DNA from: Chloroflexota bacterium
Lineage (GTDB): Bacteria > Chloroflexota > Ktedonobacteria > Ktedonobacterales > JADMIN01
Direction: 5' to 3'
Assembly: GCA_021323855.1 (NCBI GenBank)
Contig: JAJPKE010000005.1
Location: 45,935-109,934, forward strand
DNA: 64,000 nt
This document shows positions 1 through 64,000 of the stretch, piece after piece. Under the pieces are notes generated by a model. That model was given only the letters and a program-made list of their open reading frames with translations, did no database searches and was not told the origin of the DNA. Each line of letters begins with the position of its first letter. Positions within the stretch are counted from its first letter, which is position 1. The position numbers and the translations under genes are program-made.

Positions 1-904
<904 letters not shown>

Positions 905-997
905 GATGCGCCTCCTCGGTAGCTTGAGAAAACGATGTGTCAGAGCGCTCTCTAGAGGATGATACGTACTTGACAAATGCACAGTCAATATTGATCA

Positions 998-2275
998 ATG
1001 AATCAATATGAAGACGCGGAGGTCGTGATGCAACAGTCGCGTTATCTGACGGCGCGGGAGGTTGCCGAAACGCTGGGAGTCAGCCTGGCAACGGTCTATT
1101 CCTATGTCAGCCGTGGGTTGATTCGTTCCGAGGCGACCGGCGAAAACAACCGCAAGCGGCGCTATCTCGCTGAGGATGTGGAGAAGCTCAGCGAGCGCAA
1201 AATGTATCGGCGTGACCCCGCGAAGATCGCGGAACATGCGATGCACTGGGGCATGCCAGTGCTGGAATCGGCGCTGACCAGCATCAGCGAAACCGGACTT
1301 TTCTATCGCGGGCAAGATGCCCTCCAACTGGCGACGACGGCGACCATCGAGGAGGTAGCCGCGCTGCTCTGGGCGGGCGACAGAGGGAACGCGGCGACGA
1401 TTTTTGCGGCGAAATCAGCGCCAGCGCTGGCGCGGCCCCATCAATGGCTGCAAACGCTGGATGCTCTAGATGCTAGTCTTTCACCGATTCAGCGCGCCGC
1501 CATCGCGCTGACACTCTCCTCTGTAGATGACCTGGCTGCCTATGATCTGGAAAATGTTGATTCTGCTATACAGGTCGGCGCGCGTATCCTGCGAGTAATG
1601 GCAGTAACGCTCGCAGGGATGGAAACCTCAGCCGCAACGTGGCTGACAAAGCCAGGCATCTCACTTGCCGAGATATTGCAGCGCAATTGGCAACTACCCG
1701 CAGATACCGCCAGGCTCCTCGACGCGATGCTGATCCTCTGCGCCGACCATGAACTCAACACTTCGACATTTGCGGCGCGGGTGGTCGCTTCGTCTGGCGC
1801 GCACCTCTATCTGGCCGTGTCCGCTGGGCTGGCGGCGCTTCAGGGAATACGCCACGGCGGCTCAACCTTACTGGTGGAAGGATTGCTGCGCGAGGTTGGT
1901 GAACCACAACATGTGCGCAGGGTGCTGGCGCAACGGCTGCAGCGAGGCCAAGCCATTCCCGGTTTCGGGCATCGGCTCTATCCTGATGGCGACCCGCGAG
2001 GTAAGCTGCTGCTGCGGCTGGCTGCTGAGACCTATCCCGATAGCCTGTCGGTTGCTCTGGCGCAGAGATTGGCGGAAACGATGCAGGAGGAGACCGGAAG
2101 GCAACCGACGTTGGAACTGGCGCTGGTGACGCTGGCCAATGCGCTGGGGCTACCAGAAGGCTCTGCGCTCTCGTTGTTTGCATTGGGCCGCACCGTAGGA
2201 TGGATCGGTCATGCGCTGGAACAATATCAGAGCGGTCAGATGATCCGGCCACGCGCCACCTACGCCGGGGTCTGA
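998..2275 (+). CDS. Citrate synthase-fold protein with N-terminal MerR/excisionase-type HTH
   Basis: 425 aa. HTH TAREVAETLGVSLATVYSYVSRGLI is followed by citrate-synthase core motifs HELNTSTFAARVVASSGAHLY and GFGHRLYPDGDPRG. Confidence 0.8.
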   Translation: MNQYEDAEVVMQQSRYLTAREVAETLGVSLATVYSYVSRGLIRSEATGENNRKRRYLAEDVEKLSERKMYRRDPAKIAEHAMHWGMPVLESALTSISETGLFYRGQDALQLATTATIEEVAALLWAGDRGNAATIFAAKSAPALARPHQWLQTLDALDASLSPIQRAAIALTLSSVDDLAAYDLENVDSAIQVGARILRVMAVTLAGMETSAATWLTKPGISLAEILQRNWQLPADTARLLDAMLILCADHELNTSTFAARVVASSGAHLYLAVSAGLAALQGIRHGGSTLLVEGLLREVGEPQHVRRVLAQRLQRGQAIPGFGHRLYPDGDPRGKLLLRLAAETYPDSLSVALAQRLAETMQEETGRQPTLELALVTLANALGLPEGSALSLFALGRTVGWIGHALEQYQSGQMIRPRATYAGV

Positions 2276-2322
2276 CGAAGTGTGCATTACTGCCACATCA
2301 TACATGTTCCTGAAAACAGCGA

Positions 2323-3096
2323 TTACGGCTGTTGTAGCAGGAAAGGCAAGACGACAGGCAAGACGGTTTTACGGGCATCTACCAGTTGGCCATGATCCAG
2401 CCCATCGAAAATGACCAACTGTTTGCCAGCCGCTTCGATGGCGGCGCGCTGTGCTTCGAGCTTTTCGAGAACATGGTCGTTCGTGCCAGTATAGACCAAC
2501 AGCGGGCAGCGAATTTGATTGGGCTGCACCTGCCGCCAGTGGACAAGGCTTTGCAGGCTTGCCATCACCATCGCAAACGGATAGGTTGTTGCCTCTTCGC
2601 GCTCCTCCGACGACATTTCAACATCGAGCTGGTCAAGCGTCCCAGCGACCTGCGCATCCGCTAATGGTTGCATTTCAGCTAGGATGGGATCAACCTCCTC
2701 CTGTCTGTAGACCGGACCAAAGACGGTTCCGGCCAGCACAGCGCGCGTCACGCGGTCGCTCGTTGCCGCAACCTGGCGCACAATCGTCGCGCCAAACGAA
2801 TGTCCCCACAGGCTGAAGTGGTCCGCGCCGCTGGCATCGGCCACCGCCAGGATATCGGCAAGTATGCGCTCCTCGGCGTAGGCGGCGGGACTAGCTGGCC
2901 GGTCACTCTCGCCATTGCCGCGCAGGTCCACTGCGATGACGGTGAAATGCTGGCCGAGCGGCTCGATGTAGCCCGCCGTATGCCAGCGTTGGCGCGAGCC
3001 GGGCAAGCCGTGCAGCAAGAGCAACGCCGGACCAGAACCGCTGCGATCATAGGCGATGCGCACGCCATCAGGCGCGGTTGCATACTGAGTTTCCAT
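2323..3096 (-). CDS. Alpha/beta-fold hydrolase
   Basis: 257 aa. LLLLHGLPGS oxyanion region and nucleophile elbow GHSFG. Confidence 0.8.
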   Translation of the reverse strand: METQYATAPDGVRIAYDRSGSGPALLLLHGLPGSRQRWHTAGYIEPLGQHFTVIAVDLRGNGESDRPASPAAYAEERILADILAVADASGADHFSLWGHSFGATIVRQVAATSDRVTRAVLAGTVFGPVYRQEEVDPILAEMQPLADAQVAGTLDQLDVEMSSEEREEATTYPFAMVMASLQSLVHWRQVQPNQIRCPLLVYTGTNDHVLEKLEAQRAAIEAAGKQLVIFDGLDHGQLVDARKTVLPVVLPFLLQQP

Positions 3097-3143
3097 TCGT
3101 CTAACTTTCTCTCCTCCTGAAGAGGATGTCAGAGGAGGCGCTG

Positions 3144-3665
3144 TTATAACGTCCGCTCCATTGTGAAGGTTGGAAGGCCGTTGCTATTGACGCCTCCTGC
3201 GCCCGGAACGCGCTCGAAGCCCTGCGCTTCCCAGAAGGCGGTGGCTGGCGTATTCTGCTCCAAGACGCCGATGCGCAGGCGCGTCCAGCCCAAATCCTCG
3301 CGGAAATGTTGTGCCAACCGCGCGAACGCTTCACTGCCGAGTCCTCGCCGTTGGTGCGAGCCAGCGATCATCAAGAGGCCGAGCCAGGGCAGGCCGTCGT
3401 CGGGATTCTCCGCCAGATAGTCCGCCTGACCGACCGCTTCGCCGGTCGCTTTGAGATAGATGCCCAGCATGACGCGCCCGGGCATCATCTGCGCCACCTG
3501 CCAATCGCGCTGGAGCATCGCCAGATCATAGTAGCCAGCCTCGCCCTGCGACCCCTCGCTCCAGGCGACGAACTGCGGATTGGAGAGATACACCGGCAGC
3601 AGCGCGGGCAGATCATCTGGCACGATCTCGCGGATGCGTAGCCGCTCGCTTTCCAGTTCGATCAT
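3144..3665 (-). CDS. GNAT N-acetyltransferase (RimJ/RimL-like)
   Basis: 173 aa. Acetyl-CoA motif QRRGLGSEA within a typical GNAT core. Confidence 0.8.
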   Translation of the reverse strand: MIELESERLRIREIVPDDLPALLPVYLSNPQFVAWSEGSQGEAGYYDLAMLQRDWQVAQMMPGRVMLGIYLKATGEAVGQADYLAENPDDGLPWLGLLMIAGSHQRRGLGSEAFARLAQHFREDLGWTRLRIGVLEQNTPATAFWEAQGFERVPGAGGVNSNGLPTFTMERTL

Positions 3666-3693
3666 AGAAGGACCTCAATTCAGGAAGAGCAAA

Positions 3694-4071
3694 TCATTCT
3701 TTATCACGCTTCCATTGCTCTTCGTGCAATTGGAGCAGTTTATCGAACGTATCATTGATAATGCTCCGTCTTTGGCGCTTGAAATCTGAGCGTGGCTCAA
3801 GCCTATCTATCTGCTTGTCGTACATTGCCAGATAACGGACCTTCCAGGTGGAGACACTCAGCGCCTTCGGCAATACCCCATGACAGTGAGTACAGACCAG
3901 CAACAGCAGTTCGATGCACGGCATGAGCATGCTCTCGGCGTCTTCATCAAGGCGAAAACGTTCGGTGTCTCCGAAGATTGCCTCAATGAGACCAACGTAG
4001 TGGTCTACCTGCTTATTGATAAAATCCAGCGCCGCATCGTTCTCGAAATTGCCCGATCCCCAGGTGCCCAT
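3694..4071 (-). CDS. DUF4259-like small protein
   Basis: 125 aa starting MGTWGSGNFENDAALDF, the N-terminal signature I associate with DUF4259. GC is visibly lower here. Confidence 0.55.
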   Translation of the reverse strand: MGTWGSGNFENDAALDFINKQVDHYVGLIEAIFGDTERFRLDEDAESMLMPCIELLLLVCTHCHGVLPKALSVSTWKVRYLAMYDKQIDRLEPRSDFKRQRRSIINDTFDKLLQLHEEQWKRDKE

Positions 4072-4122
4072 ACTCCCTCCGGCTCGGACTGGAATTACTG
4101 TCGGCGGCTCAAAGAAACGGTC

Positions 4123-5082
4123 TTATGGCAGGGCAGCCAGCGCTTCTCGAGCGGCGGTGATGCCTTCGTTGAAGCTGTTTGCCTCCGCAAGCACAAGCGC
4201 GCGCTGATAGTGGTCGCGCGCAACCTCTATTTCCCCTGCTTTCTGCTTTGTGGCGCCGAGTGAGAGCAACACGAAAAGCTGCGCCAGCGGAATATCCATC
4301 GTTTCTGCTAGATCGTTAGCGCGCTGAAAGTATTCTAGCGCGGCGGCATCGTTGTTCTGCGCCAGCAGCACATCACCCACCGCCAGCAGCGATAACGGCA
4401 GCAAGATGCGATAGCCCAGCTCTTCGCGCAGGGCGAGCGACCGCTGGAAGCCAGCCAGCGCCGTGCCCAGATCACCGGCCTCCTGCGCGATACCGGCCAG
4501 ATGCCGCCGCGCATACGATTCTTCCAGCTTGTGACCGTGAGCCGTCGCCGTTTCGAGCGCCGCCTCATACTGCTTGCGCGCCTCGTCCGTCTGCCCCAGC
4601 CGCTCATGAATAAGGCCGACGTGAAAGAGCGATTCCGCGATACCGTGCGTATCGTTCAGCCCTTCGCGGATGACCAGCGCACGCCGAAAGAACATCAACG
4701 CCTCGTCATAGCTGCCCTCGCCGAGATTAAGCGCGCGATTGTAGCGTATCAGCCCAGCCAGATCTGCGGCATCGGCGGAGAGCCGGGTGCTGTTCGCCAT
4801 GCCAGCCAACACTTCTGCTCGCCCTGCCGTTTCGAGCGCAAGATCATAGTCAACGTTTGCGTAGAACGTGCGATGATCGAGGATGGCGCCGAACGCAAGC
4901 GCCAGCCGTGCCCGGTCACGCACATCTACGGCGCCATCCGGCGCCTGCTCGATGAGTTCCATGCCGCCACGTAGCAGCCGTGTCGCCTCGTTTAGCTTAC
5001 CGGCGCGGTAGCAAATATCGGCAACGTCGCAAAATCCATTGACGAGCGCGCTATAACCCGCCGTCATATCTGGTTCCGGCAT
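4123..5082 (-). CDS. Tetratricopeptide (TPR) repeat protein
   Basis: Track ORF 4123..5421 overlaps the next gene, so I moved the start to ATG 5082 (AGGGGG just upstream). The product is about 320 aa of repeated A/L/Y-rich helical units, e.g. EALMFFRRALVIRE and EARKQYEAALETA. Confidence 0.7.
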   Translation of the reverse strand: MPEPDMTAGYSALVNGFCDVADICYRAGKLNEATRLLRGGMELIEQAPDGAVDVRDRARLALAFGAILDHRTFYANVDYDLALETAGRAEVLAGMANSTRLSADAADLAGLIRYNRALNLGEGSYDEALMFFRRALVIREGLNDTHGIAESLFHVGLIHERLGQTDEARKQYEAALETATAHGHKLEESYARRHLAGIAQEAGDLGTALAGFQRSLALREELGYRILLPLSLLAVGDVLLAQNNDAAALEYFQRANDLAETMDIPLAQLFVLLSLGATKQKAGEIEVARDHYQRALVLAEANSFNEGITAAREALAALP

Positions 5083-5092
5083 AATGAACCCC

Positions 5093-6088
5093 CTATTTCT
5101 CAGCCTCTTGCTTATTCTCGGTCCACTTCTTGAGCAACTCGCCCATGTTCCAGGAGAAGACTTCGCGCCCGCCCAGGTCCGCATAGATGGCGGGCACCGG
5201 CGTCTGCATCGCTTCTTCTGCTGTCGCGCCGCGTGCGATGGCTTCGCGCACCAGCGCCTCCACATCGCTGGCATACTGGCGCACCTGCCGGCAATCATCG
5301 AGCGTGCCCAGCCGTCCGTGCCCTGGCACGACCCGCGCCACATCCCAGGTCTCGATCTCACTGAGCATGCGCCGTAGTTCCGCAGGATCGCCGTCCAGCA
5401 GCATCGTATGCAGGCCAGCAAAGACCAAGTCGCCGATGAAGAGGATGCGTTCGTCGCGCAGCAACAGCACCGCGTCGCTCGGCGTGTGCCCGCCGCCCAG
5501 CGTCACCACTTCCGCCGTGCGCTGCGTGCCGTGGAAGAGCAGCGTATGATCGAAGGCGAGGTCCGGCAGCACTGTGCGCAGCGCCGGCATGGTCTGTAGC
5601 AATTCTTCCTGCTCACCGATTTGCCGCTCCAGGGCGGCGCGCTGCTGCTCATCGGTCTCATTTTCCAACTGTTGGCGCATCTCTTCCAGCGAGGACGCGC
5701 CGCTCTCGTGTATCTCCGTGAAAAATTCGGCGTGGCGCGGCCCCATCAGTTCGCGCGTCTTTTCAGTGGCAATGAGACTGGGACGGCGACCATCCTCGAA
5801 AAACACCTGATTGCCGTTGATGTGATCGGCATGCAGGTGACTGTTGATGACGTAGCGCGCAGGGCGGCCCGTCAACTGCTCAGCGGCGTCGCGCAGATCA
5901 CGCGCGGCTTGCAGCGTGAACATCGTGTCGAAGATCAGCGTCTCGTCGCCGAGGTCTACGATACCGGCGTTGCAGAGCGCGCCACGCCCCGGCACCGATA
6001 GCGCCGCATAGACGCCATCCGCCAGTTGTTCCAGCCGGAAATGCGCTGAAGTGGGAAGTTGCGCCGTCGTCTGCTCTACGGTTGTCAT
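5093..6088 (-). CDS. MBL-fold metallo-hydrolase
   Basis: 331 aa. HLHADHINGN matches the H-x-H-x-D-H zinc motif. Confidence 0.85.
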   Translation of the reverse strand: MTTVEQTTAQLPTSAHFRLEQLADGVYAALSVPGRGALCNAGIVDLGDETLIFDTMFTLQAARDLRDAAEQLTGRPARYVINSHLHADHINGNQVFFEDGRRPSLIATEKTRELMGPRHAEFFTEIHESGASSLEEMRQQLENETDEQQRAALERQIGEQEELLQTMPALRTVLPDLAFDHTLLFHGTQRTAEVVTLGGGHTPSDAVLLLRDERILFIGDLVFAGLHTMLLDGDPAELRRMLSEIETWDVARVVPGHGRLGTLDDCRQVRQYASDVEALVREAIARGATAEEAMQTPVPAIYADLGGREVFSWNMGELLKKWTENKQEAEK

Positions 6089-6107
6089 CAGGTATCCTCT
6101 TCTAATT

Positions 6108-6749
6108 CTATGCGTTATCCGTGCGCGCTATCGTGCCTGTTTTCGTTCCGGCAGAGTTTGCCGGTTTCCCGGCGTCTGCCGGTTGCTCCAACCGCCAGTA
6201 TATCCCCTTTTCGCGCGCCATGTACTTGCCGGCGATGAACTCGCGGCGCAGTGTCGCGTAGTCGGGATGGTAGCGTGTGAGTATCTCGTTGACTTCTTTT
6301 TCGGTGTAGGTCCTGCCAAAGGCAAACTGTTCGATCAGCCAGCGCAGGATGATCTCACGCTTGCGGCGGTAGGCAGGGATTTCTTTCAATTTGCCGTCCT
6401 CCAAAAAGTCGTTTAGCACTTTGCGCTCCCAGGCGTCCATCTCGACATCGCCAATTAGCGCCGCCCGCTCTGGATTCGCCAGCAGTTTATTGATGCGCCC
6501 CAGCCCTTTGCCGTTCATGCGATAGACGTGCGTGTTGCCATCTGCCTTCATCTCCACTAGCCCGATGTCTTTGAGCCGCGCCAAATGCCACGACACCGTA
6601 GACGGCTGCAAGTTCAGCAACACCGCCAGCTCTTCGACACTGCGCTTCTCCGCCGCCAGCAGCCCCAAGATGCGCAGCCGCGTCTGATCCGCCAGCGTCT
6701 TCAGAAATTGCAAGAGTTGCTGCAATTCGATCTGTTCTTCCTGTGTCAT
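6108..6749 (-). CDS. ArsR/SmtB-family transcriptional regulator with DUF2087-like C-terminal domain
   Basis: 213 aa. Winged HTH LADQTRLRILGLLAAEKRSVEELAVLLNLQPSTVSWHLARLKDIGLV. C-terminal region IPAYRRKREIILRWL...YATLRREFIAGKYMAREKGIYWR. Confidence 0.8.
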   Translation of the reverse strand: MTQEEQIELQQLLQFLKTLADQTRLRILGLLAAEKRSVEELAVLLNLQPSTVSWHLARLKDIGLVEMKADGNTHVYRMNGKGLGRINKLLANPERAALIGDVEMDAWERKVLNDFLEDGKLKEIPAYRRKREIILRWLIEQFAFGRTYTEKEVNEILTRYHPDYATLRREFIAGKYMAREKGIYWRLEQPADAGKPANSAGTKTGTIARTDNA

Positions 6750-6797
6750 GGTTGCGTTCCCCCTCCAGAGTTTCTATCAGCATCTCTATTGATATAC

Positions 6798-6836
6798 ATC
6801 TAATTAGATTATCATCAAAACATCGGCGCATGTCAA
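6798..6836 (-). promoter_or_regulatory. Sigma-70-type promoter with overlapping palindromic operator for the arsR-led operon
   Basis: On the minus strand: TTGACA (6836-6831), 17-nt spacer, GATAAT (6813-6808). A perfect palindrome ATCTAATTAGAT (6798-6809) overlaps the -10/TSS. A GGAGGGGG SD precedes ATG 6749. Confidence 0.5.
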
Positions 6837-7457
6837 GAGGCACGCATAATCGAGAAAGCGCCGATCTTGACGCTCTCGTATGGGCTGGCCTATACTCTCA
6901 ACGGGAGCCGCATGGCTCCATTGATTTGCCTGTCTTGTAGAGTGTTTGTTGTTAGAGAGGTTGGTGAGCGCGTATGGACGGCAGTAGTAGTTGCCGTAGC
7001 CATTGTCACCGTTCACGACACAGGTTTCTCAGCGCAGGAGCGGGAAGCGCCGGCTGGGGATGTGTTCTGCGGGAGCATCACTGCCAACCGTTCTCCGCTT
7101 CGCACATGAAGGTTGGTAGCCGGTAAGTCGCCTCCATGCGTCGCGCCACCGTTGCGCTCCCCTCCTGAACATGCCTCCTCATCTGAGCTATTTCCTCTCG
7201 CCTTTTCACATTTCATTCGCTGCCTACACATGAGGGGCGTCTGCGGATATTTTTGCGCCGAGAAACATCCCAACAAAACATCTTGCCGGTCCTGTTCATC
7301 ATCACACATCATGCTAGCACTATCGCGCTATCAACGCTGGGACATTCTTAGAGGGTTCACTGAGGTATCTCAGCGCTTGTCCTGGGCGCCGCATGTTGGC
7401 ATACATGTTGATAGAGGCAGGGGCCGCAGAGTATAGCAGGGGAGAAGATGCACTCAG

Positions 7458-9284
7458 ATGAGCCAGATTCATACGCCGGTGGCGCCATCCATCTCGCGCA
7501 GGCAGCAGGCGGCTGCCATCGCTTCGACTCGCTGGGCAGATGCGCTTGTCATCATCGCGCTAATAGCGGTTGCCTATGGTGTCGTCGTTGCTGCCTCGCG
7601 CTGGGTTGCGCCGCTCACGCCAGGCACGCATATTGATCTTTCACCGCGTGCGTTGCCGCTCTACGCTGGCCTTTCGACGATGCGGATGGCGCTGGCGTAT
7701 CTGCTCTCGCTGGCCTTCACGCTGGTCTACGCGCGCATCGCGGCCACCAACCGCCGTGCCGAGCGTGTGATGGTGCCGCTGCTCGACATCCTGCAAAGCA
7801 TCCCGATCCTTTCGTTTCTGCCGGGCGTCGTGCTGGCGCTGGTGGCGCTCTTTCCACATAACAACATCGGTCTGGAACTGGCGGCGATCCTGCTGATCTT
7901 CACCAGCCAGGCGTGGAACATGACCTTCAGCTTTTATCATTCGCTGCTGGTCATTCCCAAAGAACTGCGTGAGGCGGCAACGATCTATCGCCTGAACGTC
8001 TGGCGGCGCTTTATCAAGCTGGAACTGCCGTTCGGGCAGATTCCCTTGATCTGGAACTCGATGATGAGCTGGGCCGGTGGCTGGTTCTTCTTGATGGCGG
8101 CAGAGCAGTTCACGCTTGGCTCGCACAGCTTCCAGTTGCCGGGACTGGGATCGTATTTGCAGACCGCTGCGAACGACGGCGACGTGGGCGCGCTCTTGCT
8201 GGGCCTGCTGGCGCTCATCATCGTGATCGTGCTGCTCGATCAACTGCTCTGGCGTCCGCTGATCGCCTGGGCCGACCGCTTCAAGATTGAGCAGACCAGC
8301 AGCGGTCAGGCGCCATCGTCCTGGGTGTTGCGGCTGCTGCGCCGCTCCACGCTTGTCGCCTGGTATGACGAGCATGTGTATCGCCCTGCCAGCGAACGCC
8401 TCGACCGCTTTCTAAGTCGCGCTGGCGGGGCGCGATTGGTGGCGGCGACCACCAGTGCCTCAGCCCGCATGGCGCTTGGCTCAACCCGCGCTGAAACAGC
8501 CAATGTCAAACGCGAAGGCTGGCGTCAGGCGCTCTCGGCTCAGCGCATTGTTGGCACCGTTATTGGCGTGGTGGCGCTGGCGCTCTGCCTGCTGGGAACG
8601 CTTGCCGCGTTGCGCCTTATCGCGCAGGTGCCGCCTGCCATGTGGGGGACGATTGCCGTGAGCGCGCTGGCAACGCTGTTGCGCACCGGCGTCGCGCTGG
8701 CCATCGGCGTCGCCTGGACGGTGCCGGTCGGTGTGGCCATCGGCCTGAATCAACGGCTGGCAGAACGGGCGCAGCCATTCGTGCAGATGGTCGCTTCGAT
8801 TCCAGCGACGGCGCTCTTTCCGGCGTTGCTGCTGGTGCTGCTGCGGTTGCCTGGCGGCCTGAACATCGCGGCGGTTGCGCTGATGCTGCTGGGGACGCAG
8901 TGGTACATTCTCTTCAACGTCATCGCCGGCGCAATGGCGATTCCCGGCGATCTACGCGAGGCGGCGGCGATCTATCAGGTGCGCGGCTGGCGGCGCTGGC
9001 GCACGCTGATCTTACCGGCGATCTTTCCCTATCTGGTGACCGGCATGATAACGGCGACCGGCGGCGCCTGGAACGCCAGCATCGTCTCGGAATACGTCAG
9101 CTTTGGCAACCATACGTATAGCACAGTCGGGTTAGGCGCGCTCATCGCTGGCAGCGCCAACAATAACGACTTTGCGCTGTTGCTGGCGGCGACGCTCGCT
9201 ATGGCGTTCGTTGTGGTTCTGCTGAACCGGCTGGTCTGGCGGCGCATGTATCGTCTGGCCGAAGACCGTTTCCATCTGGATTGA
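7458..9284 (+). CDS. ABC importer permease, duplicated (NitT/TauT nitrate/sulfonate/bicarbonate type)
   Basis: 608 aa and highly hydrophobic, with two BPD-transporter-like halves separated by a soluble linker. Confidence 0.8.
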   Translation: MSQIHTPVAPSISRRQQAAAIASTRWADALVIIALIAVAYGVVVAASRWVAPLTPGTHIDLSPRALPLYAGLSTMRMALAYLLSLAFTLVYARIAATNRRAERVMVPLLDILQSIPILSFLPGVVLALVALFPHNNIGLELAAILLIFTSQAWNMTFSFYHSLLVIPKELREAATIYRLNVWRRFIKLELPFGQIPLIWNSMMSWAGGWFFLMAAEQFTLGSHSFQLPGLGSYLQTAANDGDVGALLLGLLALIIVIVLLDQLLWRPLIAWADRFKIEQTSSGQAPSSWVLRLLRRSTLVAWYDEHVYRPASERLDRFLSRAGGARLVAATTSASARMALGSTRAETANVKREGWRQALSAQRIVGTVIGVVALALCLLGTLAALRLIAQVPPAMWGTIAVSALATLLRTGVALAIGVAWTVPVGVAIGLNQRLAERAQPFVQMVASIPATALFPALLLVLLRLPGGLNIAAVALMLLGTQWYILFNVIAGAMAIPGDLREAAAIYQVRGWRRWRTLILPAIFPYLVTGMITATGGAWNASIVSEYVSFGNHTYSTVGLGALIAGSANNNDFALLLAATLAMAFVVVLLNRLVWRRMYRLAEDRFHLD

Positions 9285-9289
9285 CCGGA

Positions 9290-9332
9290 CCTCACCCCCG
9301 CCCCTCTCCTCGCGAGGAGAGGGGAGTGCAGG
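9290..9332 (-). repeat. GC-rich hairpin repeat, family A (C-rich tail first)
   Basis: ctcacccccgCCCCTCTCCtcgcgaGGAGAGGGGagtgcagg. Starts 6 nt after the stop of the permease gene. Confidence 0.85.
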
Positions 9333-9368
9333 CCATTGTGCCATACAATACAAAGGAGATACGTATTC

Positions 9369-10775
9369 ATGACCACACCAGATATCAACAATATCAACAA
9401 CATCAGCAGCGCAGAGCAAACGTCAGCCGCTACGCCTGTGGGCGCGCCTGATGTATTGCTGCGCGCGCAGGCTGTCAGTAAGTATTATGGCAGCGAGCAG
9501 GAAAATAGCGTTCTCGTCCTCGATGACATTACGCTGGATCTGCGCAACGATGAGTTCATTGCGCTGCTCGGTCCCTCAGGCTCCGGCAAATCTACGCTGC
9601 TGCGCATCCTCGCGGGGCTGGTGACGCCTTCGCGCGGTGAGGTGTTGCTCCACGGCGCGCCGCTGGAGGGAGCCAATCCCAATGTGGCGATTGTCTTTCA
9701 GAACTTCGCGCTCTATCCCTGGTTGACGGTGCTGGAGAATGTCGAACTGGGGCTGCTGGCGAAGGAGCTAGCGCCGAAGGAGCGAGAGCAACGCGCGCTG
9801 CAAGCGATTGACCTGATCGGCCTCGATGGCTTCGAGTCGGCCTATCCGCGCGAGCTCTCCGGCGGCATGAAGCAGCGTGTCGGCTTCGCGCGGGCGCTGG
9901 TGGTTGAGCCGGAAATCCTTTTCCTGGATGAACCGTTCTCCGCGCTCGATGTGCTGGTTGCCGAGAACCTGCGCCATGAACTGCTCGACCTCTGGCTGGC
10001 GCGCAAGATTCCCACACGCACGATCCTGATGGTGACGCACAATATCAACGAGGCGGTGCAGATGGCGGACCGGCTGCTGGTCTTTGGCGCGAATCCGGGG
10101 CGCATCCGCGTGGAATTGCCTGGCCTGCCCCGCGATCAGCGCAGCCAGCCCGGCGCCACCAGTATCCGCGAGCAGCTTGCCGATACGGTCTATCGCATCA
10201 TGACGAATCCCAAAGCAGATGCGCAATCGCTGCTGCCCGGCGTCGCTCCGCTACGCCCGCCCACGCCATCGCCTGCGCCGGTTCCCCTGCCCGCCCGCGT
10301 GTACCAGACGTTGCCACACGTAAGCCTGGATGAGTTAGCCGGTTTCGTGGAGCGACTGTATACGCTGGGTGGCCGCGAGGACCTCTATGAGCTGGCGCGC
10401 GACCTTCAGATGGAGGCTGATGATCTGCTGCCGCTGGCGGAGGCGGCAAATCTGCTGGGCTTTGCGGACCTCGATGCCGGCGATGTGGTGCTGACGAACG
10501 TGGGGCAGCGGTTCGCGGAGGCTGATATTCTGGAGAAGAAGGTGATCTTTCGCCAGCAGGCGCAGGTTGGCATCAGCATCCTACGCCAGATCGTACAGGA
10601 TGTGGCGGCGTCGCCGGAGCATCGCCTCTCCGAAGATACGCTGCTCGCGGCGCTCGAACACTCGTTTAGCGTGGATGAGGCGCGGCGCCAGCTCGACACA
10701 GCGATTGATTGGGGCCGCTACGCCGAACTCTTCGCCTATGACGACGATGCCGGTGAGTTCTATCTGGAGGATTAG
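9369..10775 (+). CDS. ABC transporter ATP-binding protein (NitT/TauT type) with C-terminal AAA-associated-like domain
   Basis: Start moved to ATG 9369 (AAGGAGA upstream). Walker A GPSGSGKST, signature LSGGMKQR, Walker B ILFLDEP, and a C-terminal extension of about 200 aa. Confidence 0.85.
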   Translation: MTTPDINNINNISSAEQTSAATPVGAPDVLLRAQAVSKYYGSEQENSVLVLDDITLDLRNDEFIALLGPSGSGKSTLLRILAGLVTPSRGEVLLHGAPLEGANPNVAIVFQNFALYPWLTVLENVELGLLAKELAPKEREQRALQAIDLIGLDGFESAYPRELSGGMKQRVGFARALVVEPEILFLDEPFSALDVLVAENLRHELLDLWLARKIPTRTILMVTHNINEAVQMADRLLVFGANPGRIRVELPGLPRDQRSQPGATSIREQLADTVYRIMTNPKADAQSLLPGVAPLRPPTPSPAPVPLPARVYQTLPHVSLDELAGFVERLYTLGGREDLYELARDLQMEADDLLPLAEAANLLGFADLDAGDVVLTNVGQRFAEADILEKKVIFRQQAQVGISILRQIVQDVAASPEHRLSEDTLLAALEHSFSVDEARRQLDTAIDWGRYAELFAYDDDAGEFYLED

Positions 10776-10820
10776 CCCCCACCCCCAGCCCCTCTCCCGC
10801 AAGGAGAGGGGAGCGCAGGC
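10776..10820 (-). repeat. GC-rich hairpin repeat, family A (C-rich tail first)
   Basis: cccccacccccagCCCCTCTCCcgcaaGGAGAGGGGagcgcaggc. Begins directly after the TAG stop at 10773-10775. Confidence 0.85.
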
Positions 10821-10952
10821 GAAAGGTCGCGGCGGAGGGCAGCGGGTTCGTCCGGGCAAACGCGGGTCGGCGGATGAATCCGCGCCTATGGGCGTGCCGC
10901 CACAAAGGCCGCCTGCGTGGCCTGGGGATCAGCAGCCTTTCCACCTGCGCCC

Positions 10953-11008
10953 AGCCTGCGGAGGCAGGCTTCGCGGCTGAAAGCCATCCAGGTGCGGTTT
11001 CAACCGCC
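10953..11008 (-). repeat. Intergenic repeat, family B (reverse orientation)
   Basis: This is the reverse complement of the ggcggtt(a/g)aaaccgcgcctgg..gccgcgaagtccgc..gcggact element also seen at 15626 and 45641. Confidence 0.7.
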
Positions 11009-11030
11009 GGCGCTCGGTTAAGACAGACAA

Positions 11031-11276
11031 TTACGTGCTATCCGATGCTTGGGAATGCTGCTGGCGATAGGCTGCGGCGCAGGAGGGGCAGACGCGCAGT
11101 TCTTTGGCGATTTCCCAGCCGTCGCCGGGATGTGGCTTCCAATTGTCGGGAGATTTGCCGCGCCGTTTTGGCGGCTTATCGGGGATAGGATAGTGACGGG
11201 GGCGTGTTTCAACGACAATCAGCGTTGCCGGCGTGTGTGGAGGGACAACCGTGTGACATCTTTCGCAACGATACAT
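11031..11276 (-). CDS. Small zinc-ribbon-like hypothetical protein
   Basis: 81 aa from ATG 11276 (alternative start 11315). Two CxxC pairs: MYRCERC...VCPSC. Confidence 0.4.
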   Translation of the reverse strand: MYRCERCHTVVPPHTPATLIVVETRPRHYPIPDKPPKRRGKSPDNWKPHPGDGWEIAKELRVCPSCAAAYRQQHSQASDST

Positions 11277-11439
11277 GCTCCTACTCTTCGGCCATTGCTT
11301 CCCCACGGCGGCCATCTCCGTGGGACTATGCTAAAACGCAACGATTGAGTATGAGCAATCTACCATTAGCGGCTGGCGTTTGTCAAATGAGAGATGGTAT
11401 GCTGCTCATGAGTAGATGGTTTACAAAGGAGGAATACAG

Positions 11440-11658
11440 ATGGTAGATGAATTGCGTCAGGTATTCGAGCAGGCGCAACAGCGCCTTTCAGAGGAGGCTC
11501 AGCGCCACCTTGCTGCTCATATTGAGGCGTGGTTGGAAGAGCAAGAGTGGGATGCTATCGTCAATAGTCCAGAAGGTCAGGAGACGCTGGAACGGCTCGC
11601 CGCTGAAGCTCGCGCCGAAATTGCACGCGGTGATGTGGAAGAAGGTGGCTGGGAATAA
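11440..11658 (+). CDS. Putative antitoxin (helical, acidic)
   Basis: Start moved to ATG 11440 (AAGGAGG upstream). 72 aa. Its stop overlaps the toxin start (TAATG). Confidence 0.55.
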   Translation: MVDELRQVFEQAQQRLSEEAQRHLAAHIEAWLEEQEWDAIVNSPEGQETLERLAAEARAEIARGDVEEGGWE

Positions 11659-11933
11659 TGTTTCAGTCACGCCGCACCAAACGATTCAAGGCACTCTTTG
11701 ATGCGTTGCCTGAACGAGCGCAGCGTCAAGCGCGTGCGGACTACCAATTATTCAAGCTAAACCCGCGACATCCAGGTTTGCAGTTCAAGCAGATTGGCAA
11801 ACGTGATCCCTCAATCTATTCTGCCAGGGCAGGTGACCATTATCGAGCTATCGGTTTTCTGAATGGCGATACTGTTACATGGTTTTGGATAGGCACTCAC
11901 GAGGAATACAACAAGCTCTATCCTCATCTTTAA
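11658..11933 (+). CDS. ParE/RelE-superfamily type II toxin
   Basis: 91 aa. Pattern F..L....Q.......LF..NP.HPGL.FK.I......YSARAGDHYRAIGF..GDTVTWFWIGTHEEYNKL is typical of RelE/ParE-fold toxins. Confidence 0.65.
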   Translation: MFQSRRTKRFKALFDALPERAQRQARADYQLFKLNPRHPGLQFKQIGKRDPSIYSARAGDHYRAIGFLNGDTVTWFWIGTHEEYNKLYPHL

Positions 11934-12098
11934 TTCATCCTATTGCCGGGTGTTTGGCTCCTCGAATGATAAACCAACACCTACCCTCTTGACAGACATT
12001 GCCGTCAATGGTATTTTTTCCGTCAACCGCTTGAACAACTTTTGCTGTGGCGCTTGAGCCATCTGAACTGATGAGCAGGCAGTACAGGAGGGCGTAAC

Positions 12099-12698
12099 GT
12101 GGCGCGACCCGATACCTCCAACGAGCGGCGTGCGGAGATCATCGCCGCGACGATTGGCCTGCTCGCGCGCGACGGCCTCGCCCGCACGACCACGCGCAAG
12201 ATGGCCGAGGCCGCCGGCATGAATCAGGCGACGCTGCTCTATTACTTCGATGGCAAAGACGACCTGCTCTTCGCCGTGTTGCAAGAGATGATGCGCACCA
12301 CCCAGGAGATTGCGCGCTCGGCGGTGCAGGCGCATCACAGCCTGCGCGAGACCATCGCCGGTGGCTTGCGCGCCTTCTGGGAGCATGTGGAGTCTGCGCC
12401 GGAACTCGAAATAATGCAGTATGAACTGACGCTCTACGCGCTGCGCAATCCCGATGCGGCATGGCTGGCGAAGCAGCAATATCGCGGCTATTGCTCGGTG
12501 GTGGAGCAGCTTTTCTGCGATATCTTCACCGCCGCCGGCCAGCGTAGCCGCATTCCTTATGACGCTCTGGCGCGCTTCGTCGTTGGCGGACTCGACGGCA
12601 TGATCCTGCAATTTGTCAGCGACCGCGATAGCGAACGCGCGCATACCGACCTGGAACATCTCACAACCGCTGTGCTTGCTTTGGCTGGTGTTGAATAG
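12099..12698 (+). CDS. TetR-family transcriptional regulator
   Basis: 199 aa, GTG start. N-terminal HTH RTTTRKMAEAAGMNQATLLYYF. Confidence 0.85.
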   Translation: MARPDTSNERRAEIIAATIGLLARDGLARTTTRKMAEAAGMNQATLLYYFDGKDDLLFAVLQEMMRTTQEIARSAVQAHHSLRETIAGGLRAFWEHVESAPELEIMQYELTLYALRNPDAAWLAKQQYRGYCSVVEQLFCDIFTAAGQRSRIPYDALARFVVGGLDGMILQFVSDRDSERAHTDLEHLTTAVLALAGVE

Positions 12699-12757
12699 TT
12701 GAGCTAGTTTCGCGCTGAATAGCCGGTGGCATCGTCGCCACCAGCGAGGAGGGCAGC

Positions 12758-14077
12758 ATGTTGGATCAGGGAAACGCGTCTGCAACATCCACGAGCGGCG
12801 CGCAGGCGGATACGGCTCATCCTGCGTCAGCGCCCGCTGCGCAACAAGAGCAACCGCAGCGGCAGATGCAGGCGCCGCATACGCCAGACTACACCTATTA
12901 CAAGCGTGTCTTCGCTGGACGCACAATGCCGTTCGCCTACCTCGACCTGGATCTGCTGGATGAGAACATCCGCCAGGTTGCCGCACGCGCCAGGGGCAAA
13001 CGGGTGCGGCTCGCGTCTAAGTCGCTGCGCAGCGTGGCTGTGCTGCGGCGCATCCTCGCCGCCGATTCGTGCTTTCAGGGCATCATGTGCTTCACCGCGC
13101 GCGAGGCCGTCTATCTCGCTTCGCTTGGCTTCCGTGACCTGCTGATCGGCTATCCCACCTGGCACGCTGACGATATCGCCGCCATCGCGCAGGCTACGGC
13201 AAATGGCGCGGAGATTACGCTGATGCTCGATAGCGTCGCCCATGTGCAGCAGATCGAGACGGTCGCCAGCCGCTATGAGGTGAGGCTGCCGGTCTGCCTG
13301 GATATTGACATGTCGTTGCCGCTGCCGGGTCTGCATTTCGGTGTCTGGCGCTCGCCGCTGCGCACGGCGGCGCAGGCGCGGCCCGTCCTCGATGCTATCG
13401 CCGCTGCGCCACATGTGCGGCTGGATGGCATCATGGGCTATGAGGCACAGATTGCCGGTGTTGGCGACCATTATCCCGGCAAGGCGCTCAAAAATACACT
13501 GGTGCGCGCGTTGCAGCGCCGCTCCGCCCGCGAGGTCGCCCGTCGCCGCGCGGAGATCGTCGCGCAGGCGCAGTCCATGCAGCCGGAGGGCCAGCCGCTG
13601 CGTTTCGTCAATGGCGGCGGCACCGGCAGCATCGCCACCACGCGCGAAGAAACCGCTGTGACGGAGATTACCGTTGGCTCAGCGTTCTATGGTCCGGCGC
13701 TCTTCGACAATTACCGCAGCTTCCGCTATCGTCCCGCCGCTGGCTTCGCCATTGAGATCGTGCGGCAGGCGGCGCCCGCTATCTACACCTGCCTCGGTGG
13801 CGGCTATGTCGCCTCCGGCGCGGCTGGCGCGGATAAGTTGCCGCAGCCGTATCTGCCAGCGGGCGCGCGGCTTGACTCACTGGAAGCCGCAGGCGAGGTG
13901 CAGACGCCGATCAAGTATAGCGGCTCAACTCAGTTGCATCTTGGCGATCCTATCTTCATGCGCCATAGCAAAGCCGGAGAACTCTGCGAACGCTTCACTC
14001 ATCTCCTGCTGGTGCAAAACGGCGCAGTGGTGGATGAAGTGACGACCTATCGCGGCGATGGCCAGTGCTTCCTGTGA
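12758..14077 (+). CDS. PLP-dependent alanine-racemase-N-fold enzyme (amino acid deaminase/aldolase, D-serine deaminase-like)
   Basis: 439 aa. YLDLDLLDENIRQV...RLASKSLRS contains a candidate PLP lysine. Confidence 0.65.
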   Translation: MLDQGNASATSTSGAQADTAHPASAPAAQQEQPQRQMQAPHTPDYTYYKRVFAGRTMPFAYLDLDLLDENIRQVAARARGKRVRLASKSLRSVAVLRRILAADSCFQGIMCFTAREAVYLASLGFRDLLIGYPTWHADDIAAIAQATANGAEITLMLDSVAHVQQIETVASRYEVRLPVCLDIDMSLPLPGLHFGVWRSPLRTAAQARPVLDAIAAAPHVRLDGIMGYEAQIAGVGDHYPGKALKNTLVRALQRRSAREVARRRAEIVAQAQSMQPEGQPLRFVNGGGTGSIATTREETAVTEITVGSAFYGPALFDNYRSFRYRPAAGFAIEIVRQAAPAIYTCLGGGYVASGAAGADKLPQPYLPAGARLDSLEAAGEVQTPIKYSGSTQLHLGDPIFMRHSKAGELCERFTHLLLVQNGAVVDEVTTYRGDGQCFL

Positions 14078-14198
14078 TGAGCAACGCGACACTGAAGTGC
14101 GGGCGCACGGTAGCTGGCGGATGAATTCGCACCGGAGCGCCTGGCGGGCGACAAGAGCCACGCCTACGCGGGCTAGGAATAGGCGAATGGGCATCTCT

Positions 14199-14242
14199 GC
14201 GCTCCCCTCTCCCGCGCACGGGGGAGGGGCTGGGGGTGGGGG
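14199..14242 (+). repeat. GC-rich hairpin repeat, family A (G-rich tail last)
   Basis: gcgctCCCCTCTCCcgcgcacgGGGGAGGGGctgggggtggggg. Ends 2 nt before ATG 14245. Confidence 0.85.
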
Positions 14243-14244
14243 CT

Positions 14245-15615
14245 ATGAAAGAGAACAAGCGCATACAGTGGCAGAACTGGTCGGGATCGGTGCGCACGCG
14301 GCTGCGTGAGGTTGCCAGGCCACAGAGCATAGACGAGCTAGCCAGGCTGATCGGGCAGTGGGGACGTGATGGGCGACAGGTGCGCGTCGTCGGCTCCGGT
14401 CACTCGTTCATGCCGCTGGCGCAGACTGATGATATCCTGCTCTCGCTGGATGGCGTGCAGGGCATCGAGTCCATTGACGAGGCGGCGGGCACGGCTGACG
14501 TGCTGGGCGGCACCAAGCTCAAGCTGCTAGGCGACGAACTGCTGGCGCATGGGCTGGCGCAGGAAAATCTTGGCGATATTGACGTGCAATCCATCGCGGG
14601 GGCCATCAGCACCGGTACACACGGCACCGGCGTGCGCTTTGGCACGCTCTCCACACAGGTCGCCGGCCTTACGCTGGTAACTGCGTCGGGCGAGCTGGTG
14701 GAATGTTCGCCTGAGCAGAACCCTGATCTCTTCAAGGCAGCGCAGGTCTCGGTCGGCGCGCTGGGGGTGATTGCGAAGGTGAAGTTGCGCGTGGTGCCAG
14801 CGCAACGACACCGCTATCAGGTGCGCCGCGAACGCCTGGACGACTGCCTCGCCAACCTCGAACGCTATAAGCAGGAGAACAGCCACTTCGAGTTCTTCTG
14901 GCTGCCCTACACCAAATATGTGCAGGCGAAGTTCCTCAACGAGACCGAAGCGCCGGCCAGCAAGGGTACGCTCTGGGGCAACATCAATAAGATCGTGCTG
15001 GAGAACTGGGTCTACTGGCTGCTCTCGGAGACATGCCGGATCGTGCCGGGCGCGACCAAAACCGTCGCCCGCATCTCCGGCGAAGCCATCTCGCCGGTGG
15101 AGGAGGTGGACTACAGTCATCGCCTCTTTGCCACGCCGCGTATGGTGCGCTTCCAGGAGATGGAGTACAACATCCCAGCACAGCATTTCACCGCTGTGCT
15201 GGCGGAGATCAAGGCGTGCATCGAGCAGCGCCGCTTCAATGTGCATTTCCCCATCGAGTGCCGTTTCGTGCGCGGCGACGACATCTGGCTCAGCCCCGCC
15301 TATCAGCGTGACTCTGCCTATATCGCCGTGCATATGTATCGCGGCATGCCCTATCTCGACTATTTCCACGCCGTCGAAGATATCTTCAGGCGCTACGATG
15401 GGCGGCCACACTGGGGCAAGCTGAACACGCGCAGCGCCGCCGAGTTCGCCACGCTCTACCCGCATTGGGAAGATTTTCGCCGCATCCGCCGCAGCCTCGA
15501 TCCCGGCGGTCTCTTCCTGAACGACTATCTGCGCTCGATCTTCGAGCCAGGGGCGCTAGCCAGCCAACCAAATGACGCGGCGCAGGTGGCCGGCGGACGC
15601 GAGAGCGGCGCATGA
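14245..15615 (+). CDS. FAD-linked oxidase of the D-arabinono-1,4-lactone / L-gulonolactone oxidase family
   Basis: Start moved to ATG 14245. FAD-binding N-domain VRVVGSGHSF. C-terminal ALO-type region with GRPHWGK. Confidence 0.8.
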   Translation: MKENKRIQWQNWSGSVRTRLREVARPQSIDELARLIGQWGRDGRQVRVVGSGHSFMPLAQTDDILLSLDGVQGIESIDEAAGTADVLGGTKLKLLGDELLAHGLAQENLGDIDVQSIAGAISTGTHGTGVRFGTLSTQVAGLTLVTASGELVECSPEQNPDLFKAAQVSVGALGVIAKVKLRVVPAQRHRYQVRRERLDDCLANLERYKQENSHFEFFWLPYTKYVQAKFLNETEAPASKGTLWGNINKIVLENWVYWLLSETCRIVPGATKTVARISGEAISPVEEVDYSHRLFATPRMVRFQEMEYNIPAQHFTAVLAEIKACIEQRRFNVHFPIECRFVRGDDIWLSPAYQRDSAYIAVHMYRGMPYLDYFHAVEDIFRRYDGRPHWGKLNTRSAAEFATLYPHWEDFRRIRRSLDPGGLFLNDYLRSIFEPGALASQPNDAAQVAGGRESGA

Positions 15616-15625
15616 ACACATAGCT

Positions 15626-15684
15626 GGCGGTTAAAACCGCGCCTGGCTGGCTTTCAGCCGCGAAGTCCGCGTGCGCGGACTTGG
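15626..15684 (+). repeat. Intergenic repeat, family B
   Basis: ggcggttaaaaccgcgcctggctggctttcagccgcgaagtccgcgtgcgcggacttgg, with an internal hairpin AGTCCGCG..CGCGGACT. Confidence 0.7.
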
Positions 15685-15697
15685 AACCGGCACCTGT

Positions 15698-15737
15698 GCT
15701 CCCCTCTCCTGGTGGGAGAGGGGCCGGGGGTGAGGTT
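15698..15737 (+). repeat. GC-rich hairpin repeat, family A (G-rich tail last)
   Basis: gctCCCCTCTCCtggtgGGAGAGGGGccgggggtgaggt, followed by TTTTT. Confidence 0.85.
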
Positions 15738-15758
15738 TTTTAGTGAGGAGTAGCGTGT

Positions 15759-17216
15759 ATGTCTGAGGCGCCGTCGCCTATCACTGCAACCGATGCCAGC
15801 AACGCCGGTAACATTGGCAATGCCAGCAGCCCCATCGCTGGCACGCTCCGCAGTAATACGCTTGGCCTGCGCCACGCCATCGTGATCTCCGTCGCGGTGA
15901 TGTCGCCTGCCGCCTCCGTCTTCTTCAATACCATCATCATGGCAGGTCCGGCTGGCGCGGCGATTCCGTTCTGCTTCGCCGTAGGCTTTGTGGTGGCGCT
16001 GCTGGTTGCCAACCAGTATAGCGAACTCTCGCGTGAGATGCCGTCCAGCGGCTCCGCCTATACCTATGTCAGCGAGGGGTTAGGACCGCGTTGGGGCTTC
16101 CTCACCGGCTGGATTGGTCTGATCGCGGTGGCGCTCGGCGCGCCCTATACCTTCGTCTTTATGAGCGCTAACCTGCAAACACTGATGTCGCGCTGGTTCG
16201 GCGTCAATCTCCATTGGAGCTTCTACTTCGTCGCGGCCATCGGCATCGTCTTTGCCATGTGCTACCTCGGCGTGCGCCAGTCCATGACCGTAGACCTGGG
16301 ATTCCTAGCGTTCGAGATTGGCGTCTGTCTGGTGCTGGCGCTGATTGTGCTGCTGCATGTCGGCCAGCAGGGTGGCCTGACCCCAGCGCCCTTCACCCCA
16401 GGAGCAGCTCCGGCAAATGGTGATCTGGCGGTCGGCATCGTGCTGGGCGTCCTCAACTTCATCGGCTTCGAAACGGCGGCGACGCTGGGCGAGGAGACAC
16501 GCAACCCACGCCGCAACATCCCACGCGCCGTCTTCGGCTCGATGATCGTCGTCGGCATCTTCTATCTACTGATGGCCTATGTCGCCACAGTCGGCTACGG
16601 TCCCAGCCACATGGTGACGGGCTACGCCAATGATTCCGCGCCGTTCGATACGATCAGCCGGCGCTTCGGCGGCGCGACGCTGGCAGTGTTCATTGATCTC
16701 GTCGGCATTTTCGGCTTTTTCAGCGCGGCGCTGGCCATCGTCAACGGCGGCTCGCGCATCCTCTTCAGCGTGGGACGCGACGGGTTACTGCCGCGCTGGA
16801 TGGCGTGGACACATCCCAAGCGCCAGACGCCCGCCGGAGCCATCACCGCCCTCTGCATCATCGGCGTGGTCGTAGGCATTGGGCTTGGGCTGGCCTTCAC
16901 TCCCATCGGCGCCTTCTCGTTCCTGGGCACGCTCGATGCGCTCTTCATCCTGCTGATCTACATCCTGACCAATATCGCCTGTTTCCGCTATTTCTGGCGC
17001 AAACGCCGCCAGCAGTTCAGCTTCTGGCGACACGGCCTCTTTCCGGCGCTGGGCACGCTGATCTGCATCGGTATCGTGGCCGCCGCCGTCAGTTCGCCGG
17101 GGAATCCGCCGCTCAACTTTGTGCCGGTCGTCGTTGGCGTCTGGCTCATCCTCGGCGCGGCGCTCATCCTCGCGCTCCGCTCCAAGTTCGCGGCACCCAA
17201 CAAGGCTGAGGGATAG
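15759..17216 (+). CDS. APC-superfamily amino acid permease
   Basis: 485 aa, about 12 hydrophobic segments, with the composition and length of an amino acid/polyamine/organocation transporter. Confidence 0.8.
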   Translation: MSEAPSPITATDASNAGNIGNASSPIAGTLRSNTLGLRHAIVISVAVMSPAASVFFNTIIMAGPAGAAIPFCFAVGFVVALLVANQYSELSREMPSSGSAYTYVSEGLGPRWGFLTGWIGLIAVALGAPYTFVFMSANLQTLMSRWFGVNLHWSFYFVAAIGIVFAMCYLGVRQSMTVDLGFLAFEIGVCLVLALIVLLHVGQQGGLTPAPFTPGAAPANGDLAVGIVLGVLNFIGFETAATLGEETRNPRRNIPRAVFGSMIVVGIFYLLMAYVATVGYGPSHMVTGYANDSAPFDTISRRFGGATLAVFIDLVGIFGFFSAALAIVNGGSRILFSVGRDGLLPRWMAWTHPKRQTPAGAITALCIIGVVVGIGLGLAFTPIGAFSFLGTLDALFILLIYILTNIACFRYFWRKRRQQFSFWRHGLFPALGTLICIGIVAAAVSSPGNPPLNFVPVVVGVWLILGAALILALRSKFAAPNKAEG

Positions 17217-17231
17217 AGATGATCTGTGCAT

Positions 17232-17261
17232 AAAGGGAGCGGTCGTTTGACCGCTCCCTTT
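17232..17261. terminator. Bidirectional intrinsic terminator between convergent genes
   Basis: Perfect 13-bp stem AAAGGGAGCGGTC-gttt-GACCGCTCCCTTT. The A/T runs are built into both arms. Confidence 0.75.
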
Positions 17262-17284
17262 GTAGTTTGTCTGTGTTCTGTGAA

Positions 17285-18403
17285 CTATGCCAGTTCGCGC
17301 AGCCCCTGCGCGGCAGTTGCGCCACGCAGCTTCGCTAGCGCCACCATTTCAAGCTGGCGCACGCGCTCGCGCGAGATGCCCAACTCTTTGCCCACCTCCA
17401 GCAGCGTGCGGCTGCGGCCATCGCCGATGCCATAGCGCAGAATCACCACCGACTTCTCACGCTGCGTGAGCTGTGAGAGGGCGCGGTGCAATTCTTCGCC
17501 AAGCAGGTGCTGTGAGGCGATATCAGCCGGCGCTTGAATGCCGGAGTCTTCGAGGGTGTCGGAGAGGGACAGGCGATTATCGGTATCGGAGGGCGCGTCG
17601 AGCGAGACGGGCTGCTCGGTGACGTGCATCAGGTCGTCTACTTCTTCGAGTGGCATGCCGGAGGCGTCGGCAATCTGCTCTGGCAGCGGATCGCCGCCGT
17701 TCTCCTGCGAGAGTTGCGAGGCGATGCGGCGCACCTTGCGCAGGCGCGTGGCAACATGCTCCGGCAGGTGAATCAGCCGCGACTGCTCGCCAGCGGCGCG
17801 GCTGATGGCCTGGCGGATCCACCAGGTCGCATAGGTGCCGAAGTGGCAGCCACGATGCCAGTCGAACTTTTCAGCGGCGCGCATCAGGCCCAGGTTGCCC
17901 TCTTGAATCAGGTCAATCAGCGGCACACCGGAGTTAGTGTAGCGCCGCGCAATGGCGATCACCAACCGCAAATTGGCCTCCACCAGTCGCTTGCGGGCGC
18001 GGGCATCGCCGGCCTGTGAGCGTTTGGCGAGGATGATTTCTTCTTCATGCGAGAGCAGCGAGAGACCGCGAATATCGTGCAGATAGCTCTGGAAGGCGTC
18101 TTCGCTGCCATCAGCACCACCATAGTAGCCAGCCCCTTTGCCATAGAGGGCGTCTTCTTCAGCGGCGCTCAATTCGGCCAACTCTTCGTCGGTCGGTTCT
18201 ATATCATCGGAGTCGTCAGACTCGATGGTTTCAGACTCCAGCGGCTCTATGACAAGCTCGATGCTAGCGTCTGTTTCTACGCCTGATAGGTCTGATTGCG
18301 CGTCTGTGTAGGGTTCAGCTTCGGCAGGCTCGAACACTTGCCGCAAAAGCCGTTCGGCGGTGTGGTCGAGCATTTCTGGTCGTGTGGCAGCCATCTTCGC
18401 CAC
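17285..18403 (-). CDS. RNA polymerase sigma-70 factor (group 1/2, RpoD-like)
   Basis: 372 aa with an acidic N-terminus. Region 2: DLIQEGNLGLMRAAEKFD, YATWWIRQAI. Region 4 HTH: TLLEVGKELGISRERVRQLE. Confidence 0.9.
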   Translation of the reverse strand: MAKMAATRPEMLDHTAERLLRQVFEPAEAEPYTDAQSDLSGVETDASIELVIEPLESETIESDDSDDIEPTDEELAELSAAEEDALYGKGAGYYGGADGSEDAFQSYLHDIRGLSLLSHEEEIILAKRSQAGDARARKRLVEANLRLVIAIARRYTNSGVPLIDLIQEGNLGLMRAAEKFDWHRGCHFGTYATWWIRQAISRAAGEQSRLIHLPEHVATRLRKVRRIASQLSQENGGDPLPEQIADASGMPLEEVDDLMHVTEQPVSLDAPSDTDNRLSLSDTLEDSGIQAPADIASQHLLGEELHRALSQLTQREKSVVILRYGIGDGRSRTLLEVGKELGISRERVRQLEMVALAKLRGATAAQGLRELA

Positions 18404-18985
18404 TCCTCACTGCCAGGTCTCGCAGTGGACCCGGACTTTCAACACTGACTGGCGCTCATACGGGCACCAAACATACCCAGTATCGTCACCCGTGCATCTC
18501 TGCACAGCATTTGTCTAGTCTTGCCCTCAGTATACACACAGGACGGTGCGAACAGTATCAGGTATTCACCTGACTTTTTACGGGCAAAACCTTACTACAG
18601 GGACGGAAGTACGCGCTTTGCGCGCGTGTCGCCTACAGTATACTTCATTTTCGGAAATAATGTATTTCATGGTTCTGCACCTTTCATGCCAGCCATTACG
18701 CTGGACCTCGCAGAGAGGTGGGGTTGACCTTCTCAACAGATCTACGAACACCAGTTACTCCTGTTGCGTTTCACAAGCTGATTCGCAGTCACTATGCAAC
18801 GCCTTTGCATAGTGTTCTGCACATAGTTTTGTCACTGCTCGCCGGAGAGCGTCCTTACACGTACCCCCTCCGCACGGACTAGGCCAAAGCTGCGTGCAGC
18901 CGCTGTCACCGTTAGACTACCATCGCAAAACACACAGAATGAGGCATACCTCATCTTTCGCTCTGTATCCGACGACTGTAGCATT

Positions 18986-19495
18986 TCAGTCCTCCACGAC
19001 GAAGCCCAGGCGCTCATAGAGATGCTGCGCGGGCGCGTTGCCGTCCGTCACAAAGAGAATGAGATCAGCGTAGCCGTTCTCAGCCAGCGCCCGCACGCTG
19101 CGCCCGATCAACTCGGCAGCCATCCCCTGATTCTTCGCCGTGGGGTGCGTCATAGCAACGGCAAGCAACGGCGCTCCCTCCCACAGCGTAACGATGGTGG
19201 CAGAAAGCGCTCGCCCCTGTTCTTCGATCACAAATGAATTGCCTGGCAGGAAGGCGCCGTATTTCCCAGCCAGGAGGCTCTGCATCTCCGCAGTGACCAT
19301 CTCTGGCGTCTCACCCTCATCATCAACGGTGCCATGATAGGCGTCATACATCAGCGTCGCCAGCAGCGCGGTGTCTTCCGCCGTAACGGTGCGCGCTGGC
19401 CAGCGCGGTTCTCGCTGTTGTTGCTGTTGCTGATAATCGCTCAACGCCAGCTGCATCTTGAGGCGCTTAGCGCGTTCGTGCTGTTCGTCGGACAA
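18986..19495 (-). CDS. GNAT N-acetyltransferase
   Basis: 169 aa. GNAT core with KNQGMAAELIGRSV. Confidence 0.7.
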   Translation of the reverse strand: MSDEQHERAKRLKMQLALSDYQQQQQQREPRWPARTVTAEDTALLATLMYDAYHGTVDDEGETPEMVTAEMQSLLAGKYGAFLPGNSFVIEEQGRALSATIVTLWEGAPLLAVAMTHPTAKNQGMAAELIGRSVRALAENGYADLILFVTDGNAPAQHLYERLGFVVED

Positions 19496-19670
19496 CTGCC
19501 TCTACTCTTTTCTCGCGGATTGCTCTTGATGAGCAGGGGAAACACCCCGCTCTCATCAATACGACGCTTCGCCATCCATCGCTTTTTCTACGCTGTATGA
19601 GAATACTTCCTTGCCACTCGTTGCAACTCACATGCCTGTGACAGACTCGTTGATAGCACGATGGACAAAC

Positions 19671-19707
19671 AACCTGCTGTGCAGCTTTCGCCCTCGCACA
19701 GCAGGTT
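19671..19707 (-). terminator. Candidate intrinsic terminator of the dehydrogenase gene
   Basis: 12-bp stem AACCTGCTGTGC..GCACAGCAGGTT about 40 nt past the stop. On the minus strand it is followed by GUUUGU. Confidence 0.55.
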
Positions 19708-19744
19708 GCTCATCAGAACATGTTGCCGGTTGTCAGCGCGTCCG

Positions 19745-20611
19745 CTAGGCGTTTCCCATATCGCTCCGCAAGAGATCCGACAAGAGACCGGCGACTGGAG
19801 TGGGTGAACCCACCTGTTGGGCAGTCTGCTGGAAGAGGCCAACATCCTTCAGCGGAATCTTGCTCTGACCAAACGGTGTATTTCCCTCGGCAATCCGCTT
19901 GCCATAGTTCTGATAGATAGGCGCGGAAAAAAGCGTGCTGGTCAGCATGTTGATGACGGCGTTGGGGTCAACGCCGTTTTTCTCGGCCATCGCCAGGGCT
20001 TCTCTTACTGAGTAGCCTGCTGAGGAAATCAAGAAATTGCCGGCGAGCTTGACCAGAACCGCCGCACCAGCCTCTTCACCAAAATCGAAGATGCCCTGCG
20101 CACCCATCGCCTGTAGCAGCGGTCGCACCCGTTCTTTGGCGCGCTCTGGGCCGGCAAACGGAATCCAGAGCTGATGCGCGGCGGCTGCCTCCGGTCGCCC
20201 AAAGATCGGCGCTTCAACCATGAAGCTGCCGTGCTGCGCATGGAGCGCCGCAAGTCTTTTTGATGTTTCAGGCAAGACGGTACTCATCGAGAGGTGGACT
20301 CCGCCTGCTCCCAATTGCGCTAAGAATCCCTTGCTCTGGACGATGCTTTCGAGCGCCACATCATCCCAGACGATGCTCGCAACGATGCCTCCGCTCGCCA
20401 CAGCGTCAGCGGGGCGCAAGGCGGGCTGCGCGCCCTGGGCAACCAATGGCTCGGCTTTGCTCGCCGTGCGATTGTAGACACGGAGCGCGTATCCAGCACT
20501 GAGTAGATTGGTTGCCAGCGGTAGCCCCAACTGGCCAAGACCGATAAAGCCAATCACGCCATCTCGCTGATCTACCTCACTGCCATCTTGCATCTCATAG
20601 TTGTCGTGCAT
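19745..20611 (-). CDS. NAD(P)-dependent beta-hydroxyacid dehydrogenase (3-hydroxyisobutyrate/6-phosphogluconate dehydrogenase-like)
   Basis: Start moved to ATG 20611 (AGGAGA upstream; the track start is 20638). Rossmann motif GFIGLGQLGLPLATNL. Confidence 0.8.
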   Translation of the reverse strand: MHDNYEMQDGSEVDQRDGVIGFIGLGQLGLPLATNLLSAGYALRVYNRTASKAEPLVAQGAQPALRPADAVASGGIVASIVWDDVALESIVQSKGFLAQLGAGGVHLSMSTVLPETSKRLAALHAQHGSFMVEAPIFGRPEAAAAHQLWIPFAGPERAKERVRPLLQAMGAQGIFDFGEEAGAAVLVKLAGNFLISSAGYSVREALAMAEKNGVDPNAVINMLTSTLFSAPIYQNYGKRIAEGNTPFGQSKIPLKDVGLFQQTAQQVGSPTPVAGLLSDLLRSDMGNA

Positions 20612-20659
20612 GAGTAACCATTCTCCTGTACACGCCATCGCATGTACGTCCTCATAGCA

Positions 20660-20681
20660 AACATGACGTTAACGTCATGTT
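20660..20681. promoter_or_regulatory. Palindromic operator AACATGACGT-TA-ACGTCATGTT (candidate MerR site) upstream of the dehydrogenase gene
   Basis: Perfect inverted repeat, 24 bp when the flanking A/T are included. A near-identical copy lies at 21178-21199. Confidence 0.65.
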
Positions 20682-20763
20682 TGGAATAAAAAAAGCTGTT
20701 GATTTCGTCGTCCAGGTCGGTGAAGTCTCCCTCCTTGCATTCTCTCGCATTCTCTCGGCGCGG

Positions 20764-21165
20764 TTACCGTTCACCTGTGTCTTCTGATCGTTCCGCCAGC
20801 CAGCGCTCGAAGCGAGCGATATGGGCCTGGAGATCGGAGCGAAACCGTTGCAGCGCGCCGATCTTCTGGTCGGTTTCAGCAAGATGCTGGCGCAGGAGCG
20901 CGAGAACCTTCTGTTTTGGTTTGATGCCACTGGGGTCGGTGAAATAGAGATCAATGACATCCCGAATGTCTTCGAGGCTGAGTCCAAGCTGCTTCAATTG
21001 GCCAATCTTCTCTAGGCGAGCGAGCGTCTCCTCGGTGTAATAGTGCTGACCGTGGCCCTCGCGTTCACCGGGCGGAAGGAGGCCCAGGCGCTCATAGTAA
21101 CGGACGGTGCGCGGCGTTACGCCAGCGCGTTCCGTCAAATCACCAATGCGCATACGGCCATTCAT
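20764..21165 (-). CDS. MerR-family transcriptional regulator
   Basis: 133 aa. MRIGDLTERAGVTPRTVRYYERLGLL HTH followed by a coiled-coil dimerisation helix. Confidence 0.85.
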   Translation of the reverse strand: MNGRMRIGDLTERAGVTPRTVRYYERLGLLPPGEREGHGQHYYTEETLARLEKIGQLKQLGLSLEDIRDVIDLYFTDPSGIKPKQKVLALLRQHLAETDQKIGALQRFRSDLQAHIARFERWLAERSEDTGER

Positions 21166-21177
21166 GACTCACCTCTA

Positions 21178-21199
21178 AACATGACGTTCACGTCATGTT
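21178..21199. promoter_or_regulatory. Second copy of the palindromic operator, AACATGACGT-TC-ACGTCATGTT
   Basis: Lies 13 nt upstream of the merR start codon, in the divergent region shared with the membrane protein gene. Confidence 0.65.
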
Positions 21200-21353
21200 G
21201 ATAGCATATCATCTTCATGCACTATTTTCCAGCGCGCAAGAACCCTGGCCCTGGTACGCATCCTGCCCATCGGTATCATCATTCGCCCGCATGTACTCGC
21301 ATTCATCTGCGCCACAGCGTGACATATCCGGCGGGCGACGGAGGAGCGACGCC

Positions 21354-21938
21354 ATGACACAGCAGGCCCTCATTGCGCTCATCATCGAAGTCGCCGGTGG
21401 ATTCATCGTGCTGTTCTTCGGGCGGCGGCTCTTCTGGTTCTTCATCGGGTTGACCGGCTTTACGCTGGGCTTCCTCATCGTGTCGTCGCTCTTCGGCCTG
21501 GGCGGTGTCGCTGGCTGGATTGCGCTGAGTGTTGGCGCAATTATCGGCATCGCAGGTGCAATCTTTGCTCTCGTCGCCAGCCGCCTGCTGATTCGCCTGA
21601 CCGGGCTGCTGGTGGGTATCGTCACCGGACTGGTGGCGTTCATCCTGCTACACGGATTTTTCGGCATCGCCAGTTCCGTCTTCTTCTTCTTCGGCTGGAT
21701 CGTTGTCGGCGGACTCGCCGGTCTGGCGCTCAGTCGCTGGGCTGCAAACCTCGCGCTGGTCCTCTTCACGGCGCTGCTGGGCGCAGACGCCATCACCGTC
21801 TCATTGGATCGCATCGTCGGGCTTCCCAGCATCCTCGCCGTACCCCTCTTCCTCGTGCTGCTGCTGCTCGGCCTCGGCGTGCAGGGCGGCTTCATTCGCC
21901 GCCGCACGAACAAACCAGCGCCGCGCGCGCCTGCCTAG
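21354..21938 (+). CDS. Integral membrane protein of unknown function
   Basis: Start moved to ATG 21354 (GGAGGAG upstream). 194 aa with 5-6 G/L/F-rich TM segments. Confidence 0.6.
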   Translation: MTQQALIALIIEVAGGFIVLFFGRRLFWFFIGLTGFTLGFLIVSSLFGLGGVAGWIALSVGAIIGIAGAIFALVASRLLIRLTGLLVGIVTGLVAFILLHGFFGIASSVFFFFGWIVVGGLAGLALSRWAANLALVLFTALLGADAITVSLDRIVGLPSILAVPLFLVLLLLGLGVQGGFIRRRTNKPAPRAPA

Positions 21939-22030
21939 CACATCGAAGAGGCCAAGCGGATTCACCCGCCGGCCTTCGTTCGCCTGCGCGACCTCGTTGC
22001 CGCCTGCCACGACCGTTTGTCCGGCCTCTG

Positions 22031-22141
22031 GCACCCCTCTCCCGCGCATGGGGACCGCCGCCGCTCGTCCGCAGGACGAGAAGCAAACCATCGGTTTGCG
22101 GAGGCGGCGGGTGAGCGCAGCGAGGGGCTGGGGGTGGGGGC
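22031..22141 (+). repeat. Family A repeat split by a structured insertion of about 57 nt
   Basis: gcaCCCCTCTCCcgcgcatgggga + [ccgccgcc..CTCGTCCgcaGGACGAG..GCAAACCatcGGTTTGC..ggaggcggcgg] + gtgagcgcagcGAGGGGctgggggtggggg. Confidence 0.7.
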
Positions 22142-22148
22142 CATCCTC

Positions 22149-22178
22149 TTGCCGCGAATACTTGTTCTGTGTTATAAT
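22149..22178 (+). promoter_or_regulatory. Candidate promoter of the marR-efflux operon (possibly leaderless)
   Basis: TTGCCG (22149-22154), 18-nt spacer, TATAAT (22173-22178). ATG 22185 lies 7 nt downstream and has no SD. Confidence 0.4.
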
Positions 22179-22184
22179 TGCAAT

Positions 22185-22823
22185 ATGCAACAGATGCAAC
22201 ATGCAACAAATGCTGGTGAACCGAACGAATCGCCTCGCCAGCACATTCTCACTGACCAGACGGTTCCAGCGAACGACAATCCTTCGGCGGAGGCCACTGC
22301 TGCCGTCGTGCTGGATGTCGTGCCGCTGGTGATGCGCACCATTCGCATGCGCATGCGTGAGGCGCGCGCCGCCGATCTCTCTGTGCCGCAGTTTCGCGCG
22401 CTGGCTCATCTGAAAAAGCACCCTGGCGTTTCGCTCTCCGATGTCGCGGAGTATGTTGGGCTGACCCTACCGGCAGCTTCGCGTATGATGGATGGTCTGG
22501 TTGCTCGTGGCTATGCAGAGCGTAGGCTCTCTGCCATCAGCCGCCGTAGCATCGAGCTACGTCTCTCCGCGAAAGGATTGGAGATGCTCGATGTCACGCT
22601 CCAACACACCCGGCAGGCGCTGGCAGAACTGCTCGCGCCGCTCTCCGAAGCGCAACAGGCGACCGTAACCCAGGCCCTCGAAACCTTGCGTTTGATCTTC
22701 TCGACGGTCCCCGAAGCCAGCCGTGCAGAGAACCTCGTGGAAATGGCGGGTCAAGCAGCGGACACGGCTGAGATGGTTGAAGTGACAGAAGTGACAGAAG
22801 TGGCTGAAACGCTGAAACAATAA
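22185..22823 (+). CDS. MarR-family transcriptional regulator
   Basis: Start moved to ATG 22185; the upstream part of the track ORF is read through a repeat element. Winged HTH LSVPQFRALAHLKKHPGVSLSDVAEYVGLTLPAASRMMDGLVARGY. Confidence 0.75.
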   Translation: MQQMQHATNAGEPNESPRQHILTDQTVPANDNPSAEATAAVVLDVVPLVMRTIRMRMREARAADLSVPQFRALAHLKKHPGVSLSDVAEYVGLTLPAASRMMDGLVARGYAERRLSAISRRSIELRLSAKGLEMLDVTLQHTRQALAELLAPLSEAQQATVTQALETLRLIFSTVPEASRAENLVEMAGQAADTAEMVEVTEVTEVAETLKQ

Positions 22824-22835
22824 AGGGATGATGGA

Positions 22836-23633
22836 ATGCTGACACTGGAAACCAGCCAGCTCACCCGCACCTTCGGCGAGATGACGGCGGTGAATGCCGT
22901 CTCCTTCGGCGTCGAATCCGGCGAGGTGTTCGGGCTGCTGGGACCGAACGGCGCTGGCAAGAGTACGACGATCAAGATGTTGACGACACTCTTGCCGCCG
23001 ACCGCTGGACACGCGACAGTCGCCGGTTACGATATTGCGCGCCAGGCTGCCGATGTGCGGCGCGTGATGGGCTATGTGCCACAGGCGCTCTCCGCCGACG
23101 GCAACCTGACCGGCTACGAAAATCTCTTGATCTTCACGAAACTTTATGATCTACCGCGCAGCGAAAGGCGCAAGCGGGTCAATGACGCGCTGGCGTTCAT
23201 GGGGCTGGCGGATGCCGCCAATAAGCTGGTGCGCACCTACTCCGGCGGCATGATTCGCCGGTTGGAGGTCGCCCAGGCGATGCTTCACGAGCCGGAAGTG
23301 CTGTTTCTGGATGAGCCGACCGTCGGGCTGGACCCGATTGCACGCCGCGCCGTCTGGGAACATCTCAGCCAGATTCGCGCGCAGACCGGCATGACCATCG
23401 TGCTGACGACACACTATATGGAAGAGGCGGATAGCCTCTGCCAGCGTGTCGCTATCATGCACCACGGTACCATCGCCGCCATCGGCTCCCCGAATGAACT
23501 CAAAGCGTCCATCGGCAAGCCGGACGCCACGCTTGACGATGTATTCCTGCACTACACAGGGGACGATCTGGAATCAGGAGGAAGCTATCGTGACACATCC
23601 CGTGCCCGCCGCACAGCCCGCCGCGTCGGCTAG
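22836..23633 (+). CDS. ABC transporter ATP-binding protein (DrrA/ABC-2 type)
   Basis: 265 aa. GPNGAGKST, YSGGMIRRLEVA, VLFLDEPTVGLD. Confidence 0.9.
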   Translation: MLTLETSQLTRTFGEMTAVNAVSFGVESGEVFGLLGPNGAGKSTTIKMLTTLLPPTAGHATVAGYDIARQAADVRRVMGYVPQALSADGNLTGYENLLIFTKLYDLPRSERRKRVNDALAFMGLADAANKLVRTYSGGMIRRLEVAQAMLHEPEVLFLDEPTVGLDPIARRAVWEHLSQIRAQTGMTIVLTTHYMEEADSLCQRVAIMHHGTIAAIGSPNELKASIGKPDATLDDVFLHYTGDDLESGGSYRDTSRARRTARRVG

Positions 23634-24543
23634 CGCCACCAATGCCACCGGCGACGCCATCTCCGGCGCATCTGAGATAACAGCAACAACGCATCCTGGC
23701 AAACCAGGTAATGCTCACAATCCCAGTAATCCACGCGCGCTACGTGGCAAGCCGACCAATCCCATCGCCTATATCGCCAGCTTCCTGAAGAAGACGCTGA
23801 CCATCGGTGAATGGGAGGTGCGCAAACTGCGCCACGACATGACCGATGTGGTGACACGCACCATCCAGCCGGTCCTCTGGCTGTTGATCTTCGGTGAAGT
23901 GTTCACGCGCATCCACGCCATTCCCACCGGCAACAAGTCCTATCTGGATTTTATGGCGCCGGGCATTCTGGCGCAGAGCGTGTTGTTCATGGCCATCTTC
24001 ACCGGCATTGCCATTATCTGGGAGCGCGATGTCGGCGTTATCCATAAGTTCCTCGCCAGCCCCACGCCGCGCGGCGCGATTGTGCTGGGCAAGGCAATTG
24101 CCGCCGGACTGCGCTCGCTGCCACAGGCGGTTATCATCTATATCCTGGCGCTAATTCTGGGCGTCCATATGAACTGGAATCCACTGGCGCTGCTGGGCGT
24201 TGTCGTCATCGTCATGCTCGGCGCGGCGTGTTTCTCCACCTTCTCCGTGCTGATCGCCTGCACGCTGCGTTCGCGTGAGCGCGTTATGGGCATCGGCCAG
24301 GTGTTGACGATGCCGCTCTTCTTCGCCAGCAACGCCATCTATCCCATCGCCATCATGCCGACATGGCTCCAGGCTATCGCGCGGGTGAATCCGCTCAGCT
24401 ATGAGGTGGATGCGCTGCGGGCGCTGATGCTGACGAACTCATCGAGCGCGTTAGGGCTGGGCACCGACTTCATCGTAATGATTGTGATGAGCGCCATCCT
24501 GATTGCCATTGGTGCACGCATCTATCCCAAGCTGGTGCAATAG
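23590..24543 (+). CDS. ABC-2 type transporter permease
   Basis: Start moved to GTG 23590 (AGGAGG upstream), overlapping the ATPase 3' end. Six hydrophobic segments follow an N-terminal A/P-rich tail. Confidence 0.75.
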   Translation: MTHPVPAAQPAASASATNATGDAISGASEITATTHPGKPGNAHNPSNPRALRGKPTNPIAYIASFLKKTLTIGEWEVRKLRHDMTDVVTRTIQPVLWLLIFGEVFTRIHAIPTGNKSYLDFMAPGILAQSVLFMAIFTGIAIIWERDVGVIHKFLASPTPRGAIVLGKAIAAGLRSLPQAVIIYILALILGVHMNWNPLALLGVVVIVMLGAACFSTFSVLIACTLRSRERVMGIGQVLTMPLFFASNAIYPIAIMPTWLQAIARVNPLSYEVDALRALMLTNSSSALGLGTDFIVMIVMSAILIAIGARIYPKLVQ

Positions 24544-24626
24544 GCCTCAACTGGCCAACCGGCCAATTGGCAAACGGGCAGGACACACCTTTCGCATATC
24601 TCGTTCTCGTCAAAGGTTAGTAGTTC

Positions 24627-26474
24627 ATGGCAAAGGTAGATAAGGTAAACAACATACAGGCGAACGGGCACGGAGGGAGCGCGTACACGCTAAACACAGA
24701 GGAGGCTGAAGACACCTCGAATTACAAGTGGATTGCGCTCTCCAACACGACGCTCGGCATGTTGATGGCGACCATCAATTCGAGCATCATTCTGATCTCG
24801 ATGCCCGCCATCTTCACCGGCATCGGCATCAACCCGCTGGGACAGGGAGAGACCAACTATTTCCTCTGGCTGCTGCTGGGCTATATGGTCGTCACGGCCA
24901 CGCTGGTCGTCGCTTTCGGGCGCATCTCCGACATGCTGGGGCGCGTCAAGCTCTATAATTTGGGCTTTGCCGTCTTCACCGCCGGCAGCATTCTGCTCTT
25001 TCTGACGCCGGGCAGCGGCAACACCGCCGCCACGCTGATGATTATCTTCCGCCTGGTACAGGGCGTCGGCGCGGGCTTCCTCTTCTCCAATAGCACGGCT
25101 ATCCTGACCGACGCTTTTCCGGCGCGACAACGCGGCATGGCAATGGGCATCAACCAGATTGCGGCCATCGTCGGCTCGTTCATCGGCCTGATTCTGGGCG
25201 GCGTGCTGGCGGCGGTCAACTGGCGTATGGTCTTCCTGGTCAGCGTGCCGGTAGGCATCTTCGGCACCGTCTGGGCCTACCTCAAGCTGCGCGAGACGGC
25301 GAAGATTCGCGGTAACCAGAAGATGGACTGGCCGGGCAACGTGACATTCGCCGCCGGTCTGACGGTACTGCTGCTCGGCATCACCTATGGCATCGAGCCA
25401 TACGGCACGTCGAGCATGGGCTGGGGCAATCCACTGGTGATTGCGGCGCTCATCGGCGGCGTGGTGCTGCTGGGGATTTTCGTCGTCATCGAGCTACGCG
25501 CCAGCGACCCGATGTTCCGGCTGGACCTCTTCAAGATTCGCTCGTTCGCTGCTGGCAATATCAGTAATTTCCTGGCGGCGCTGACACGCGGCGGTCTGCA
25601 ATTCATGCTGGTGATCTGGCTGCAAGGCATCTGGTTGCCGCTGCACGGCTATAGCTTCGCGGATACGCCGCTCTGGGCTGGCATCTATATGACGCCGCTG
25701 CTCATCGGCTTCATCGTCATGGGACCAATCAGCGGCTGGCTCTCGGACCGCTATGGCGTGCGCCTCTTCTCGGTGCTGGGCCTGCTCGTCAATGCCGTCG
25801 GGTTCATCGGCCTGCTAACGTTGCCCGCGAACTTCAGCTATCCCTGGTTCGCGTTCTGGCTGGTGGTGCTGGGCGTTGGCCAGGGTCTCTTTGCTGCACC
25901 GAACACGACAGCCATCATGAACAGCGTGCCACGCGAGCATCGCGGCGTCTCCTCTGGCATGCGCGCGACCTTCATGAACGCGGCTTCGCTGATGAGCATC
26001 GGCGTCTTCTTCAGCATCGTCACGGCTGGCCTCGCCTCGGCGCTGCCCTCCTCGCTCTTCAGCGGACTGACACAGGCCGGGTTGCCCGCGCAGACGGCGC
26101 ATGGTATCGCGCAGTTACCACCGACGGCGGCGCTCTTCGCGGCATTCCTGGGCTATAATCCACTGGGCGCGCTGCTGCCGCACGCAGTGCTGGCGCAACT
26201 GCCACTGGCAAGCCAGCTTCATCTGTTGAGCAAGGAGTTCTTCCCCAACCTGATCGCCTCGCCGTTTATGGTGGGCATGCGTGGCGTCTTCCTGCTCTCG
26301 ACGGTTCTCTGCGTCATCGCAGCGGTCGCCTCGCTCTTCTGCCGGGAGCGCGCGCAGGACGGCAAGCTGGAAACGCTGCCACCCATCACGGCGGAGGAAG
26401 AGCTGGCCGCACCGGAACTGCTGCCAGCCATCGAGGAGCAGCAGGCGTTCGAGGGCGTGGGTGGCGAGAAATAA
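24627..26474 (+). CDS. MFS transporter, 14-TMS drug:H+ antiporter (DHA2/EmrB-like)
   Basis: 615 aa with many TM segments. MFS motif A-like GRISDMLGRVK. Confidence 0.85.
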   Translation: MAKVDKVNNIQANGHGGSAYTLNTEEAEDTSNYKWIALSNTTLGMLMATINSSIILISMPAIFTGIGINPLGQGETNYFLWLLLGYMVVTATLVVAFGRISDMLGRVKLYNLGFAVFTAGSILLFLTPGSGNTAATLMIIFRLVQGVGAGFLFSNSTAILTDAFPARQRGMAMGINQIAAIVGSFIGLILGGVLAAVNWRMVFLVSVPVGIFGTVWAYLKLRETAKIRGNQKMDWPGNVTFAAGLTVLLLGITYGIEPYGTSSMGWGNPLVIAALIGGVVLLGIFVVIELRASDPMFRLDLFKIRSFAAGNISNFLAALTRGGLQFMLVIWLQGIWLPLHGYSFADTPLWAGIYMTPLLIGFIVMGPISGWLSDRYGVRLFSVLGLLVNAVGFIGLLTLPANFSYPWFAFWLVVLGVGQGLFAAPNTTAIMNSVPREHRGVSSGMRATFMNAASLMSIGVFFSIVTAGLASALPSSLFSGLTQAGLPAQTAHGIAQLPPTAALFAAFLGYNPLGALLPHAVLAQLPLASQLHLLSKEFFPNLIASPFMVGMRGVFLLSTVLCVIAAVASLFCRERAQDGKLETLPPITAEEELAAPELLPAIEEQQAFEGVGGEK

Positions 26475-26633
26475 TCGGCCACTGTACTTTTTCCGATGAC
26501 AGCGCCAACAGGCACGACAATGCTGTCGCGTCTGCTGGCGCTGCTATTTTCGATGCTATGATATCAGCATGATAGATACCGATTATAGCTAGCCTGCCAA
26601 GCCGAATCAGCGAGCTACCAGAGGATTCATGCC

Positions 26634-27434
26634 ATGTCGTCTACAGCATCGTCTCCCAATCTTTTGTTCGAGGCGCGTGAGCAGGTCGCCTACCTCACGC
26701 TCAACCGGCCTGAAGCCGCCAACGCGATTGATGTGCCGATGGCGCGGGCGCTGCAAGAGGCGCTGCAGCGTTGCGAAACAGATACGAGCATCCGCGCGGT
26801 GGTGCTGACGGGCGCCGGTCCGATGTTCTGCGGCGGTGGCGACCTCAAGACGTTCGCCAGCCAGCGCGAGCATATCGCTGCCTACATCAAAGAAGTGACG
26901 CTATTGCTGCATGATGCTATCTCGACGATGGCGCGCATGAACGCGCCGGTGATCGCGGCAGTGAACGGCGTGGCGGCTGGTGGCGGTATGAGCCTCGCCT
27001 GCGCCTGTGATTTGGTGATTGCCGCCGCATCGGCGCGCTTCACGATGGCCTATACGCGCGCCGGTCTTGTCCCCGATGGCGCATCCACCTATTATTTGCC
27101 GCGCCTCATCGGGTTGCCCCGCGCCCTGGAATTGACGCTGACCAATCGTGTCCTCTCGGCGCAGGAGGCGCAGGAATGGGGGCTGGTGAATCGCATCGTG
27201 CCCGATGCCGATCTCTCCACGGAGGCGGAACACCTGGCGCGCACACTGGCAGCGGGCGCAACACAGGCGCTGGGCGCGGCAAAACGCCTGCTGCGCAGTG
27301 GCTGGACGGAGACGCTGGAGACGCAAATGTCCTACGAACGCGAGGCCATTGCGGCAGCCGCAGCCGCCACAGAGGGCCAGGAAGGGATCACTGCCTTCCT
27401 GGAAAAACGCGCACCCAGGTTCGATGGGCAATAG
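26634..27434 (+). CDS. Enoyl-CoA hydratase/isomerase (crotonase) family protein
   Basis: 266 aa. VLTGAGPMFCGGGDL and AAVNGVAAGGGMSLACACD oxyanion-hole segments. Confidence 0.85.
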   Translation: MSSTASSPNLLFEAREQVAYLTLNRPEAANAIDVPMARALQEALQRCETDTSIRAVVLTGAGPMFCGGGDLKTFASQREHIAAYIKEVTLLLHDAISTMARMNAPVIAAVNGVAAGGGMSLACACDLVIAAASARFTMAYTRAGLVPDGASTYYLPRLIGLPRALELTLTNRVLSAQEAQEWGLVNRIVPDADLSTEAEHLARTLAAGATQALGAAKRLLRSGWTETLETQMSYEREAIAAAAAATEGQEGITAFLEKRAPRFDGQ

Positions 27435-27459
27435 CAGAGACCTCGCGGTCTAAAAAGAA

Positions 27460-27489
27460 CCGCCTACCTGAGATATCTCAGGTAGGCGG
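27460..27489. terminator. Bidirectional intrinsic terminator
   Basis: Perfect 15-bp-arm palindrome CCGCCTACCTGAGAT|ATCTCAGGTAGGCGG between convergent genes, preceded by AAAAAGAA. Confidence 0.7.
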
Positions 27490-27533
27490 CTCATCATTCA
27501 GATATCCGTTGCTATTGGATACCCGTTCGTATG

Positions 27534-27803
27534 CTAACGGTCCAGCACGTCGTCGGTTTTGTGTTCAACATCGCCAGCGGTATTCTGCAAGTCTCCTTTG
27601 GCCTGGCGCATCTTGCCTTTGGCTTCGGTGCTGCGGTCGCCGGTCAGTTTCCCCAAGCCTTCTTCAACTTTACCGCCAGCTTTGTTCATCGCGCCGCGCA
27701 TCTTGTCGGATGTGCCGCGCTGACCCAGGTCCTGCTCGTCATCATAATCCGTGTCCATGCGATCACGGCGATCCCTATCGTCGTCCCTCATAGTATGCTC
27801 CAT
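27534..27803 (-). CDS. CsbD-family stress protein
   Basis: 89 aa. GKVEEGLGKLTGDRSTEAKGKMRQAKGDLQ is CsbD-like, with a D/R-rich N-terminus. Confidence 0.7.
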   Translation of the reverse strand: MEHTMRDDDRDRRDRMDTDYDDEQDLGQRGTSDKMRGAMNKAGGKVEEGLGKLTGDRSTEAKGKMRQAKGDLQNTAGDVEHKTDDVLDR

Positions 27804-27969
27804 TCCTCTCCGTTGAGCGGTCTCACATCTGCCTGTTTCCCAGGCGTATCACTTGTACAGGACATGTGAGCCGGTGAAGGATATCTTCACATGGAACCTA
27901 TTCTGTGCAATATACATGCCATACACATGTTACATTCCATGCCATCCGCCGGGTTGGCTTCATCTCAGC

Positions 27970-28266
27970 TTAGGCTTCGATGCGTACAACCTCCACTCGC
28001 GCGTCGGTAATTTCGCAGTCCGGGCGCGTCTCCTCGATGTAGCGCAGCGCATGTTCGATGACTTCCCGCGCGTGCGCAGCGTCGCCGCTGACATAAGCGA
28101 AGCCAAGCGTGGCGAGCTGCCGCAAATCCTGGCTCTCCACCTCGGCGGCGGCTACCTCAAATTGATTGCGCAGGCGCGCGAGCAGCGATTTGATGACCTG
28201 GCGTTTATCCTTCAGCGATTGGCTGGCGAGCAAATGCAAGGTAACACGACATGTGCCGACAAACAT
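27970..28266 (-). CDS. DUF503 (YlxP-like) protein
   Basis: 98 aa. MFVGTCRVTLHLLASQSLKDKRQVIKSLLARLRNQF matches the DUF503 N-terminal pattern. Confidence 0.65.
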   Translation of the reverse strand: MFVGTCRVTLHLLASQSLKDKRQVIKSLLARLRNQFEVAAAEVESQDLRQLATLGFAYVSGDAAHAREVIEHALRYIEETRPDCEITDARVEVVRIEA

Positions 28267-28302
28267 AGTGAAATGAGCGCCTGAACCTGTCTATCCGTCA
28301 GG

Positions 28303-29334
28303 CTACGGTGTAATAGTGAAATCGTCAATGATCGTGGCGGTGACTGGCACCACTGAAGATGCCGGACGGCGCGTACCCAGCAACACCAGCAGCAGGCTGA
28401 GGCCAATCAATCCGCCGCCCAAGAGCGTCGCCCAACCCAGTTGATCGTGCAAGAGCCAGATGCCCAATGCCGCCCCCACCAGCGGCTGAATGAAGAGGAT
28501 CGGCGCCGCCGCAGAGGCGTCCACCGTGCGCAAGCCCTGGAACCAAAGCCAGTAGCCCAACGCCGATGCCGCCCCCGCCATATAGATCACACTTAACCAG
28601 CCCGCCAGCGTCATATGTGGCATGCCAGAGTGGATCACCGTTCCCACGCCCGCCGGAATCCAGACAAATAAGCTGCCGGTGAGCGTGGCGCTGGTCAACA
28701 GCAAGGGTGGCAACGAGAGCGTGCTGAGCGCCGTTTTGCCGCGCACGGTATAGGCCGCCTCTAACACCAGCGAACCAATGACCAGCAGATCGCCAATGAT
28801 GCGCGCGCTGCTGGCAGCGCCACCCGCCAGATTCGGCACAAAGCCGCGTTCGACGATCAGATACGCGCCGAGCAGACCGACCAAAAGCGCCAGCACGCCC
28901 ATCCGCGTGATGTGCTCTCGCAGAAACAGCCAGGAGAGCAGCGCCGTGAAGATGGATTCGGTGGCGATCAGCAGCGCAACATCGGAGGCGGTGGAGAGCG
29001 CCAGACCGAAGTATTCGAGGGCTTTGTTGAGGATCCAGCCCATCACGGCGATCTGCCCCAGCAACAGGAGTGAGCGGCGGTCACGCGGAATCTGCCGCCA
29101 GCCGCGAATCAGCGCCGGCGAGAGGAAGAGCGCCGCCAGCGAAAAACGCAGCGCGTTCAGTTCGATGGGCGACAAATCCTCCAGCGCGATCTTGCCTGCC
29201 GCGTAGGTGCCCGCCCACAACACGTTGCCAATGATGAGCATGAGAAAGGCGGTACGTTGCGAGGTCTGCCCCGTTGCGCCGCGCGCCGTTCCCACTGCTT
29301 GCCCGGCCAATCCACCGGCCTTACTCGTCGCCAC
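28303..29334 (-). CDS. DMT-superfamily (EamA) transporter
   Basis: 343 aa, 10 hydrophobic segments in two EamA-like halves. Confidence 0.85.
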   Translation of the reverse strand: MATSKAGGLAGQAVGTARGATGQTSQRTAFLMLIIGNVLWAGTYAAGKIALEDLSPIELNALRFSLAALFLSPALIRGWRQIPRDRRSLLLLGQIAVMGWILNKALEYFGLALSTASDVALLIATESIFTALLSWLFLREHITRMGVLALLVGLLGAYLIVERGFVPNLAGGAASSARIIGDLLVIGSLVLEAAYTVRGKTALSTLSLPPLLLTSATLTGSLFVWIPAGVGTVIHSGMPHMTLAGWLSVIYMAGAASALGYWLWFQGLRTVDASAAAPILFIQPLVGAALGIWLLHDQLGWATLLGGGLIGLSLLLVLLGTRRPASSVVPVTATIIDDFTITP

Positions 29335-29469
29335 TCATTCCCCCGTATACGTTGCTCCGCTAGCTCGTCCGCAGTCTTCCATCTCGCTGGATGTATCATG
29401 TATGACGAATATCATACACTCTATCCGATGGCGGCAACAAAAAATGTCACCTATCTCTGGCAAACGAGA

Positions 29470-29508
29470 GACCCGACGGGCAGAAAGGTGTGCCTGTCGG
29501 GTCTTTTT
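29470..29508. terminator. Hairpin terminator downstream of the beta-solenoid gene; the T-run is on the plus strand
   Basis: GACCCGACGGGCA-gaaaggtg-TGCCTGTCGGGTC: 13-bp stem with one G-U pair, followed by TTTTT on the plus strand. Confidence 0.5.
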
Positions 29509-29560
29509 AACTACTCAACGATCTACGTGAACAATCTACAGGAGTTTTTTCAAACCAACA

Positions 29561-30343
29561 TTAGAGGCTAGCGCACTGGCCGAGCTTTTTGCCCAGCACA
29601 GTATTGGGCGTGCCACCGGAATCGCCAAATTTCGGCGTATGGTAGTTGCCGAAGCAAACCAGATTGCCAAAAATCTTATTGGTCGTAACTTCAATCGCGT
29701 CCGGGTCGGCGAGCTTGTTGTTTTCGAGCGTCACCGTTCCATGAACGTTGTTGCGGATGACCCCAAGCCAGCAGGAGTGAAGATTGGTGATCTTCACATA
29801 TCCGTTGATGCTGTTGTCCTCGAAGTCGCTGAAGTTCGGATTGCCGCCCAGGTTGGGGTCGGGGATACAGTTGTAGCCGCCGCCACCGCCATTGAGGGTG
29901 ATCGAACCACGAACCACATTGCTGTGGAAGATCACCGCCAGAGCGCCATTACCATACACATTGCCATTGATACGATCAGTGGTCGTCGTGGTGCAGCCGA
30001 AATGTGGCGAGCAGCCGAGCAAGAAAATGGCGTTGCTGCCAACCCAGACATTCCCCGCGATCACTACGGTTGCCGTTGGAATAGCCGCATCGAGAGCGGC
30101 ATTTGCTTTAATATGCACATCACCATTCACGATCACCGTGCCACTGGGAATGGCGCAGGCGCCCGTTACGGTGAGTGCGGTGTAGGTTCCAGGCGCGATT
30201 ACCCCGCCTGTGCAAACAAATTTCCCAAAGTTTGTTGTTGAGCTGGCTGCGAACGCCGTGGTGGCGCCCAAACACAATGCGGCCATTAACGCAAGGCCGG
30301 CTGACAGACGCAGAAGTGGTTTCACCTCATCATCCCCCATCAC
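29561..30343 (-). CDS. Secreted Cys-rich protein, probable beta-solenoid; function unknown
   Basis: 260 aa. Signal peptide LLRLSAGLALMAALCLGATTAFA. Repeated (I/V)NG(D/N/Y)V-type rungs. Lower-GC region. Confidence 0.5.
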   Translation of the reverse strand: MMGDDEVKPLLRLSAGLALMAALCLGATTAFAASSTTNFGKFVCTGGVIAPGTYTALTVTGACAIPSGTVIVNGDVHIKANAALDAAIPTATVVIAGNVWVGSNAIFLLGCSPHFGCTTTTTDRINGNVYGNGALAVIFHSNVVRGSITLNGGGGGYNCIPDPNLGGNPNFSDFEDNSINGYVKITNLHSCWLGVIRNNVHGTVTLENNKLADPDAIEVTTNKIFGNLVCFGNYHTPKFGDSGGTPNTVLGKKLGQCASL

Positions 30344-30605
30344 AATCCAACCAAACTACCATACATCGTACACGAGAACTGCATCTCACCTCCCTTCGCT
30401 TGTTTATCCGCTGGCTCACAGCAGCACATTACGTACCATACCTGCGAAAGCGATTGGGGAGAGATTATGGTAACAAAGAGATGAGAGCAGGAGATATCTT
30501 TAGGATAACTGAAGCATGCAGCAAGAACGGCGTGTTACAGTTGAAGAGGCTGCTGGTAGCAAGGCAGAAATGTCAACACCACTACACCCAGCGGCAGGCT
30601 ATAAC

Positions 30606-31076
30606 TCACCGTGCAGGGCGCTGCCCCATATCCAGCGCCTGCCGGCAGCGCGCGCGGTGCGCTGGCGGCAGGCTGGCGAGGTAGGTGTCGCGTTCGTGGT
30701 TGAGCCAGCGTTGATAGTTGTGCTGCCAGTGAAGCAGCCGCCAGTGCTGTTGCCGTTGCGTCCAGTTCGGTCCCAGCCAGAGCGCCAGCAGCGCCGCCAG
30801 CGGAAAAGCGATCACCAAGCCCAGCGCCAGCGCAATCACGGCGAACGTAGGTATCACGCGGCCCGGCGCCTGCGCTGCCAGCACGATGCCGAGCAAACCA
30901 AAGGCCGCGCCCACCAGCACACAGGTTTTGACGGCGAGGCTGCGGCGCTTCTCTGCGCGCTCCACCTGCGCCGCGATATCGGTGGGCACATCTGGCCTGG
31001 GTGGTGGCGGCAGAATTGGCTGCGGCTCCGGAAAGTCTGCTGGCAACTCTGGCCATTCCAACGCTGCCCAGGTCAT
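30606..31076 (-). CDS. Membrane protein of unknown function
   Basis: Start set at ATG 31076 (AGGTGGG upstream). Pro-rich N-terminus, two TM segments, and a W/Q/H-rich C-terminus. Confidence 0.45.
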   Translation of the reverse strand: MTWAALEWPELPADFPEPQPILPPPPRPDVPTDIAAQVERAEKRRSLAVKTCVLVGAAFGLLGIVLAAQAPGRVIPTFAVIALALGLVIAFPLAALLALWLGPNWTQRQQHWRLLHWQHNYQRWLNHERDTYLASLPPAHRARCRQALDMGQRPAR

Positions 31077-31091
31077 CCGTCTGCCCACCTG

Positions 31092-31847
31092 TCAGAAGGT
31101 AGTGGCTTCGCCCAGATAGAGCGGAACTATCGGCGTCTCCACCGCCTCATCGCCAGCGCGTTCCAGGCGATAGGCGCGCGCCTGCGGACGCGAACTGACG
31201 CAGCGCGCCAGTTGCCCACCGATGAAGTGCAGCGCAACTCCATCATCGGCGGCGTAGCCCGGCATGATTGCGCCGCTGGCAACTGCCTGCTGATAGGAGG
31301 GTCGCCGCTCGGCCTCGCCATCGTAGTGTGGGCAATTGCTGCCAGAGAGAAATCCCAGGCAGGGTAACACCGTCAGCGGACCGGGAATCGAGTCGGTGAG
31401 GCCAGCCTCGAACCAGCAGATCGAGCCAGCGCTGATCCCTGCCAGCACAATGCCGCGCTCCCATGCCTCGCGGAAAATACGATCCAGTCCCCATTCACGC
31501 CACAGCGCCAGCAATGATTTAGTGTTACCGCCACCGACATAGATGATATCTTGCTCAAAGACGAACGAACGCAGGTCAGCAGTTGGCGGATCGAAGAGTG
31601 AGAGATATGCTGGCACGCAGGGTTGCCGCGTGAAGGCCGCATAAAAGCGGTCAATATAGTTCTGTGAATCGCCGCTGGCAGTGCCGACGAAGCAAATCCG
31701 TGGCCGCTCCTTCGCGCATTGCCGCAAGATGTAGAGGTCGAGCAGCGGATTATCGGGTTCCATCGAAAAGCCACCACCGCCCAGCGCGATGATCTGTTGT
31801 TTCGTCGCTGTCACGTTTGTCTCACTTGTCTCTGCCGTTGCCGTCAT
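31092..31847 (-). CDS. Peptidase S51 (peptidase E/cyanophycinase-like) family protein
   Basis: 251 aa. IIALGGGGF, GGGNTKSLLALW, and LAGISAGSICWFE (nucleophile Ser context). Confidence 0.8.
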   Translation of the reverse strand: MTATAETSETNVTATKQQIIALGGGGFSMEPDNPLLDLYILRQCAKERPRICFVGTASGDSQNYIDRFYAAFTRQPCVPAYLSLFDPPTADLRSFVFEQDIIYVGGGNTKSLLALWREWGLDRIFREAWERGIVLAGISAGSICWFEAGLTDSIPGPLTVLPCLGFLSGSNCPHYDGEAERRPSYQQAVASGAIMPGYAADDGVALHFIGGQLARCVSSRPQARAYRLERAGDEAVETPIVPLYLGEATTF

Positions 31848-31909
31848 CTCTATCCCTTCGGTTGCATGCTACTGCGCGCTACTACTTACTACTCTGCGCT
31901 GCTATCTCT

Positions 31910-32422
31910 TCATCTCTCACTGATCTCAATATAACGAGCCATCAACCATTCGTCTTTCATTTCTCCCTGCGAAATGACGCTCATCTTGCGGCGGCCTTCG
32001 ACGACGAAACCAAGACGCTCGTACAGGCGTTTTGCTCCCTCGTTCTCAACTAGAACTGTCAATTCGATACGCCGCAACAACAGCCACTTGTCTGCCAGAT
32101 CGAGCAGCGCTTGCAATAATCGTGTCCCGATTCCCTGTCCCTGTCGCTGGCGAGCGACATAGACAAACAAAGAGCCGCTATGCCGCAGACGCCCTGTACC
32201 CACTGTTAAGCCGGCAATCCCGATGACGTGGCCTGCGCTTTCGGCAACTAGGTAGTGATCGTTCTCGTCCAATGCGCTCAGCGATTGCCGCCGTTGCTCC
32301 AAGCGCAGGCTCGGTAGCGCCATCGTCGTTTCAATCACCCCTTCTTCGCGGGCGATCTTCCATAACGCCTCCGCATCTTCCAAGCGGACTGGGCGAATGA
32401 GCACCTCGTCATAAGCGGACAT
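31910..32422 (-). CDS. GNAT N-acetyltransferase
   Basis: 170 aa. RQRQGQGIGTRLLQALL acetyl-CoA motif. Confidence 0.85.
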   Translation of the reverse strand: MSAYDEVLIRPVRLEDAEALWKIAREEGVIETTMALPSLRLEQRRQSLSALDENDHYLVAESAGHVIGIAGLTVGTGRLRHSGSLFVYVARQRQGQGIGTRLLQALLDLADKWLLLRRIELTVLVENEGAKRLYERLGFVVEGRRKMSVISQGEMKDEWLMARYIEISER

Positions 32423-32470
32423 CGCTTGTTACCTCCAATCACGCCTCATAGGCTTTCGGTACAATTTCCC

Positions 32471-32947
32471 TCACGCGGGGCGGCTCATCTTGATGTAGTC
32501 ATAGCGTTTGCCATGCACGCGGCGTGTCATCGTGCCGGTGGGCACAAAGCCTGCGCGTTCATAGACCGTGCGGGCGCGTTCGTTGAAGACAGCGACATCG
32601 AGCTGGAAATATTTCGGGTTAAAGCGCTCGCGTGCGAAGGCAAGCCCAGCCAAGACGAAATCCAGGCCAGCGCCGTGGCCCGTTTTGTCGGGGCGCATGC
32701 CCAATCCAACTTCCAGGCTGTTCTCACCGCGCGGATAGAAGGAGAAGACGCCGACCAGTTCACCTTGCTCATCACATACGGCGTAGTACGTATTCATACC
32801 GAGCAGGCGAAACAACGCCTGGACCAGCCACACCGTCAGAATCGTCGGATAGTTGACATTGTAATGGGCATAGGCGCCCTCATAGCGCCAGCGCGCGATA
32901 GCCAGCGCATCGCCAAGACGCATGGGCCGGAAGCTGTAGTGCATCAT
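32471..32947 (-). CDS. GNAT N-acetyltransferase
   Basis: 158 aa. GNAT core with DKTGHGAGLDFV. Confidence 0.75.
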   Translation of the reverse strand: MMHYSFRPMRLGDALAIARWRYEGAYAHYNVNYPTILTVWLVQALFRLLGMNTYYAVCDEQGELVGVFSFYPRGENSLEVGLGMRPDKTGHGAGLDFVLAGLAFARERFNPKYFQLDVAVFNERARTVYERAGFVPTGTMTRRVHGKRYDYIKMSRPA

Positions 32948-33277
32948 GAGGTCCCTCTTTCGCGCCTTCCTCCTAATATAACCTATATAACCTACTCTAC
33001 GAGACTGGAGGATTCGCTGGGTAATCGCCGGCGCTCGCGGCGGGAAACTGCTGGCGCACGTGTACGAACATGCGCCATTACGCCATTATGTTAGTCAAAG
33101 GTGTGCCAGGTGCGTTGCCAGTGCGCCACACCTACACCAGAAGCATATCACGCAGAAATCTGCCTGCCGGTCGTCTCGTCGCGCGCTATACTGCTGATGG
33201 ACAATGCAGCACAACCCTATCACATGGAAAGATATCCAAAGCGCAGGCAGATCAAAGACGCAAGAGGAGGAGCATTC

Positions 33278-34888
33278 GTGCGACTCAATTTCGATTATCT
33301 CGTGTTTCCGGGCAGGCACCAACCGGTCTTTGCGCCGCATGGCGCCGTTGCCACGAGCCAGCCGCTCGCCACGCAGGCCGGCCTCGCGGCGCTCCAGCGC
33401 GGTGGCAGCGCCGTGGACGCCGTCCTTGCCGCCGCCATCACGTTGACTGTGGTTGAGCCAGCTTCCAATGGCATCGGCGGCGATGCCTTCGCACTGGTCT
33501 GGGACGGCACAAAGCTGCACGGACTGAACGGCTCCGGGCGCGCGCCATTGGCACTGACGCTGGATATCGTGCGCGGGCAGGGACACGAACGCATGCCGGA
33601 TCATGGCTGGCAGACGGTCACGGTTCCCGGCGCGCCTGCCGCCTGGCGCGATTTACATGCGCGCTTCGGCAAACTGCCGTTTGCCACGCTCTTCGAGGCA
33701 GCCATCGAGTACGCGGAACATGGCTATCCCATCTCGCCAATTGTCCACTGGGTCTGGAGCTATTCCGCTGGACGGACACATTCCTCGCTGACGGGCGTGG
33801 AATACGAGGGATTCGCACCGGTGTTCGCGCCGGATGGCCATATACCGCAGGTGGGCGAACAGTGGCGCAGCGCAGAGATGGCGCGCAGTCTACGGTTGAT
33901 TGCTGAGAGCCAGGCCGAGGCGCTCTATCAAGGCGAACTGGCCCAGCGCATCGCGGAGTTCGCGGCGCGGACCGGCGGCTACCTCTCCGCCGATGATTTC
34001 GCGCGGCACACCAGCACCTGGGTCGAGCCGATTCACACCAACTATCGCGGTTACGAGGTCTGGGAGATGCCGCCGAACGGACAGGGACTCGCTGCGTTAA
34101 TCGCGCTCAACATCCTCGAAGGATATGACCTTGCTGCGTTGCCGCGCGAGAGCGGCGAGAGTTATCACCTGCAACTGGAGGCGATGAAGCTGGCCTTTGC
34201 CGATGCGCACCGCTATATCTGCGATCCTGAACATGGCGACGTGCCGGTGGAGGCATTGCTCTCCAAGCCATACGCCGCACGCCGCCGCGCGTTGATCGGT
34301 GAGCAGGCGATGGTGCCGGAGGCTGGCGAACCGGCACAGAGCGATACGGTCTATCTCTGCGCGGCGGATGATGACGGTATGATGGTGAGTTTCATCCAGT
34401 CTACCTATGATGCCTTCGGCTCGCATATCGTCGTGCCGGGGACGGGCTTCGCCTTGCAGAATCGCGGCAGCGGCTTCTCGCTGGATGCGGCGCATGCGAA
34501 CTGCCTCGCGCCGGGGAAACGCCCGTTCCATACCATCATTCCCGGCTTCCTGACGCATGCAGGGCAGGCAGTCGGTCCTTTCGGCGTGATGGGCGGGCAT
34601 ATGCAGCCGCAGGGGCATGTGCAGATGGTGGTGAACACCGTAGATTATGCGATGGACCCGCAGACCAGCCTGGATACGCCGCGCTGGTCCTGGTGGGAGG
34701 ACCGCTATATCAAGCTGGAACCCTGCGACACCAGCATCGTCGAGGGGCTGGCAGCACGCTGCCACGAGGTAGACCTCGATCCCGAAGTGGACTGGGCCGG
34801 GCGCGGGCAGATCATCTGGCGGCTCCCCGGTGGTGGCTATGTCGCGGGCAGCGACGGACGCGCCGACGGGCAGGCGTCCGGCTACTAA
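33278..34888 (+). CDS. ggt: Gamma-glutamyltransferase family protein
   Basis: Start moved to GTG 33278 (GGAGGAG upstream). GGSAVDA, candidate autoprocessing site SDTVYLCAAD, GGHMQPQG. Confidence 0.85.
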   Translation: MRLNFDYLVFPGRHQPVFAPHGAVATSQPLATQAGLAALQRGGSAVDAVLAAAITLTVVEPASNGIGGDAFALVWDGTKLHGLNGSGRAPLALTLDIVRGQGHERMPDHGWQTVTVPGAPAAWRDLHARFGKLPFATLFEAAIEYAEHGYPISPIVHWVWSYSAGRTHSSLTGVEYEGFAPVFAPDGHIPQVGEQWRSAEMARSLRLIAESQAEALYQGELAQRIAEFAARTGGYLSADDFARHTSTWVEPIHTNYRGYEVWEMPPNGQGLAALIALNILEGYDLAALPRESGESYHLQLEAMKLAFADAHRYICDPEHGDVPVEALLSKPYAARRRALIGEQAMVPEAGEPAQSDTVYLCAADDDGMMVSFIQSTYDAFGSHIVVPGTGFALQNRGSGFSLDAAHANCLAPGKRPFHTIIPGFLTHAGQAVGPFGVMGGHMQPQGHVQMVVNTVDYAMDPQTSLDTPRWSWWEDRYIKLEPCDTSIVEGLAARCHEVDLDPEVDWAGRGQIIWRLPGGGYVAGSDGRADGQASGY

Positions 34889-35098
34889 AGCACGCTCTAT
34901 CGCAGCCTGGGTTTCGTCAAGAATGGGCAGGTGATCGGCGGCGAGACGGTCGCAGTCTATACCTGCCCGGTGTGAACCTGCTCACACCTGTGAATTGTTG
35001 AGTAATCAAAAGCGTTGCCCCGTAAGTGTTACCTGGTGGATGGGCGGAGAGTGATTTCCCTACCGAAATCCAGAGGACAGAAGAGGAGCAACGGGAGC

Positions 35099-36178
35099 AT
35101 GAGCATTCATCGGATGGTAGCGCGGGTCGCCGTCCTGGCGGCGCTGGTTTCCGCCTTCGCGGCGGCGCCGCTGGCGCTGGCTGCGCCGCGCGATCTGCCA
35201 CAACTGCCACACACATTGCCCAGTATCATGCCACACGACAGCAATGTCATCACGCTGAACGAAGAAAGCATTGACGGGCCCGCATTCTGGTCCATTGCCT
35301 CCGGCGAACCGGAGCCAGGGCCGAACGCGCCAATTGCTGTGTTGGCATGGACCGGCACCGACGCGGCGCACAGCCTGAACGTGATGACATCAACCGATGG
35401 CATCAACTATGGCAACAAGATCACGCTGGATGAAGAGTCGTTTACACGGCCAAGCGTTTTGCTGCTGCGACAGAACAACGCTAACATCATCGTTCTCGCC
35501 TGGACGGGCACCGACGCCAATCACTCGCTCAATGTCATGTACGATGTCTATGGCGCACAGCGTAAGATCACCATTGGCGACGACAGCAATTATGCGCCAT
35601 CGCTCGCCTTCTTCCAGGGACAGGTGTTGCTGGCGTGGACGGGCACCGACATCAATCACTCGCTCAACATCAAGCAGATGGGTTCGCAGGGCTTAACCGA
35701 CGGCGCCAAGACCATTCTGAGCCAGTATAGCAGCGATGCACAACCCTCCATCTTCACCGATATCCGCGACCATCAACTGCTGCTCACCTGGTCCTACAAC
35801 AGTTCACCAAACTGGATCAACGTCGCGTCGTCGCCAGACGGCGTAAACTTCACGGAGCCGCTGGCGGGCGGACCGCCACCGCAAACCAGCAATGCCGCTC
35901 CTGATATGATGGCGGTCAGCCAAACGATTGAAAGTATGTACCCGTATTACTGGACCTGGACGGGCACCGATCCGCTGCATTCGATAAACATTACCGCAAC
36001 CAATACGCTCAACAACTGGCCCGCGCCCATCGTTACCACCGACCAACAGGCGTTTGGTGGTCCGGTGCTGGGCTTCATCGGCCAGGAAAACGAGGTGCTA
36101 ATTGTCTGGACGGGCATTGACGCCGCGCATCACCTGAACATCATGACGCTGGATACGACGAGCCTGCCACCACTGTGA
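35099..36178 (+). CDS. Secreted repeat protein (about six blade-like repeats with LAWTGTDxxHSLNV motif); function unknown
   Basis: Start moved to ATG 35099. Signal peptide VAVLAALVSAFAAAPLALAAP. Motif copies: LAWTGTDAAHSLNV, LAWTGTDANHSLNV, LAWTGTDINHSLNI, TWTGTDPLHSINI, VWTGIDAAHHLNI. Confidence 0.6.
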   Translation: MSIHRMVARVAVLAALVSAFAAAPLALAAPRDLPQLPHTLPSIMPHDSNVITLNEESIDGPAFWSIASGEPEPGPNAPIAVLAWTGTDAAHSLNVMTSTDGINYGNKITLDEESFTRPSVLLLRQNNANIIVLAWTGTDANHSLNVMYDVYGAQRKITIGDDSNYAPSLAFFQGQVLLAWTGTDINHSLNIKQMGSQGLTDGAKTILSQYSSDAQPSIFTDIRDHQLLLTWSYNSSPNWINVASSPDGVNFTEPLAGGPPPQTSNAAPDMMAVSQTIESMYPYYWTWTGTDPLHSINITATNTLNNWPAPIVTTDQQAFGGPVLGFIGQENEVLIVWTGIDAAHHLNIMTLDTTSLPPL

Positions 36179-36272
36179 TAGCCAGGGTGCGTCTGCTATA
36201 CTGCCGGATAGAAGCTATCTCCTTCTGGCATGGCGTTATGGTTGATATTAGGTGGCGAGTGGAGGGAAAGCG

Positions 36273-37016
36273 ATGAGCGACGGCGAAAATGAGACGAGGA
36301 TGGTGGATAGCTATAACTATGCGGACTTCACCGGCGACGAGAGCCAGGGGGATTTCGCCGCGTTCATGGGCGCGCCGCACGTCGGCGAGAAGATGCCGGA
36401 CGGCACGCTGACCCGACTGGATGATGGCGCGGCGGTGGCGCTCTCCTCGCTCTGGCGCGAGCAGCACCTCATTATAGAGTTCGGCAGCTATGGTTGACCC
36501 TACTGTTCGATGGCGTGCCCATCAATGGAAGCGTTGGCGCAGGAGTATGAGCCGCGCGGCTTCGCGTCGGCGTTTATCTATGTACGCGAGGCGCACCCCG
36601 GCGAATATATGCCCTATCACGATAGCTTCGAGCGTAAACTGGCGAACGCGCGCCGCTTCCGCGACGAGCAGAGCGTGCGCCGTCCAATCCTGGTGGACAC
36701 GCTGGATGGCAAGTATCACCGCATCTTCGGCGCTCTGCCCAATATGACGCTGATTGTGCTACGCGGCGGCACGCTCGCCTATAAAGGCGCCTGGACCGAT
36801 GCGGCGGATGTGCGCGTCGCCCTTGAACAGATCGCCAACATCGCGGCGCTGCGGCGGCAAGGCGGGCGGCTTGCCCCCTTCTGGACGGAACGGCTGGCCT
36901 ATCGTGTCGTAGATCAGGCGGCGTTCAACGCGGGGCTGGAGCGCAACGGGCCAAAGGCGGTCGCCGAGTTCATGGAAATGATACGCAACGTGGGACTGGA
37001 CCGGCTGGAAGAGTAG
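36273..37016 (+). CDS. Deiodinase-like thioredoxin-fold protein with in-frame TGA (36495-36497) at the catalytic position; candidate selenoprotein
   Basis: Track ORFs 36252..36497 and 36510..37016 share one frame. ATG 36273 has GGAGGG upstream. The joined sequence reads ..LIIEFGSYG-U-PYCS...FIYVREAHP.., matching the FGSxxU/CPxF...YxxEAH deiodinase pattern. Confidence 0.6.
36503..36528 (+). other. SECIS-like hairpin 8 nt downstream of the in-frame TGA
   Basis: CUGUU(C)GAUGG-CGUGC-CCAUCAAUGG: 10 bp including 2 G-U pairs, one bulged C, and a G/U-containing loop about 20 nt after UGA. Confidence 0.4.
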
Positions 37017-37018
37017 AA

Positions 37019-37062
37019 GCCCCCACCCCCGACCCCTCCCCCGTGCGCGGGAGAGGGGGCGC
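37019..37062 (-). repeat. GC-rich hairpin repeat, family A (C-rich tail first)
   Basis: gcccccacccccgaCCCCTCCCCcgtgcgcgGGAGAGGGGgcgcag. Starts 2 nt after the TAG stop at 37014-37016. Confidence 0.8.
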
Positions 37063-37110
37063 AGACGCAAGGCAAACGGTTGTGTCGGGGGCAACAGAGT
37101 CGTCCAGCCT

Positions 37111-38229
37111 TCATTCCACTTGGATGGTTGGCCAGACACGGTGTAGCGCCACCGCGAACTGTGCGCGTTCCGGTGGCGTGCCGACCGTTACGCGGATGCA
37201 GCGGTTCAGTGGCGGCGCGCCGGGCATGCGAATGAAGACATCCTCCCCGGCCAGCGCCGCCAGCAGCGCCCGCGCCCGTTCCACGCCACCAATGTCTATG
37301 CTGACGAAGTTGGTAGCCGAGGGCAGCGCCGCCAAACCGAGTTCCTGCGCCAGCCGTTCATAGTCGCGCCGTCCCTCCGCCACCGCCGCGACCACGCTTT
37401 GCAGGTAGTCCGTATCGGCAAGCGAAGCGAGCGCGCCCGCCTGCGCCACGCGGTTGACGCCGAAGTGGAGGCGTATTTTGTCGAAGGTGCGGATGGTCTC
37501 CGCAGGCGCGATGGCGTAGCCGATGCGCAGCCCGGCCATGCCGTGCGCCTTCGAGAAGGTGCGTAGGCGAATGACACGCGGGTCTTCGGCATCTATCGCG
37601 GGAATCGCCTCAGCGGGAGCGAAATCGCTATATGCCTCATCCAGCATCAGCAGGCAGCCGGATGGTAAACTGTCGCGGAAAGCCAGCAAATCGTCTGCGG
37701 TATGCCAGGAGCCGCTGGGATTATCGGGGTTGGCGAGATAGACGATGCGTGCGCCGTGCTGATTGGCGGCATCGGCCAGCGCCTCCAGGTCGTTGCGGTC
37801 GTCCCGATAGGGAACTGTGACCAGCCTGCCGCCGTAGCCATTGACATGGAAGTTGAAGGTGGGATACGCGCCGAGCGACGTAACGGTGGTTTCGCCGCGT
37901 TCCAGAAATGTGCGCACCACCAGCCCCAGCAGATCATCTATGCCACAGCCAACGACAAGCTGCTCCATCGAGACGCCGTGATGTGCAGCCAGCGCGGCGC
38001 GTAACTCGTAGCTTTCAGGGTCGGCGTAGAGAGCGGACTGGGCGACGGCGGCGCGCATTGCCTCCTGCGCGCGTGGCGAGGGACCGAAGGCGCTCTCGTT
38101 CGCACCCAGCCGCACGGCGATGGGCCGCCCGCGCTGGCGTTCGATGGCCTCCGGTGCGACGAACGGCACCACCGCCGGCAATTCGGCTATCACGCGCGTC
38201 ACTGGTATCTGCTCTCCCCTATCGGCCAT
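37111..38229 (-). CDS. hisC: Histidinol-phosphate aminotransferase-like class-II aminotransferase
   Basis: 372 aa. RLGANESAFGPSP, YLANPDNPSG, and TFSKAHGMAGLRIGY (PLP lysine context). Not located within a his operon. Confidence 0.75.
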   Translation of the reverse strand: MADRGEQIPVTRVIAELPAVVPFVAPEAIERQRGRPIAVRLGANESAFGPSPRAQEAMRAAVAQSALYADPESYELRAALAAHHGVSMEQLVVGCGIDDLLGLVVRTFLERGETTVTSLGAYPTFNFHVNGYGGRLVTVPYRDDRNDLEALADAANQHGARIVYLANPDNPSGSWHTADDLLAFRDSLPSGCLLMLDEAYSDFAPAEAIPAIDAEDPRVIRLRTFSKAHGMAGLRIGYAIAPAETIRTFDKIRLHFGVNRVAQAGALASLADTDYLQSVVAAVAEGRRDYERLAQELGLAALPSATNFVSIDIGGVERARALLAALAGEDVFIRMPGAPPLNRCIRVTVGTPPERAQFAVALHRVWPTIQVE

Positions 38230-38405
38230 TGCGGTTCTCCATTCGCCTGCGCAAAACCACTGTCATTTTTGCCAGTCTACTCGATTTTCTTCCTGCTGTT
38301 AAGAGCCACTAGCTATCTGCCGCTTTTATTGCTTCAACGATATGCTATCATGGCGCCTATAGCATTGCTCCTCCCCAAAACGCCAGAGAAAGCTGAAAAG
38401 GAAGA

Positions 38406-39374
38406 TTGTTTCACATGCATGCTAACCTACTCGATAACCGAGACGAGCCACGCATCGTTGCCGAACTGGCCGGGCGGCTCTTCTCACATATTGAGGCGAT
38501 AGAACGCGTTGCGGAAGGAAAGTCTACGCGCGTTTATTGTATACGTCGCGCACAGGATAATTTCTACCTGCGCATATTGCCGGAGGCTGGGGCCAGTTTT
38601 GCTCCAGAGGCACTGGCGCATACGTTGCTACGCGAGCATGGCGCTCTGGTACCGGAAATCATCTATCTGGAGCACTGTAACGAGTCACTCCAACGTTCCG
38701 TCATGGTAACAACAGCGATTGCTGGTCAATCGCTTGCTCACATTTCCAGAGGCCAAGACATCAGAAAGATCGTACAGGCGGCAGGACGTGACCTGGCCCT
38801 CATTAACAGCATTCCCGTCGCGGGATTCGGCTGGATCAAGCGTGACGGCAGTGATGCTAGCATGCTCTGTGCAGAACATCCTACCTACCGAGAGTTTGCG
38901 TTCGAATATATCGAGGGCGATCTGGCGTTGCTGCGCAGATATGGGTTGAGCCAGCAGGAATTGGCCGCTGTTCACTCGGCTCTCAGTCATTATGATGCCT
39001 GGTTGGATGTTCCGCAGGCATGGTTGGCGCATGGCGACTTCGACGTAACCCACATCTATCATCAAAATGGTCGCTACACCGGTGTCATTGACTTTGGCGA
39101 GATACGTGGCGCTGACCCATTCTATGATCTCGCCCATTTTCGTCTACATGATGGCGAGACACTACCCATGTCCCTGCTCTCCTGGCTGCTGGAAGGTTAT
39201 AGAGAGATAACCTCGCTATCATCGCACATATCGCAGATACTTGCCTTCACCAGCTTGTTGATAGCTATTCGCACGCTGACGCGGTTCCTGAATAGGCGTC
39301 CAGATGATCCATATCACCATATCGGATGGCAAGCTGTTCGTCGCGAGTTGTGGACGTTGCACGGTTTTCAGTAG
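38406..39374 (+). CDS. Aminoglycoside/choline-kinase-type phosphotransferase (APH family)
   Basis: 322 aa. Catalytic loop LAHGDFDVTHIY and GVIDFGE (DFG). Lower-GC region. Confidence 0.75.
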   Translation: MFHMHANLLDNRDEPRIVAELAGRLFSHIEAIERVAEGKSTRVYCIRRAQDNFYLRILPEAGASFAPEALAHTLLREHGALVPEIIYLEHCNESLQRSVMVTTAIAGQSLAHISRGQDIRKIVQAAGRDLALINSIPVAGFGWIKRDGSDASMLCAEHPTYREFAFEYIEGDLALLRRYGLSQQELAAVHSALSHYDAWLDVPQAWLAHGDFDVTHIYHQNGRYTGVIDFGEIRGADPFYDLAHFRLHDGETLPMSLLSWLLEGYREITSLSSHISQILAFTSLLIAIRTLTRFLNRRPDDPYHHIGWQAVRRELWTLHGFQ

Positions 39375-39811
39375 GAGTAGCCGCAGATGGCCCAGACGGT
39401 CATCGTCACCTCGGTGGCAGGTGGCGATTGCCAGCCGATATCCCAGACAGCGGTTGCGCCGTTCATCAGCGGGTAGTCGCTCGTGATGAAGGAGGACGGC
39501 TGCTCGCCATCAGGGAAGTTGGCGAAGCCGCCGCCGGTCAGCGCCAATCCTGACTCACACGATGCCTGCGCATCAAGGGCGCTGGCATTGCCTCCGCCAA
39601 TAAACGCCTGATTCTGTTGTGGCCCCGCACTGATTTTGCCGCTGGCGCAGACGGCTTCACTCTCCACCAGAACCGCCGTGCGCGTGGCAACTGGCGCGCG
39701 CATCGTCACTGTCCATTGCGTATTCCCTGTAGGGAAGAGCGAGATGAGACGCGGCAGCGCAGCGGGGCTTTGCGCTGTGTGGTGAACCACGAATCCACCG
39801 CTCAGCAGCAC
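39368..39811 (-). CDS. Hypothetical protein with two C..GGGF modules; in frame with the upstream lipoprotein gene across a single TGA
   Basis: The first canonical start is GTG 39811, but the frame stays open back to the TGA at 39914-39916. Modules: LCPAGTVLLSGGF and SCESGLALTGGGF. Confidence 0.4.
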   Translation of the reverse strand: MLLSGGFVVHHTAQSPAALPRLISLFPTGNTQWTVTMRAPVATRTAVLVESEAVCASGKISAGPQQNQAFIGGGNASALDAQASCESGLALTGGGFANFPDGEQPSSFITSDYPLMNGATAVWDIGWQSPPATEVTMTVWAICGYSY

Positions 39812-39913
39812 TGTGCCGGCTGGGCAGAGGGTCGTAATCGGCGGTGACGTGTTCGGCGCGACGGGCGCGGCTGTCGTGATGACGGTTACGGCAGCCGTTA
39901 TCGGCGAGTCCAG

Positions 39914-40303
39914 TCAGAGCGCATAGGCGCTGAACCGTCCGCCGCCGGTGGCGCTGTAGCCCTCAACGGTCCAGGTGGTAGGCGCGACGCCGACAGACAA
40001 GTCGTTGCCTGCATAATCCGATGGATAGCTGGCAACGATCTGCACCGGCTTCGTATTCGCGCTATCGGAGCGGAAACCGCCGCCGATGAGCTTCTCATCC
40101 GGATCGCAACTGACGAAGGCTTTGGTGAATCCCTTCGCTTGCGTGATCGGCAGCCCTTCATAGATTCCTATCGCCAGCTTCGAGTAATGATAACTCCCAT
40201 AGGGGATGCCGCCACAGGCCGACACCGCCAGGCACACGGTCATTGCCACCAGACACATGATGCTATAGCGCCAGCTTGCGGCGGCATGTAATGAGACGCG
40301 CAT
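39914..40303 (-). CDS. Putative lipoprotein with one C..GGGF module
   Basis: 129 aa. Signal peptide with a lipobox-like LAVSAC. Module SCDPDEKLIGGGF. Confidence 0.5.
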   Translation of the reverse strand: MRVSLHAAASWRYSIMCLVAMTVCLAVSACGGIPYGSYHYSKLAIGIYEGLPITQAKGFTKAFVSCDPDEKLIGGGFRSDSANTKPVQIVASYPSDYAGNDLSVGVAPTTWTVEGYSATGGGRFSAYAL

Positions 40304-40694
40304 GATCGTATCCTTCTCTGGCTCATCTCTGCCAGTCGCGCCAGTTGCGCCGGGTATCAGCGTTGTCCAGACATGCGAGAGAACCCATTCACAGAAAATA
40401 CGCCGCTTTGCTACCTGTTCTCACACGAGAATGATTGCTCTTTCGCTGCTAAACCTTGCCAAACCTTCCAATGTATTTCCAATTTCCTTCGCATAGGCTA
40501 TGTTGCGGATAGCGTTTAGCGATAGACTTGCCAAGATTCCGCCTTGCGCTTGAAGAGTGATGGTTGATCGTGGCTGTGAAGATGTGTTGGCCCGGCTTAC
40601 GCTACGCGAAACAGAGAATCGCAAAGTGATTCATAAGCGGCATATTGTTATGAATATTGAGATGAGAGATGAAGCGGGCCGGGAGGGACGAGAG

Positions 40695-41369
40695 ATGCAC
40701 ATTCTGGTGGTCGAGGACGAAAAGCGGCTGGCTGCGCTGCTGCGGCGCGTGTTGACGGAAGAGCGCCATGTCGTGGATGTTGCGCACGACGGCGTGACGG
40801 GCCTGGGCATGACGCTTGGCGGCAGCTATGATCTGGTGATTCTCGATCTGATGCTGCCGGAGATGGACGGCATGACGGTTTGCCGTGAGATGCGCGCAGC
40901 GAAGATTGACGCGCCGGTGCTGATGCTGACGGCGCGCGGCGCCATCGAAGACCGCGTGGCGGGGCTGAAGACCGGCGCAGACGATTATCTGGTGAAGCCC
41001 TTCGCAATGGAGGAACTGCTGGCGCGGGTGGATGCGCTGCTGCGCCGCCGCAGCCGCCAGCTCGACGCCTCGGCGCAGTTGCAGGTGGGCGACCTCTCGC
41101 TGGACCTGCTGCGCCACGAGGCACGGCGTGGCGACCAACTGATCGAGTTGACCGCCAAAGAGTTCGCGCTGCTCGAATATCTGATGCGCCATCCCGGGCA
41201 GGTGCTTACCCGCACACAGATTCTCGATCATGTCTGGGGCTACGACCTCGATACGCTCTCGAACGTCGTTGACATCTACATTCATTATCTCCGCGACAAG
41301 ATTGATCGCGGCTTCGCGCGCCCGCTCATCAAAACCGTGCGCGGTGTCGGCTATAGGATTGAAGCATAG
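40695..41369 (+). CDS. OmpR/PhoB-family response regulator
   Basis: Start moved to ATG 40695 (GGGAGGGA upstream). Receiver ILVVEDE...ILDLMLPEMDG plus a winged-helix C-domain. Confidence 0.9.
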   Translation: MHILVVEDEKRLAALLRRVLTEERHVVDVAHDGVTGLGMTLGGSYDLVILDLMLPEMDGMTVCREMRAAKIDAPVLMLTARGAIEDRVAGLKTGADDYLVKPFAMEELLARVDALLRRRSRQLDASAQLQVGDLSLDLLRHEARRGDQLIELTAKEFALLEYLMRHPGQVLTRTQILDHVWGYDLDTLSNVVDIYIHYLRDKIDRGFARPLIKTVRGVGYRIEA

Positions 41370-41378
41370 GGTTGAGGC

Positions 41379-42884
41379 ATGACAGACACACCCAGCACGC
41401 CAGATACATCGGATACCACACACATCACAAACGCGCGCACGGCGCTTTCGCCGGTGACGACCAGCGTGCGCCGCATACGCCAGAAGTTGCGCGACACGGC
41501 GCAACGTGTTTCACGTCCCAAGCCAACAAAGGACGTGGTAGGTCCGGCCACCACGATGTTCACCACCATCCGCAACCGCATGATCTTTTGGTATGTCGCT
41601 GTGCTGGCCGTCATTCTGGTTCTGCTGGGTATTGTACTCTATGTCACTATGCAAAACACGCTGCTGGGTGATGTCAACAACGAATTAGCGCAGGGCGCCC
41701 AGGTGGCAGGATATACCTGGCAACAGGATTTTCATCATCCTGGAGAAAATTGCGCTACCCCGGATGTCTATAGTGACATCAATAGTCGCCTCGGGTTGCT
41801 CAACTTGCCACGGCCCGTGTACTTTACCTGCTTCGATGGGAGTGCTAATTCTCTTGCCCAGGTCGCCGATCCAAATCAGCAACAGGAACTCGCGCCGATC
41901 ATAACAGATCCCACGCTAGCGCGTGCGGCGCTCGCCAGTAGTGATGGCACCGCGACCAGCCGGGTACAGATCAGCGGGGAGGGTACCTTTCAAAGCTATG
42001 CGCAGGTCATCAAACTGCCTGATGGGACGACCACAGTCATACAGATTAGCGGCTCAATCAATGGGCAACTGGCGGCGCTGGATACGCTGCGCCGGCTGCT
42101 GCTCTCGTTTGGCCTCTTGACGCTGCTTGGCGCAACGGTCGGCGGCATCTTCCTGGCGCAGCGCGCGCTGGAGCCTGCGTATGTCGCCTTTGAGCGCCAG
42201 CAGGCCTTCATCGCCGATGCCGCGCATGAGCTGCGCACGCCGCTGACGCTGCTACGCGCCAACGCCGAAGTGTTGCTGCGTGGCCGCGAACGGCTGGACC
42301 CGGACGACGTGGAGATGCTCGAAGATATTGTCGCGGAATCGGCGCATATGAGCGCGCTGGCAAATAACCTGCTGACGCTGGCGCGGCTGGATGCCGGGCA
42401 ACAGACCATCGAGCGCGATGTGGTGGACCTGGGACAAATTGCTACCGATATCGTGCGGCAGGCGGGCGCGCTGGCGGATGCGCACCAGGTGACGCTCTCC
42501 GTCGCCACGCCGCAGACGCCCGCGCTGGTCTTCGGCGATAAGACGATGCTGAGCCAGGCGGCGCTGATCCTGCTCGACAACGCCATCAAATACAACAAAG
42601 CAGGCGGCAGCGTGCGAATTGAAGTGACATCTGACGGCAAACATATCTCCCTGATTGTACAAGATACCGGCATCGGCATCTCAGCGGAACATCTGCAACG
42701 GCTGGGTGAGCGATTCTATCGCCCGGATAAGGCGCGCTCGCGCGAGATGGGCGGCGCTGGACTTGGCCTCTCCATTGCTCAGGGTATCGCCGCCGCGCAC
42801 GACGGCGAACTAACGCTCGACAGCGTGGCAAACGAAGGCACCACTGCAACGCTCAGCTTGCCCGCCGCGCAAATCCAGCGTTGA
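41379..42884 (+). CDS. Sensor histidine kinase
   Basis: 501 aa. Two TM segments flank a periplasmic domain. H-box FIADAAHELRTPLT. HATPase boxes LLDNAIKYN, DTGIGI, GGAGLGLSIA. Confidence 0.9.
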   Translation: MTDTPSTPDTSDTTHITNARTALSPVTTSVRRIRQKLRDTAQRVSRPKPTKDVVGPATTMFTTIRNRMIFWYVAVLAVILVLLGIVLYVTMQNTLLGDVNNELAQGAQVAGYTWQQDFHHPGENCATPDVYSDINSRLGLLNLPRPVYFTCFDGSANSLAQVADPNQQQELAPIITDPTLARAALASSDGTATSRVQISGEGTFQSYAQVIKLPDGTTTVIQISGSINGQLAALDTLRRLLLSFGLLTLLGATVGGIFLAQRALEPAYVAFERQQAFIADAAHELRTPLTLLRANAEVLLRGRERLDPDDVEMLEDIVAESAHMSALANNLLTLARLDAGQQTIERDVVDLGQIATDIVRQAGALADAHQVTLSVATPQTPALVFGDKTMLSQAALILLDNAIKYNKAGGSVRIEVTSDGKHISLIVQDTGIGISAEHLQRLGERFYRPDKARSREMGGAGLGLSIAQGIAAAHDGELTLDSVANEGTTATLSLPAAQIQR

Positions 42885-43116
42885 TGTAACACTCATAGCT
42901 ACGTCAAGGGCGACACTCAGGCGACACCCGAAAGATAAGAAAACTCACATGTCATTCCAATGTTGCTCCTAAACGCCCCTGATACGCTTCTAGTGTCGGC
43001 GATGAGATAGACGAACTTAGTCGCGAATGATCGAGTTTTCTACGTCCCAACACTCTCGCCCGCCGCCAATACATTGTGATCAGTATGAGCGCGGCAACAG
43101 GAGGAATCACACGTAC

Positions 43117-44622
43117 ATGGAATCCAACACGTCCCATCCATTCCAGCCACCATACGCGGCATACGAGGCGCAGCGAGCAACAAGCAGCAACGGGCAGACG
43201 CCGGCAATCGCAGCGCCTGCCATGCCAGCCGTGCCAGCAGCCCCGACCAAACCGCTCGATACGGCTGAGCAGCCAGCCCAGGCAAGCAGCGGTGGCGGCT
43301 TCGTCCTCTACCAGCCGGACCAGCCCACCGTTGAGGGATCGCTTGCCACGCCACCGGCCACGCCGAACCAGGGCGCGACGTATTCCGGCGGCGCATATGG
43401 CGCACATAGCCCCTATGGCACGTATGGCGGCTACAACGGTTCTGGCACTGGCAACGGCATGATGACGTCTCCTCCCGCTGGTACCCCCAGCCGGCGGGGG
43501 CGAGGCGTCGTCATGGCCGTTTCCGCAGGCGTCGTGGTGATGTTGCTGCTGGCGCTGGGCGCCTTCGCGCTTGGCCGCGCCAACGGTTCCAACAGCGGCA
43601 ATCCGGCATCGGCGCATAATAGCGCGCCAACGGTGGCCGTACCTGCGAGCGCGCAAGACTTGCAGCAGACGGTCATCAACGTGGTGAAGACGGATCAGCC
43701 GTCGGTGGTGGAGGTGACGAGCCAGGGCAGCCAGGGCGAGGCCATTGGATCAGGCGTCATCATTCGTTCGGATGGCTACATCGTGACCAATGACCACGTA
43801 GTCAACGGCTTCAGCACCTTCACGGTGACACTTTCCAGCGGTTCACAGCAGACGGCGCAGGTGGTCGGCGTGGACCCGAACGACGATCTAGCGGTCCTCA
43901 AGATTTCCGCCAGTAACCTGCGTGCGATTACGCTAGCCAATTCCAGCAATGTGCAGGTCGGCGAATTCGATATCGCGCTGGGCAATCCGCTCGGCCTTCA
44001 ACAGTCGGCCACCTTTGGCATCGTCAGCGCGCTCAACCGCACCGCGACCGAGGATGCTTCCTCCGGCGGCACCGGCGCAACGCTGACGGGTCTGATCCAG
44101 ACGAGCGCGCCAATCAATCCGGGCAACAGCGGTGGTGCGCTGGTGGACCTGCAAGGGCAACTCATCGGCATCCCGACGCTTGGCGCAACGAACACCAATA
44201 ACGGCAGCACTGCCGACGGCATCGGCTTCGCCATCCCGTCCAACCGGGTTAGCTATGTGGTGAATCAACTGATCTCCAACGGGCATCTGACGGCGACCGG
44301 CCAGGGCTTCCTGGGCGTCCAGAGCGAAGACGTGACGCCGCAGATCGCGGCGGCAAATGGTCTTTCGGTGCAGAGCGGTGTGCTGGTGGCTGGCTTTTCC
44401 AATGACGCTGCCGGTAGCAGCCCAGCGCAGCAGGCCGGCATCAAGGTTGGCGATGTCATCACGGCGGTGAACGGCACGCAGATCAACAACAGCGACGACC
44501 TGGCGGGCGTGCTGCTCAATCTGACCCCTGGCACCAAAGTCAACGTGACCGTCGAACGGGGATCGAGCCAGCAAATGATCACCGTGACACTTGGCGAGCG
44601 ACCCGCGAACCTCAACGGCTAG
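43117..44622 (+). CDS. HtrA/DegP-family serine protease with PDZ domain
   Basis: Start moved to ATG 43117 (GGAGGA upstream). Triad contexts TNDHVV, DLAVLK, GNSGGALV. A C-terminal PDZ domain. Pro/Gly-rich N-terminus plus one TM. Confidence 0.9.
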   Translation: MESNTSHPFQPPYAAYEAQRATSSNGQTPAIAAPAMPAVPAAPTKPLDTAEQPAQASSGGGFVLYQPDQPTVEGSLATPPATPNQGATYSGGAYGAHSPYGTYGGYNGSGTGNGMMTSPPAGTPSRRGRGVVMAVSAGVVVMLLLALGAFALGRANGSNSGNPASAHNSAPTVAVPASAQDLQQTVINVVKTDQPSVVEVTSQGSQGEAIGSGVIIRSDGYIVTNDHVVNGFSTFTVTLSSGSQQTAQVVGVDPNDDLAVLKISASNLRAITLANSSNVQVGEFDIALGNPLGLQQSATFGIVSALNRTATEDASSGGTGATLTGLIQTSAPINPGNSGGALVDLQGQLIGIPTLGATNTNNGSTADGIGFAIPSNRVSYVVNQLISNGHLTATGQGFLGVQSEDVTPQIAAANGLSVQSGVLVAGFSNDAAGSSPAQQAGIKVGDVITAVNGTQINNSDDLAGVLLNLTPGTKVNVTVERGSSQQMITVTLGERPANLNG

Positions 44623-44688
44623 CGGTTTTATATAGATTCAGCGGGTAGAAAGGACTCACACCCGCCCTCCGATGGCATGGATCACCAA

Positions 44689-44720
44689 AACGGCTTGCTC
44701 TGCATGCAGAGCGAGCCGTT
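44689..44720. terminator. Bidirectional terminator hairpin between convergent genes
   Basis: AACGGCTTGCTCTGCA|TGCAGAGCGAGCCGTT: 16-nt arms with one G-U pair. Confidence 0.6.
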
Positions 44721-44723
44721 CGT

Positions 44724-45593
44724 CTATGGCTCCCACTCATACACGCCCATGCGACACTGCTCGGTGAAGCCGAGACGCTGGTAGACGGGATAACCCATCG
44801 TCGTCGCCTGCAACGTGCCGAGGCGATAGCCGTGGGCGCGCGCCGCCTGCAACGCCGCCAGTGTCACCGCCGCGCCGATGCCCTGTCGCCGCGCCTCTGG
44901 GCGCGTGGAGACCCAATAGATGCCCGCAACCCCGCCACCCAGCAAGAGCGCAGAGGTCGCCACCGGCACGCCGTCCAGCCGCGCCAGATAGAGATGATAC
45001 GGCTGCGTGTCGCCGGTCACGCCCAATTGCTCATGCAGCGCCAGAAACGCTGCGCGTTGCTTTGGCGACCAACTGAGCGTCGCACCGAGCGCCTCGTTCC
45101 AGTCGCGCAAGGTCGCAGTGTCCCCAACGCTGGTGATGGTCGTTCCCGGCGGCGTCGCTACCGTCTCCGGCAGTTTGTTCAGGTCAACCGTCATCGCAGG
45201 CAGATTGCGATAATGAGTGAGGCCGTGTGCCAGTAATCGCCCGGCGAGGTCCTGCGGCTCTGTGGATGGCATGATCCACCAGAAGCACGGCAGCGCGCGT
45301 TGCTGGAATACAGCCAGCGTCGCGGTGATCGCCTCATCGAGCGCAGCAGCGGCGTCCGATGTGTCCGATGTATCCGATGTATCACCCGCATCCACAAAGT
45401 GCGTGCGGACAACGCTATTGAGAAACGGCTCGCCAATGCCGCTACACCCCCAGGCCAGCGCCGGTTCATCGTGCCGCGCGCCCTGCGGCGTGCCTGCGCA
45501 ATGCAGGATATACGCCGCCAGATTCGCCTCGCAGATGGCGCGTAACGTTGCGGGCGCATCATCGCGCACAATTCCCTCGGTATCGTCACTCAT
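44724..45593 (-). CDS. GNAT-family acetyltransferase (two-domain)
   Basis: 289 aa. C-terminal GNAT core VSTRPEARRQGIGAAVTLAAL. Confidence 0.7.
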   Translation of the reverse strand: MSDDTEGIVRDDAPATLRAICEANLAAYILHCAGTPQGARHDEPALAWGCSGIGEPFLNSVVRTHFVDAGDTSDTSDTSDAAAALDEAITATLAVFQQRALPCFWWIMPSTEPQDLAGRLLAHGLTHYRNLPAMTVDLNKLPETVATPPGTTITSVGDTATLRDWNEALGATLSWSPKQRAAFLALHEQLGVTGDTQPYHLYLARLDGVPVATSALLLGGGVAGIYWVSTRPEARRQGIGAAVTLAALQAARAHGYRLGTLQATTMGYPVYQRLGFTEQCRMGVYEWEP

Positions 45594-45640
45594 CAGTTAC
45601 TTCGCTTTCTATTGGTAGGTAGCCAGGCCGGGTATGAAGC

Positions 45641-45696
45641 AGGCGGTTGAAACCGCGCCTGGATGGCGTGCCGCGAAGTCCGCTTGCGCGGACTCG
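45641..45696 (+). repeat. Intergenic repeat, family B
   Basis: ggcggttgaaaccgcgcctggatggcgtgccgcgaagtccgcttgcgcggactcgg. Confidence 0.7.
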
Positions 45697-45758
45697 GAAA
45701 AGGCGTCTCTGGTCTCCCTTGTCTGCGCCCCTTCGCCTACCAGCGCCTGCGCTCCCCT

Positions 45759-45841
45759 CTCCTCGTGGGAGAGGGGCCGGGGGTGAGGTCTCTCCGTGCT
45801 CCCCTCTCCCGTGCACGGGGGAGGGGCTAGGGGTGGGGGGT
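45759..45841 (+). repeat. Two tandem family A hairpin repeats
   Basis: gcgctCCCCTCTCCtcgtgGGAGAGGGGccgggggtgagg followed by gtgctCCCCTCTCCcgtgcacgGGGGAGGGGctaggggtgggggg. Confidence 0.85.
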
Positions 45842-46078
45842 GACCAAATAGCCCATGTTTCGCCTGTTTATCATGCTGTATACGCAAGAGGTCGTATCGC
45901 GTTCTATAGATAGGCGCTGATAGGGGGAAGAAACGGGGGGATATCCGCTCGTGATGCGCTGGCGTTCCGCTGCCTGCCCTCTCATCATGCCCGCTCGTGT
46001 ATTTTCTGTGATCGGCCTGTGGTTGATCTTTGGTTGGCATTTTTGTCAGGTGCTGTTCGCAAGCGGAGGGATGTTCGC

Positions 46079-48205
46079 GTGCCGGGTTCATACGAATCAG
46101 ACGACTCATACTTTAGAGGCGATAGAGGCGATCCACGCGGACCGGACGCCGATGATGGGCGATGGTCGCAGGGTTCTTCGCGGCGCTCACCCGGACATAT
46201 ATCCTCCTCTTCCTCATCGCGCTCCGGTCGCAGAAATGAGCGCGATGATAACGCTGATCGCTACGAGAGCGGTAGCGGCGACTATGACGACCGCTACGAT
46301 GACGGCTCATATGATGCTCGTGGCGAGCGTGATCGCCACCGCTCGCATCGCTCATCCGACCGTTCCAGCCGCGACGGCGGCAGAGGCGCACATCGTTCCA
46401 GCCATTCCGGTCGTTCCAGTCGTTCACACGCGGATGACGGCTATGCGAGCGATGATGGTTACGGCAGGCAAGATCGCGACGATGATGGCGCTGATAGCAG
46501 TGACCGCTATGATGGGTACGGCGCGCGGGGCAGTCGCAGCCGAGGCGGCCAATCCAGCGCAGGCGGCAGGTCCGGCGATTTGAGCCAGGGAGGTGGACGC
46601 GGCGGCTACGACCGGCAGAGTGGCTATGGCAACTATGACCGCCCTGGCGACCGCTCCTGGGACCGCCCCGGCACGATTCGCCGCGCCAACTATGGCGGTG
46701 GCAACGGAAGTAGCGGCGGCGGGTATAGCGGGAATAGTGGTAGCAGGAGCAATGGCGGTCCTGCTGGCTATGGTGGCTATGCGCCGCCGTCGCAGAGCCG
46801 CCGTCCCGCTGGCCGCAATGGCTCCGGTAACAGTGGCGGCTACGGCGATGGCTTCGGCGTCGCTGGCCCACCCTCGCGCTCTGCCTATGGTCAATATGGA
46901 CCAGCCGGGCAACGCGCGCCGGCCTCGCAGAACCGGCAGATGATGGGTGGTATGGGCAACATACCAGGTATGCCAGGCATGGTGGGTCAGCCGGGACCGT
47001 GGGCGCCAGCGCCGCAGATGCGCGGCGGCATGCCAGGAGCGGCAGGCGCAGGACGCGGCGTGCCGCAGTCCGCTCCACAGCGCAAATCGCGCCGCAAGCT
47101 GTGGATTGCGCTGGGCATTGTCGCCGTGCTGGTGCTGCTGGCCGCCGGTGGTGGCGGCTATTACATCTACCAGATGGCAGCTCCTGCCACCGCTGCCGCT
47201 ACTTTCTGCGCCGACCTGAAGGCCGATAGCTACAGTTCGGCCTATGGCTTCTTCGACACGAAGATGCAGCAGCAGGTGACCAGCAACCAGTTTAGCCAGC
47301 TCGCGGCGACGCTGAACACCGCCGAGGGCGCAATCCAGTCGTGCGCGGCGGCAACCACGCCCAACAGCTACAGCTACCATTTCAGGAGCAGCGTCGCCAC
47401 GGCGGTGATGGTGATTACACGCGCCAATTCCGGCTCGACACAGAGCTTCCAGGGCGCGATTCACCTGGCAAAAGTGAGCGGGAGTTGGGAGATAGACGCG
47501 CTCGATACTGGACTCTTCGGCGTCAACCTCGCCGCGCTCACAGTGGTAAACGCCTACTGCTCCGCGCTGCAAAGCCAGAATTACCAGGCGGCCTATGCGA
47601 CGCTGGGCAGCGCCTTCACCAAGACGAAAGAGTCTGACTACGCACAGACGGCGCAGTTACAGGACCAGGTGGACGGCAAAGTCAACTTCTGCCAAGTCTC
47701 CGCCGTGCCAGCAGGCAATAGTGACAGCGCGACCAACCTCACGCTGACCATCAAGCGCGACACGCTGGGCCAGAAGCAGGACACGCTGAGCCTGGACGTG
47801 GAGAGCAACGCCTGGAAGATCAGCGCCATCGGCCCGCAACTGCAAGGCACCGATCTTGGCGCATACCGTGTTGTGTTGCGCTTCTGTAGCGACCTGAGCA
47901 GCAAAAACTATAAAGACCTGTATAACCACTTATCCAACCGCTTGAAGGGAGTTGCGCCGGAAGCATCGTATGCAGAGCTTTTCTCTGGTCAGATACTAGA
48001 TCAGGGCTATTACATTCGCTTCAATGGGTGTACTCCTACACCGTCAACCTATAAAGTGACTGGGTCTACAGCCAGCCTGTCGGTTGGTATGAATCTCACA
48101 GATCTGGGAACAAACACCACAAAAACCCTGCCAGCTACGTTGAGGATAGTGCAGGACGGAACAACCTGGGGGATAGACTTTATAAACTTCACCAATGGAG
48201 GATAA
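46079..48205 (+). CDS. Single-pass membrane protein: R/S/D/G/Y-rich disordered N-terminus of about 340 aa, one TM, and three tandem two-Cys extracytoplasmic domains
   Basis: Start set at GTG 46079 (GGAGGGA upstream). TM LWIALGIVAVLVLLAAGGGGYYIY. Three repeats of about 110 aa start FCADL..Y..AY, YCSAL..Y..AY and FCSDL..Y..LY. Confidence 0.6.
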   Translation: MPGSYESDDSYFRGDRGDPRGPDADDGRWSQGSSRRSPGHISSSSSSRSGRRNERDDNADRYESGSGDYDDRYDDGSYDARGERDRHRSHRSSDRSSRDGGRGAHRSSHSGRSSRSHADDGYASDDGYGRQDRDDDGADSSDRYDGYGARGSRSRGGQSSAGGRSGDLSQGGGRGGYDRQSGYGNYDRPGDRSWDRPGTIRRANYGGGNGSSGGGYSGNSGSRSNGGPAGYGGYAPPSQSRRPAGRNGSGNSGGYGDGFGVAGPPSRSAYGQYGPAGQRAPASQNRQMMGGMGNIPGMPGMVGQPGPWAPAPQMRGGMPGAAGAGRGVPQSAPQRKSRRKLWIALGIVAVLVLLAAGGGGYYIYQMAAPATAAATFCADLKADSYSSAYGFFDTKMQQQVTSNQFSQLAATLNTAEGAIQSCAAATTPNSYSYHFRSSVATAVMVITRANSGSTQSFQGAIHLAKVSGSWEIDALDTGLFGVNLAALTVVNAYCSALQSQNYQAAYATLGSAFTKTKESDYAQTAQLQDQVDGKVNFCQVSAVPAGNSDSATNLTLTIKRDTLGQKQDTLSLDVESNAWKISAIGPQLQGTDLGAYRVVLRFCSDLSSKNYKDLYNHLSNRLKGVAPEASYAELFSGQILDQGYYIRFNGCTPTPSTYKVTGSTASLSVGMNLTDLGTNTTKTLPATLRIVQDGTTWGIDFINFTNGG

Positions 48206-48421
48206 ACTAGCCGCAGTTTATCGGTTCCATGTTCATGATTCTATCCCGCAATGCCAATAAAGGCGTCTTGCCGGATAGAGCTTACAATCATGGTGCAATC
48301 AAGTATAAGCGCAATGCGGCTACAATAGAGTGTGGGCGGCGCCTTGGGATACGTTTGGATATCAGTCGCGCTGCTTTCATTGACTGCTTTCAACTACACA
48401 GCCCCATCAGGAGACATCATC

Positions 48422-49042
48422 ATGGCACAGGTACGTATCGCAGTGTTGGGCGCAGGGAATATCGGCGGCACGCTTGGCCGCAAGTGGATAGACGCCGGGC
48501 ATCAGGTAGTCTTTGGCGTGAGCGACCCCAACGGCGCGAAAGCGCAGGCGCTCAAGGCTGATCTTGGCGAGAAGGCAGATATTCGAGACGCAGCGACGGC
48601 CATCCAGGGAGCCGAGGTTGTCGTCTTCGCCATTCCGGGAACCGCCATCGAGGCGACGGTCAGCGCCAATGCCGCCGCGCTCGACGGCAAGCTGGTGATA
48701 GACGCGGCAAACAAGATGGGCAGCGGTGGCCCAGCCGATAGTTACGCCGTCTTCCAGCAGCACACGCCCAACGCCCGCTATGTGCGTGCCTTCAACGCGC
48801 TCGGCTGGGAGAACTTTGCCGACCCACAGTTTGGCGACATCCAGGCGGATCTCTTCTACGCCGGACCAGAGGCCGACCGCGCAACGACCGATGAACTCAT
48901 CGCCAACATTGGCCTGCGTCCGGTCTGGCTGGGTGGCAGCGATCAGGTGGGCCTGGTGGATTCGCTGCTCAGCCTCTGGTTCGCGCTGGCCGTCGGGCAG
49001 CACAAAGGCCGTCATCTCGCCTTCAAGATGCTGACGCGGTAG
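48422..49042 (+). CDS. NADP-dependent oxidoreductase (F420-oxidoreductase/NpdG-like Rossmann protein)
   Basis: Start moved to ATG 48422 (AGGAGA upstream). IAVLGAGNIGGTLGRKW dinucleotide motif. Confidence 0.7.
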   Translation: MAQVRIAVLGAGNIGGTLGRKWIDAGHQVVFGVSDPNGAKAQALKADLGEKADIRDAATAIQGAEVVVFAIPGTAIEATVSANAAALDGKLVIDAANKMGSGGPADSYAVFQQHTPNARYVRAFNALGWENFADPQFGDIQADLFYAGPEADRATTDELIANIGLRPVWLGGSDQVGLVDSLLSLWFALAVGQHKGRHLAFKMLTR

Positions 49043-49089
49043 ACCTCACCCCCCGCCCCTCTCCCGCGAGGAGAGGGGAGCGCAGGCGC
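49043..49089 (-). repeat. GC-rich hairpin repeat, family A (C-rich tail first)
   Basis: acctcaccccccgCCCCTCTCCcgcgagGAGAGGGGagcgcaggcg. Begins directly after the TAG stop at 49040-49042. Confidence 0.85.
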
Positions 49090-49218
49090 TGGTGTGCAAG
49101 TGGGTGCAAGGCGAGGAGCGCGGGCAAGGGGATGCAGGCGAGATGAGCGGTGAGAGCTAGCGGTTAGAAGCACCAAATAACGAAAAATATCACCCCTGGC
49201 AATAACCGTAGCCATACG

Positions 49219-49256
49219 GCCCCTCTCCTCGCGGGAGAGGGGGTAGGGGGTGAGGT
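49219..49256 (+). repeat. GC-rich hairpin repeat, family A (G-rich tail last)
   Basis: gcCCCTCTCCtcgcgGGAGAGGGggtagggggtgaggt. Lies 30 nt upstream of pepA. Confidence 0.85.
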
Positions 49257-49285
49257 CTCTCTTTAACTTGTGAAAGCAGGGAACA

Positions 49286-50839
49286 ATGGACGTTCGAGTC
49301 AGCACGCGCGATGTGCAGCAGTTCGATGGCGATGCGGTCGCCGTAGGCGTCTTCTCGGATGATACCGAGCTACAGGGTCCGGCGGCGGCGCTGGATGAGG
49401 CGATGGCCGGCGTGCTGACACGGCTGCGCGCGAGCGGCGAAATCACCGGCGCGGCCAGCGAAGTGACGCTGCTGCATACGCTGGGCAAGATCGAGCCGGA
49501 GCGCGTCGCCGTCATCGGCCTGGGGCGGCGCGACCGCTTCACGGCGGAGGTCGTGCGCCGCGCCGCCGCGATTGCCTGCCGCGCGCTGCGCAAGGCTGGC
49601 GCGAAGCGCGTGGGGCTGGCGCTGGCCTGGGCAGAATCCGGCGTGAATCTCGCGCAGGCGGCGCGCGCCGCCACCGAAGGCGCGTTGCTCGGCCTCTATA
49701 GCTTCTCGCGCTATAAGTCGGCAAAGACCGGCGACAACACTGCTAGCAGTGCTAGCGGTGCTAGCGGTGCTAACGGCAAGACCAAAGAAATCGAGTCCAT
49801 CACCATTCTTGGGCGCGGACGCGAGCCGGTGCTGCGCAGCGCCGTCGAGCGCGGGCTGATTCTCGCGGAATCCACCAATTTTGCGCGCGACCTGGGCAAT
49901 GAGCCGCCCAACGTCCTCACGCCCACTGAACTGGCCGAACGCGCCCGCCGCATGGCCGCCGAGGTTGGCCTGAACTGTGAGGTCTATGGACCCGATTGGA
50001 TGCGCGAGCAAGGCATGGGCGCGCTCCTGGGGGTAGCGCAGGGCAGCGCCGAGGAGCCACGCTTCATCGTGCTCGAATATCGTGGCGGCCACGCCGAGGA
50101 GCCAGGACCGGCCTTCGTCGGCAAGGGCATTACCTTCGATAGCGGCGGCATCTCCATCAAGCCAGCGGAGGGGATGCAGGCGATGAAGATGGATATGTGC
50201 GGCGCGGCGGCGGTGATCGGCGCGATGCGCGCGATTGCGCTGCTCAAGCCCGCTATCAATGTCACCGGCATCGTGCCTACCACTGAGAATATGGTCGGCG
50301 GCAAAGCCTATCGCCCCGGCGACATCCTGCGCGCCTCCAACGGCAAGACCATCGAGATCGTCAACACCGATGCGGAGGGACGGCTGATCCTGGCGGATGC
50401 GCTCAGCTACGCCGTCAAGCAGCACTATGCGCCGCTGGTGGACGCGGCAACGCTGACCGGCGCAATGGTGGTGGCGCTTGGCCATGTGCGCGCGGGCATC
50501 TTCAGCAACGATGAGACAGTGCAGCGCGCGGTCATCTCCGCCTCGGAGATTGCCGGTGAGCGACTCTGGCCGATGCCGATGGACCCCGAATATGAGGAGC
50601 AGATTCAGAGTGAAGTTGCCGATGTCCGGCAGACTGGCGGGCGTCCGGCTGGCTCCATTACCGCCGCGAAGATCATCAGCCGCTTTGTGGACGACCAGCC
50701 CTGGGCGCACCTCGATATCGCTGGCGTCAACGACCGCAGCAGCAAAAATGCGGAGAGCGATGCTGGGGCGACGGGCTTCGGCGTGCGCACCTTTGTCGAG
50801 CTGGCAACGTTGCTGGCCGAACGCAACGGCGGGAAGTAG
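49286..50839 (+). CDS. pepA: Leucyl aminopeptidase (M17)
   Basis: 517 aa. VGKGITFDSGG and NTDAEGRLILADAL M17 signatures. Confidence 0.9.
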   Translation: MDVRVSTRDVQQFDGDAVAVGVFSDDTELQGPAAALDEAMAGVLTRLRASGEITGAASEVTLLHTLGKIEPERVAVIGLGRRDRFTAEVVRRAAAIACRALRKAGAKRVGLALAWAESGVNLAQAARAATEGALLGLYSFSRYKSAKTGDNTASSASGASGANGKTKEIESITILGRGREPVLRSAVERGLILAESTNFARDLGNEPPNVLTPTELAERARRMAAEVGLNCEVYGPDWMREQGMGALLGVAQGSAEEPRFIVLEYRGGHAEEPGPAFVGKGITFDSGGISIKPAEGMQAMKMDMCGAAAVIGAMRAIALLKPAINVTGIVPTTENMVGGKAYRPGDILRASNGKTIEIVNTDAEGRLILADALSYAVKQHYAPLVDAATLTGAMVVALGHVRAGIFSNDETVQRAVISASEIAGERLWPMPMDPEYEEQIQSEVADVRQTGGRPAGSITAAKIISRFVDDQPWAHLDIAGVNDRSSKNAESDAGATGFGVRTFVELATLLAERNGGK

Positions 50840-50842
50840 GCG

Positions 50843-50874
50843 CGTATTCGCGGCAGTGAACTGCCGCGAATACG
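50843..50874 (+). terminator. Perfect hairpin directly after pepA
   Basis: CGTATTCGCGGCAG-tgaa-CTGCCGCGAATACG: 14-bp stem, no clear T-run. Confidence 0.5.
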
Positions 50875-50912
50875 AGAACGTTGGACTGAAGTCCGATCCA
50901 CCGCCGATCTGG

Positions 50913-50953
50913 TTCCCCTCTCCCGCGCACGGGGGAGGGGTTAGGGGTGGGGG
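50913..50953 (+). repeat. GC-rich hairpin repeat, family A (G-rich tail last)
   Basis: gttCCCCTCTCCcgcgcacgGGGGAGGGGttaggggtggggg. Confidence 0.85.
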
Positions 50954-51120
50954 CATCCCGAACAGTGAAAAAGACCATAGACGAGCGGCGCGGAAAAGAG
51001 TAGTATGTGCGGCGGGTTCCTGTTTTCGGGAAGCCGCCGTTTTTCGTTTTCATCTGGGTCGTTGTGTCATTCATTCGTTGAGCCGTGTAATCCACGGCAT
51101 TGTGGACTGGGGAGGGCAGC

Positions 51121-51810
51121 ATGCGCCGCAACACTTATCCCGCCGATCCGCGCCGCGAAGTCACCAAACGGGCAATGTTGAGTATCGTCTGGGGCATCAT
51201 CGCTGGTGTCGCGTATTTCGGTCTCATTGGCCGAGGCGTCACCTATATTACTACCCTGACGCACGCCAGCGAGACGATAGATTCCGGCCTTATCACGCTG
51301 ACGAATACCAAAAGTGGCGGCGTGACGGTTCCCACTGCGCTTCAGCCATTTCTCGTGCCTGCGGTGGCGGCGCTGCCTATCGCCATCATCGCCATTATCG
51401 TACTTGGCATCCTTTTGCGCGCTCGCCCCCGGCAGCGCGCCTTCGCTGGCCTGCTGATCGTCGCTTCTATCCTGGGTCTGCTCGGCGCGCTGGTGTTCTT
51501 CCTGCGCGTTGTCGCCACCCCCGGCAACGGGCGGGCGGCCATCGTCGCGCTAATAACCGGCGTGGTCGTCTCGATTCTGCTGCGGCTGCAACGCTCGATT
51601 CGCCAGTCGTATCAGAAGAATCCGGCGCTGGTGACACTGTTAGTTGCGCTGCTGACGGTGATCTATCTGGTGCTGGCGAACGGCACGAGCATCACCGCTA
51701 TCTTTCTCTCCGATATTGATGTATGGCTGGCGCTGGTGGCCTTCGCCATCGTCCTCTACGCTGGCATCCGCGTGCTGCGCTTCCAGCGAGTAATTCCGCG
51801 CGGCAAGTAA
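51121..51810 (+). CDS. Integral membrane protein of unknown function
   Basis: Start moved to ATG 51121 (GGGGAGGG upstream). 229 aa with about 6 TM segments. Confidence 0.5.
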   Translation: MRRNTYPADPRREVTKRAMLSIVWGIIAGVAYFGLIGRGVTYITTLTHASETIDSGLITLTNTKSGGVTVPTALQPFLVPAVAALPIAIIAIIVLGILLRARPRQRAFAGLLIVASILGLLGALVFFLRVVATPGNGRAAIVALITGVVVSILLRLQRSIRQSYQKNPALVTLLVALLTVIYLVLANGTSITAIFLSDIDVWLALVAFAIVLYAGIRVLRFQRVIPRGK

Positions 51811-51908
51811 CCCCTGTAGCGGCCAAACTCTGCTCTAGTTGACAGACACCTAGCATAAATATTGCTATGTGGAAGGGCGGTGGAGAGCGAGCGGCTGGGG
51901 GTAGACAT

Positions 51909-53681
51909 ATGACAGATACAGCGCAGGAAACAGCAAAGCGCCAGCGTAATGGGCAGCAAGTGGCGCGGTCAGCCGCCACGTTCTCGCGGCGTCGCCTGCT
52001 GATCGTGGCGGCAGGAGCAACGCTGGCCGGCTGCGCGCCATTCGTGCAGCAACGCCCACAATTGGCGGCAACGCCGTTTGCGCTACGCCGCCCCGCTACA
52101 TTCTTTGCCGATGCCACCGTGCCCCGGGCGCTTGCCCAAGATGCCATGCGTCTGCTGGCAGGGCAGGCGGGTATTGCCACGCTGACCCCTGCCACTTCGC
52201 TCACCGCCCAGCCAGACCTCGTGCTGACCTTTGGTGCGCCGCCGCCACACTATAGCGGCGCGGTCGCCAGCGCCAGCCCGCTGACGGCCATCAGCGATCT
52301 GCGCACGCCAGTAGACAACATCTCCGCCGGTCAGCTCGCATCAATCCTCAGCGGAACCATCAGCGATTGGAAGGTGGTTGGGGCGCCTGTATCGCTGTCC
52401 ATCGCGCTGCATATGCTGGCGAATTTGCCATATCCCAATCCCAAAGGCGTCCAGAGCAGCGTTGCGGCACAGTCGCATACCACGTTCGACTCGCTGATAC
52501 GTGCAGTCAGCGCGACGCCCGGAACGCTGGCGCTGGTGCCGGTGGAGGCGGCGAACTGGACCGTCAAGAATATCGGTATAGACGGCCTCTATCCGGCGCA
52601 GGAGCGCGGCAATCCGGCGCAGGCGACCGTTGCGCCGTTCACACTGACGCTCTCTGCCTCGCAAACACTGATCCGGCAAGGGCTGGATGTGCGCAAGCTG
52701 GCGGCGGCGCTGGCGAAGGGCTTGACGGCCACCACACCACAGACGCTCGATATGATCGTCGTCGGCGACATCATGCTGGGGCGCGGCGTCAATGACCAGA
52801 TGGTGAGCCACAACGATTATCTCTATCCCTACCGGCAGATACGCGCCGAACTACAAACCGCCGATCTGCGCGTCGCCAACCTCGAATGTACCCTGACCGA
52901 TCTCGTGCCGCCGCCGACCGACCCCTCGACCTTCACCTTCGTCAGTTCCAAGCGCGCGGTAGATGGCCTCGTCTACGCCGGATTCAACGCTGTCACCGTT
53001 GCCAACAACCACTCAAATGGGTCTGGTGAGCCAGCTTTTCTCGATATGGTGCATACGCTGACCTCGCATCAAATTGCGGTCTGTGGCGGCGGTCATACAC
53101 TGGCGGAGGCGCGCAAGCCGGCCATCCTGACGGCCAAAGGGCTGCGAGTGGCACTGCTGGGCTACGATATGATTACGCCGCAGGGTCCATTCGCCACGGC
53201 GACGAGCAGCGGGCTGGCGCCGGTGGACCTGGAGACGCTGCCGGCGGATATCGCGGCGGCGCGACAACAGGCAGATCTGGTGATGCCATATTTTCATTGG
53301 GGCATCGAATACACGAAAGACCCGACAAAGGTGCAGCAGCAGGTGGCCCATGCGGCGATTGACGCAGGCGCGGATATCGTGCTGGGCAACCATCCCCACT
53401 GGACGCAGGCCATCGAGGAGTATCGCGGCAAGCTCATCATCTACTCGTTCGGCAACTTCATCTTCGATCAGGATTGGTCGCGCCCGACGATGGAAAGCAT
53501 GTTGATTCACTTCTACTGGCGCGGGACTACGCTCACGAGCCTGCGCTTCGTGCCAACGCTCGACGAAAACATCTGCCAGCCGCGCATCGAGACACCTGCC
53601 GAGGCGGTCGGCGTCTTCGAGCGCATGTGGAGCGGCACCGATATGCTGGCGCACGGCGAATACGGGCCGGAACCGGAGTAG
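51909..53681 (+). CDS. CapA-family metallophosphatase (poly-gamma-glutamate synthesis-type) fused to an N-terminal PstS/PBP-like domain; Tat/lipoprotein-like signal
   Basis: Start moved to ATG 51909. SRRRLLIVAAGATLAGC signal. ISAGQLASILSGTISDWKVVG is PBP-like. CapA motifs VVGDIMLGRG, VANNHS, GNHPHW. Confidence 0.7.
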   Translation: MTDTAQETAKRQRNGQQVARSAATFSRRRLLIVAAGATLAGCAPFVQQRPQLAATPFALRRPATFFADATVPRALAQDAMRLLAGQAGIATLTPATSLTAQPDLVLTFGAPPPHYSGAVASASPLTAISDLRTPVDNISAGQLASILSGTISDWKVVGAPVSLSIALHMLANLPYPNPKGVQSSVAAQSHTTFDSLIRAVSATPGTLALVPVEAANWTVKNIGIDGLYPAQERGNPAQATVAPFTLTLSASQTLIRQGLDVRKLAAALAKGLTATTPQTLDMIVVGDIMLGRGVNDQMVSHNDYLYPYRQIRAELQTADLRVANLECTLTDLVPPPTDPSTFTFVSSKRAVDGLVYAGFNAVTVANNHSNGSGEPAFLDMVHTLTSHQIAVCGGGHTLAEARKPAILTAKGLRVALLGYDMITPQGPFATATSSGLAPVDLETLPADIAAARQQADLVMPYFHWGIEYTKDPTKVQQQVAHAAIDAGADIVLGNHPHWTQAIEEYRGKLIIYSFGNFIFDQDWSRPTMESMLIHFYWRGTTLTSLRFVPTLDENICQPRIETPAEAVGVFERMWSGTDMLAHGEYGPEPE

Positions 53682-54136
53682 TTGACGGCGAAATGTTTCC
53701 TGTGATAGCATCTCATAGGTATAAATAAATGTCTTTGGCGCGTCCCTCTGCGCCGCTAGTGAGAAAGGAGGCCGCTGGATGAGAAACGGCACATATCGCG
53801 CAGCATCGAGAACCAGCGCGAGGGTTTGGGGATGGAGCGAGCATACGCCGGGAACGCAGGCTTTGTGATTTTGTCAGCCTGATTTCGCGTTCTCCCGTTC
53901 GCAATTGTTAGCAGCGTATCCTCTCTTTCAACCCCTCAACGGTTCGCTTCTTTACCAGAAGTGTCTGACTATCCCTCCTGAGTTTCCTCTCGAATTGTTC
54001 TCCCTGTCTTGCGCATTCGACCCATCTCTCCCCTCATTGCCTCGATGGGAGCCGAGTTTCTTTGTGTCGTTTGCGTACTCAACATGCGCTCCATGTGTTC
54101 GCACCTGCTTGAGTACTCCGTGAGGAGCATCACGTT

Positions 54137-56074
54137 TTGTTGTCAACCAATTCTCTCCACGATGATTCGCCAGTCGCAGCTACAGCGCCAGGGATTGACC
54201 CTGCCCTTCCCATTGCTGGCGATGAATCCAGCACCGGCGCGCAGACACAGGAGCGGGTACACGAGCGCACTTCAACTCGTATTCCAGGCGAGCAACGCAG
54301 GTACCTTGCCCATTTGTGGCGGCGTTTCCTGCCGGTTCTGCCGCCGCGCGCCAGGAAGTTTCTGTCATATTACCGTCCCTATAAGGGGTTGTTTCTCGCA
54401 GACATGGCCTGCGCGTTTGTCGTCTCGACCATCCCGTTGATCCTGCCGCTCTGTGCGCAATACATCACGCAAAACGTGCTGGGGGGAAGCCAAACCAATG
54501 CGCTGACGCAGATTTACCTGATGGGCGCGGCGATGCTGGCGTTGGTCATCCTGCATACGACCTGCAACATGTTTGTGGACTATCGCGGCCATGTGATGGG
54601 CGCAAAGATGGAAACCGACATGCGGCGGGAACTCTTTGCGCATTATCAGAAGCTCTCGTTCCGCTTCTATGATGAGCAAAAGACCGGCCAGTTGATGACC
54701 CGCCTGACCAATGACATCTTCTGGCTTGCCGAACTCTATCACCACGGGCCGGAAGATGTCACGATTGCCGTGCTGACATTTCTCGGCGTATTCGTCATTC
54801 TCGTGCATGTCAACGTGGCGCTGACGGCGATCATCTTTGCCTTTCTGACCATCATGGCGGTGTATGCGTTTTATTTCAACAGGCGCATGAACATCGCGCT
54901 GCGCAGGACCAAAGATCGCATCGGCGATATCAATGCCCAGGTCGAAGATGCGCTCGCTGGCATCCGCGTCGTCAAATCGTTCACCAACGAAACCATCGAG
55001 GCGCAGAAGTTTGCCTACGCGAACAAGCGATTTCTCGCCAGCCGGGGCGAAGGCTACAAGAGTGAGGCGTACTTTTCTGGGGGTATGGATGCCTTTACGC
55101 AGTTCATCACCATTGCTGTGATCGTCTTTGGTGGCGCGGCCATCGTGCATGCGTCGCTGAATCTGAGCGACCTGCTGACCTATCTGCTCTGCGTCGGCAT
55201 CCTCGTCGTACCGATTCAGCGCATCGTGAACTTTGCCACGCTGTATCAGGAAGGCATCACTGGGTTCAACCGCTTTATGGAGGTGTTGGAGGTCGAGCCA
55301 GATGTCCAGGACTCGCCACATGCCGTCGAGTTGACACAGGCGCAGGGGCATGTGGAGTTCCAGGACGTCAGCTTCAGGTATCAGCAACACCTGCCCGATG
55401 TGTTGAAGCATATCTCGCTGGACATCAAAGCTGGCGAATATGTCGCGCTGGTGGGGGCATCGGGCGTCGGCAAGACTACCCTCTGCTCGCTGATTCCGCG
55501 CTTTTACGATGTCACGGCGGGGAAGACACTGGTAGATGGCTGGGATGTCAGAGATCTCACCTTACGCTCACTGCGCCGGCAGATTGGCATCGTGCAGCAG
55601 GATGTCTATCTCTTTGCCGGGACGGTGGCGGAGAATATTCGCTATGGCAAACTGGACGCCAGCGATGACGAGATCATCGCAGCGGCCAAACAGGCGAACG
55701 CGCATGAGTTCATCATGGCGCTGCCAGACGGTTACAACACGGATATCGGCCAGCGCGGCGTCAAGCTCTCCGGCGGGCAGAAGCAGCGGCTGAGCATTGC
55801 GCGCGTCTTCCTGAAGAATCCGCCGATCATCATCTTCGATGAGGCGACCAGCGCGCTGGACAACGAAAGCGAGCGGGCCATTCAAGAGGCGTTGGAGAAA
55901 CTGACCGACAACCGCACGATGCTGGTGATCGCGCATCGTCTCTCAACGGTCAGGAACGCTCAGCGCATCGTGGTGCTGACCGATGACGGCATTGGCGAGC
56001 AGGGGACGCATGACGAGTTGATCGCGCTGGGCGGCATCTATGCGAATCTCTACAACATGCGGCTAACGATCTAG
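54137..56074 (+). CDS. ABC exporter, fused permease/ATPase (MsbA-like)
   Basis: 645 aa. Six-TM exporter domain plus NBD (GASGVGKTT, LSGGQKQRLSIAR, IIIFDEATSALD). The start codon is uncertain; the track uses TTG. Confidence 0.85.
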   Translation: MLSTNSLHDDSPVAATAPGIDPALPIAGDESSTGAQTQERVHERTSTRIPGEQRRYLAHLWRRFLPVLPPRARKFLSYYRPYKGLFLADMACAFVVSTIPLILPLCAQYITQNVLGGSQTNALTQIYLMGAAMLALVILHTTCNMFVDYRGHVMGAKMETDMRRELFAHYQKLSFRFYDEQKTGQLMTRLTNDIFWLAELYHHGPEDVTIAVLTFLGVFVILVHVNVALTAIIFAFLTIMAVYAFYFNRRMNIALRRTKDRIGDINAQVEDALAGIRVVKSFTNETIEAQKFAYANKRFLASRGEGYKSEAYFSGGMDAFTQFITIAVIVFGGAAIVHASLNLSDLLTYLLCVGILVVPIQRIVNFATLYQEGITGFNRFMEVLEVEPDVQDSPHAVELTQAQGHVEFQDVSFRYQQHLPDVLKHISLDIKAGEYVALVGASGVGKTTLCSLIPRFYDVTAGKTLVDGWDVRDLTLRSLRRQIGIVQQDVYLFAGTVAENIRYGKLDASDDEIIAAAKQANAHEFIMALPDGYNTDIGQRGVKLSGGQKQRLSIARVFLKNPPIIIFDEATSALDNESERAIQEALEKLTDNRTMLVIAHRLSTVRNAQRIVVLTDDGIGEQGTHDELIALGGIYANLYNMRLTI

Positions 56075-56105
56075 GAACTAGCGTCTGTCAACTCCATCGG
56101 GGCGG

Positions 56106-57659
56106 TCAGAACGTGAGGGTTCCAGAAGGAATAACTTTGCCAATCATGCCACCCTCCCCTCCCTCGTAATCCGTGAACCAGACATTTCCATCGCTGCCGT
56201 TTATCAGGTGGGTAGGGAGGGCACTGGATTGTAGCACGATCTGGTGGACGATTTTGCCCGATGGGGCCATCACCACAACAGTATGAGCATCTTGCTCAGC
56301 AAACCAAATGTTCTTATCCGGGCCGATAGTTATGCCTGTTAGTTTGGCGCGTGTGTCAGGAGCCTTGCGTTCTGTTATTGTTCCTGTTGGCGTCACTTCG
56401 CCAACAAGGCCAGTCTGCTCCGTAAACCAAGCATTGCCGTGAGCATCAACGGCGATGTCGGTCGGATTGGCATTTGCTGTAGGAATGGAAAACTCCTGAA
56501 GTTTCCCTGCGGGAGTTATTTCGCCGATCTGATTCGCCCCGCTTTCCACAAACCATATCGTCCCGTCCACCGTGGCCGTAATCCTTGTTGGTTCAGACTG
56601 GGGTGTGGTAATCGGTAGCACCGAGTAGTCAACTTTGGTTCCTACGCCGTAAGGCGCTGCTCCTTCTGGTTGAAATACGAAGATAGCGTTCGCCTTCTTC
56701 AAAGTAACCCAATACTTTCCATGACTGCTGACAATACCGTAGGGCTGAGCATCAGCGACCGGGATAGAGAATGTATTTGAATAGCTCTGGCTTTGAGCAT
56801 CAAAATATGCGATGGCATTTATGCCTGGCTCTGTCACCCAGAGTGTCTGGTTATCGGGTCCCAGAAGGAGCTCTGTGGGCTCTGTGTTTGGGCGATTGTT
56901 GGTATATTCCGTGATGACTGGACCTTGCTGGCTGCAACAGGATCCAATTCTGTTGTCCTGATCTTCGGTAAACCAGATGGTCCCGTTGGGGCCAGAGGTA
57001 AGATCATAAGGTCTGCCTCCTCCTCCAATGCCGTAGATTGCAGTTGTATAAGATATGGTCAGAGGTCCAGGATTGAAATGCTGAACAAGGTTAACGATCC
57101 CAACGGAGAGAATGACGCAAATAACGATTGCGGCAATGACGGCAAGCGCAACAGGTAGTGAAAAGATCGCAGTCAGGCGAGCGAACAAGTTTTTACGATT
57201 CACCTCGAAGATGGTGTCTTTGCGGGTTGGTCTGGAAACGGCAATCCCTATCGCTTGTGAAAGGAGAGCGATTTGTTTTTGGTATTTCTCTGGAGATAGG
57301 GCAGGCGTGGGGATATCTCGAAAGTCCAGGAGCTGGAACCGACTAATATTCTTTGGCACTGCGGGACAAGATAAACAATAGATGGGAATGATCGGTTTCT
57401 TTTGGCTCTGCGCATAGCGAATCTCTTGTTGGACCCAGGGTGAGGCAAGCGCCGTCGGAGAGAGAATGAGCAAAGTCACCTGGCAACGGTCAATCGCTTC
57501 TCGGATTTCTGCGTTCCAAATCTGACCAGCCTCAATCTTGCGACGATCAACCCAGGTTTGATATCCACCATAGCGCAGATGGGCTTCGAGCGTGTCCACA
57601 AAAGCGCTATCACTGCGCGAATACGAAATGAAAAGTCGAATTGGCTGGCTGACTGCCAT
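56106..57659 (-). CDS. TIR domain - TM helix - seven-bladed Vgb-like (virginiamycin B lyase-type) beta-propeller protein
   Basis: 517 aa. TIR: RLFISYSRSDSAFV...LLILSPTALASPWVQQEIRYA. TM: LPVALAVIAAIVICVILSVGIV. Seven G(P)(D/N)G.(I/L)WF(T/V)E-type repeats. Visibly lower GC. Confidence 0.8.
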   Translation of the reverse strand: MAVSQPIRLFISYSRSDSAFVDTLEAHLRYGGYQTWVDRRKIEAGQIWNAEIREAIDRCQVTLLILSPTALASPWVQQEIRYAQSQKKPIIPIYCLSCPAVPKNISRFQLLDFRDIPTPALSPEKYQKQIALLSQAIGIAVSRPTRKDTIFEVNRKNLFARLTAIFSLPVALAVIAAIVICVILSVGIVNLVQHFNPGPLTISYTTAIYGIGGGGRPYDLTSGPNGTIWFTEDQDNRIGSCCSQQGPVITEYTNNRPNTEPTELLLGPDNQTLWVTEPGINAIAYFDAQSQSYSNTFSIPVADAQPYGIVSSHGKYWVTLKKANAIFVFQPEGAAPYGVGTKVDYSVLPITTPQSEPTRITATVDGTIWFVESGANQIGEITPAGKLQEFSIPTANANPTDIAVDAHGNAWFTEQTGLVGEVTPTGTITERKAPDTRAKLTGITIGPDKNIWFAEQDAHTVVVMAPSGKIVHQIVLQSSALPTHLINGSDGNVWFTDYEGGEGGMIGKVIPSGTLTF

Positions 57660-57911
57660 TTGGGCCTGCTTTCACTATATAAAGATAAGATGGGAAACAG
57701 AAAGCAGCAAGCACTACATTTAACAGCAGTCGGATTATGTTATCAGCGCCTATAGTAGGCATCTACGGAACAGTCTACAAACTCAATACCTCATACCTCA
57801 TCGCGTTTGATTGGTCGAGTTTTGGTGATGAGCATGGTATGACAGCGCTCAATTATTTTACATACACACTTGAGGCAAGTGTCAAGAGAAAATGATGGTA
57901 TGATAGCTGTA

Positions 57912-59738
57912 CTATTGATCCAGAGGCAGGCGTATCTCGCAGATGGTGCCTGCGCCCACCTGTGAGCGTATCGAGAGGCTGCCGCCGTGCGCCCCGGCGA
58001 TCCACTGCGCGATGGCGAGGCCCAACCCGCTGCCGGTTGGCCACTCATCATCCCTATCATCTGGCTCATCCGGCGCTGTTGGTAACACCGACAGAGTGGA
58101 CCCATTCTCCACACTGCCCGCAGTAACAAGCGCAGGGGGCGTGTGCTGGCTATGCGTGCGTGACGGGTCCACACGATAGAACCGCTCGCAGAGATGCGGC
58201 AGATGTTCGGCGGCAATCCCCGGCCCGTCATCTTCTATTAGTAGCGCCGCCCAGTGTTGTCCATCCTGCTCATAGCGGTCCAGAGCAATATGCACGCAGG
58301 CGCCAACGTTCGCGCTGTATTTCAGGGCGTTCTCGACGATATTGGTCAGCATGCGCGCCAGATAGAGATGGTCCCCCTGAACGACGATATCCGGCAGCGG
58401 CGCCATCGTCAGTTGGAGATGGTTCTGGCGCGCCAGCGGCGCCAACCGCTCCACCACCTCCAACACCACCTCGCCCAACTCCACCGGCTCATGGCGCACG
58501 TTGGATTGCCCGGCGTCCGCCCGCGCCATCAGCAGGAGGTCGTCCACCAGCCGCGCCATCGCGCCGTTTTCCTGCTGAATGGCCAGGAGCGACTGGCGCT
58601 CCTCCGGCGTCAAGTTTGGATGAGCCAGCAGGCGGTTGGTTTCCAGATTGACGATGGTGAGCGGCGTGCGCAGTTCATGGCTGGCGTCGGCGGTGAACTG
58701 GCGCTGGCGCGTGAACGCCGCTTCCAGCCGGTCCAGCATATGATCGAAGGTTGCGGCCAGTTCGCCCAGTTCATCGCGCCGGCGCAGTTTGAGCCGCTGG
58801 CTCAGGTCGTGCGCGCCGATCTGCTGCGCCGTGCGCGTAATCGTCTGCACCGGGCGCATGGCAAGGCCCGCCAGCCAAAAGCCCCCGAACGAGGCGATCA
58901 ACAGAACCAGCGGTGCAAGGGTCAAGAGGACGCTGGCGAGGTTATCGAGCTGCGCCTGCACCTCGTTGGGGGTGCCGACCACCAGCAGCGCCACCTCCTG
59001 TTGCTGTTGCGTGCCAGGCTGCTGGCGCATGATCGGCATGCTGGTCACGCTATACAAATCGCCGCCCAACCCGCCGTCCGGCAGATTGAATTTGAGGCCC
59101 ATCTGGATGGACGGATAGGTTCCACCAGCGGCGGGAGTACGCAGCGCGTTCGTTTGCAGCACAGTGCGCACCAATTGATCGAGTGAGGCGCTAGTGAGGG
59201 ACTGCGCTGGCTCCTGTTTGAGGCTGCCATCCGGCGCCAGCAGCAACACGACTTCACGGCTGGGAAGAGAATCGAGCGCCGTCTTGCCCAGTGGAGACTT
59301 TCGCGCAGGAATGACGCCATATTGCGGCGTATAGTCCAGTAGACCCGTCTGGTCGTCATAGGTGGCGGCAATCTGTTGCAGGCGCGTATCCAGTTGCTTG
59401 TTGAGGTCATCATAGAGATATTTTTGCTGGGTGTAGTAGATGCCAAAGGCCAGCGCGATGATGACCGCTGCCAGCACAGCGATATACCAGAGCGTCAGCC
59501 GCATGCGCACGCTGAGCAGCAGGCGCAGCGGATAGCGCCAGCCGTCGCGCCGGATGCCGCGTATGAGCAGCCCCGCCACGACGAGCGCCACTGCGCCAAA
59601 AAACAGCGGGATATGGGTATACGAGTTCACCTGAAATATCAGCGTGACGAAGGCGGCGGCGCAGGCGAGCAACACCAGCGCCAGCGCCAGGCGCAGTATC
59701 CAGCGGCGCATACCGACCTCCTTACTGCTTGCGTTCAT
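57912..59738 (-). CDS. Sensor histidine kinase
   Basis: 608 aa (alternative start ATG 59711). Two TM segments flank a large extracytoplasmic domain. H-box FTADASHELRTPLT. The HATPase domain carries a 40-aa lid insertion. Confidence 0.85.
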   Translation of the reverse strand: MNASSKEVGMRRWILRLALALVLLACAAAFVTLIFQVNSYTHIPLFFGAVALVVAGLLIRGIRRDGWRYPLRLLLSVRMRLTLWYIAVLAAVIIALAFGIYYTQQKYLYDDLNKQLDTRLQQIAATYDDQTGLLDYTPQYGVIPARKSPLGKTALDSLPSREVVLLLAPDGSLKQEPAQSLTSASLDQLVRTVLQTNALRTPAAGGTYPSIQMGLKFNLPDGGLGGDLYSVTSMPIMRQQPGTQQQQEVALLVVGTPNEVQAQLDNLASVLLTLAPLVLLIASFGGFWLAGLAMRPVQTITRTAQQIGAHDLSQRLKLRRRDELGELAATFDHMLDRLEAAFTRQRQFTADASHELRTPLTIVNLETNRLLAHPNLTPEERQSLLAIQQENGAMARLVDDLLLMARADAGQSNVRHEPVELGEVVLEVVERLAPLARQNHLQLTMAPLPDIVVQGDHLYLARMLTNIVENALKYSANVGACVHIALDRYEQDGQHWAALLIEDDGPGIAAEHLPHLCERFYRVDPSRTHSQHTPPALVTAGSVENGSTLSVLPTAPDEPDDRDDEWPTGSGLGLAIAQWIAGAHGGSLSIRSQVGAGTICEIRLPLDQ

Positions 59739-59755
59739 AGCGTTTCAGCGTTTCA

Positions 59756-60445
59756 TCACGAGCGGCGCTGTGGCTCGCGCAACCGGTAGCCGACGCCGCG
59801 CATCGTCTCCAACATCTCGCCAGCGAACGGCTCATCTATCTTGCGGCGCAGACGGCGCACATAGACATCTACGATATTAGAGACGCTGGTAAAATCGTAG
59901 CTCCAGATATGGTCCTCGATCATCTCGCGGGTCAACACCTGATTGGGATGGCGCAGGAAATATTCGAGCAGGGCAAACTCTCTGGCCGTCAGGTCAATAT
60001 GCTGCCCTTCGCGCTGCACCACGTGCGTCGCCGGGTCGGCGCTGAGGTCGCCAAGCGTCAACAGGCCGGTCTTCTGCGGCGCATTGCGGCGGAGCAGCGC
60101 CCGCAGCCGCGCCAGTAGTTCATGCAGCGCGAACGGCTTGACCAGATAGTCGTCGGCGCCACTGTCCAGCCCGCTCACCCGGTCCTCGATGGCGTCACGC
60201 GCCGTCAGCATCAGGATCGGCGTGTTGATGCGCTGCCGGCGGAGCGCGCGGCAGACCAGAATACCATCTTTTCCTGGCAGCATGACATCAAGGATGATCG
60301 CATCATAGGCCACGCTTTCGGCATACGACTGGCCCTCATCGCCGTCGAAAACGGCATCCACGGCATAGCCTTCGTCGAGCAGGCTCGCCTTGAGCGAATG
60401 GCTCAGCCGGTGGTCGTCTTCAACCAAGAGTATTCGCATGCGCAC
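59756..60445 (-). CDS. OmpR/PhoB-family response regulator
   Basis: 229 aa. ILLVEDD...ILDVMLPGKDG receiver plus a winged-helix domain. Confidence 0.9.
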   Translation of the reverse strand: MRMRILLVEDDHRLSHSLKASLLDEGYAVDAVFDGDEGQSYAESVAYDAIILDVMLPGKDGILVCRALRRQRINTPILMLTARDAIEDRVSGLDSGADDYLVKPFALHELLARLRALLRRNAPQKTGLLTLGDLSADPATHVVQREGQHIDLTAREFALLEYFLRHPNQVLTREMIEDHIWSYDFTSVSNIVDVYVRRLRRKIDEPFAGEMLETMRGVGYRLREPQRRS

Positions 60446-60576
60446 CTGCTCCTATTGGCAGACAGGAATGTCCGCCCTACCTGATATAGCTCTCGTTTCT
60501 TCCAGTATGGCACGGCAAGATGACATGAAGATGACGACCGATAACACTGGCTTTCCAATGTGGCATAGGGTGGTGT

Positions 60577-63129
60577 CTAGGTAGGGTGCAGGAGTTGCGC
60601 GCAAATTATTTCTGGTTGGTCAGCATAGGTCTCGCCGCGCCCCCAGGCGGCAGCGAATGTCTCATTATCCATCTGCTGTCTGATATGTTCGCGGACGGCT
60701 GTGAAGTCGGCTTCCTCAGATGGCGGCAAAGGCGCGTCAATCAATGTGCGCAATCCGGTAACGGCTCCGCCAATCAGTGCTGCTTGCTCCATAGCGCCTT
60801 CTCTCGCCAATAGCTCCATCCAGCCTTGCAGCGTCACGGCAATACCTACCTTCTCGCCCAGGGCAAGGCGAAGCTCCAATGCCTCGGTCATCGCGCTGCG
60901 AGCCGCTGCAAGATTTCCCAGGTGAATCGCCACGCCGCCCAGATTCGTCAGCACGAGCGCAATGCGCTGCTTATCTCCGAGGCTGCGGAAGAGAGTGAGT
61001 GACTCCTCAAAATAGGACCGGGCGCGCGCATAGTCTTTCAGTGCAAGGGCAGCGCATCCCAGGTTGGTCAGCGACGAAGCAGTGCCAAATGTATCGCGCA
61101 GTTCGCGGCGGATGCTCAGGCTTTCCTCATGATGCTGGATGGCGCCTGCGTAGTCTCCCTGGATGTGCAGTACCTCGCCCAGATTGTTGAGCGAGATGCC
61201 CATGCCCCAGCGATCCCCAATCGCTCGCCGCAGTTCCAACCCCTGCCGGTAGCGTTCAGCCGCCTGGGTATAATCACCATGATAGAGCGCGATCACCCCA
61301 AGATTGCTGAGCGCCGCCGCGATCCCTGTGCGGTCCTCATTGGCGCGAAAAATATCCAGGCTTCGTGTAAAGGCGGCTTCCGCAACGTCGTAATCTCCCT
61401 GCACCCACGCCAGTGACCCCGCGCCCTGATACAGCTTGCCCAGAGACGCAGGCGGCACCTGCTGCTCGCTCGCCAGCGTCTCCGCGATCCATTGACGGCC
61501 CTCGCTGACATAGCCGTGAAGCCACCAGAAGCGCCACAACGCGGCGCCGATACGACCAAGCACGTCAAAACGCTCCTGGCTTGTGGCCCATTGTAGTGTG
61601 GCGCGGATGTTAGGATAGTCGCTTTCGAGCAGATCTAGCCAGTGCTGCTGCTCCGCGCCGACCAATTCTGGCTCTGCGCGTTCGACCAATTCCAGAAAGT
61701 AGCCAGCATGACGCTCGCGAGCCGTTTCATCGGCGTCAGTTTCAGAGAGTTGCAGTAGCGCAAATTCGCGGATTGTCTCAAGCATCTGGAAGCGCGGCTC
61801 GCCGTCGCCAGCATTGCCGCTCAGCACAATGAGGCTCTTATCGGCAAGCCGGTCGAGGAGATCAGTGGTATCTTGGTCCATCCGGCAGACCGCCGTGGCC
61901 GCCTCAATGGTCCAGCCGCCGACGAACACGCCAAGCATATGGAATGCTCTCCGGTCGTCTCCCTTCAGCAGCCCCTCGCTCCATGCCAGCGCATTCCGCA
62001 AGGTTTGATGGCGCTCTGGCATATTCTCCGGGCCGCCGACGAGCAATCCCAGGCGATTATCCATATGCGACAGCACCGCGTCGAGCGAGAGACGGCGCAT
62101 GCGAGCCGCCGCTAGCTCCAGCGCCAGCGGCAAACCGTCGAGATGCGCGCAAATCCTGGCGACCTGCGGGGCGTTGCCAGCGGAGAGCGCGAACGCGGGC
62201 TGCACGGCGCGCACTCGTGCCACAAAGAGGCGAATCGCTGAACTCGTCTGGAATGCGCTCAAGAGAGGCGCTGCGGCAAGATCAGGCACGTCGAGTGGCG
62301 GAACAGCAAATTCATATTCGCCGTAAAGCTGCAAAGGTGTCCGGCTGGTGACCAGCACCGTCAGGTCCGGCGCTTCTGTAAGCAGTTCAGCGATTACACC
62401 GGCGGCTTTGAGAACATGCTCGAAATTGTCGAGGACAAGTAGCGCACGGCCCTGCCGTAATGTCGCCACGATCTGCTCACGCAACGTATCAGGCGTATCG
62501 CTCGCGATCTTGAGCGCGCGTCCAATAGCAGGAAGCACATAGCCTGGCGCGGTGATGGCGGCAAGGCTGATGAAATAGATGCCGCCTGCATAGCCTTCTT
62601 GCAGATCTATCGCCAGTTGCACCGCCAGCCGCGTCTTGCCGACGCCACCTGTGCCGGTGAGCGTCATCAGGCGCGCACCGGCAGCGAGTAGTTCTTTGAT
62701 CTGTTGCAATTCCGTTTCGCGTCCGATGAGCGGCGTCAGAGGCGCAGGAATGCCCAGAAGAGTTGCGGACGGTCGAGAACTGGCAGTTTGGGGAGAAGAC
62801 GTTGGCGATGAGGACGGCAATGGCGCCATTGGCGACAACAAACTGAGCGGTGGTTGTTGCCATTCGGCTTCGCTGAAGTGCTGCCTGCCCATATCCATAT
62901 AGGAGAGCATCTCTACCACTTCAGCCTGGGAGGTAAAGGCCAGCCAGCGGGCGAGGATCACCACGATCTGTTTGATCTCAGTGTGCGTCAGTTGCGAGTT
63001 GCTAATGCCGTTGAGCTTATGGCTGAGAACATCAGGATTCAGGCCGAGCGCAGCGGCCAGCGCTTTCTGCGATTGCCCTATCAGGCGAAGATACGATTTC
63101 AGTTTGGCGCGAAAAGCCTCTAGTTGCAT
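60577..63129 (-). CDS. STAND-class NTPase regulator: XRE-type HTH - NB-ARC/AAA - TPR array
   Basis: About 850 aa. ATG 63129 has GAGGGG upstream (the track start is 63150). HTH GQSQKALAAALGLNPDVLSHKLNG. Walker A GTGGVGKTRLA, Walker B LLVLDNFEHV. C-terminal TPRs repeat the (A/S)L.NLG pattern. Confidence 0.8.
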   Translation of the reverse strand: MQLEAFRAKLKSYLRLIGQSQKALAAALGLNPDVLSHKLNGISNSQLTHTEIKQIVVILARWLAFTSQAEVVEMLSYMDMGRQHFSEAEWQQPPLSLLSPMAPLPSSSPTSSPQTASSRPSATLLGIPAPLTPLIGRETELQQIKELLAAGARLMTLTGTGGVGKTRLAVQLAIDLQEGYAGGIYFISLAAITAPGYVLPAIGRALKIASDTPDTLREQIVATLRQGRALLVLDNFEHVLKAAGVIAELLTEAPDLTVLVTSRTPLQLYGEYEFAVPPLDVPDLAAAPLLSAFQTSSAIRLFVARVRAVQPAFALSAGNAPQVARICAHLDGLPLALELAAARMRRLSLDAVLSHMDNRLGLLVGGPENMPERHQTLRNALAWSEGLLKGDDRRAFHMLGVFVGGWTIEAATAVCRMDQDTTDLLDRLADKSLIVLSGNAGDGEPRFQMLETIREFALLQLSETDADETARERHAGYFLELVERAEPELVGAEQQHWLDLLESDYPNIRATLQWATSQERFDVLGRIGAALWRFWWLHGYVSEGRQWIAETLASEQQVPPASLGKLYQGAGSLAWVQGDYDVAEAAFTRSLDIFRANEDRTGIAAALSNLGVIALYHGDYTQAAERYRQGLELRRAIGDRWGMGISLNNLGEVLHIQGDYAGAIQHHEESLSIRRELRDTFGTASSLTNLGCAALALKDYARARSYFEESLTLFRSLGDKQRIALVLTNLGGVAIHLGNLAAARSAMTEALELRLALGEKVGIAVTLQGWMELLAREGAMEQAALIGGAVTGLRTLIDAPLPPSEEADFTAVREHIRQQMDNETFAAAWGRGETYADQPEIICAQLLHPT

Positions 63130-63359
63130 CGGCGGCCCCTCATTGTTCATTGTTCATTTTTATACAGAGGCTTACCTGAAGTTCTGCCCATTATACACGT
63201 ATACACGTCGAAGCTCGTTATCGTATTGTTGCCGGTTGTTGACTGATAATAGGGGAAACGGGCGATTAGGCGATGCGAGCAGCACGTCACCCATCCTCTC
63301 ATGCCATACAGATAGAGAGAAGATGAGTGACAAAGACGGAGTGTTGATTGTTTAGGGTA

Positions 63360-63698
63360 TCACTTCACAATAAATACCCGCGTGAGCAAGATGACGCCTA
63401 CCGCGACTATGGCAAACACGCCAGCGGTTCCCAGCAGCAGCGGCAACGGCGAGGAGGTAGTGGGTGGTGGAGGCGCAGGGATACGCTTGCGCTCTTCCTC
63501 GGAGGTGGCATGGCGGCGTGCCAGTTCCAGCCGCAAACTTCCTTCTCCGCGCGCCATCGCCCAGCGATGATTTGCCGCAAAGATGGGCTTCAGCAGAAAC
63601 GAGAAGGAGCGCAGTAGTGGCTTTTCGGCGCGAATCTTCCAGTCATATTCGATCATGACATCCGGGCCGCGCTGCGTATCCGCTATTCTCCGACGTTA
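63360..63698 (-). pseudogene. 5'-truncated remnant of an SRPBCC (polyketide cyclase/START-like) gene with a C-terminal TM tail
   Basis: The reading frame IADTQRGPDVMIEYDWKIRAEKPLLRSFSFLLKPIFAANHRWAMARGEGSLRLEL resembles only the last 50 or so residues of SRPBCC domains. An in-frame stop at 63696-63698 cuts off everything upstream. Confidence 0.4.
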
Positions 63699-63719
63699 CA
63701 TGAAGATACATGAAGATAC

Positions 63720-63763
63720 ATGAGGGAGACCAGAGATAATTCATGTTATCTGGCCTCCCTCAT
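63720..63763 (-). terminator. Imperfect hairpin downstream of the right-edge membrane gene
   Basis: ATGAGGGAGaCCAGagATAA-ttcatg-TTATCTGGcCTCCCTCAT, about 30 nt after the stop at 63793-63795. Confidence 0.35.
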
Positions 63764-63792
63764 ACGCCGTGTGAGCTACTGCGGCGCGTCGT

Positions 63793-64000
63793 TTATCTCT
63801 GCGGACCATGTAGGAACAGCACACCCAACCAAATCAGCCACGCAGGATTCGCCAGCAAGCTCGCCAGCCCGCCAGGAATCAGGATTGCCAGGCTCGATGG
63901 ACGATTCACGAGCAGATTGCCCAGGAACAGCGCCACCAACGAGGCGGCAAGAATCAATCCGACAAAGCCGACTGACCGTGGAAACGGGCCGCCCTGCGTG
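63793..64000 (-). CDS. C-terminal part of a membrane protein; 5' end lies beyond the right edge
   Basis: Not in the track. My translation: ..GFVGLILAASLVALFLGNLLVNRPSSLAILIPGGLASLLANPAWLIWLGVLFLHGPQR-stop (TAA 63793-63795). Confidence 0.4.
   Translation of the reverse strand, partial: TQGGPFPRSVGFVGLILAASLVALFLGNLLVNRPSSLAILIPGGLASLLANPAWLIWLGVLFLHGPQR

Follow-up and report, generated by a model that had tools for sequence, protein, structure and literature searches.

Does the TGA at positions 36495-36497 of the 64,000-nucleotide stretch of Chloroflexota DNA analysed here (the window) end a short gene, or does it encode selenocysteine (Sec) within a longer one? In a mechanical ORF list, ORFs 36252..36497 and 36510..37016 share a frame, with only the TGA and the codons CCC TAC TGT TCG standing ahead of the next ATG. 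An earlier note on this DNA had read the two ORFs as one frame split by a TGA and four sense codons, and our translation of 36150-37016 confirmed this: a single forward-strand frame of 247 codons runs from the ATG at 36273 to the TAG at 37014-37016, and the TGA is its sole internal stop. Re-translation gave the same joined peptide as had been noted, ...HLIIEFGSYG-U-PYCSMACPSMEALAQEYEPRGFASAFIYVREAHPGEY..., with the motif FGSYG-U-PYC around the TGA. We are highly confident that 36273-37016 is one cytoplasmic, 247-residue thioredoxin-fold protein of a bacterial deiodinase-like selenoprotein family, and comparison with related sequences indicates that the TGA very probably encodes Sec in a functional gene. 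The overall proposal of a candidate bacterial selenoprotein is supported by the identity of the column on which the TGA falls, by the TGA found in all 80 fetched relatives, by a covarying hairpin, and by six identical assemblies.

The assignment of the coding sequence (36273..37016, forward strand, with Sec as residue 75) draws on the single frame, Pfam, a profile search of the PDB, tblastn, and dN/dS. The ATG at 36273 is also the start picked by public gene callers, which stop at the TGA and divide the gene into hypothetical proteins of 74 and 163 aa. A Shine-Dalgarno-like GGAGGG, read from the sequence, lies 6 nt 5´ of this ATG (36261..36266, forward strand), and the N-terminus of the protein, MSDGENETRMVDSYNYADFTGDESQGDF, is acidic and polar, without a hydrophobic stretch. 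Estimates of dN/dS against relatives were 0.27-0.5 over 60 codons upstream of the TGA, where the codon alignment contains a one-residue indel, and 0.16-0.37 over 100 codons downstream, values indicating purifying selection upstream as well as downstream of this codon. The possibility that the TGA is a sequencing or assembly error was also checked: the exact gene, including this codon, is present in six independent assemblies, namely one JGI metagenome (3300005531, contig Ga0070738_10000117), three NCBI MAGs (GCA_037025385.1, GCA_037025005.1, and GCA_037024435.1), and two Logan assemblies.

The TGA is a property of the family. A scan of species-representative genomes, one genome per species, returned at least 593 relatives; the best 80 were fetched, and TGA occupies the matching codon in 80/80 of these. 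It is likewise present in 87/87 fetched loci and in one further locus, L079. When the joined protein was used in tblastn, the matches covered residues about 10-247 in one frame, through the TGA, in 80 genomes, and we found no other disruptions in these relatives. The fetched loci define the family motif FGSx(T/S)-U-(P/A)(Y/F)C, located 29 or 31 residues ahead of EAHP. TGA carriers span at least eight phylum-level groups. Among the best 80 fetched, the nearest are Ktedonobacterales with 66-69% identity (L008-L013); other Chloroflexota carriers belong to Thermomicrobiales, Dehalococcoidia, and Anaerolineae. The Actinomycetota are represented by Nitriliruptorales and by Pseudonocardia, where one carrier is the isolate P. 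nigra DSM 104088 (L045). Carriers were also found among Alpha-, Gamma-, and Deltaproteobacteria, Armatimonadota, Bacillota, Deinococcus, and Acidobacteriota.

The codon under the TGA column also bears on the question of which amino acid is inserted. Three rare homologs (L090, L091, and L092) have a true TGC, encoding Cys, at this position, so that the column holds Cys or TGA, as would be expected for a Sec site. The note had further suggested that the TGA creates a U-x-x-C pair. Consistent with this, the TGT codon for Cys78 (36504..36506, forward strand) provides the +3 partner in U-P-Y-C, and a Cys is found at +3 in every fetched locus, as P[YF]C in 87 and as AYC in L079. By analogy with UxxC/CxxC chemistry, Cys78 would be the resolving cysteine. 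The residue on the other side of the putative Sec is less typical: the window protein has Gly74 (FGSYG-U), whereas nearly all relatives, and the deiodinases, have Thr there.

The homology of the joined protein is clear once the TGA is bridged. Scored with U written as C, the protein matched Pfam T4_deiodinase (PF00837) over residues 35-173, its 32.8 bits exceeding the gathering threshold of 27, and it also passed the gathering thresholds of Redoxin (35.2 bits) and AhpC-TSA (32 bits). When a family profile was run against all PDB sequences, the top match was mouse Dio3 (4tr3, 6.9e-13), followed by Dio2 (9h48, 8.6e-9), with TlpA/ResA-type thioredoxins far behind at 1.7e-5 or worse. The description of a deiodinase-like thioredoxin-fold gene thus holds, with Dio3 and Dio2 as the best solved relatives. 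Membership in the NCBIfam family NF038285 (deiodinase_rel, a 347-position model) was tried and rejected, with 55.3 bits against a cutoff of 250; the likeness is local, at residues 28-172 (E = 7e-15), and involves the C-terminal half of the model only.

The same alignments bear out the claim that the TGA lies on the deiodinase Sec/Cys column. In both 4tr3 and 9h48, the TGA column coincides with the Cys put in place of Sec in the Dio mutants that were crystallised; the entry titles record the SeCys-to-Cys change. Thus, TGA in the relatives, TGC in the Cys forms, and the alignment with 4tr3 all place the in-frame UGA (36495..36497, forward strand), residue 75, at the deiodinase Sec or peroxiredoxin peroxidatic-Cys position. 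Downstream, the family sequence FvYtrEAHP is matched to IYIEEAHP in Dio3, and the stretch from Sec to this motif contains one gap, of one residue. The distance from U to the E of EAH is 31 residues in the window protein and one residue shorter in mouse Dio3, in agreement with the note, where the spacing differs from that of human DIO1 by one residue. In the window, the (Y)xxEAH(P) motif is encoded at 36579..36596 (forward strand; codons Y103-V-R-E106-A-H108), and its Y, E, A, H, and P are invariant in two family alignments. A proton relay of Ser, Thr, Tyr, Glu, His, and His has been proposed for deiodinases (PMC11592359). All six residues are present in most relatives, and the window protein has Ser72, Tyr103, Glu106, His108, and His116 together with Sec75, the relay Thr being Gly74.

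An AlphaFold model of one Cys homolog (P0073; pLDDT 82, pTM 0.82) predicts a thioredoxin fold of the TlpA/Prx/Dio kind, followed by an extra region of ~70 residues with C-terminal helices at 178-196, 216-226, and 228-244. The top Foldseek matches of this model were 3u5r, 3gl3, 2ywi, 4nmu, ResA, and Bcp, and these leave the ~70-residue C-terminal region uncovered (TMq about 0.5).

Downstream of the UGA, the note had drawn a SECIS-like hairpin at 36503..36528 (forward strand), with a lower stem of 36503-36507 and 36524-36528, a bulged C at 36508, an upper stem, and an apical loop. Folding of 36495-36560 gives this hairpin (two 5-bp stems separated by the bulged C and capped by the loop CGUGC) as the minimum-free-energy structure; folded alone, it has an energy of -7.4 kcal/mol. 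Taken by itself, the window sequence folds no more stably than its shuffles (z = +0.61; 143/200 of them fold equally well or better). The significance of the hairpin comes from comparison of the family, not from the window sequence alone. In the comparison, the upper 5 bp and the loop fall on a family-conserved helix, and the lower stem proved to be specific to the window sequence. Alignment and covariation therefore define a conserved SECIS core at 36509..36523 (forward strand), in which GAUGG (36509-36513) pairs with CCAUC (36519-36523) around the apical loop CGUGC (36514-36518). The core begins 11 nt past the UGA, the same distance as in the E. coli fdhF minimal SECIS.

The family evidence for this element comes from 81 distinct sequences, which were aligned gaplessly over 48 nt counted from the TGA. 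The conserved helix corresponds to columns 13-20 and 24-31 with a loop of 3-5 nt; these columns are paired in 81% of cells compared with 68% in column shuffles, and RNAalifold yields the same helix core. Covariation within the helix was 0.343 compared with 0.149 in shuffles (0/500 reach the observed value), and controls in which the helix was slid gave 0.03-0.10. Pair 14-30, for example, occurs as GC 40 times and as CG 28 times, and pair 16-28 as AU 42 times, as CG 28 times, and as GC 7 times. A bacterial-SECIS-like element downstream of the UGA, as the note had surmised, is thus upheld by both its maintained position and its compensatory changes. These changes alter the protein (ATG..TCC vs CTG..GCG, encoding Met..Ser vs Leu..Ala), and in an actinobacterial subfamily, where the peptide reads AEGPLL, this position is taken by a hairpin of another sequence, GCAGAG-GGUC-CUCUGC. 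The need to form the RNA hairpin thus limits these nucleotides more than the encoded peptide alone would. Almost all sequences have G at alignment column 21, in the loop, which fits the small, guanosine-containing apical loop described for bacterial SECIS elements (PMC1088965). For the three Cys forms, one hairpin persists as a fossil (-13.5 kcal/mol) and two are weakened (-4.6 and -7.2 kcal/mol); with three cases, this pattern is only suggestive.

Could the family be genuine and this particular copy nevertheless be dead? If the genome had lost Sec decoding, the gene would be a silent relic giving a 74-residue fragment. This explanation survives best among the alternatives, and we consider it improbable. 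In its favor, no Sec machinery was seen close to the gene: neither tRNA-Sec nor any other Rfam family was found in the 64-kb window, and selA, selB, selD, and tRNA-Sec were not found in the window together with ~14 kb of annotated flank. The window hairpin is also among the weaker ones (the family median for Sec forms is -11.6 kcal/mol), and the Thr adjoining Sec has changed to Gly. However, the closest Ktedonobacterales relatives (L008-L013) have kept the TGA and an identical GAUGG-CGUGC-CCAUC hairpin, their reading frame is undamaged before and after the TGA (dN/dS of 0.16-0.5), and one Ktedonobacterales MAG has two TGA-containing copies (L009 and L012). Loss of Sec decoding would predict conversion of TGA to TGC or decay of the gene. 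The sequence is also identical in all six assemblies.

Searches for the machinery were extended to the related loci. Scans for SelD and SelA motifs, a tRNA search of 60 related loci, and tblastn of E. coli SelA, SelB, and SelD probes against 1.3 Mb of sequence gave a single hit, one selD. The selD gene is in a Bacillota MAG (L022), 6 kb upstream of a family member; its product has AIRS and AIRS_C domains, is 39% identical to the E. coli SelD probe, and carries its own in-frame TGA in SG-U-ACK. Very large selenoproteomes have been described for some Chloroflexota (PMC13326102), and our search of the literature on Sec use in Ktedonobacter or Ktedonobacterales found nothing usable. Decoding of the TGA as Sec in the window gene would imply Sec use in soil Ktedonobacterales.

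Another possibility is that the UGA is translated, but as Trp or Cys, through near-cognate suppression or an alternative code. This possibility was raised by the protein databases. A search of 5.8 billion proteins found hundreds of relatives, nearly all of them C-terminal fragments of ~163-167 aa that start just past the TGA; the few full-length entries have either Cys (P0073, P0077, and P0122) or an apparent Trp (P0074, P0076, P0121, and P0124) at the position. Examination of the DNA for P0074 led us to reject its Trp, since it is a TGA on a short contig translated under table 4, where the terminal TGA of the gene is also rendered as Trp; the Trp of P0076, P0121, and P0124 looks like the same artefact. 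The true sense-codon homologs have Cys, not Trp. In addition, TGA is the normal terminator of 11/36 Pfam-supported genes in the window, and UGA is therefore not a sense codon in general in this organism. Simple read-through would also leave no role for a conserved, covarying hairpin at the distance of a SECIS. On this evidence, insertion of Trp or Cys is very improbable, more so than a silenced Sec gene.

We give next to no credence to the idea that a nonsense mutation has made this a pseudogene, that the TGA arose through faulty sequencing or assembly, or that the 74- and 163-residue products come from two independent small genes, as the public calls suggest, given that the TGA is shared by all 80 of the best of at least 593 relatives and by all six assemblies, that a single thioredoxin-fold domain crosses it, and that full-length Cys forms exist. 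Together, the family-wide TGA, the dN/dS values, the six assemblies, and the use of TGA as a stop elsewhere in the window rule out code reassignment and two separate genes as well as pseudogenization and misassembly.

We thus favor Sec at residue 75, and we suggest the following model for synthesis and function of the protein. During translation, the UGA at 36495-36497 would escape reading as a stop, with the hairpin core at 36509-36523, 11 nt downstream, serving as a bacterial SECIS. The SECIS would recruit SelB-GTP-Sec-tRNA(Sec), such that selenocysteine is inserted at residue 75. Sec75, which occupies the start of the fold's first helix, where deiodinases have their Sec and peroxiredoxins their peroxidatic Cys, would be the nucleophile. 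It could attack an oxidised or halogenated substrate, whereupon Cys78 of the U-P-Y-C motif would resolve the intermediate to give a selenenylsulfide, which in turn could be reduced by a thioredoxin-type reductant. For this organism, the insertion of Sec itself, the cycle through a selenenylsulfide, and the substrate are all inferred.

Proteins of this kind have been predicted previously. A 2005 study of the Sargasso Sea (Zhang, Fomenko & Gladyshev) reported bacterial deiodinase-like proteins with Sec and Cys forms and a bacterial SECIS, and proposed that they act in redox reactions (PMC1088965). In two later reviews, of 2022 and 2026, the entry "Deiodinase-like protein, PF00837, UxxC, one Sec" stands among families that are computationally predicted and not verified (PMC9312934; PMC13188914, Table 1). 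The window gene shares with this family the PF00837 match, one Sec in UxxC, a bacterial-type SECIS whose small apical loop contains G, and rare Cys homologs. As in that family, members occur in marine Dehalococcoidia, Tara contigs included, and a redox function is presumed. It differs in coming from a soil Ktedonobacterales-type genome, in being unannotated, and in having Gly for Thr before Sec. On the defining features stated for the predicted bacterial deiodinase-like selenoprotein family, whose published representatives are AACY01143874, MBO99264.1, and MFL2763324.1, we class the window gene as a new, so far unannotated member. In the GOS paper, the deiodinase-like set is listed without a redox motif (PMC2398784); this set may correspond to a UPPF-type paralog that we saw in L066.

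The resemblance to animal Dio1-3 (4tr3 and 9h48) encompasses the Sec column in FGSxxUP, the Ser, Tyr, Glu, His, and second His of the relay, and a thioredoxin fold with peroxiredoxin-like features; the family consensus, unlike the window protein, keeps the relay Thr as well. However, the center of loop-D is missing in the bacterial family, where a 9-residue gap lies opposite GWVTTDSPY of Dio3, and the N-terminal membrane anchor of the animal enzymes (PMC9141512; PMC11592359) is absent from the window protein. For these two reasons, the sequence places the window protein outside the animal deiodinases proper. Additional differences are the residue at +3, which is Phe in animal Dios and Cys (UPYC) in the window family, the location of the SECIS, which is in the 3´ UTR in animals and inside the coding sequence here, and the helical C-terminal region of ~70 residues that the window family adds. 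The Dio-specific loop-D contributes to thyronine binding, and thyroid hormones would not be expected to be substrates of the window protein. TlpA/ResA oxidoreductases and peroxiredoxins share fold-level similarity, the Redoxin and AhpC-TSA matches, and a dithiol-type xxC motif with the window family, but lack its EAHPGE motif and deiodinase relay residues.

What the family does is a matter for more tentative suggestions. It is possible that its members are selenium-dependent reductive dehalogenases of small halogenated aromatics, or Sec-peroxidases, in aerobic soil and marine Chloroflexota and Actinomycetota, because the family almost always has Sec and the deiodinase relay is kept (with Gly for Thr in the window protein); we regard this specific assignment, made by analogy, as rather unlikely. 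If it is true, the thyroid-hormone deiodinases of animals would gain a functional bacterial ancestor. The family merits attention in any case, being widespread (at least 593 matches in species-representative genomes), overwhelmingly Sec-dependent, and equipped with the catalytic relay of animal deiodinases. The cultured carrier Pseudonocardia nigra DSM 104088 puts 75Se labelling and enzymology within reach. There is also a practical consequence for annotation, as this gene and hundreds of relatives are currently split into hypothetical proteins of 74 aa and roughly 163 aa, and some have been given a false Trp by table-4 calls. A model that joins the protein profile, the UGA, and the hairpin would mend these split annotations.

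The surroundings of the gene are less informative. A consensus scan of the region for promoters detected two sites compared with 0.4 expected, which is weak evidence; one promoter-like site, GTGATA-16-TATACT with a TG ahead of the -10 (36175..36202, forward strand), sits in the 94-nt gap behind the upstream gene. The upstream neighbors encode a repeat protein and a gamma-glutamyltranspeptidase, and downstream there is a convergent aminotransferase gene followed by a phosphotransferase gene. A scan of the window for further ORF-TGA-ORF cases revealed no other with a redox-type motif. A possible tandem second copy in one related locus (L002) was discarded, as the first 163-aa product there is a truncated upstream repeat protein. 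When flanking ORFs were clustered over the 80 loci, no consistently conserved neighbors emerged, and the context therefore offers no functional clue. The ORFs most commonly found in the flanks encode an ABC ATPase (16 loci), DUF3179 (13), Redoxin (11), Crp (11), and a pyridine-nucleotide disulfide oxidoreductase (8).

Trp is displayed at the Sec position, the TGA codon column of the deiodinase-like family, in the database protein entries P0074, P0076, P0121 and P0124. The DNA behind P0074 (locus L007:485-487) carries TGA at this position and also at the terminal "Trp", and we therefore attribute both residues to translation of a short contig with genetic code 4, in which TGA is read as Trp. 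The Trp residues of P0076, P0121 and P0124 look like the same artefact. Code-4 translation of TGA is a general origin of false sense-codon "homologs" of selenoproteins. A further family member, the 239-aa P0123 (NCBI HYV04_08280, from a Deltaproteobacteria MAG), has unrelated residues, KKEVVKFLVEIFLSDLEP, in place of the FGSxTUPYC...MAxPS stretch; faulty annotation or a frameshift around the TGA may account for this substitution.

Two Deltaproteobacteria MAGs carry the UPYC-type gene about 1 kb from a second, paralogous deiodinase-like gene (L066:8811-9515 and L021:3861-4565, both on the + strand). The motif of the paralogue, FGSIT-U-PPF, is without the +3 Cys and resembles that of animal deiodinases. 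Its Sec-position codon is TGA in L066 and a real TGG (Trp) in L021; in the latter, Sec has either been replaced by Trp, which would be unusual, or the base was misread in sequencing. In the MAG represented by locus L022, the deiodinase-like gene sits 6 kb downstream of selD (L022:3334-4356, + strand), which encodes selenophosphate synthetase and has its own in-frame TGA (SG-U-ACK). An ORF of the DsrE-like family, an already known selenoprotein family, is found near selD (L022:1860-2420, - strand).

A copy identical to the deiodinase-like gene of the window is present on one NCBI MAG contig (L002), yet the sequence departs directly 3´ of the stop codon (L002:1332-1431 versus window 37017-37116), with a long poly-C run and downstream genes other than those of the window. 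Either the strain has undergone rearrangement here or the contig is a chimera of the assembly.

The product of the gene directly upstream of the deiodinase-like gene, window 35015-36178 (+), is 387 residues long (359 in the gene call), begins with a hydrophobic segment and contains the motif (L/I)(A/V)WTG(T/I)DxxHxLN(I/V) five times. It matches no Pfam family and resembles a secreted protein built of repeats, perhaps propeller-like. Elsewhere in the window, a 517-residue protein in which a TIR/ThsB_TIR domain is joined to beta-propeller repeats of the Vgb_lyase/SGL type (56106-57659, -) is encoded near an NB-ARC/NACHT-like ATPase of 850 residues that carries TPR repeats (60577-63150, -). Proteins of anti-phage defence or of signalling typically have such architectures. 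Finally, a small gene pair (11440-11933, +) encodes products of 72 and 91 aa and, given the weak ParE_like match of the second, may constitute a toxin-antitoxin pair.

Follow-up and report, generated by a model that had tools for sequence, protein, structure and literature searches.

A putative outside-in TIR protein from a soil bacterium, combining a SARM1-like TIR domain, one membrane helix and a Vgb-type propeller

To our knowledge, infection is sensed inside the cell by Thoeris, SPARTA, TIR-SAVED, the Avs-like fusions and the E. coli proteins TIR-I to TIR-IX. In E. coli, defence by single-gene TIR systems requires the active site of the TIR domain, and one of these systems has a TM domain (PMC11350192). 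The protein reported here is a stand-alone TIR protein like TIR-I to TIR-IX, of which one is membrane-associated, but no extracytoplasmic sensor domain was described for any of them (PMC11350192). The authors of that study noted that the membrane and ectodomain features of Toll-like receptors (TLRs) are seemingly absent from bacterial TIR systems. Fusions of a TIR domain or a kinase to NPCBM or FGS sensor domains were reported from multicellular bacteria (Kaur et al., 2021; PMC8195603). There, a ligand-binding sensor can carry either a TIR domain or a Ser/Thr kinase as its output, the two being interchangeable, and FGS (FGE-sulfatase) is common to these fusions and to the ectodomains of the TIR-TM class delineated below. 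The passages considered here deal mainly with cytoplasmic STAND/ternary systems and describe no single-pass TIR protein with an outward Vgb propeller.

The TIR NADases of SARM1 and SPARTA share with the present protein the TIR fold, the BB-loop Gly, an Asp and a catalytic-type Glu with a Trp at position -4 relative to it, and activation by induced self-association would be expected here by analogy. The regulatory module differs, being made of cytosolic ARM/SAM domains in SARM1, of Argonaute/APAZ in SPARTA and of a predicted extracytoplasmic propeller here. In Toll-like/IL-1 receptors (including Hydra TRR-2), a single membrane passage connects a ligand-binding ectodomain with a cytoplasmic TIR domain, a layout resembling the present one. 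However, their type I order (ectodomain, TM, C-terminal TIR) is inverted to TIR, TM, ectodomain (type II), and their ectodomain is made of LRR or Ig domains instead of a propeller. No evidence was found for common descent of the whole architecture with these receptors. Kinases of the M. tuberculosis PknD type and the Ser/Thr kinases P0006, P0026 and P0116, which also carry a Vgb-type propeller behind one TM helix, have a cytoplasmic output, one TM helix and an extracytoplasmic NHL/Vgb propeller as well, but the output is a kinase and not a TIR domain. The propeller of PknD is six-bladed, and the present one has seven blades. Vgb itself is a soluble enzyme of 299 aa, whereas the propeller studied here is part of a fusion with a TIR domain and is tethered to the membrane.

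The gene (56106..57659, minus strand) is located in a stretch of 64,000 nucleotides (the window) from a soil bacterium. According to the ORF list and Pfam, it is complete and codes for 517 aa organised as TIR domain, TM helix and seven-bladed propeller. Only one hydrophobic segment was detected, at aa 163-193 (57081..57173, minus strand), with Kyte-Doolittle values up to 3.14 over 19 aa. It lies inside a long helix (aa 151-194), which the AF2 model divides into helices 151-165 and 167-194. Within 18 residues of the segment, three K/R are present on the N-terminal side and none on the C-terminal side. Hydropathy and the restriction of K/R to the TIR side agree with the original prediction of a TIR domain inside and a propeller outside, and from these two features we infer the topology in vivo, in which the protein would be of type II (N-in, C-out) and cross the membrane once.

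A class of proteins with a TIR_2 domain, one TM and a variable ectodomain was delineated in the present analysis and is not a curated family. Its members display an N-terminal TIR domain of the FISYSR-WVDRRK-E type, one TM flanked by K/R on the TIR side and, C-terminally, a domain of 60 aa or more, and all of these features are present in the protein studied here. The pattern used for the metagenome DNA scan was built from a TIR alignment of 4 sequences, the one of 15 sequences being too diverse. The TIR-1TM-C-terminal domain layout was found in 21 of the 58 complete metagenomic ORFs of the TIR subfamily, with more K/R on the TIR side in 19 of the 21. The single-pass layout with interchangeable ectodomains thus occurs in about one third of the subfamily and is not a one-off. 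The ectodomains comprise PQQ/BamB propeller, FGE-sulfatase, WD40, Peptidase_M23, PG_binding_1+PEGA, Ig-like and TPR domains; PG_binding_1+PEGA, Peptidase_M23 and the PQQ/BamB propeller are typical envelope modules. The pairing of TIR and Vgb is rare, and was found in one other protein (P0025), which is a class member together with P0126, P0127, P0129, P0187, P0220, P0245 and P0257. Proteins of the type TIR-TM-TM-TIR and multi-TIR proteins are also among the relatives. When only the TIR+TM module served as query, a word-indexed homology search gave 6 proteins, and the scan of the genome collection gave relatives of the propeller part only. An exhaustive search returned as best 150 relatives mostly proteins with 3-7 tandem TIRs, which are little informative as a guide to the present architecture.

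The architecture had been thought undescribed. This stands for TIR-TM-propeller, since the literature searched describes no bacterial TIR domain joined to an outward-facing propeller via one TM helix; the layout as such (21/58) is common, and only the Vgb ectodomain is rare. Judged by its sequence features, the protein belongs to a widespread class of bacterial "outside-in" TIR proteins, of which it represents a rare version. One tractable experiment on any of the members would therefore give access to the class as a whole.

The predicted cytoplasmic TIR domain covers aa 8-142 (57234..57638, minus strand). The HMM search identified Pfam TIR_2 (PF13676) at aa 10-115 with an E-value of 7.2e-26 and 91.5 bits against a cut-off of 28, as anticipated for the N-terminal region. 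The AF2 model of the TIR domain only (pLDDT 85.1, pTM 0.81) shows the flavodoxin-like alpha/beta TIR fold. With this model, Foldseek found 93 matches in the PDB at E <= 0.001; the best 50 of the 93 were all TIR-domain proteins. The best PDB match is the NADase TIR of SARM1 (phmmer sequence E-value 3e-6; Foldseek E-value 8e-8, TMq 0.69). The TIR-APAZ chains of SPARTA rank next (TMq 0.73-0.76), and are NADases activated by tetramerisation according to the titles of the PDB entries. By residue mapping, SARM1 Y568/R570/D594/G601/W638/E642 correspond to Y13/R15/D38/G45/W75/E79, and R569 is replaced by S14. In SARM1, functional roles are attributed to D594, W638, Y568, R569 and R570. The codons of the putative catalytic glutamate E79 (57423..57425) and of W75 preceding it (57435-57437) were located from the phmmer alignment and the residue mapping, and that of G45 (57525..57527), within the BB-loop motif D-R-R-K-I-E-A-G-Q, from the alignment to SARM1, all on the minus strand. 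E79 is invariant in 15 of the 15 aligned subfamily members, and so are G45 and D38. The expected catalytic-type context of the glutamate is thus confirmed by its alignment with E642 of SARM1, but the motif is W-x-x-x-E (W75-V-Q-Q-E79) and not W-x-x-E as originally proposed. Unlike that of the Toll-like/IL-1 receptors, the TIR domain resembles enzymatic rather than adaptor TIRs.

The architecture is solid, and from it we infer the function, namely NADase activity, activation by clustering, a ligand and a role in defence or stress response. Our preferred reading, tentative and with just less than even confidence, is a one-component transmembrane sensor-effector in which clustering outside activates the NADase inside. 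The propeller would bind an envelope or extracellular ligand outside the cytoplasmic membrane, with no lyase role. Ligand-driven clustering of the ectodomains would then bring together the SARM1-like TIR domains in the cytoplasm, and their self-association would complete the active site around E79, leading to cleavage of NAD+ as in other TIR NADases. Cells would then stop growing or die, or an ADPR-derived signal would be made. Induced proximity is sufficient to activate TIR signalling (PMC7414095). Support for this reading comes from the SARM1 residues kept by the TIR domain, from the recurrence of the layout with envelope modules among the ectodomains and from a gene lacking conserved neighbours, whereas the Ser in place of SARM1 R569, the ordinary chromosomal surroundings and PADLOC matches confined to the TIR domain count against it.

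The TIR domain could instead be non-enzymatic and, like those of animal TLRs and MyD88, serve for self-association or as an adaptor, which would cluster the propeller at the membrane or recruit other TIR proteins. A glutamate equivalent to SARM1 E642 is necessary for NADase activity, but neither sufficient nor diagnostic (PMC7075850), the TIRs of MyD88 and Hydra TRR-2 are among the fold matches listed, and the TIR-TM-TM-TIR and multi-TIR relatives suggest TIR-TIR assembly. The invariance of E79, G45 and D38 together with the matched active-site residues of SARM1 nevertheless exceeds what scaffolding needs, and no partner TIR gene is located near the gene, which makes this alternative unlikely.

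The genes next to the TIR gene code for a histidine kinase, a response regulator and an ABC exporter. A two-component system and a STAND ATPase are encoded upstream; they were considered as partners and rejected, as they do not recur beside the relatives. The ABC exporter is transcribed convergently to the TIR gene, and other genomes conserve it with no TIR gene beside it; its relatives (76-79% identity) share no synteny. Because no conserved neighbour was found at this locus or at the loci of the relatives, the TIR gene is self-contained. No defence island was detected, as PADLOC gave generic ABC, TPR and receiver-domain matches only for six neighbours, and the neighbourhood corresponds to ordinary chromosome. 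The anti-phage role that had been considered therefore finds no support in the context, where defence island, Thoeris-type effector and conserved neighbour are all missing.

The same neighbourhood bears on a Thoeris-like function, in which a membrane TIR sensor, once triggered, would produce a cyclic or linear ADPR-derived messenger for an effector whose gene lies at another place in the genome, the output not being NAD+ depletion. Both chemistries are served by one set of catalytic residues, and signals produced by TIR domains are widespread among bacteria (preprint 10.64898/2025.12.03.692087). The TIR domain is also matched by the Pfam model ThsB_TIR (4e-8) and by several ThsB models of PADLOC, but the PADLOC matches are at the level of the TIR domain only and those of the ThsB models concern the TIR core only. 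With 42 bits, the NCBIfam model of Thoeris ThcB4 stayed below its cut-off of 220. Moreover, no effector gene (ThsA-like, SLOG, Macro or other) was found beside the present gene or those of three relatives, and the closest TIRs, from SARM1 and SPARTA, are NAD-depleting effectors. Taken on these points, a Thoeris-like function is improbable.

The propeller, a predicted extracytoplasmic domain of Vgb/NHL type, covers aa 203-512 (56124..57053, minus strand). Pfam detected Vgb_lyase (7.2e-54, 183 bits against a cut-off of 50) and SGL (7.7e-9). A W[FV] motif is present once in each of the seven blades (W229, 274, 317, 369, 411, 452 and 494), and the AF2 model of the protein (pLDDT 85.7) contains 28 strands after the helix, in line with the seven Vgb/NHL-like repeats first recognised. 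Foldseek superposed the propeller on the Vgb structures 2qc5, 2z2n, 2z2o and 2z2p with a TM-score on the target of 0.89-0.91 and an rmsd of 2.1-2.6 A, and Vgb corresponds to it blade for blade at 27% identity. It also matches the Pizza designer proteins, which were derived from the PknD propeller.

Residues were compared with Vgb in a Trp-anchored blade table with the register taken from the structural superposition; an unconstrained global sequence alignment, with the register off by two blades, was discarded. In this in-register comparison, H228/E268/H270 of Vgb correspond to T441/L481/T483, and a His at the position equivalent to the Vgb site is absent from all blades. H270 is catalytic in Vgb as supported by the title of PDB 2z2p. 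H228 and E268 reportedly are catalytic or metal residues, a statement going back to Korczynska and co-workers in 2007. The domain is thus Vgb-like in fold, as had been proposed, but not in the metal and catalytic residues of the lyase. Because these residues are lost and the NCBIfam models VgbA and VgbB score far under their cut-off (159 and 133 bits against 600), the propeller is, as far as its residues tell, not a streptogramin lyase. Having lost the lyase residues, it is therefore probably a binding (sensor) domain, by analogy with the kinase-TM-Vgb proteins. A membrane-anchored extracytoplasmic Vgb/SGL lyase or lactonase whose external substrate is a cyclic depsipeptide or a lactone (e.g. 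an antibiotic), with the TIR domain as accessory, is very improbable despite the strong Vgb_lyase and SGL profile matches, the full-length superposition on Vgb (TM-score on target 0.9) and the adjoining ABC exporter, given the substituted residues, the low VgbA/VgbB scores, the non-enzymatic Ig-like, PEGA and TPR modules which hold the same position in the TIR subfamily, and the convergent exporter conserved elsewhere without a TIR neighbour.

Extended from this sensor-effector to the whole class, TIR-TM-ectodomain proteins might be bacterial cell-surface pattern-recognition receptors which switch on a TIR NADase directly, a generalisation that we regard as rather doubtful. If true, such a receptor would detect a phage particle, a competitor molecule or envelope damage before entry into the cytoplasm. 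It would be a functional counterpart of Toll-like receptors with an enzymatic output, an independent origin and inverted polarity, and the swappable ectodomains would form a specificity repertoire. A regulatory domain located outside would imply that bacteria relay immune or stress signals from the outside in by an enzymatic module shared with SARM1 and plant TIR receptors. The use of Vgb-type propellers as sensors of receptor kinases offers an independent route to the ligand.

The gene was expected to be lower in GC than its surroundings, and this was confirmed, with a GC of 0.506 and a GC3 of 0.508 against a GC3 of 0.64-0.82 for 24 of the 25 other genes measured. The low GC is uniform across the TIR, TM and propeller parts. 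Since its GC3 is below that of the neighbours, this contrast by itself suggests that the gene is foreign; of the proposed horizontal acquisition, the atypical composition holds, and composition is its sole basis. An AT-rich intergenic region of 252 bp (57660..57911, minus strand), recognised from sequence and GC profile, is located upstream and presumably contains the gene's own promoter. The promoter scan of this region gave 0 sites with the sigma-70 consensus, neither a sigma-70-like promoter nor a convincing terminator was found around the gene, and the window contains no Rfam element. A search of RNA runs found none that contains the gene. The identical protein of 517 aa was called on 17 metagenome/MAG contigs, and the near-identical members of the cluster differ by single residues or by the start-codon call.

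The ORF list gave the TIR gene exactly the coordinates of the original prediction (56106..57659, minus strand), with a product of 517 aa. Both domains expected in the query protein were recovered above the Pfam cut-offs: residues 10-115 matched TIR_2 (7.2e-26, 91.5 bits, cut-off 28) and the C-terminal part matched Vgb_lyase (7.2e-54, 183 bits, cut-off 50), with weaker matches to SGL and Reg_prop over the same region. A single hydrophobic segment was found at residues 163-193 (Kyte-Doolittle hydropathy means up to 3.14), preceded by RPTRKDTIFEVNRKNLFAR and followed by an uncharged stretch. Given an N-terminal domain devoid of a signal peptide, the positive-inside rule predicts a TIR located in the cytoplasm and a C-terminal domain located outside the membrane. 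The W[FV] blade motif occurs seven times (W229, W274, W317, W369, W411, W452 and W494). The predicted layout of one TM helix, TIR inside and seven propeller repeats outside thus agrees with the single segment, the charge pattern and the motif count. The AlphaFold2 model (mean pLDDT 85.7) displayed a TIR alpha/beta unit (residues 8-142), a long helix (151-194) and 28 strands.

Among all PDB sequences, SARM1 TIR chains were the best TIR matches to the query (E ~3e-6), and the TIR of CRISPR-associated Cat1 ranked next. A structure search with a TIR-only model (pLDDT 85.1, pTM 0.81) retrieved the SARM1 TIR first (E 8e-8, TMq 0.64-0.70) and SPARTA TIR-APAZ chains second (TMq 0.73-0.76), with Hydra TRR-2, MyD88, ThsB and AbTir as further fold neighbours. 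Residues were mapped by alignment to a full-length SARM1 chain, the numbering being checked by the titles of 6o1b ('G601P') and 7cm7 ('E642A'). Y13, R15, D38, G45, W75 and E79 of the query correspond to SARM1 Y568, R570, D594, G601, W638 and E642, respectively, while Ser14 occupies the position of R569. The glutamate of NAD-cleaving TIRs was therefore correctly recognised in the original prediction, but its 'W-x-x-E' motif was misspaced, the actual sequence being W75-V-Q-Q-E79. In the 15 aligned TIRs of the same subfamily (FISYSR-WVDRRK-E kind), E79, G45 and D38 were unchanged throughout, and the W75 position was W, Y, F or N. With these conserved SARM1 residues the TIR looks catalytically competent and NADase activity is predicted, bearing in mind that a Glu at the catalytic position occurs in >70% of all TIRs and alone is no predictor of this activity (survey, PMC7075850). 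A TIR serving as a pure, non-enzymatic scaffold is considered unlikely; the same low probability is given to a Thoeris-like TIR producing a signal that acts through a distant effector.

Superposition of the modelled propeller on streptogramin B lyase (Vgb) structures gave TM-scores on target of 0.89-0.91 and rmsd values of 2.1-2.6 Å at 26-28% identity, and since it spans the entire domain, the blades pair one to one. H228 and E268 are reportedly among the catalytic or metal-binding residues of Vgb, a finding credited to Korczynska et al. in 2007. In structural register, T441 (KLTGIT) stands at H228 (blade 6, RPHAIT), and L481 and T483 (ALPTHL) stand at E268 and H270 (blade 7, AEPHGI), the latter being catalytic according to the title of PDB 2z2p. 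Blade comparison revealed no His at the equivalent position in any blade of the query, and the NCBIfam VgbA/VgbB models scored 133-159 bits against a cut-off of 600. Because all three residues are replaced and the family scores lie far under the cut-off, the propeller is Vgb-like in fold and not a Vgb lyase; the earlier label 'Vgb-like' holds for the fold and fails for the lyase residues and family scores. That the propeller is a membrane-anchored extracytoplasmic enzyme of the lyase or lactonase kind is very improbable. A binding function is more likely, supported by the same kind of propeller on TM-anchored Ser/Thr kinases. In five such relatives (P0006, P0026 and P0116, also P0091 and P0114), a single TM helix connects a Ser/Thr kinase to a propeller of the Vgb type with seven blades, and the first three match the layout of PknD-type receptor kinases. 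Their sole annotation is 'serine/threonine protein kinase/streptogramin lyase'. The designed 'Pizza' propellers, which derive from the PknD sensor domain, also match the query propeller.

Each part of the query is already known, be it TIR NADase, Vgb/NHL propeller or the logic of single-pass receptors. Also known is the principle that, in the conflict systems of multicellular bacteria, a sensor domain may carry either a TIR or a kinase as its exchangeable output (PMC8195603). The literature searched contained no account of a bacterial TIR protein that crosses the membrane once and bears a sensor domain outside the cytoplasm, in line with the original remark that such a TIR was not recognised as a described system, and TLR-like membrane and ectodomain features are seemingly absent from bacterial TIR systems according to a study in E. 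coli (PMC11350192). The best-supported reading, a tentative one and somewhat short of probable, is a one-protein transmembrane sensor-effector. A ligand or an envelope change would cluster the propellers outside the cell, which would draw the TIR domains together inside, where their SARM1-like active site would cleave NAD+. This reading is favoured because oligomerisation activates the TIR NADases that are closest in structure, the same ectodomain serves receptor kinases, induced proximity suffices for TIR signalling (PMC7414095), and E. coli is defended via the TIR active site by single-gene TIR systems, one of which contains a TM domain (PMC11350192).

A full-protein search yielded 1770 significant matches, of which the best 120 were considered (lowest 199 bits). 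Among these, the only other TIR and Vgb cluster was P0025/P0124 (831 aa), which has the same TIR-TM-propeller order but 14 blades. Close TIR-TM-Vgb relatives are thus rare, since a two-domain relative at similar identity would exceed 199 bits and rank among these 120; more distant ones may exist. An exhaustive search with the TIR+TM module returned 48,210 TIR proteins at E ≤ 0.001; among the matches listed, the closest single-TIR relatives (37-55% identity) were often membrane-anchored. They included TIR-TM proteins with Ig-like repeats (P0126, P0127, P0129, P0187, P0245), a PQQ/BamB propeller (P0220, P0272) or a beta domain without assigned family (P0257), TIR-TM-TM-TIR proteins (P0139, P0140, P0160) and TIRs plus multi-pass domains. 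In the TIR-TM-TM-TIR proteins, with a TIR at either end, both TIRs would share the same membrane side. The top of the search was occupied by proteins of 1200-2300 aa with 3-7 tandem TIRs (P0131-P0138 and others).

Scanning metagenome contigs for DNA patterns of the subfamily motifs gave 80 loci, with complete ORFs in 58. In 21 of these 58 (36%), a TIR and a single TM helix precede a C-terminal stretch of 88-841 aa; another 11 have other membrane-associated layouts, and 25 had no TM helix. A K/R excess lay on the TIR side in 19 of the 21 single-TM ORFs. Ectodomains confirmed by Pfam were a PQQ/BamB propeller, FGE-sulfatase, tandem WD40 propellers, Peptidase_M23 with Ig-like, and PG_binding_1 with PEGA and Ig-like domains; several of these modules are typical of the cell envelope, as the predicted topology would lead one to expect. 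The Vgb propeller was found in none of the 80 loci. With its ectodomain the query is thus a rare variant within a common architectural class: the exact TIR-Vgb pairing is rare, while sequence data contain the enclosing class in abundance and the TIR-TM-ectodomain layout is not singular. The main value of the query is that a class-level question on TIR-TM-ectodomain proteins becomes testable. Five loci from several samples (L070, L081, L082, L099, L100) encode compact proteins (~296 aa) in which three TM helices at the N-terminus are combined with a TIR of this subfamily at the C-terminus.

The low GC noted originally was evident at third codon positions, with a GC3 of 0.508. Of 25 other genes measured, 24 had values of 0.64-0.82. 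The TIR, TM and propeller parts of the gene were equally low. Support for the proposed horizontal acquisition comes from composition, synteny being lost at the 73-79% identity of the ABC-exporter relatives. A second compositional outlier at 38406..39374 (+; GC 0.53, GC3 0.557), with a weak aminoglycoside-phosphotransferase-like match (48 bits, cut-off 205), may likewise be foreign. The GC-rich window has many long ORFs on the strand opposite real genes, such as 56793..57158 (+) and 49370..50956 opposite the leucyl aminopeptidase gene, which look like compositional artefacts, not genes.

The query protein was identical on 17 contigs (soil and mine metagenomes, MAGs), with constant neighbours; the gene turned up in no RNA run. 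Directly upstream, across a 252-bp AT-rich gap, lie genes of normal (high) GC for a HAMP-HisKA-HATPase histidine kinase (57912..59738, -) and an OmpR-type response regulator (59756..60445, -), a pair which did not recur next to TIR relatives. Further upstream, beyond these two genes, 60577..63150 (-) encodes a product of 857 aa that carries an HTH at its N-terminus, a STAND ATPase of the NB-ARC/AAA_22 type and TPR repeats; it revealed no link to the TIR gene. The convergent downstream gene encodes an ABC exporter (54137..56074, +) whose nearest named relatives belong to Chloroflexota MAGs (Anaerolineae, Ktedonobacteraceae). It is unusually conserved, at 73-79% identity across these MAGs and reaching Paenibacillus proteins, and carries an N-terminal extension of ~60 aa missing from most relatives. 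The host is probably a member of the Chloroflexota whose close relatives have not been sequenced. PADLOC detected no specific defence genes among the neighbours, and the 64-kb window held no paralogue. The loci of P0025, P0127 and P0126 had no neighbour in common with the query locus or among themselves, so the TIR gene looks self-contained. On the P0127 contig (L020, 8278..13085), the TIR-TM-Ig-like gene lies amid several IS/transposase genes (DDE_Tnp_1, DDE_5 and OrfB_IS605/Cas12f-like TnpB), surroundings which are consistent with mobility of such TIR-TM genes.
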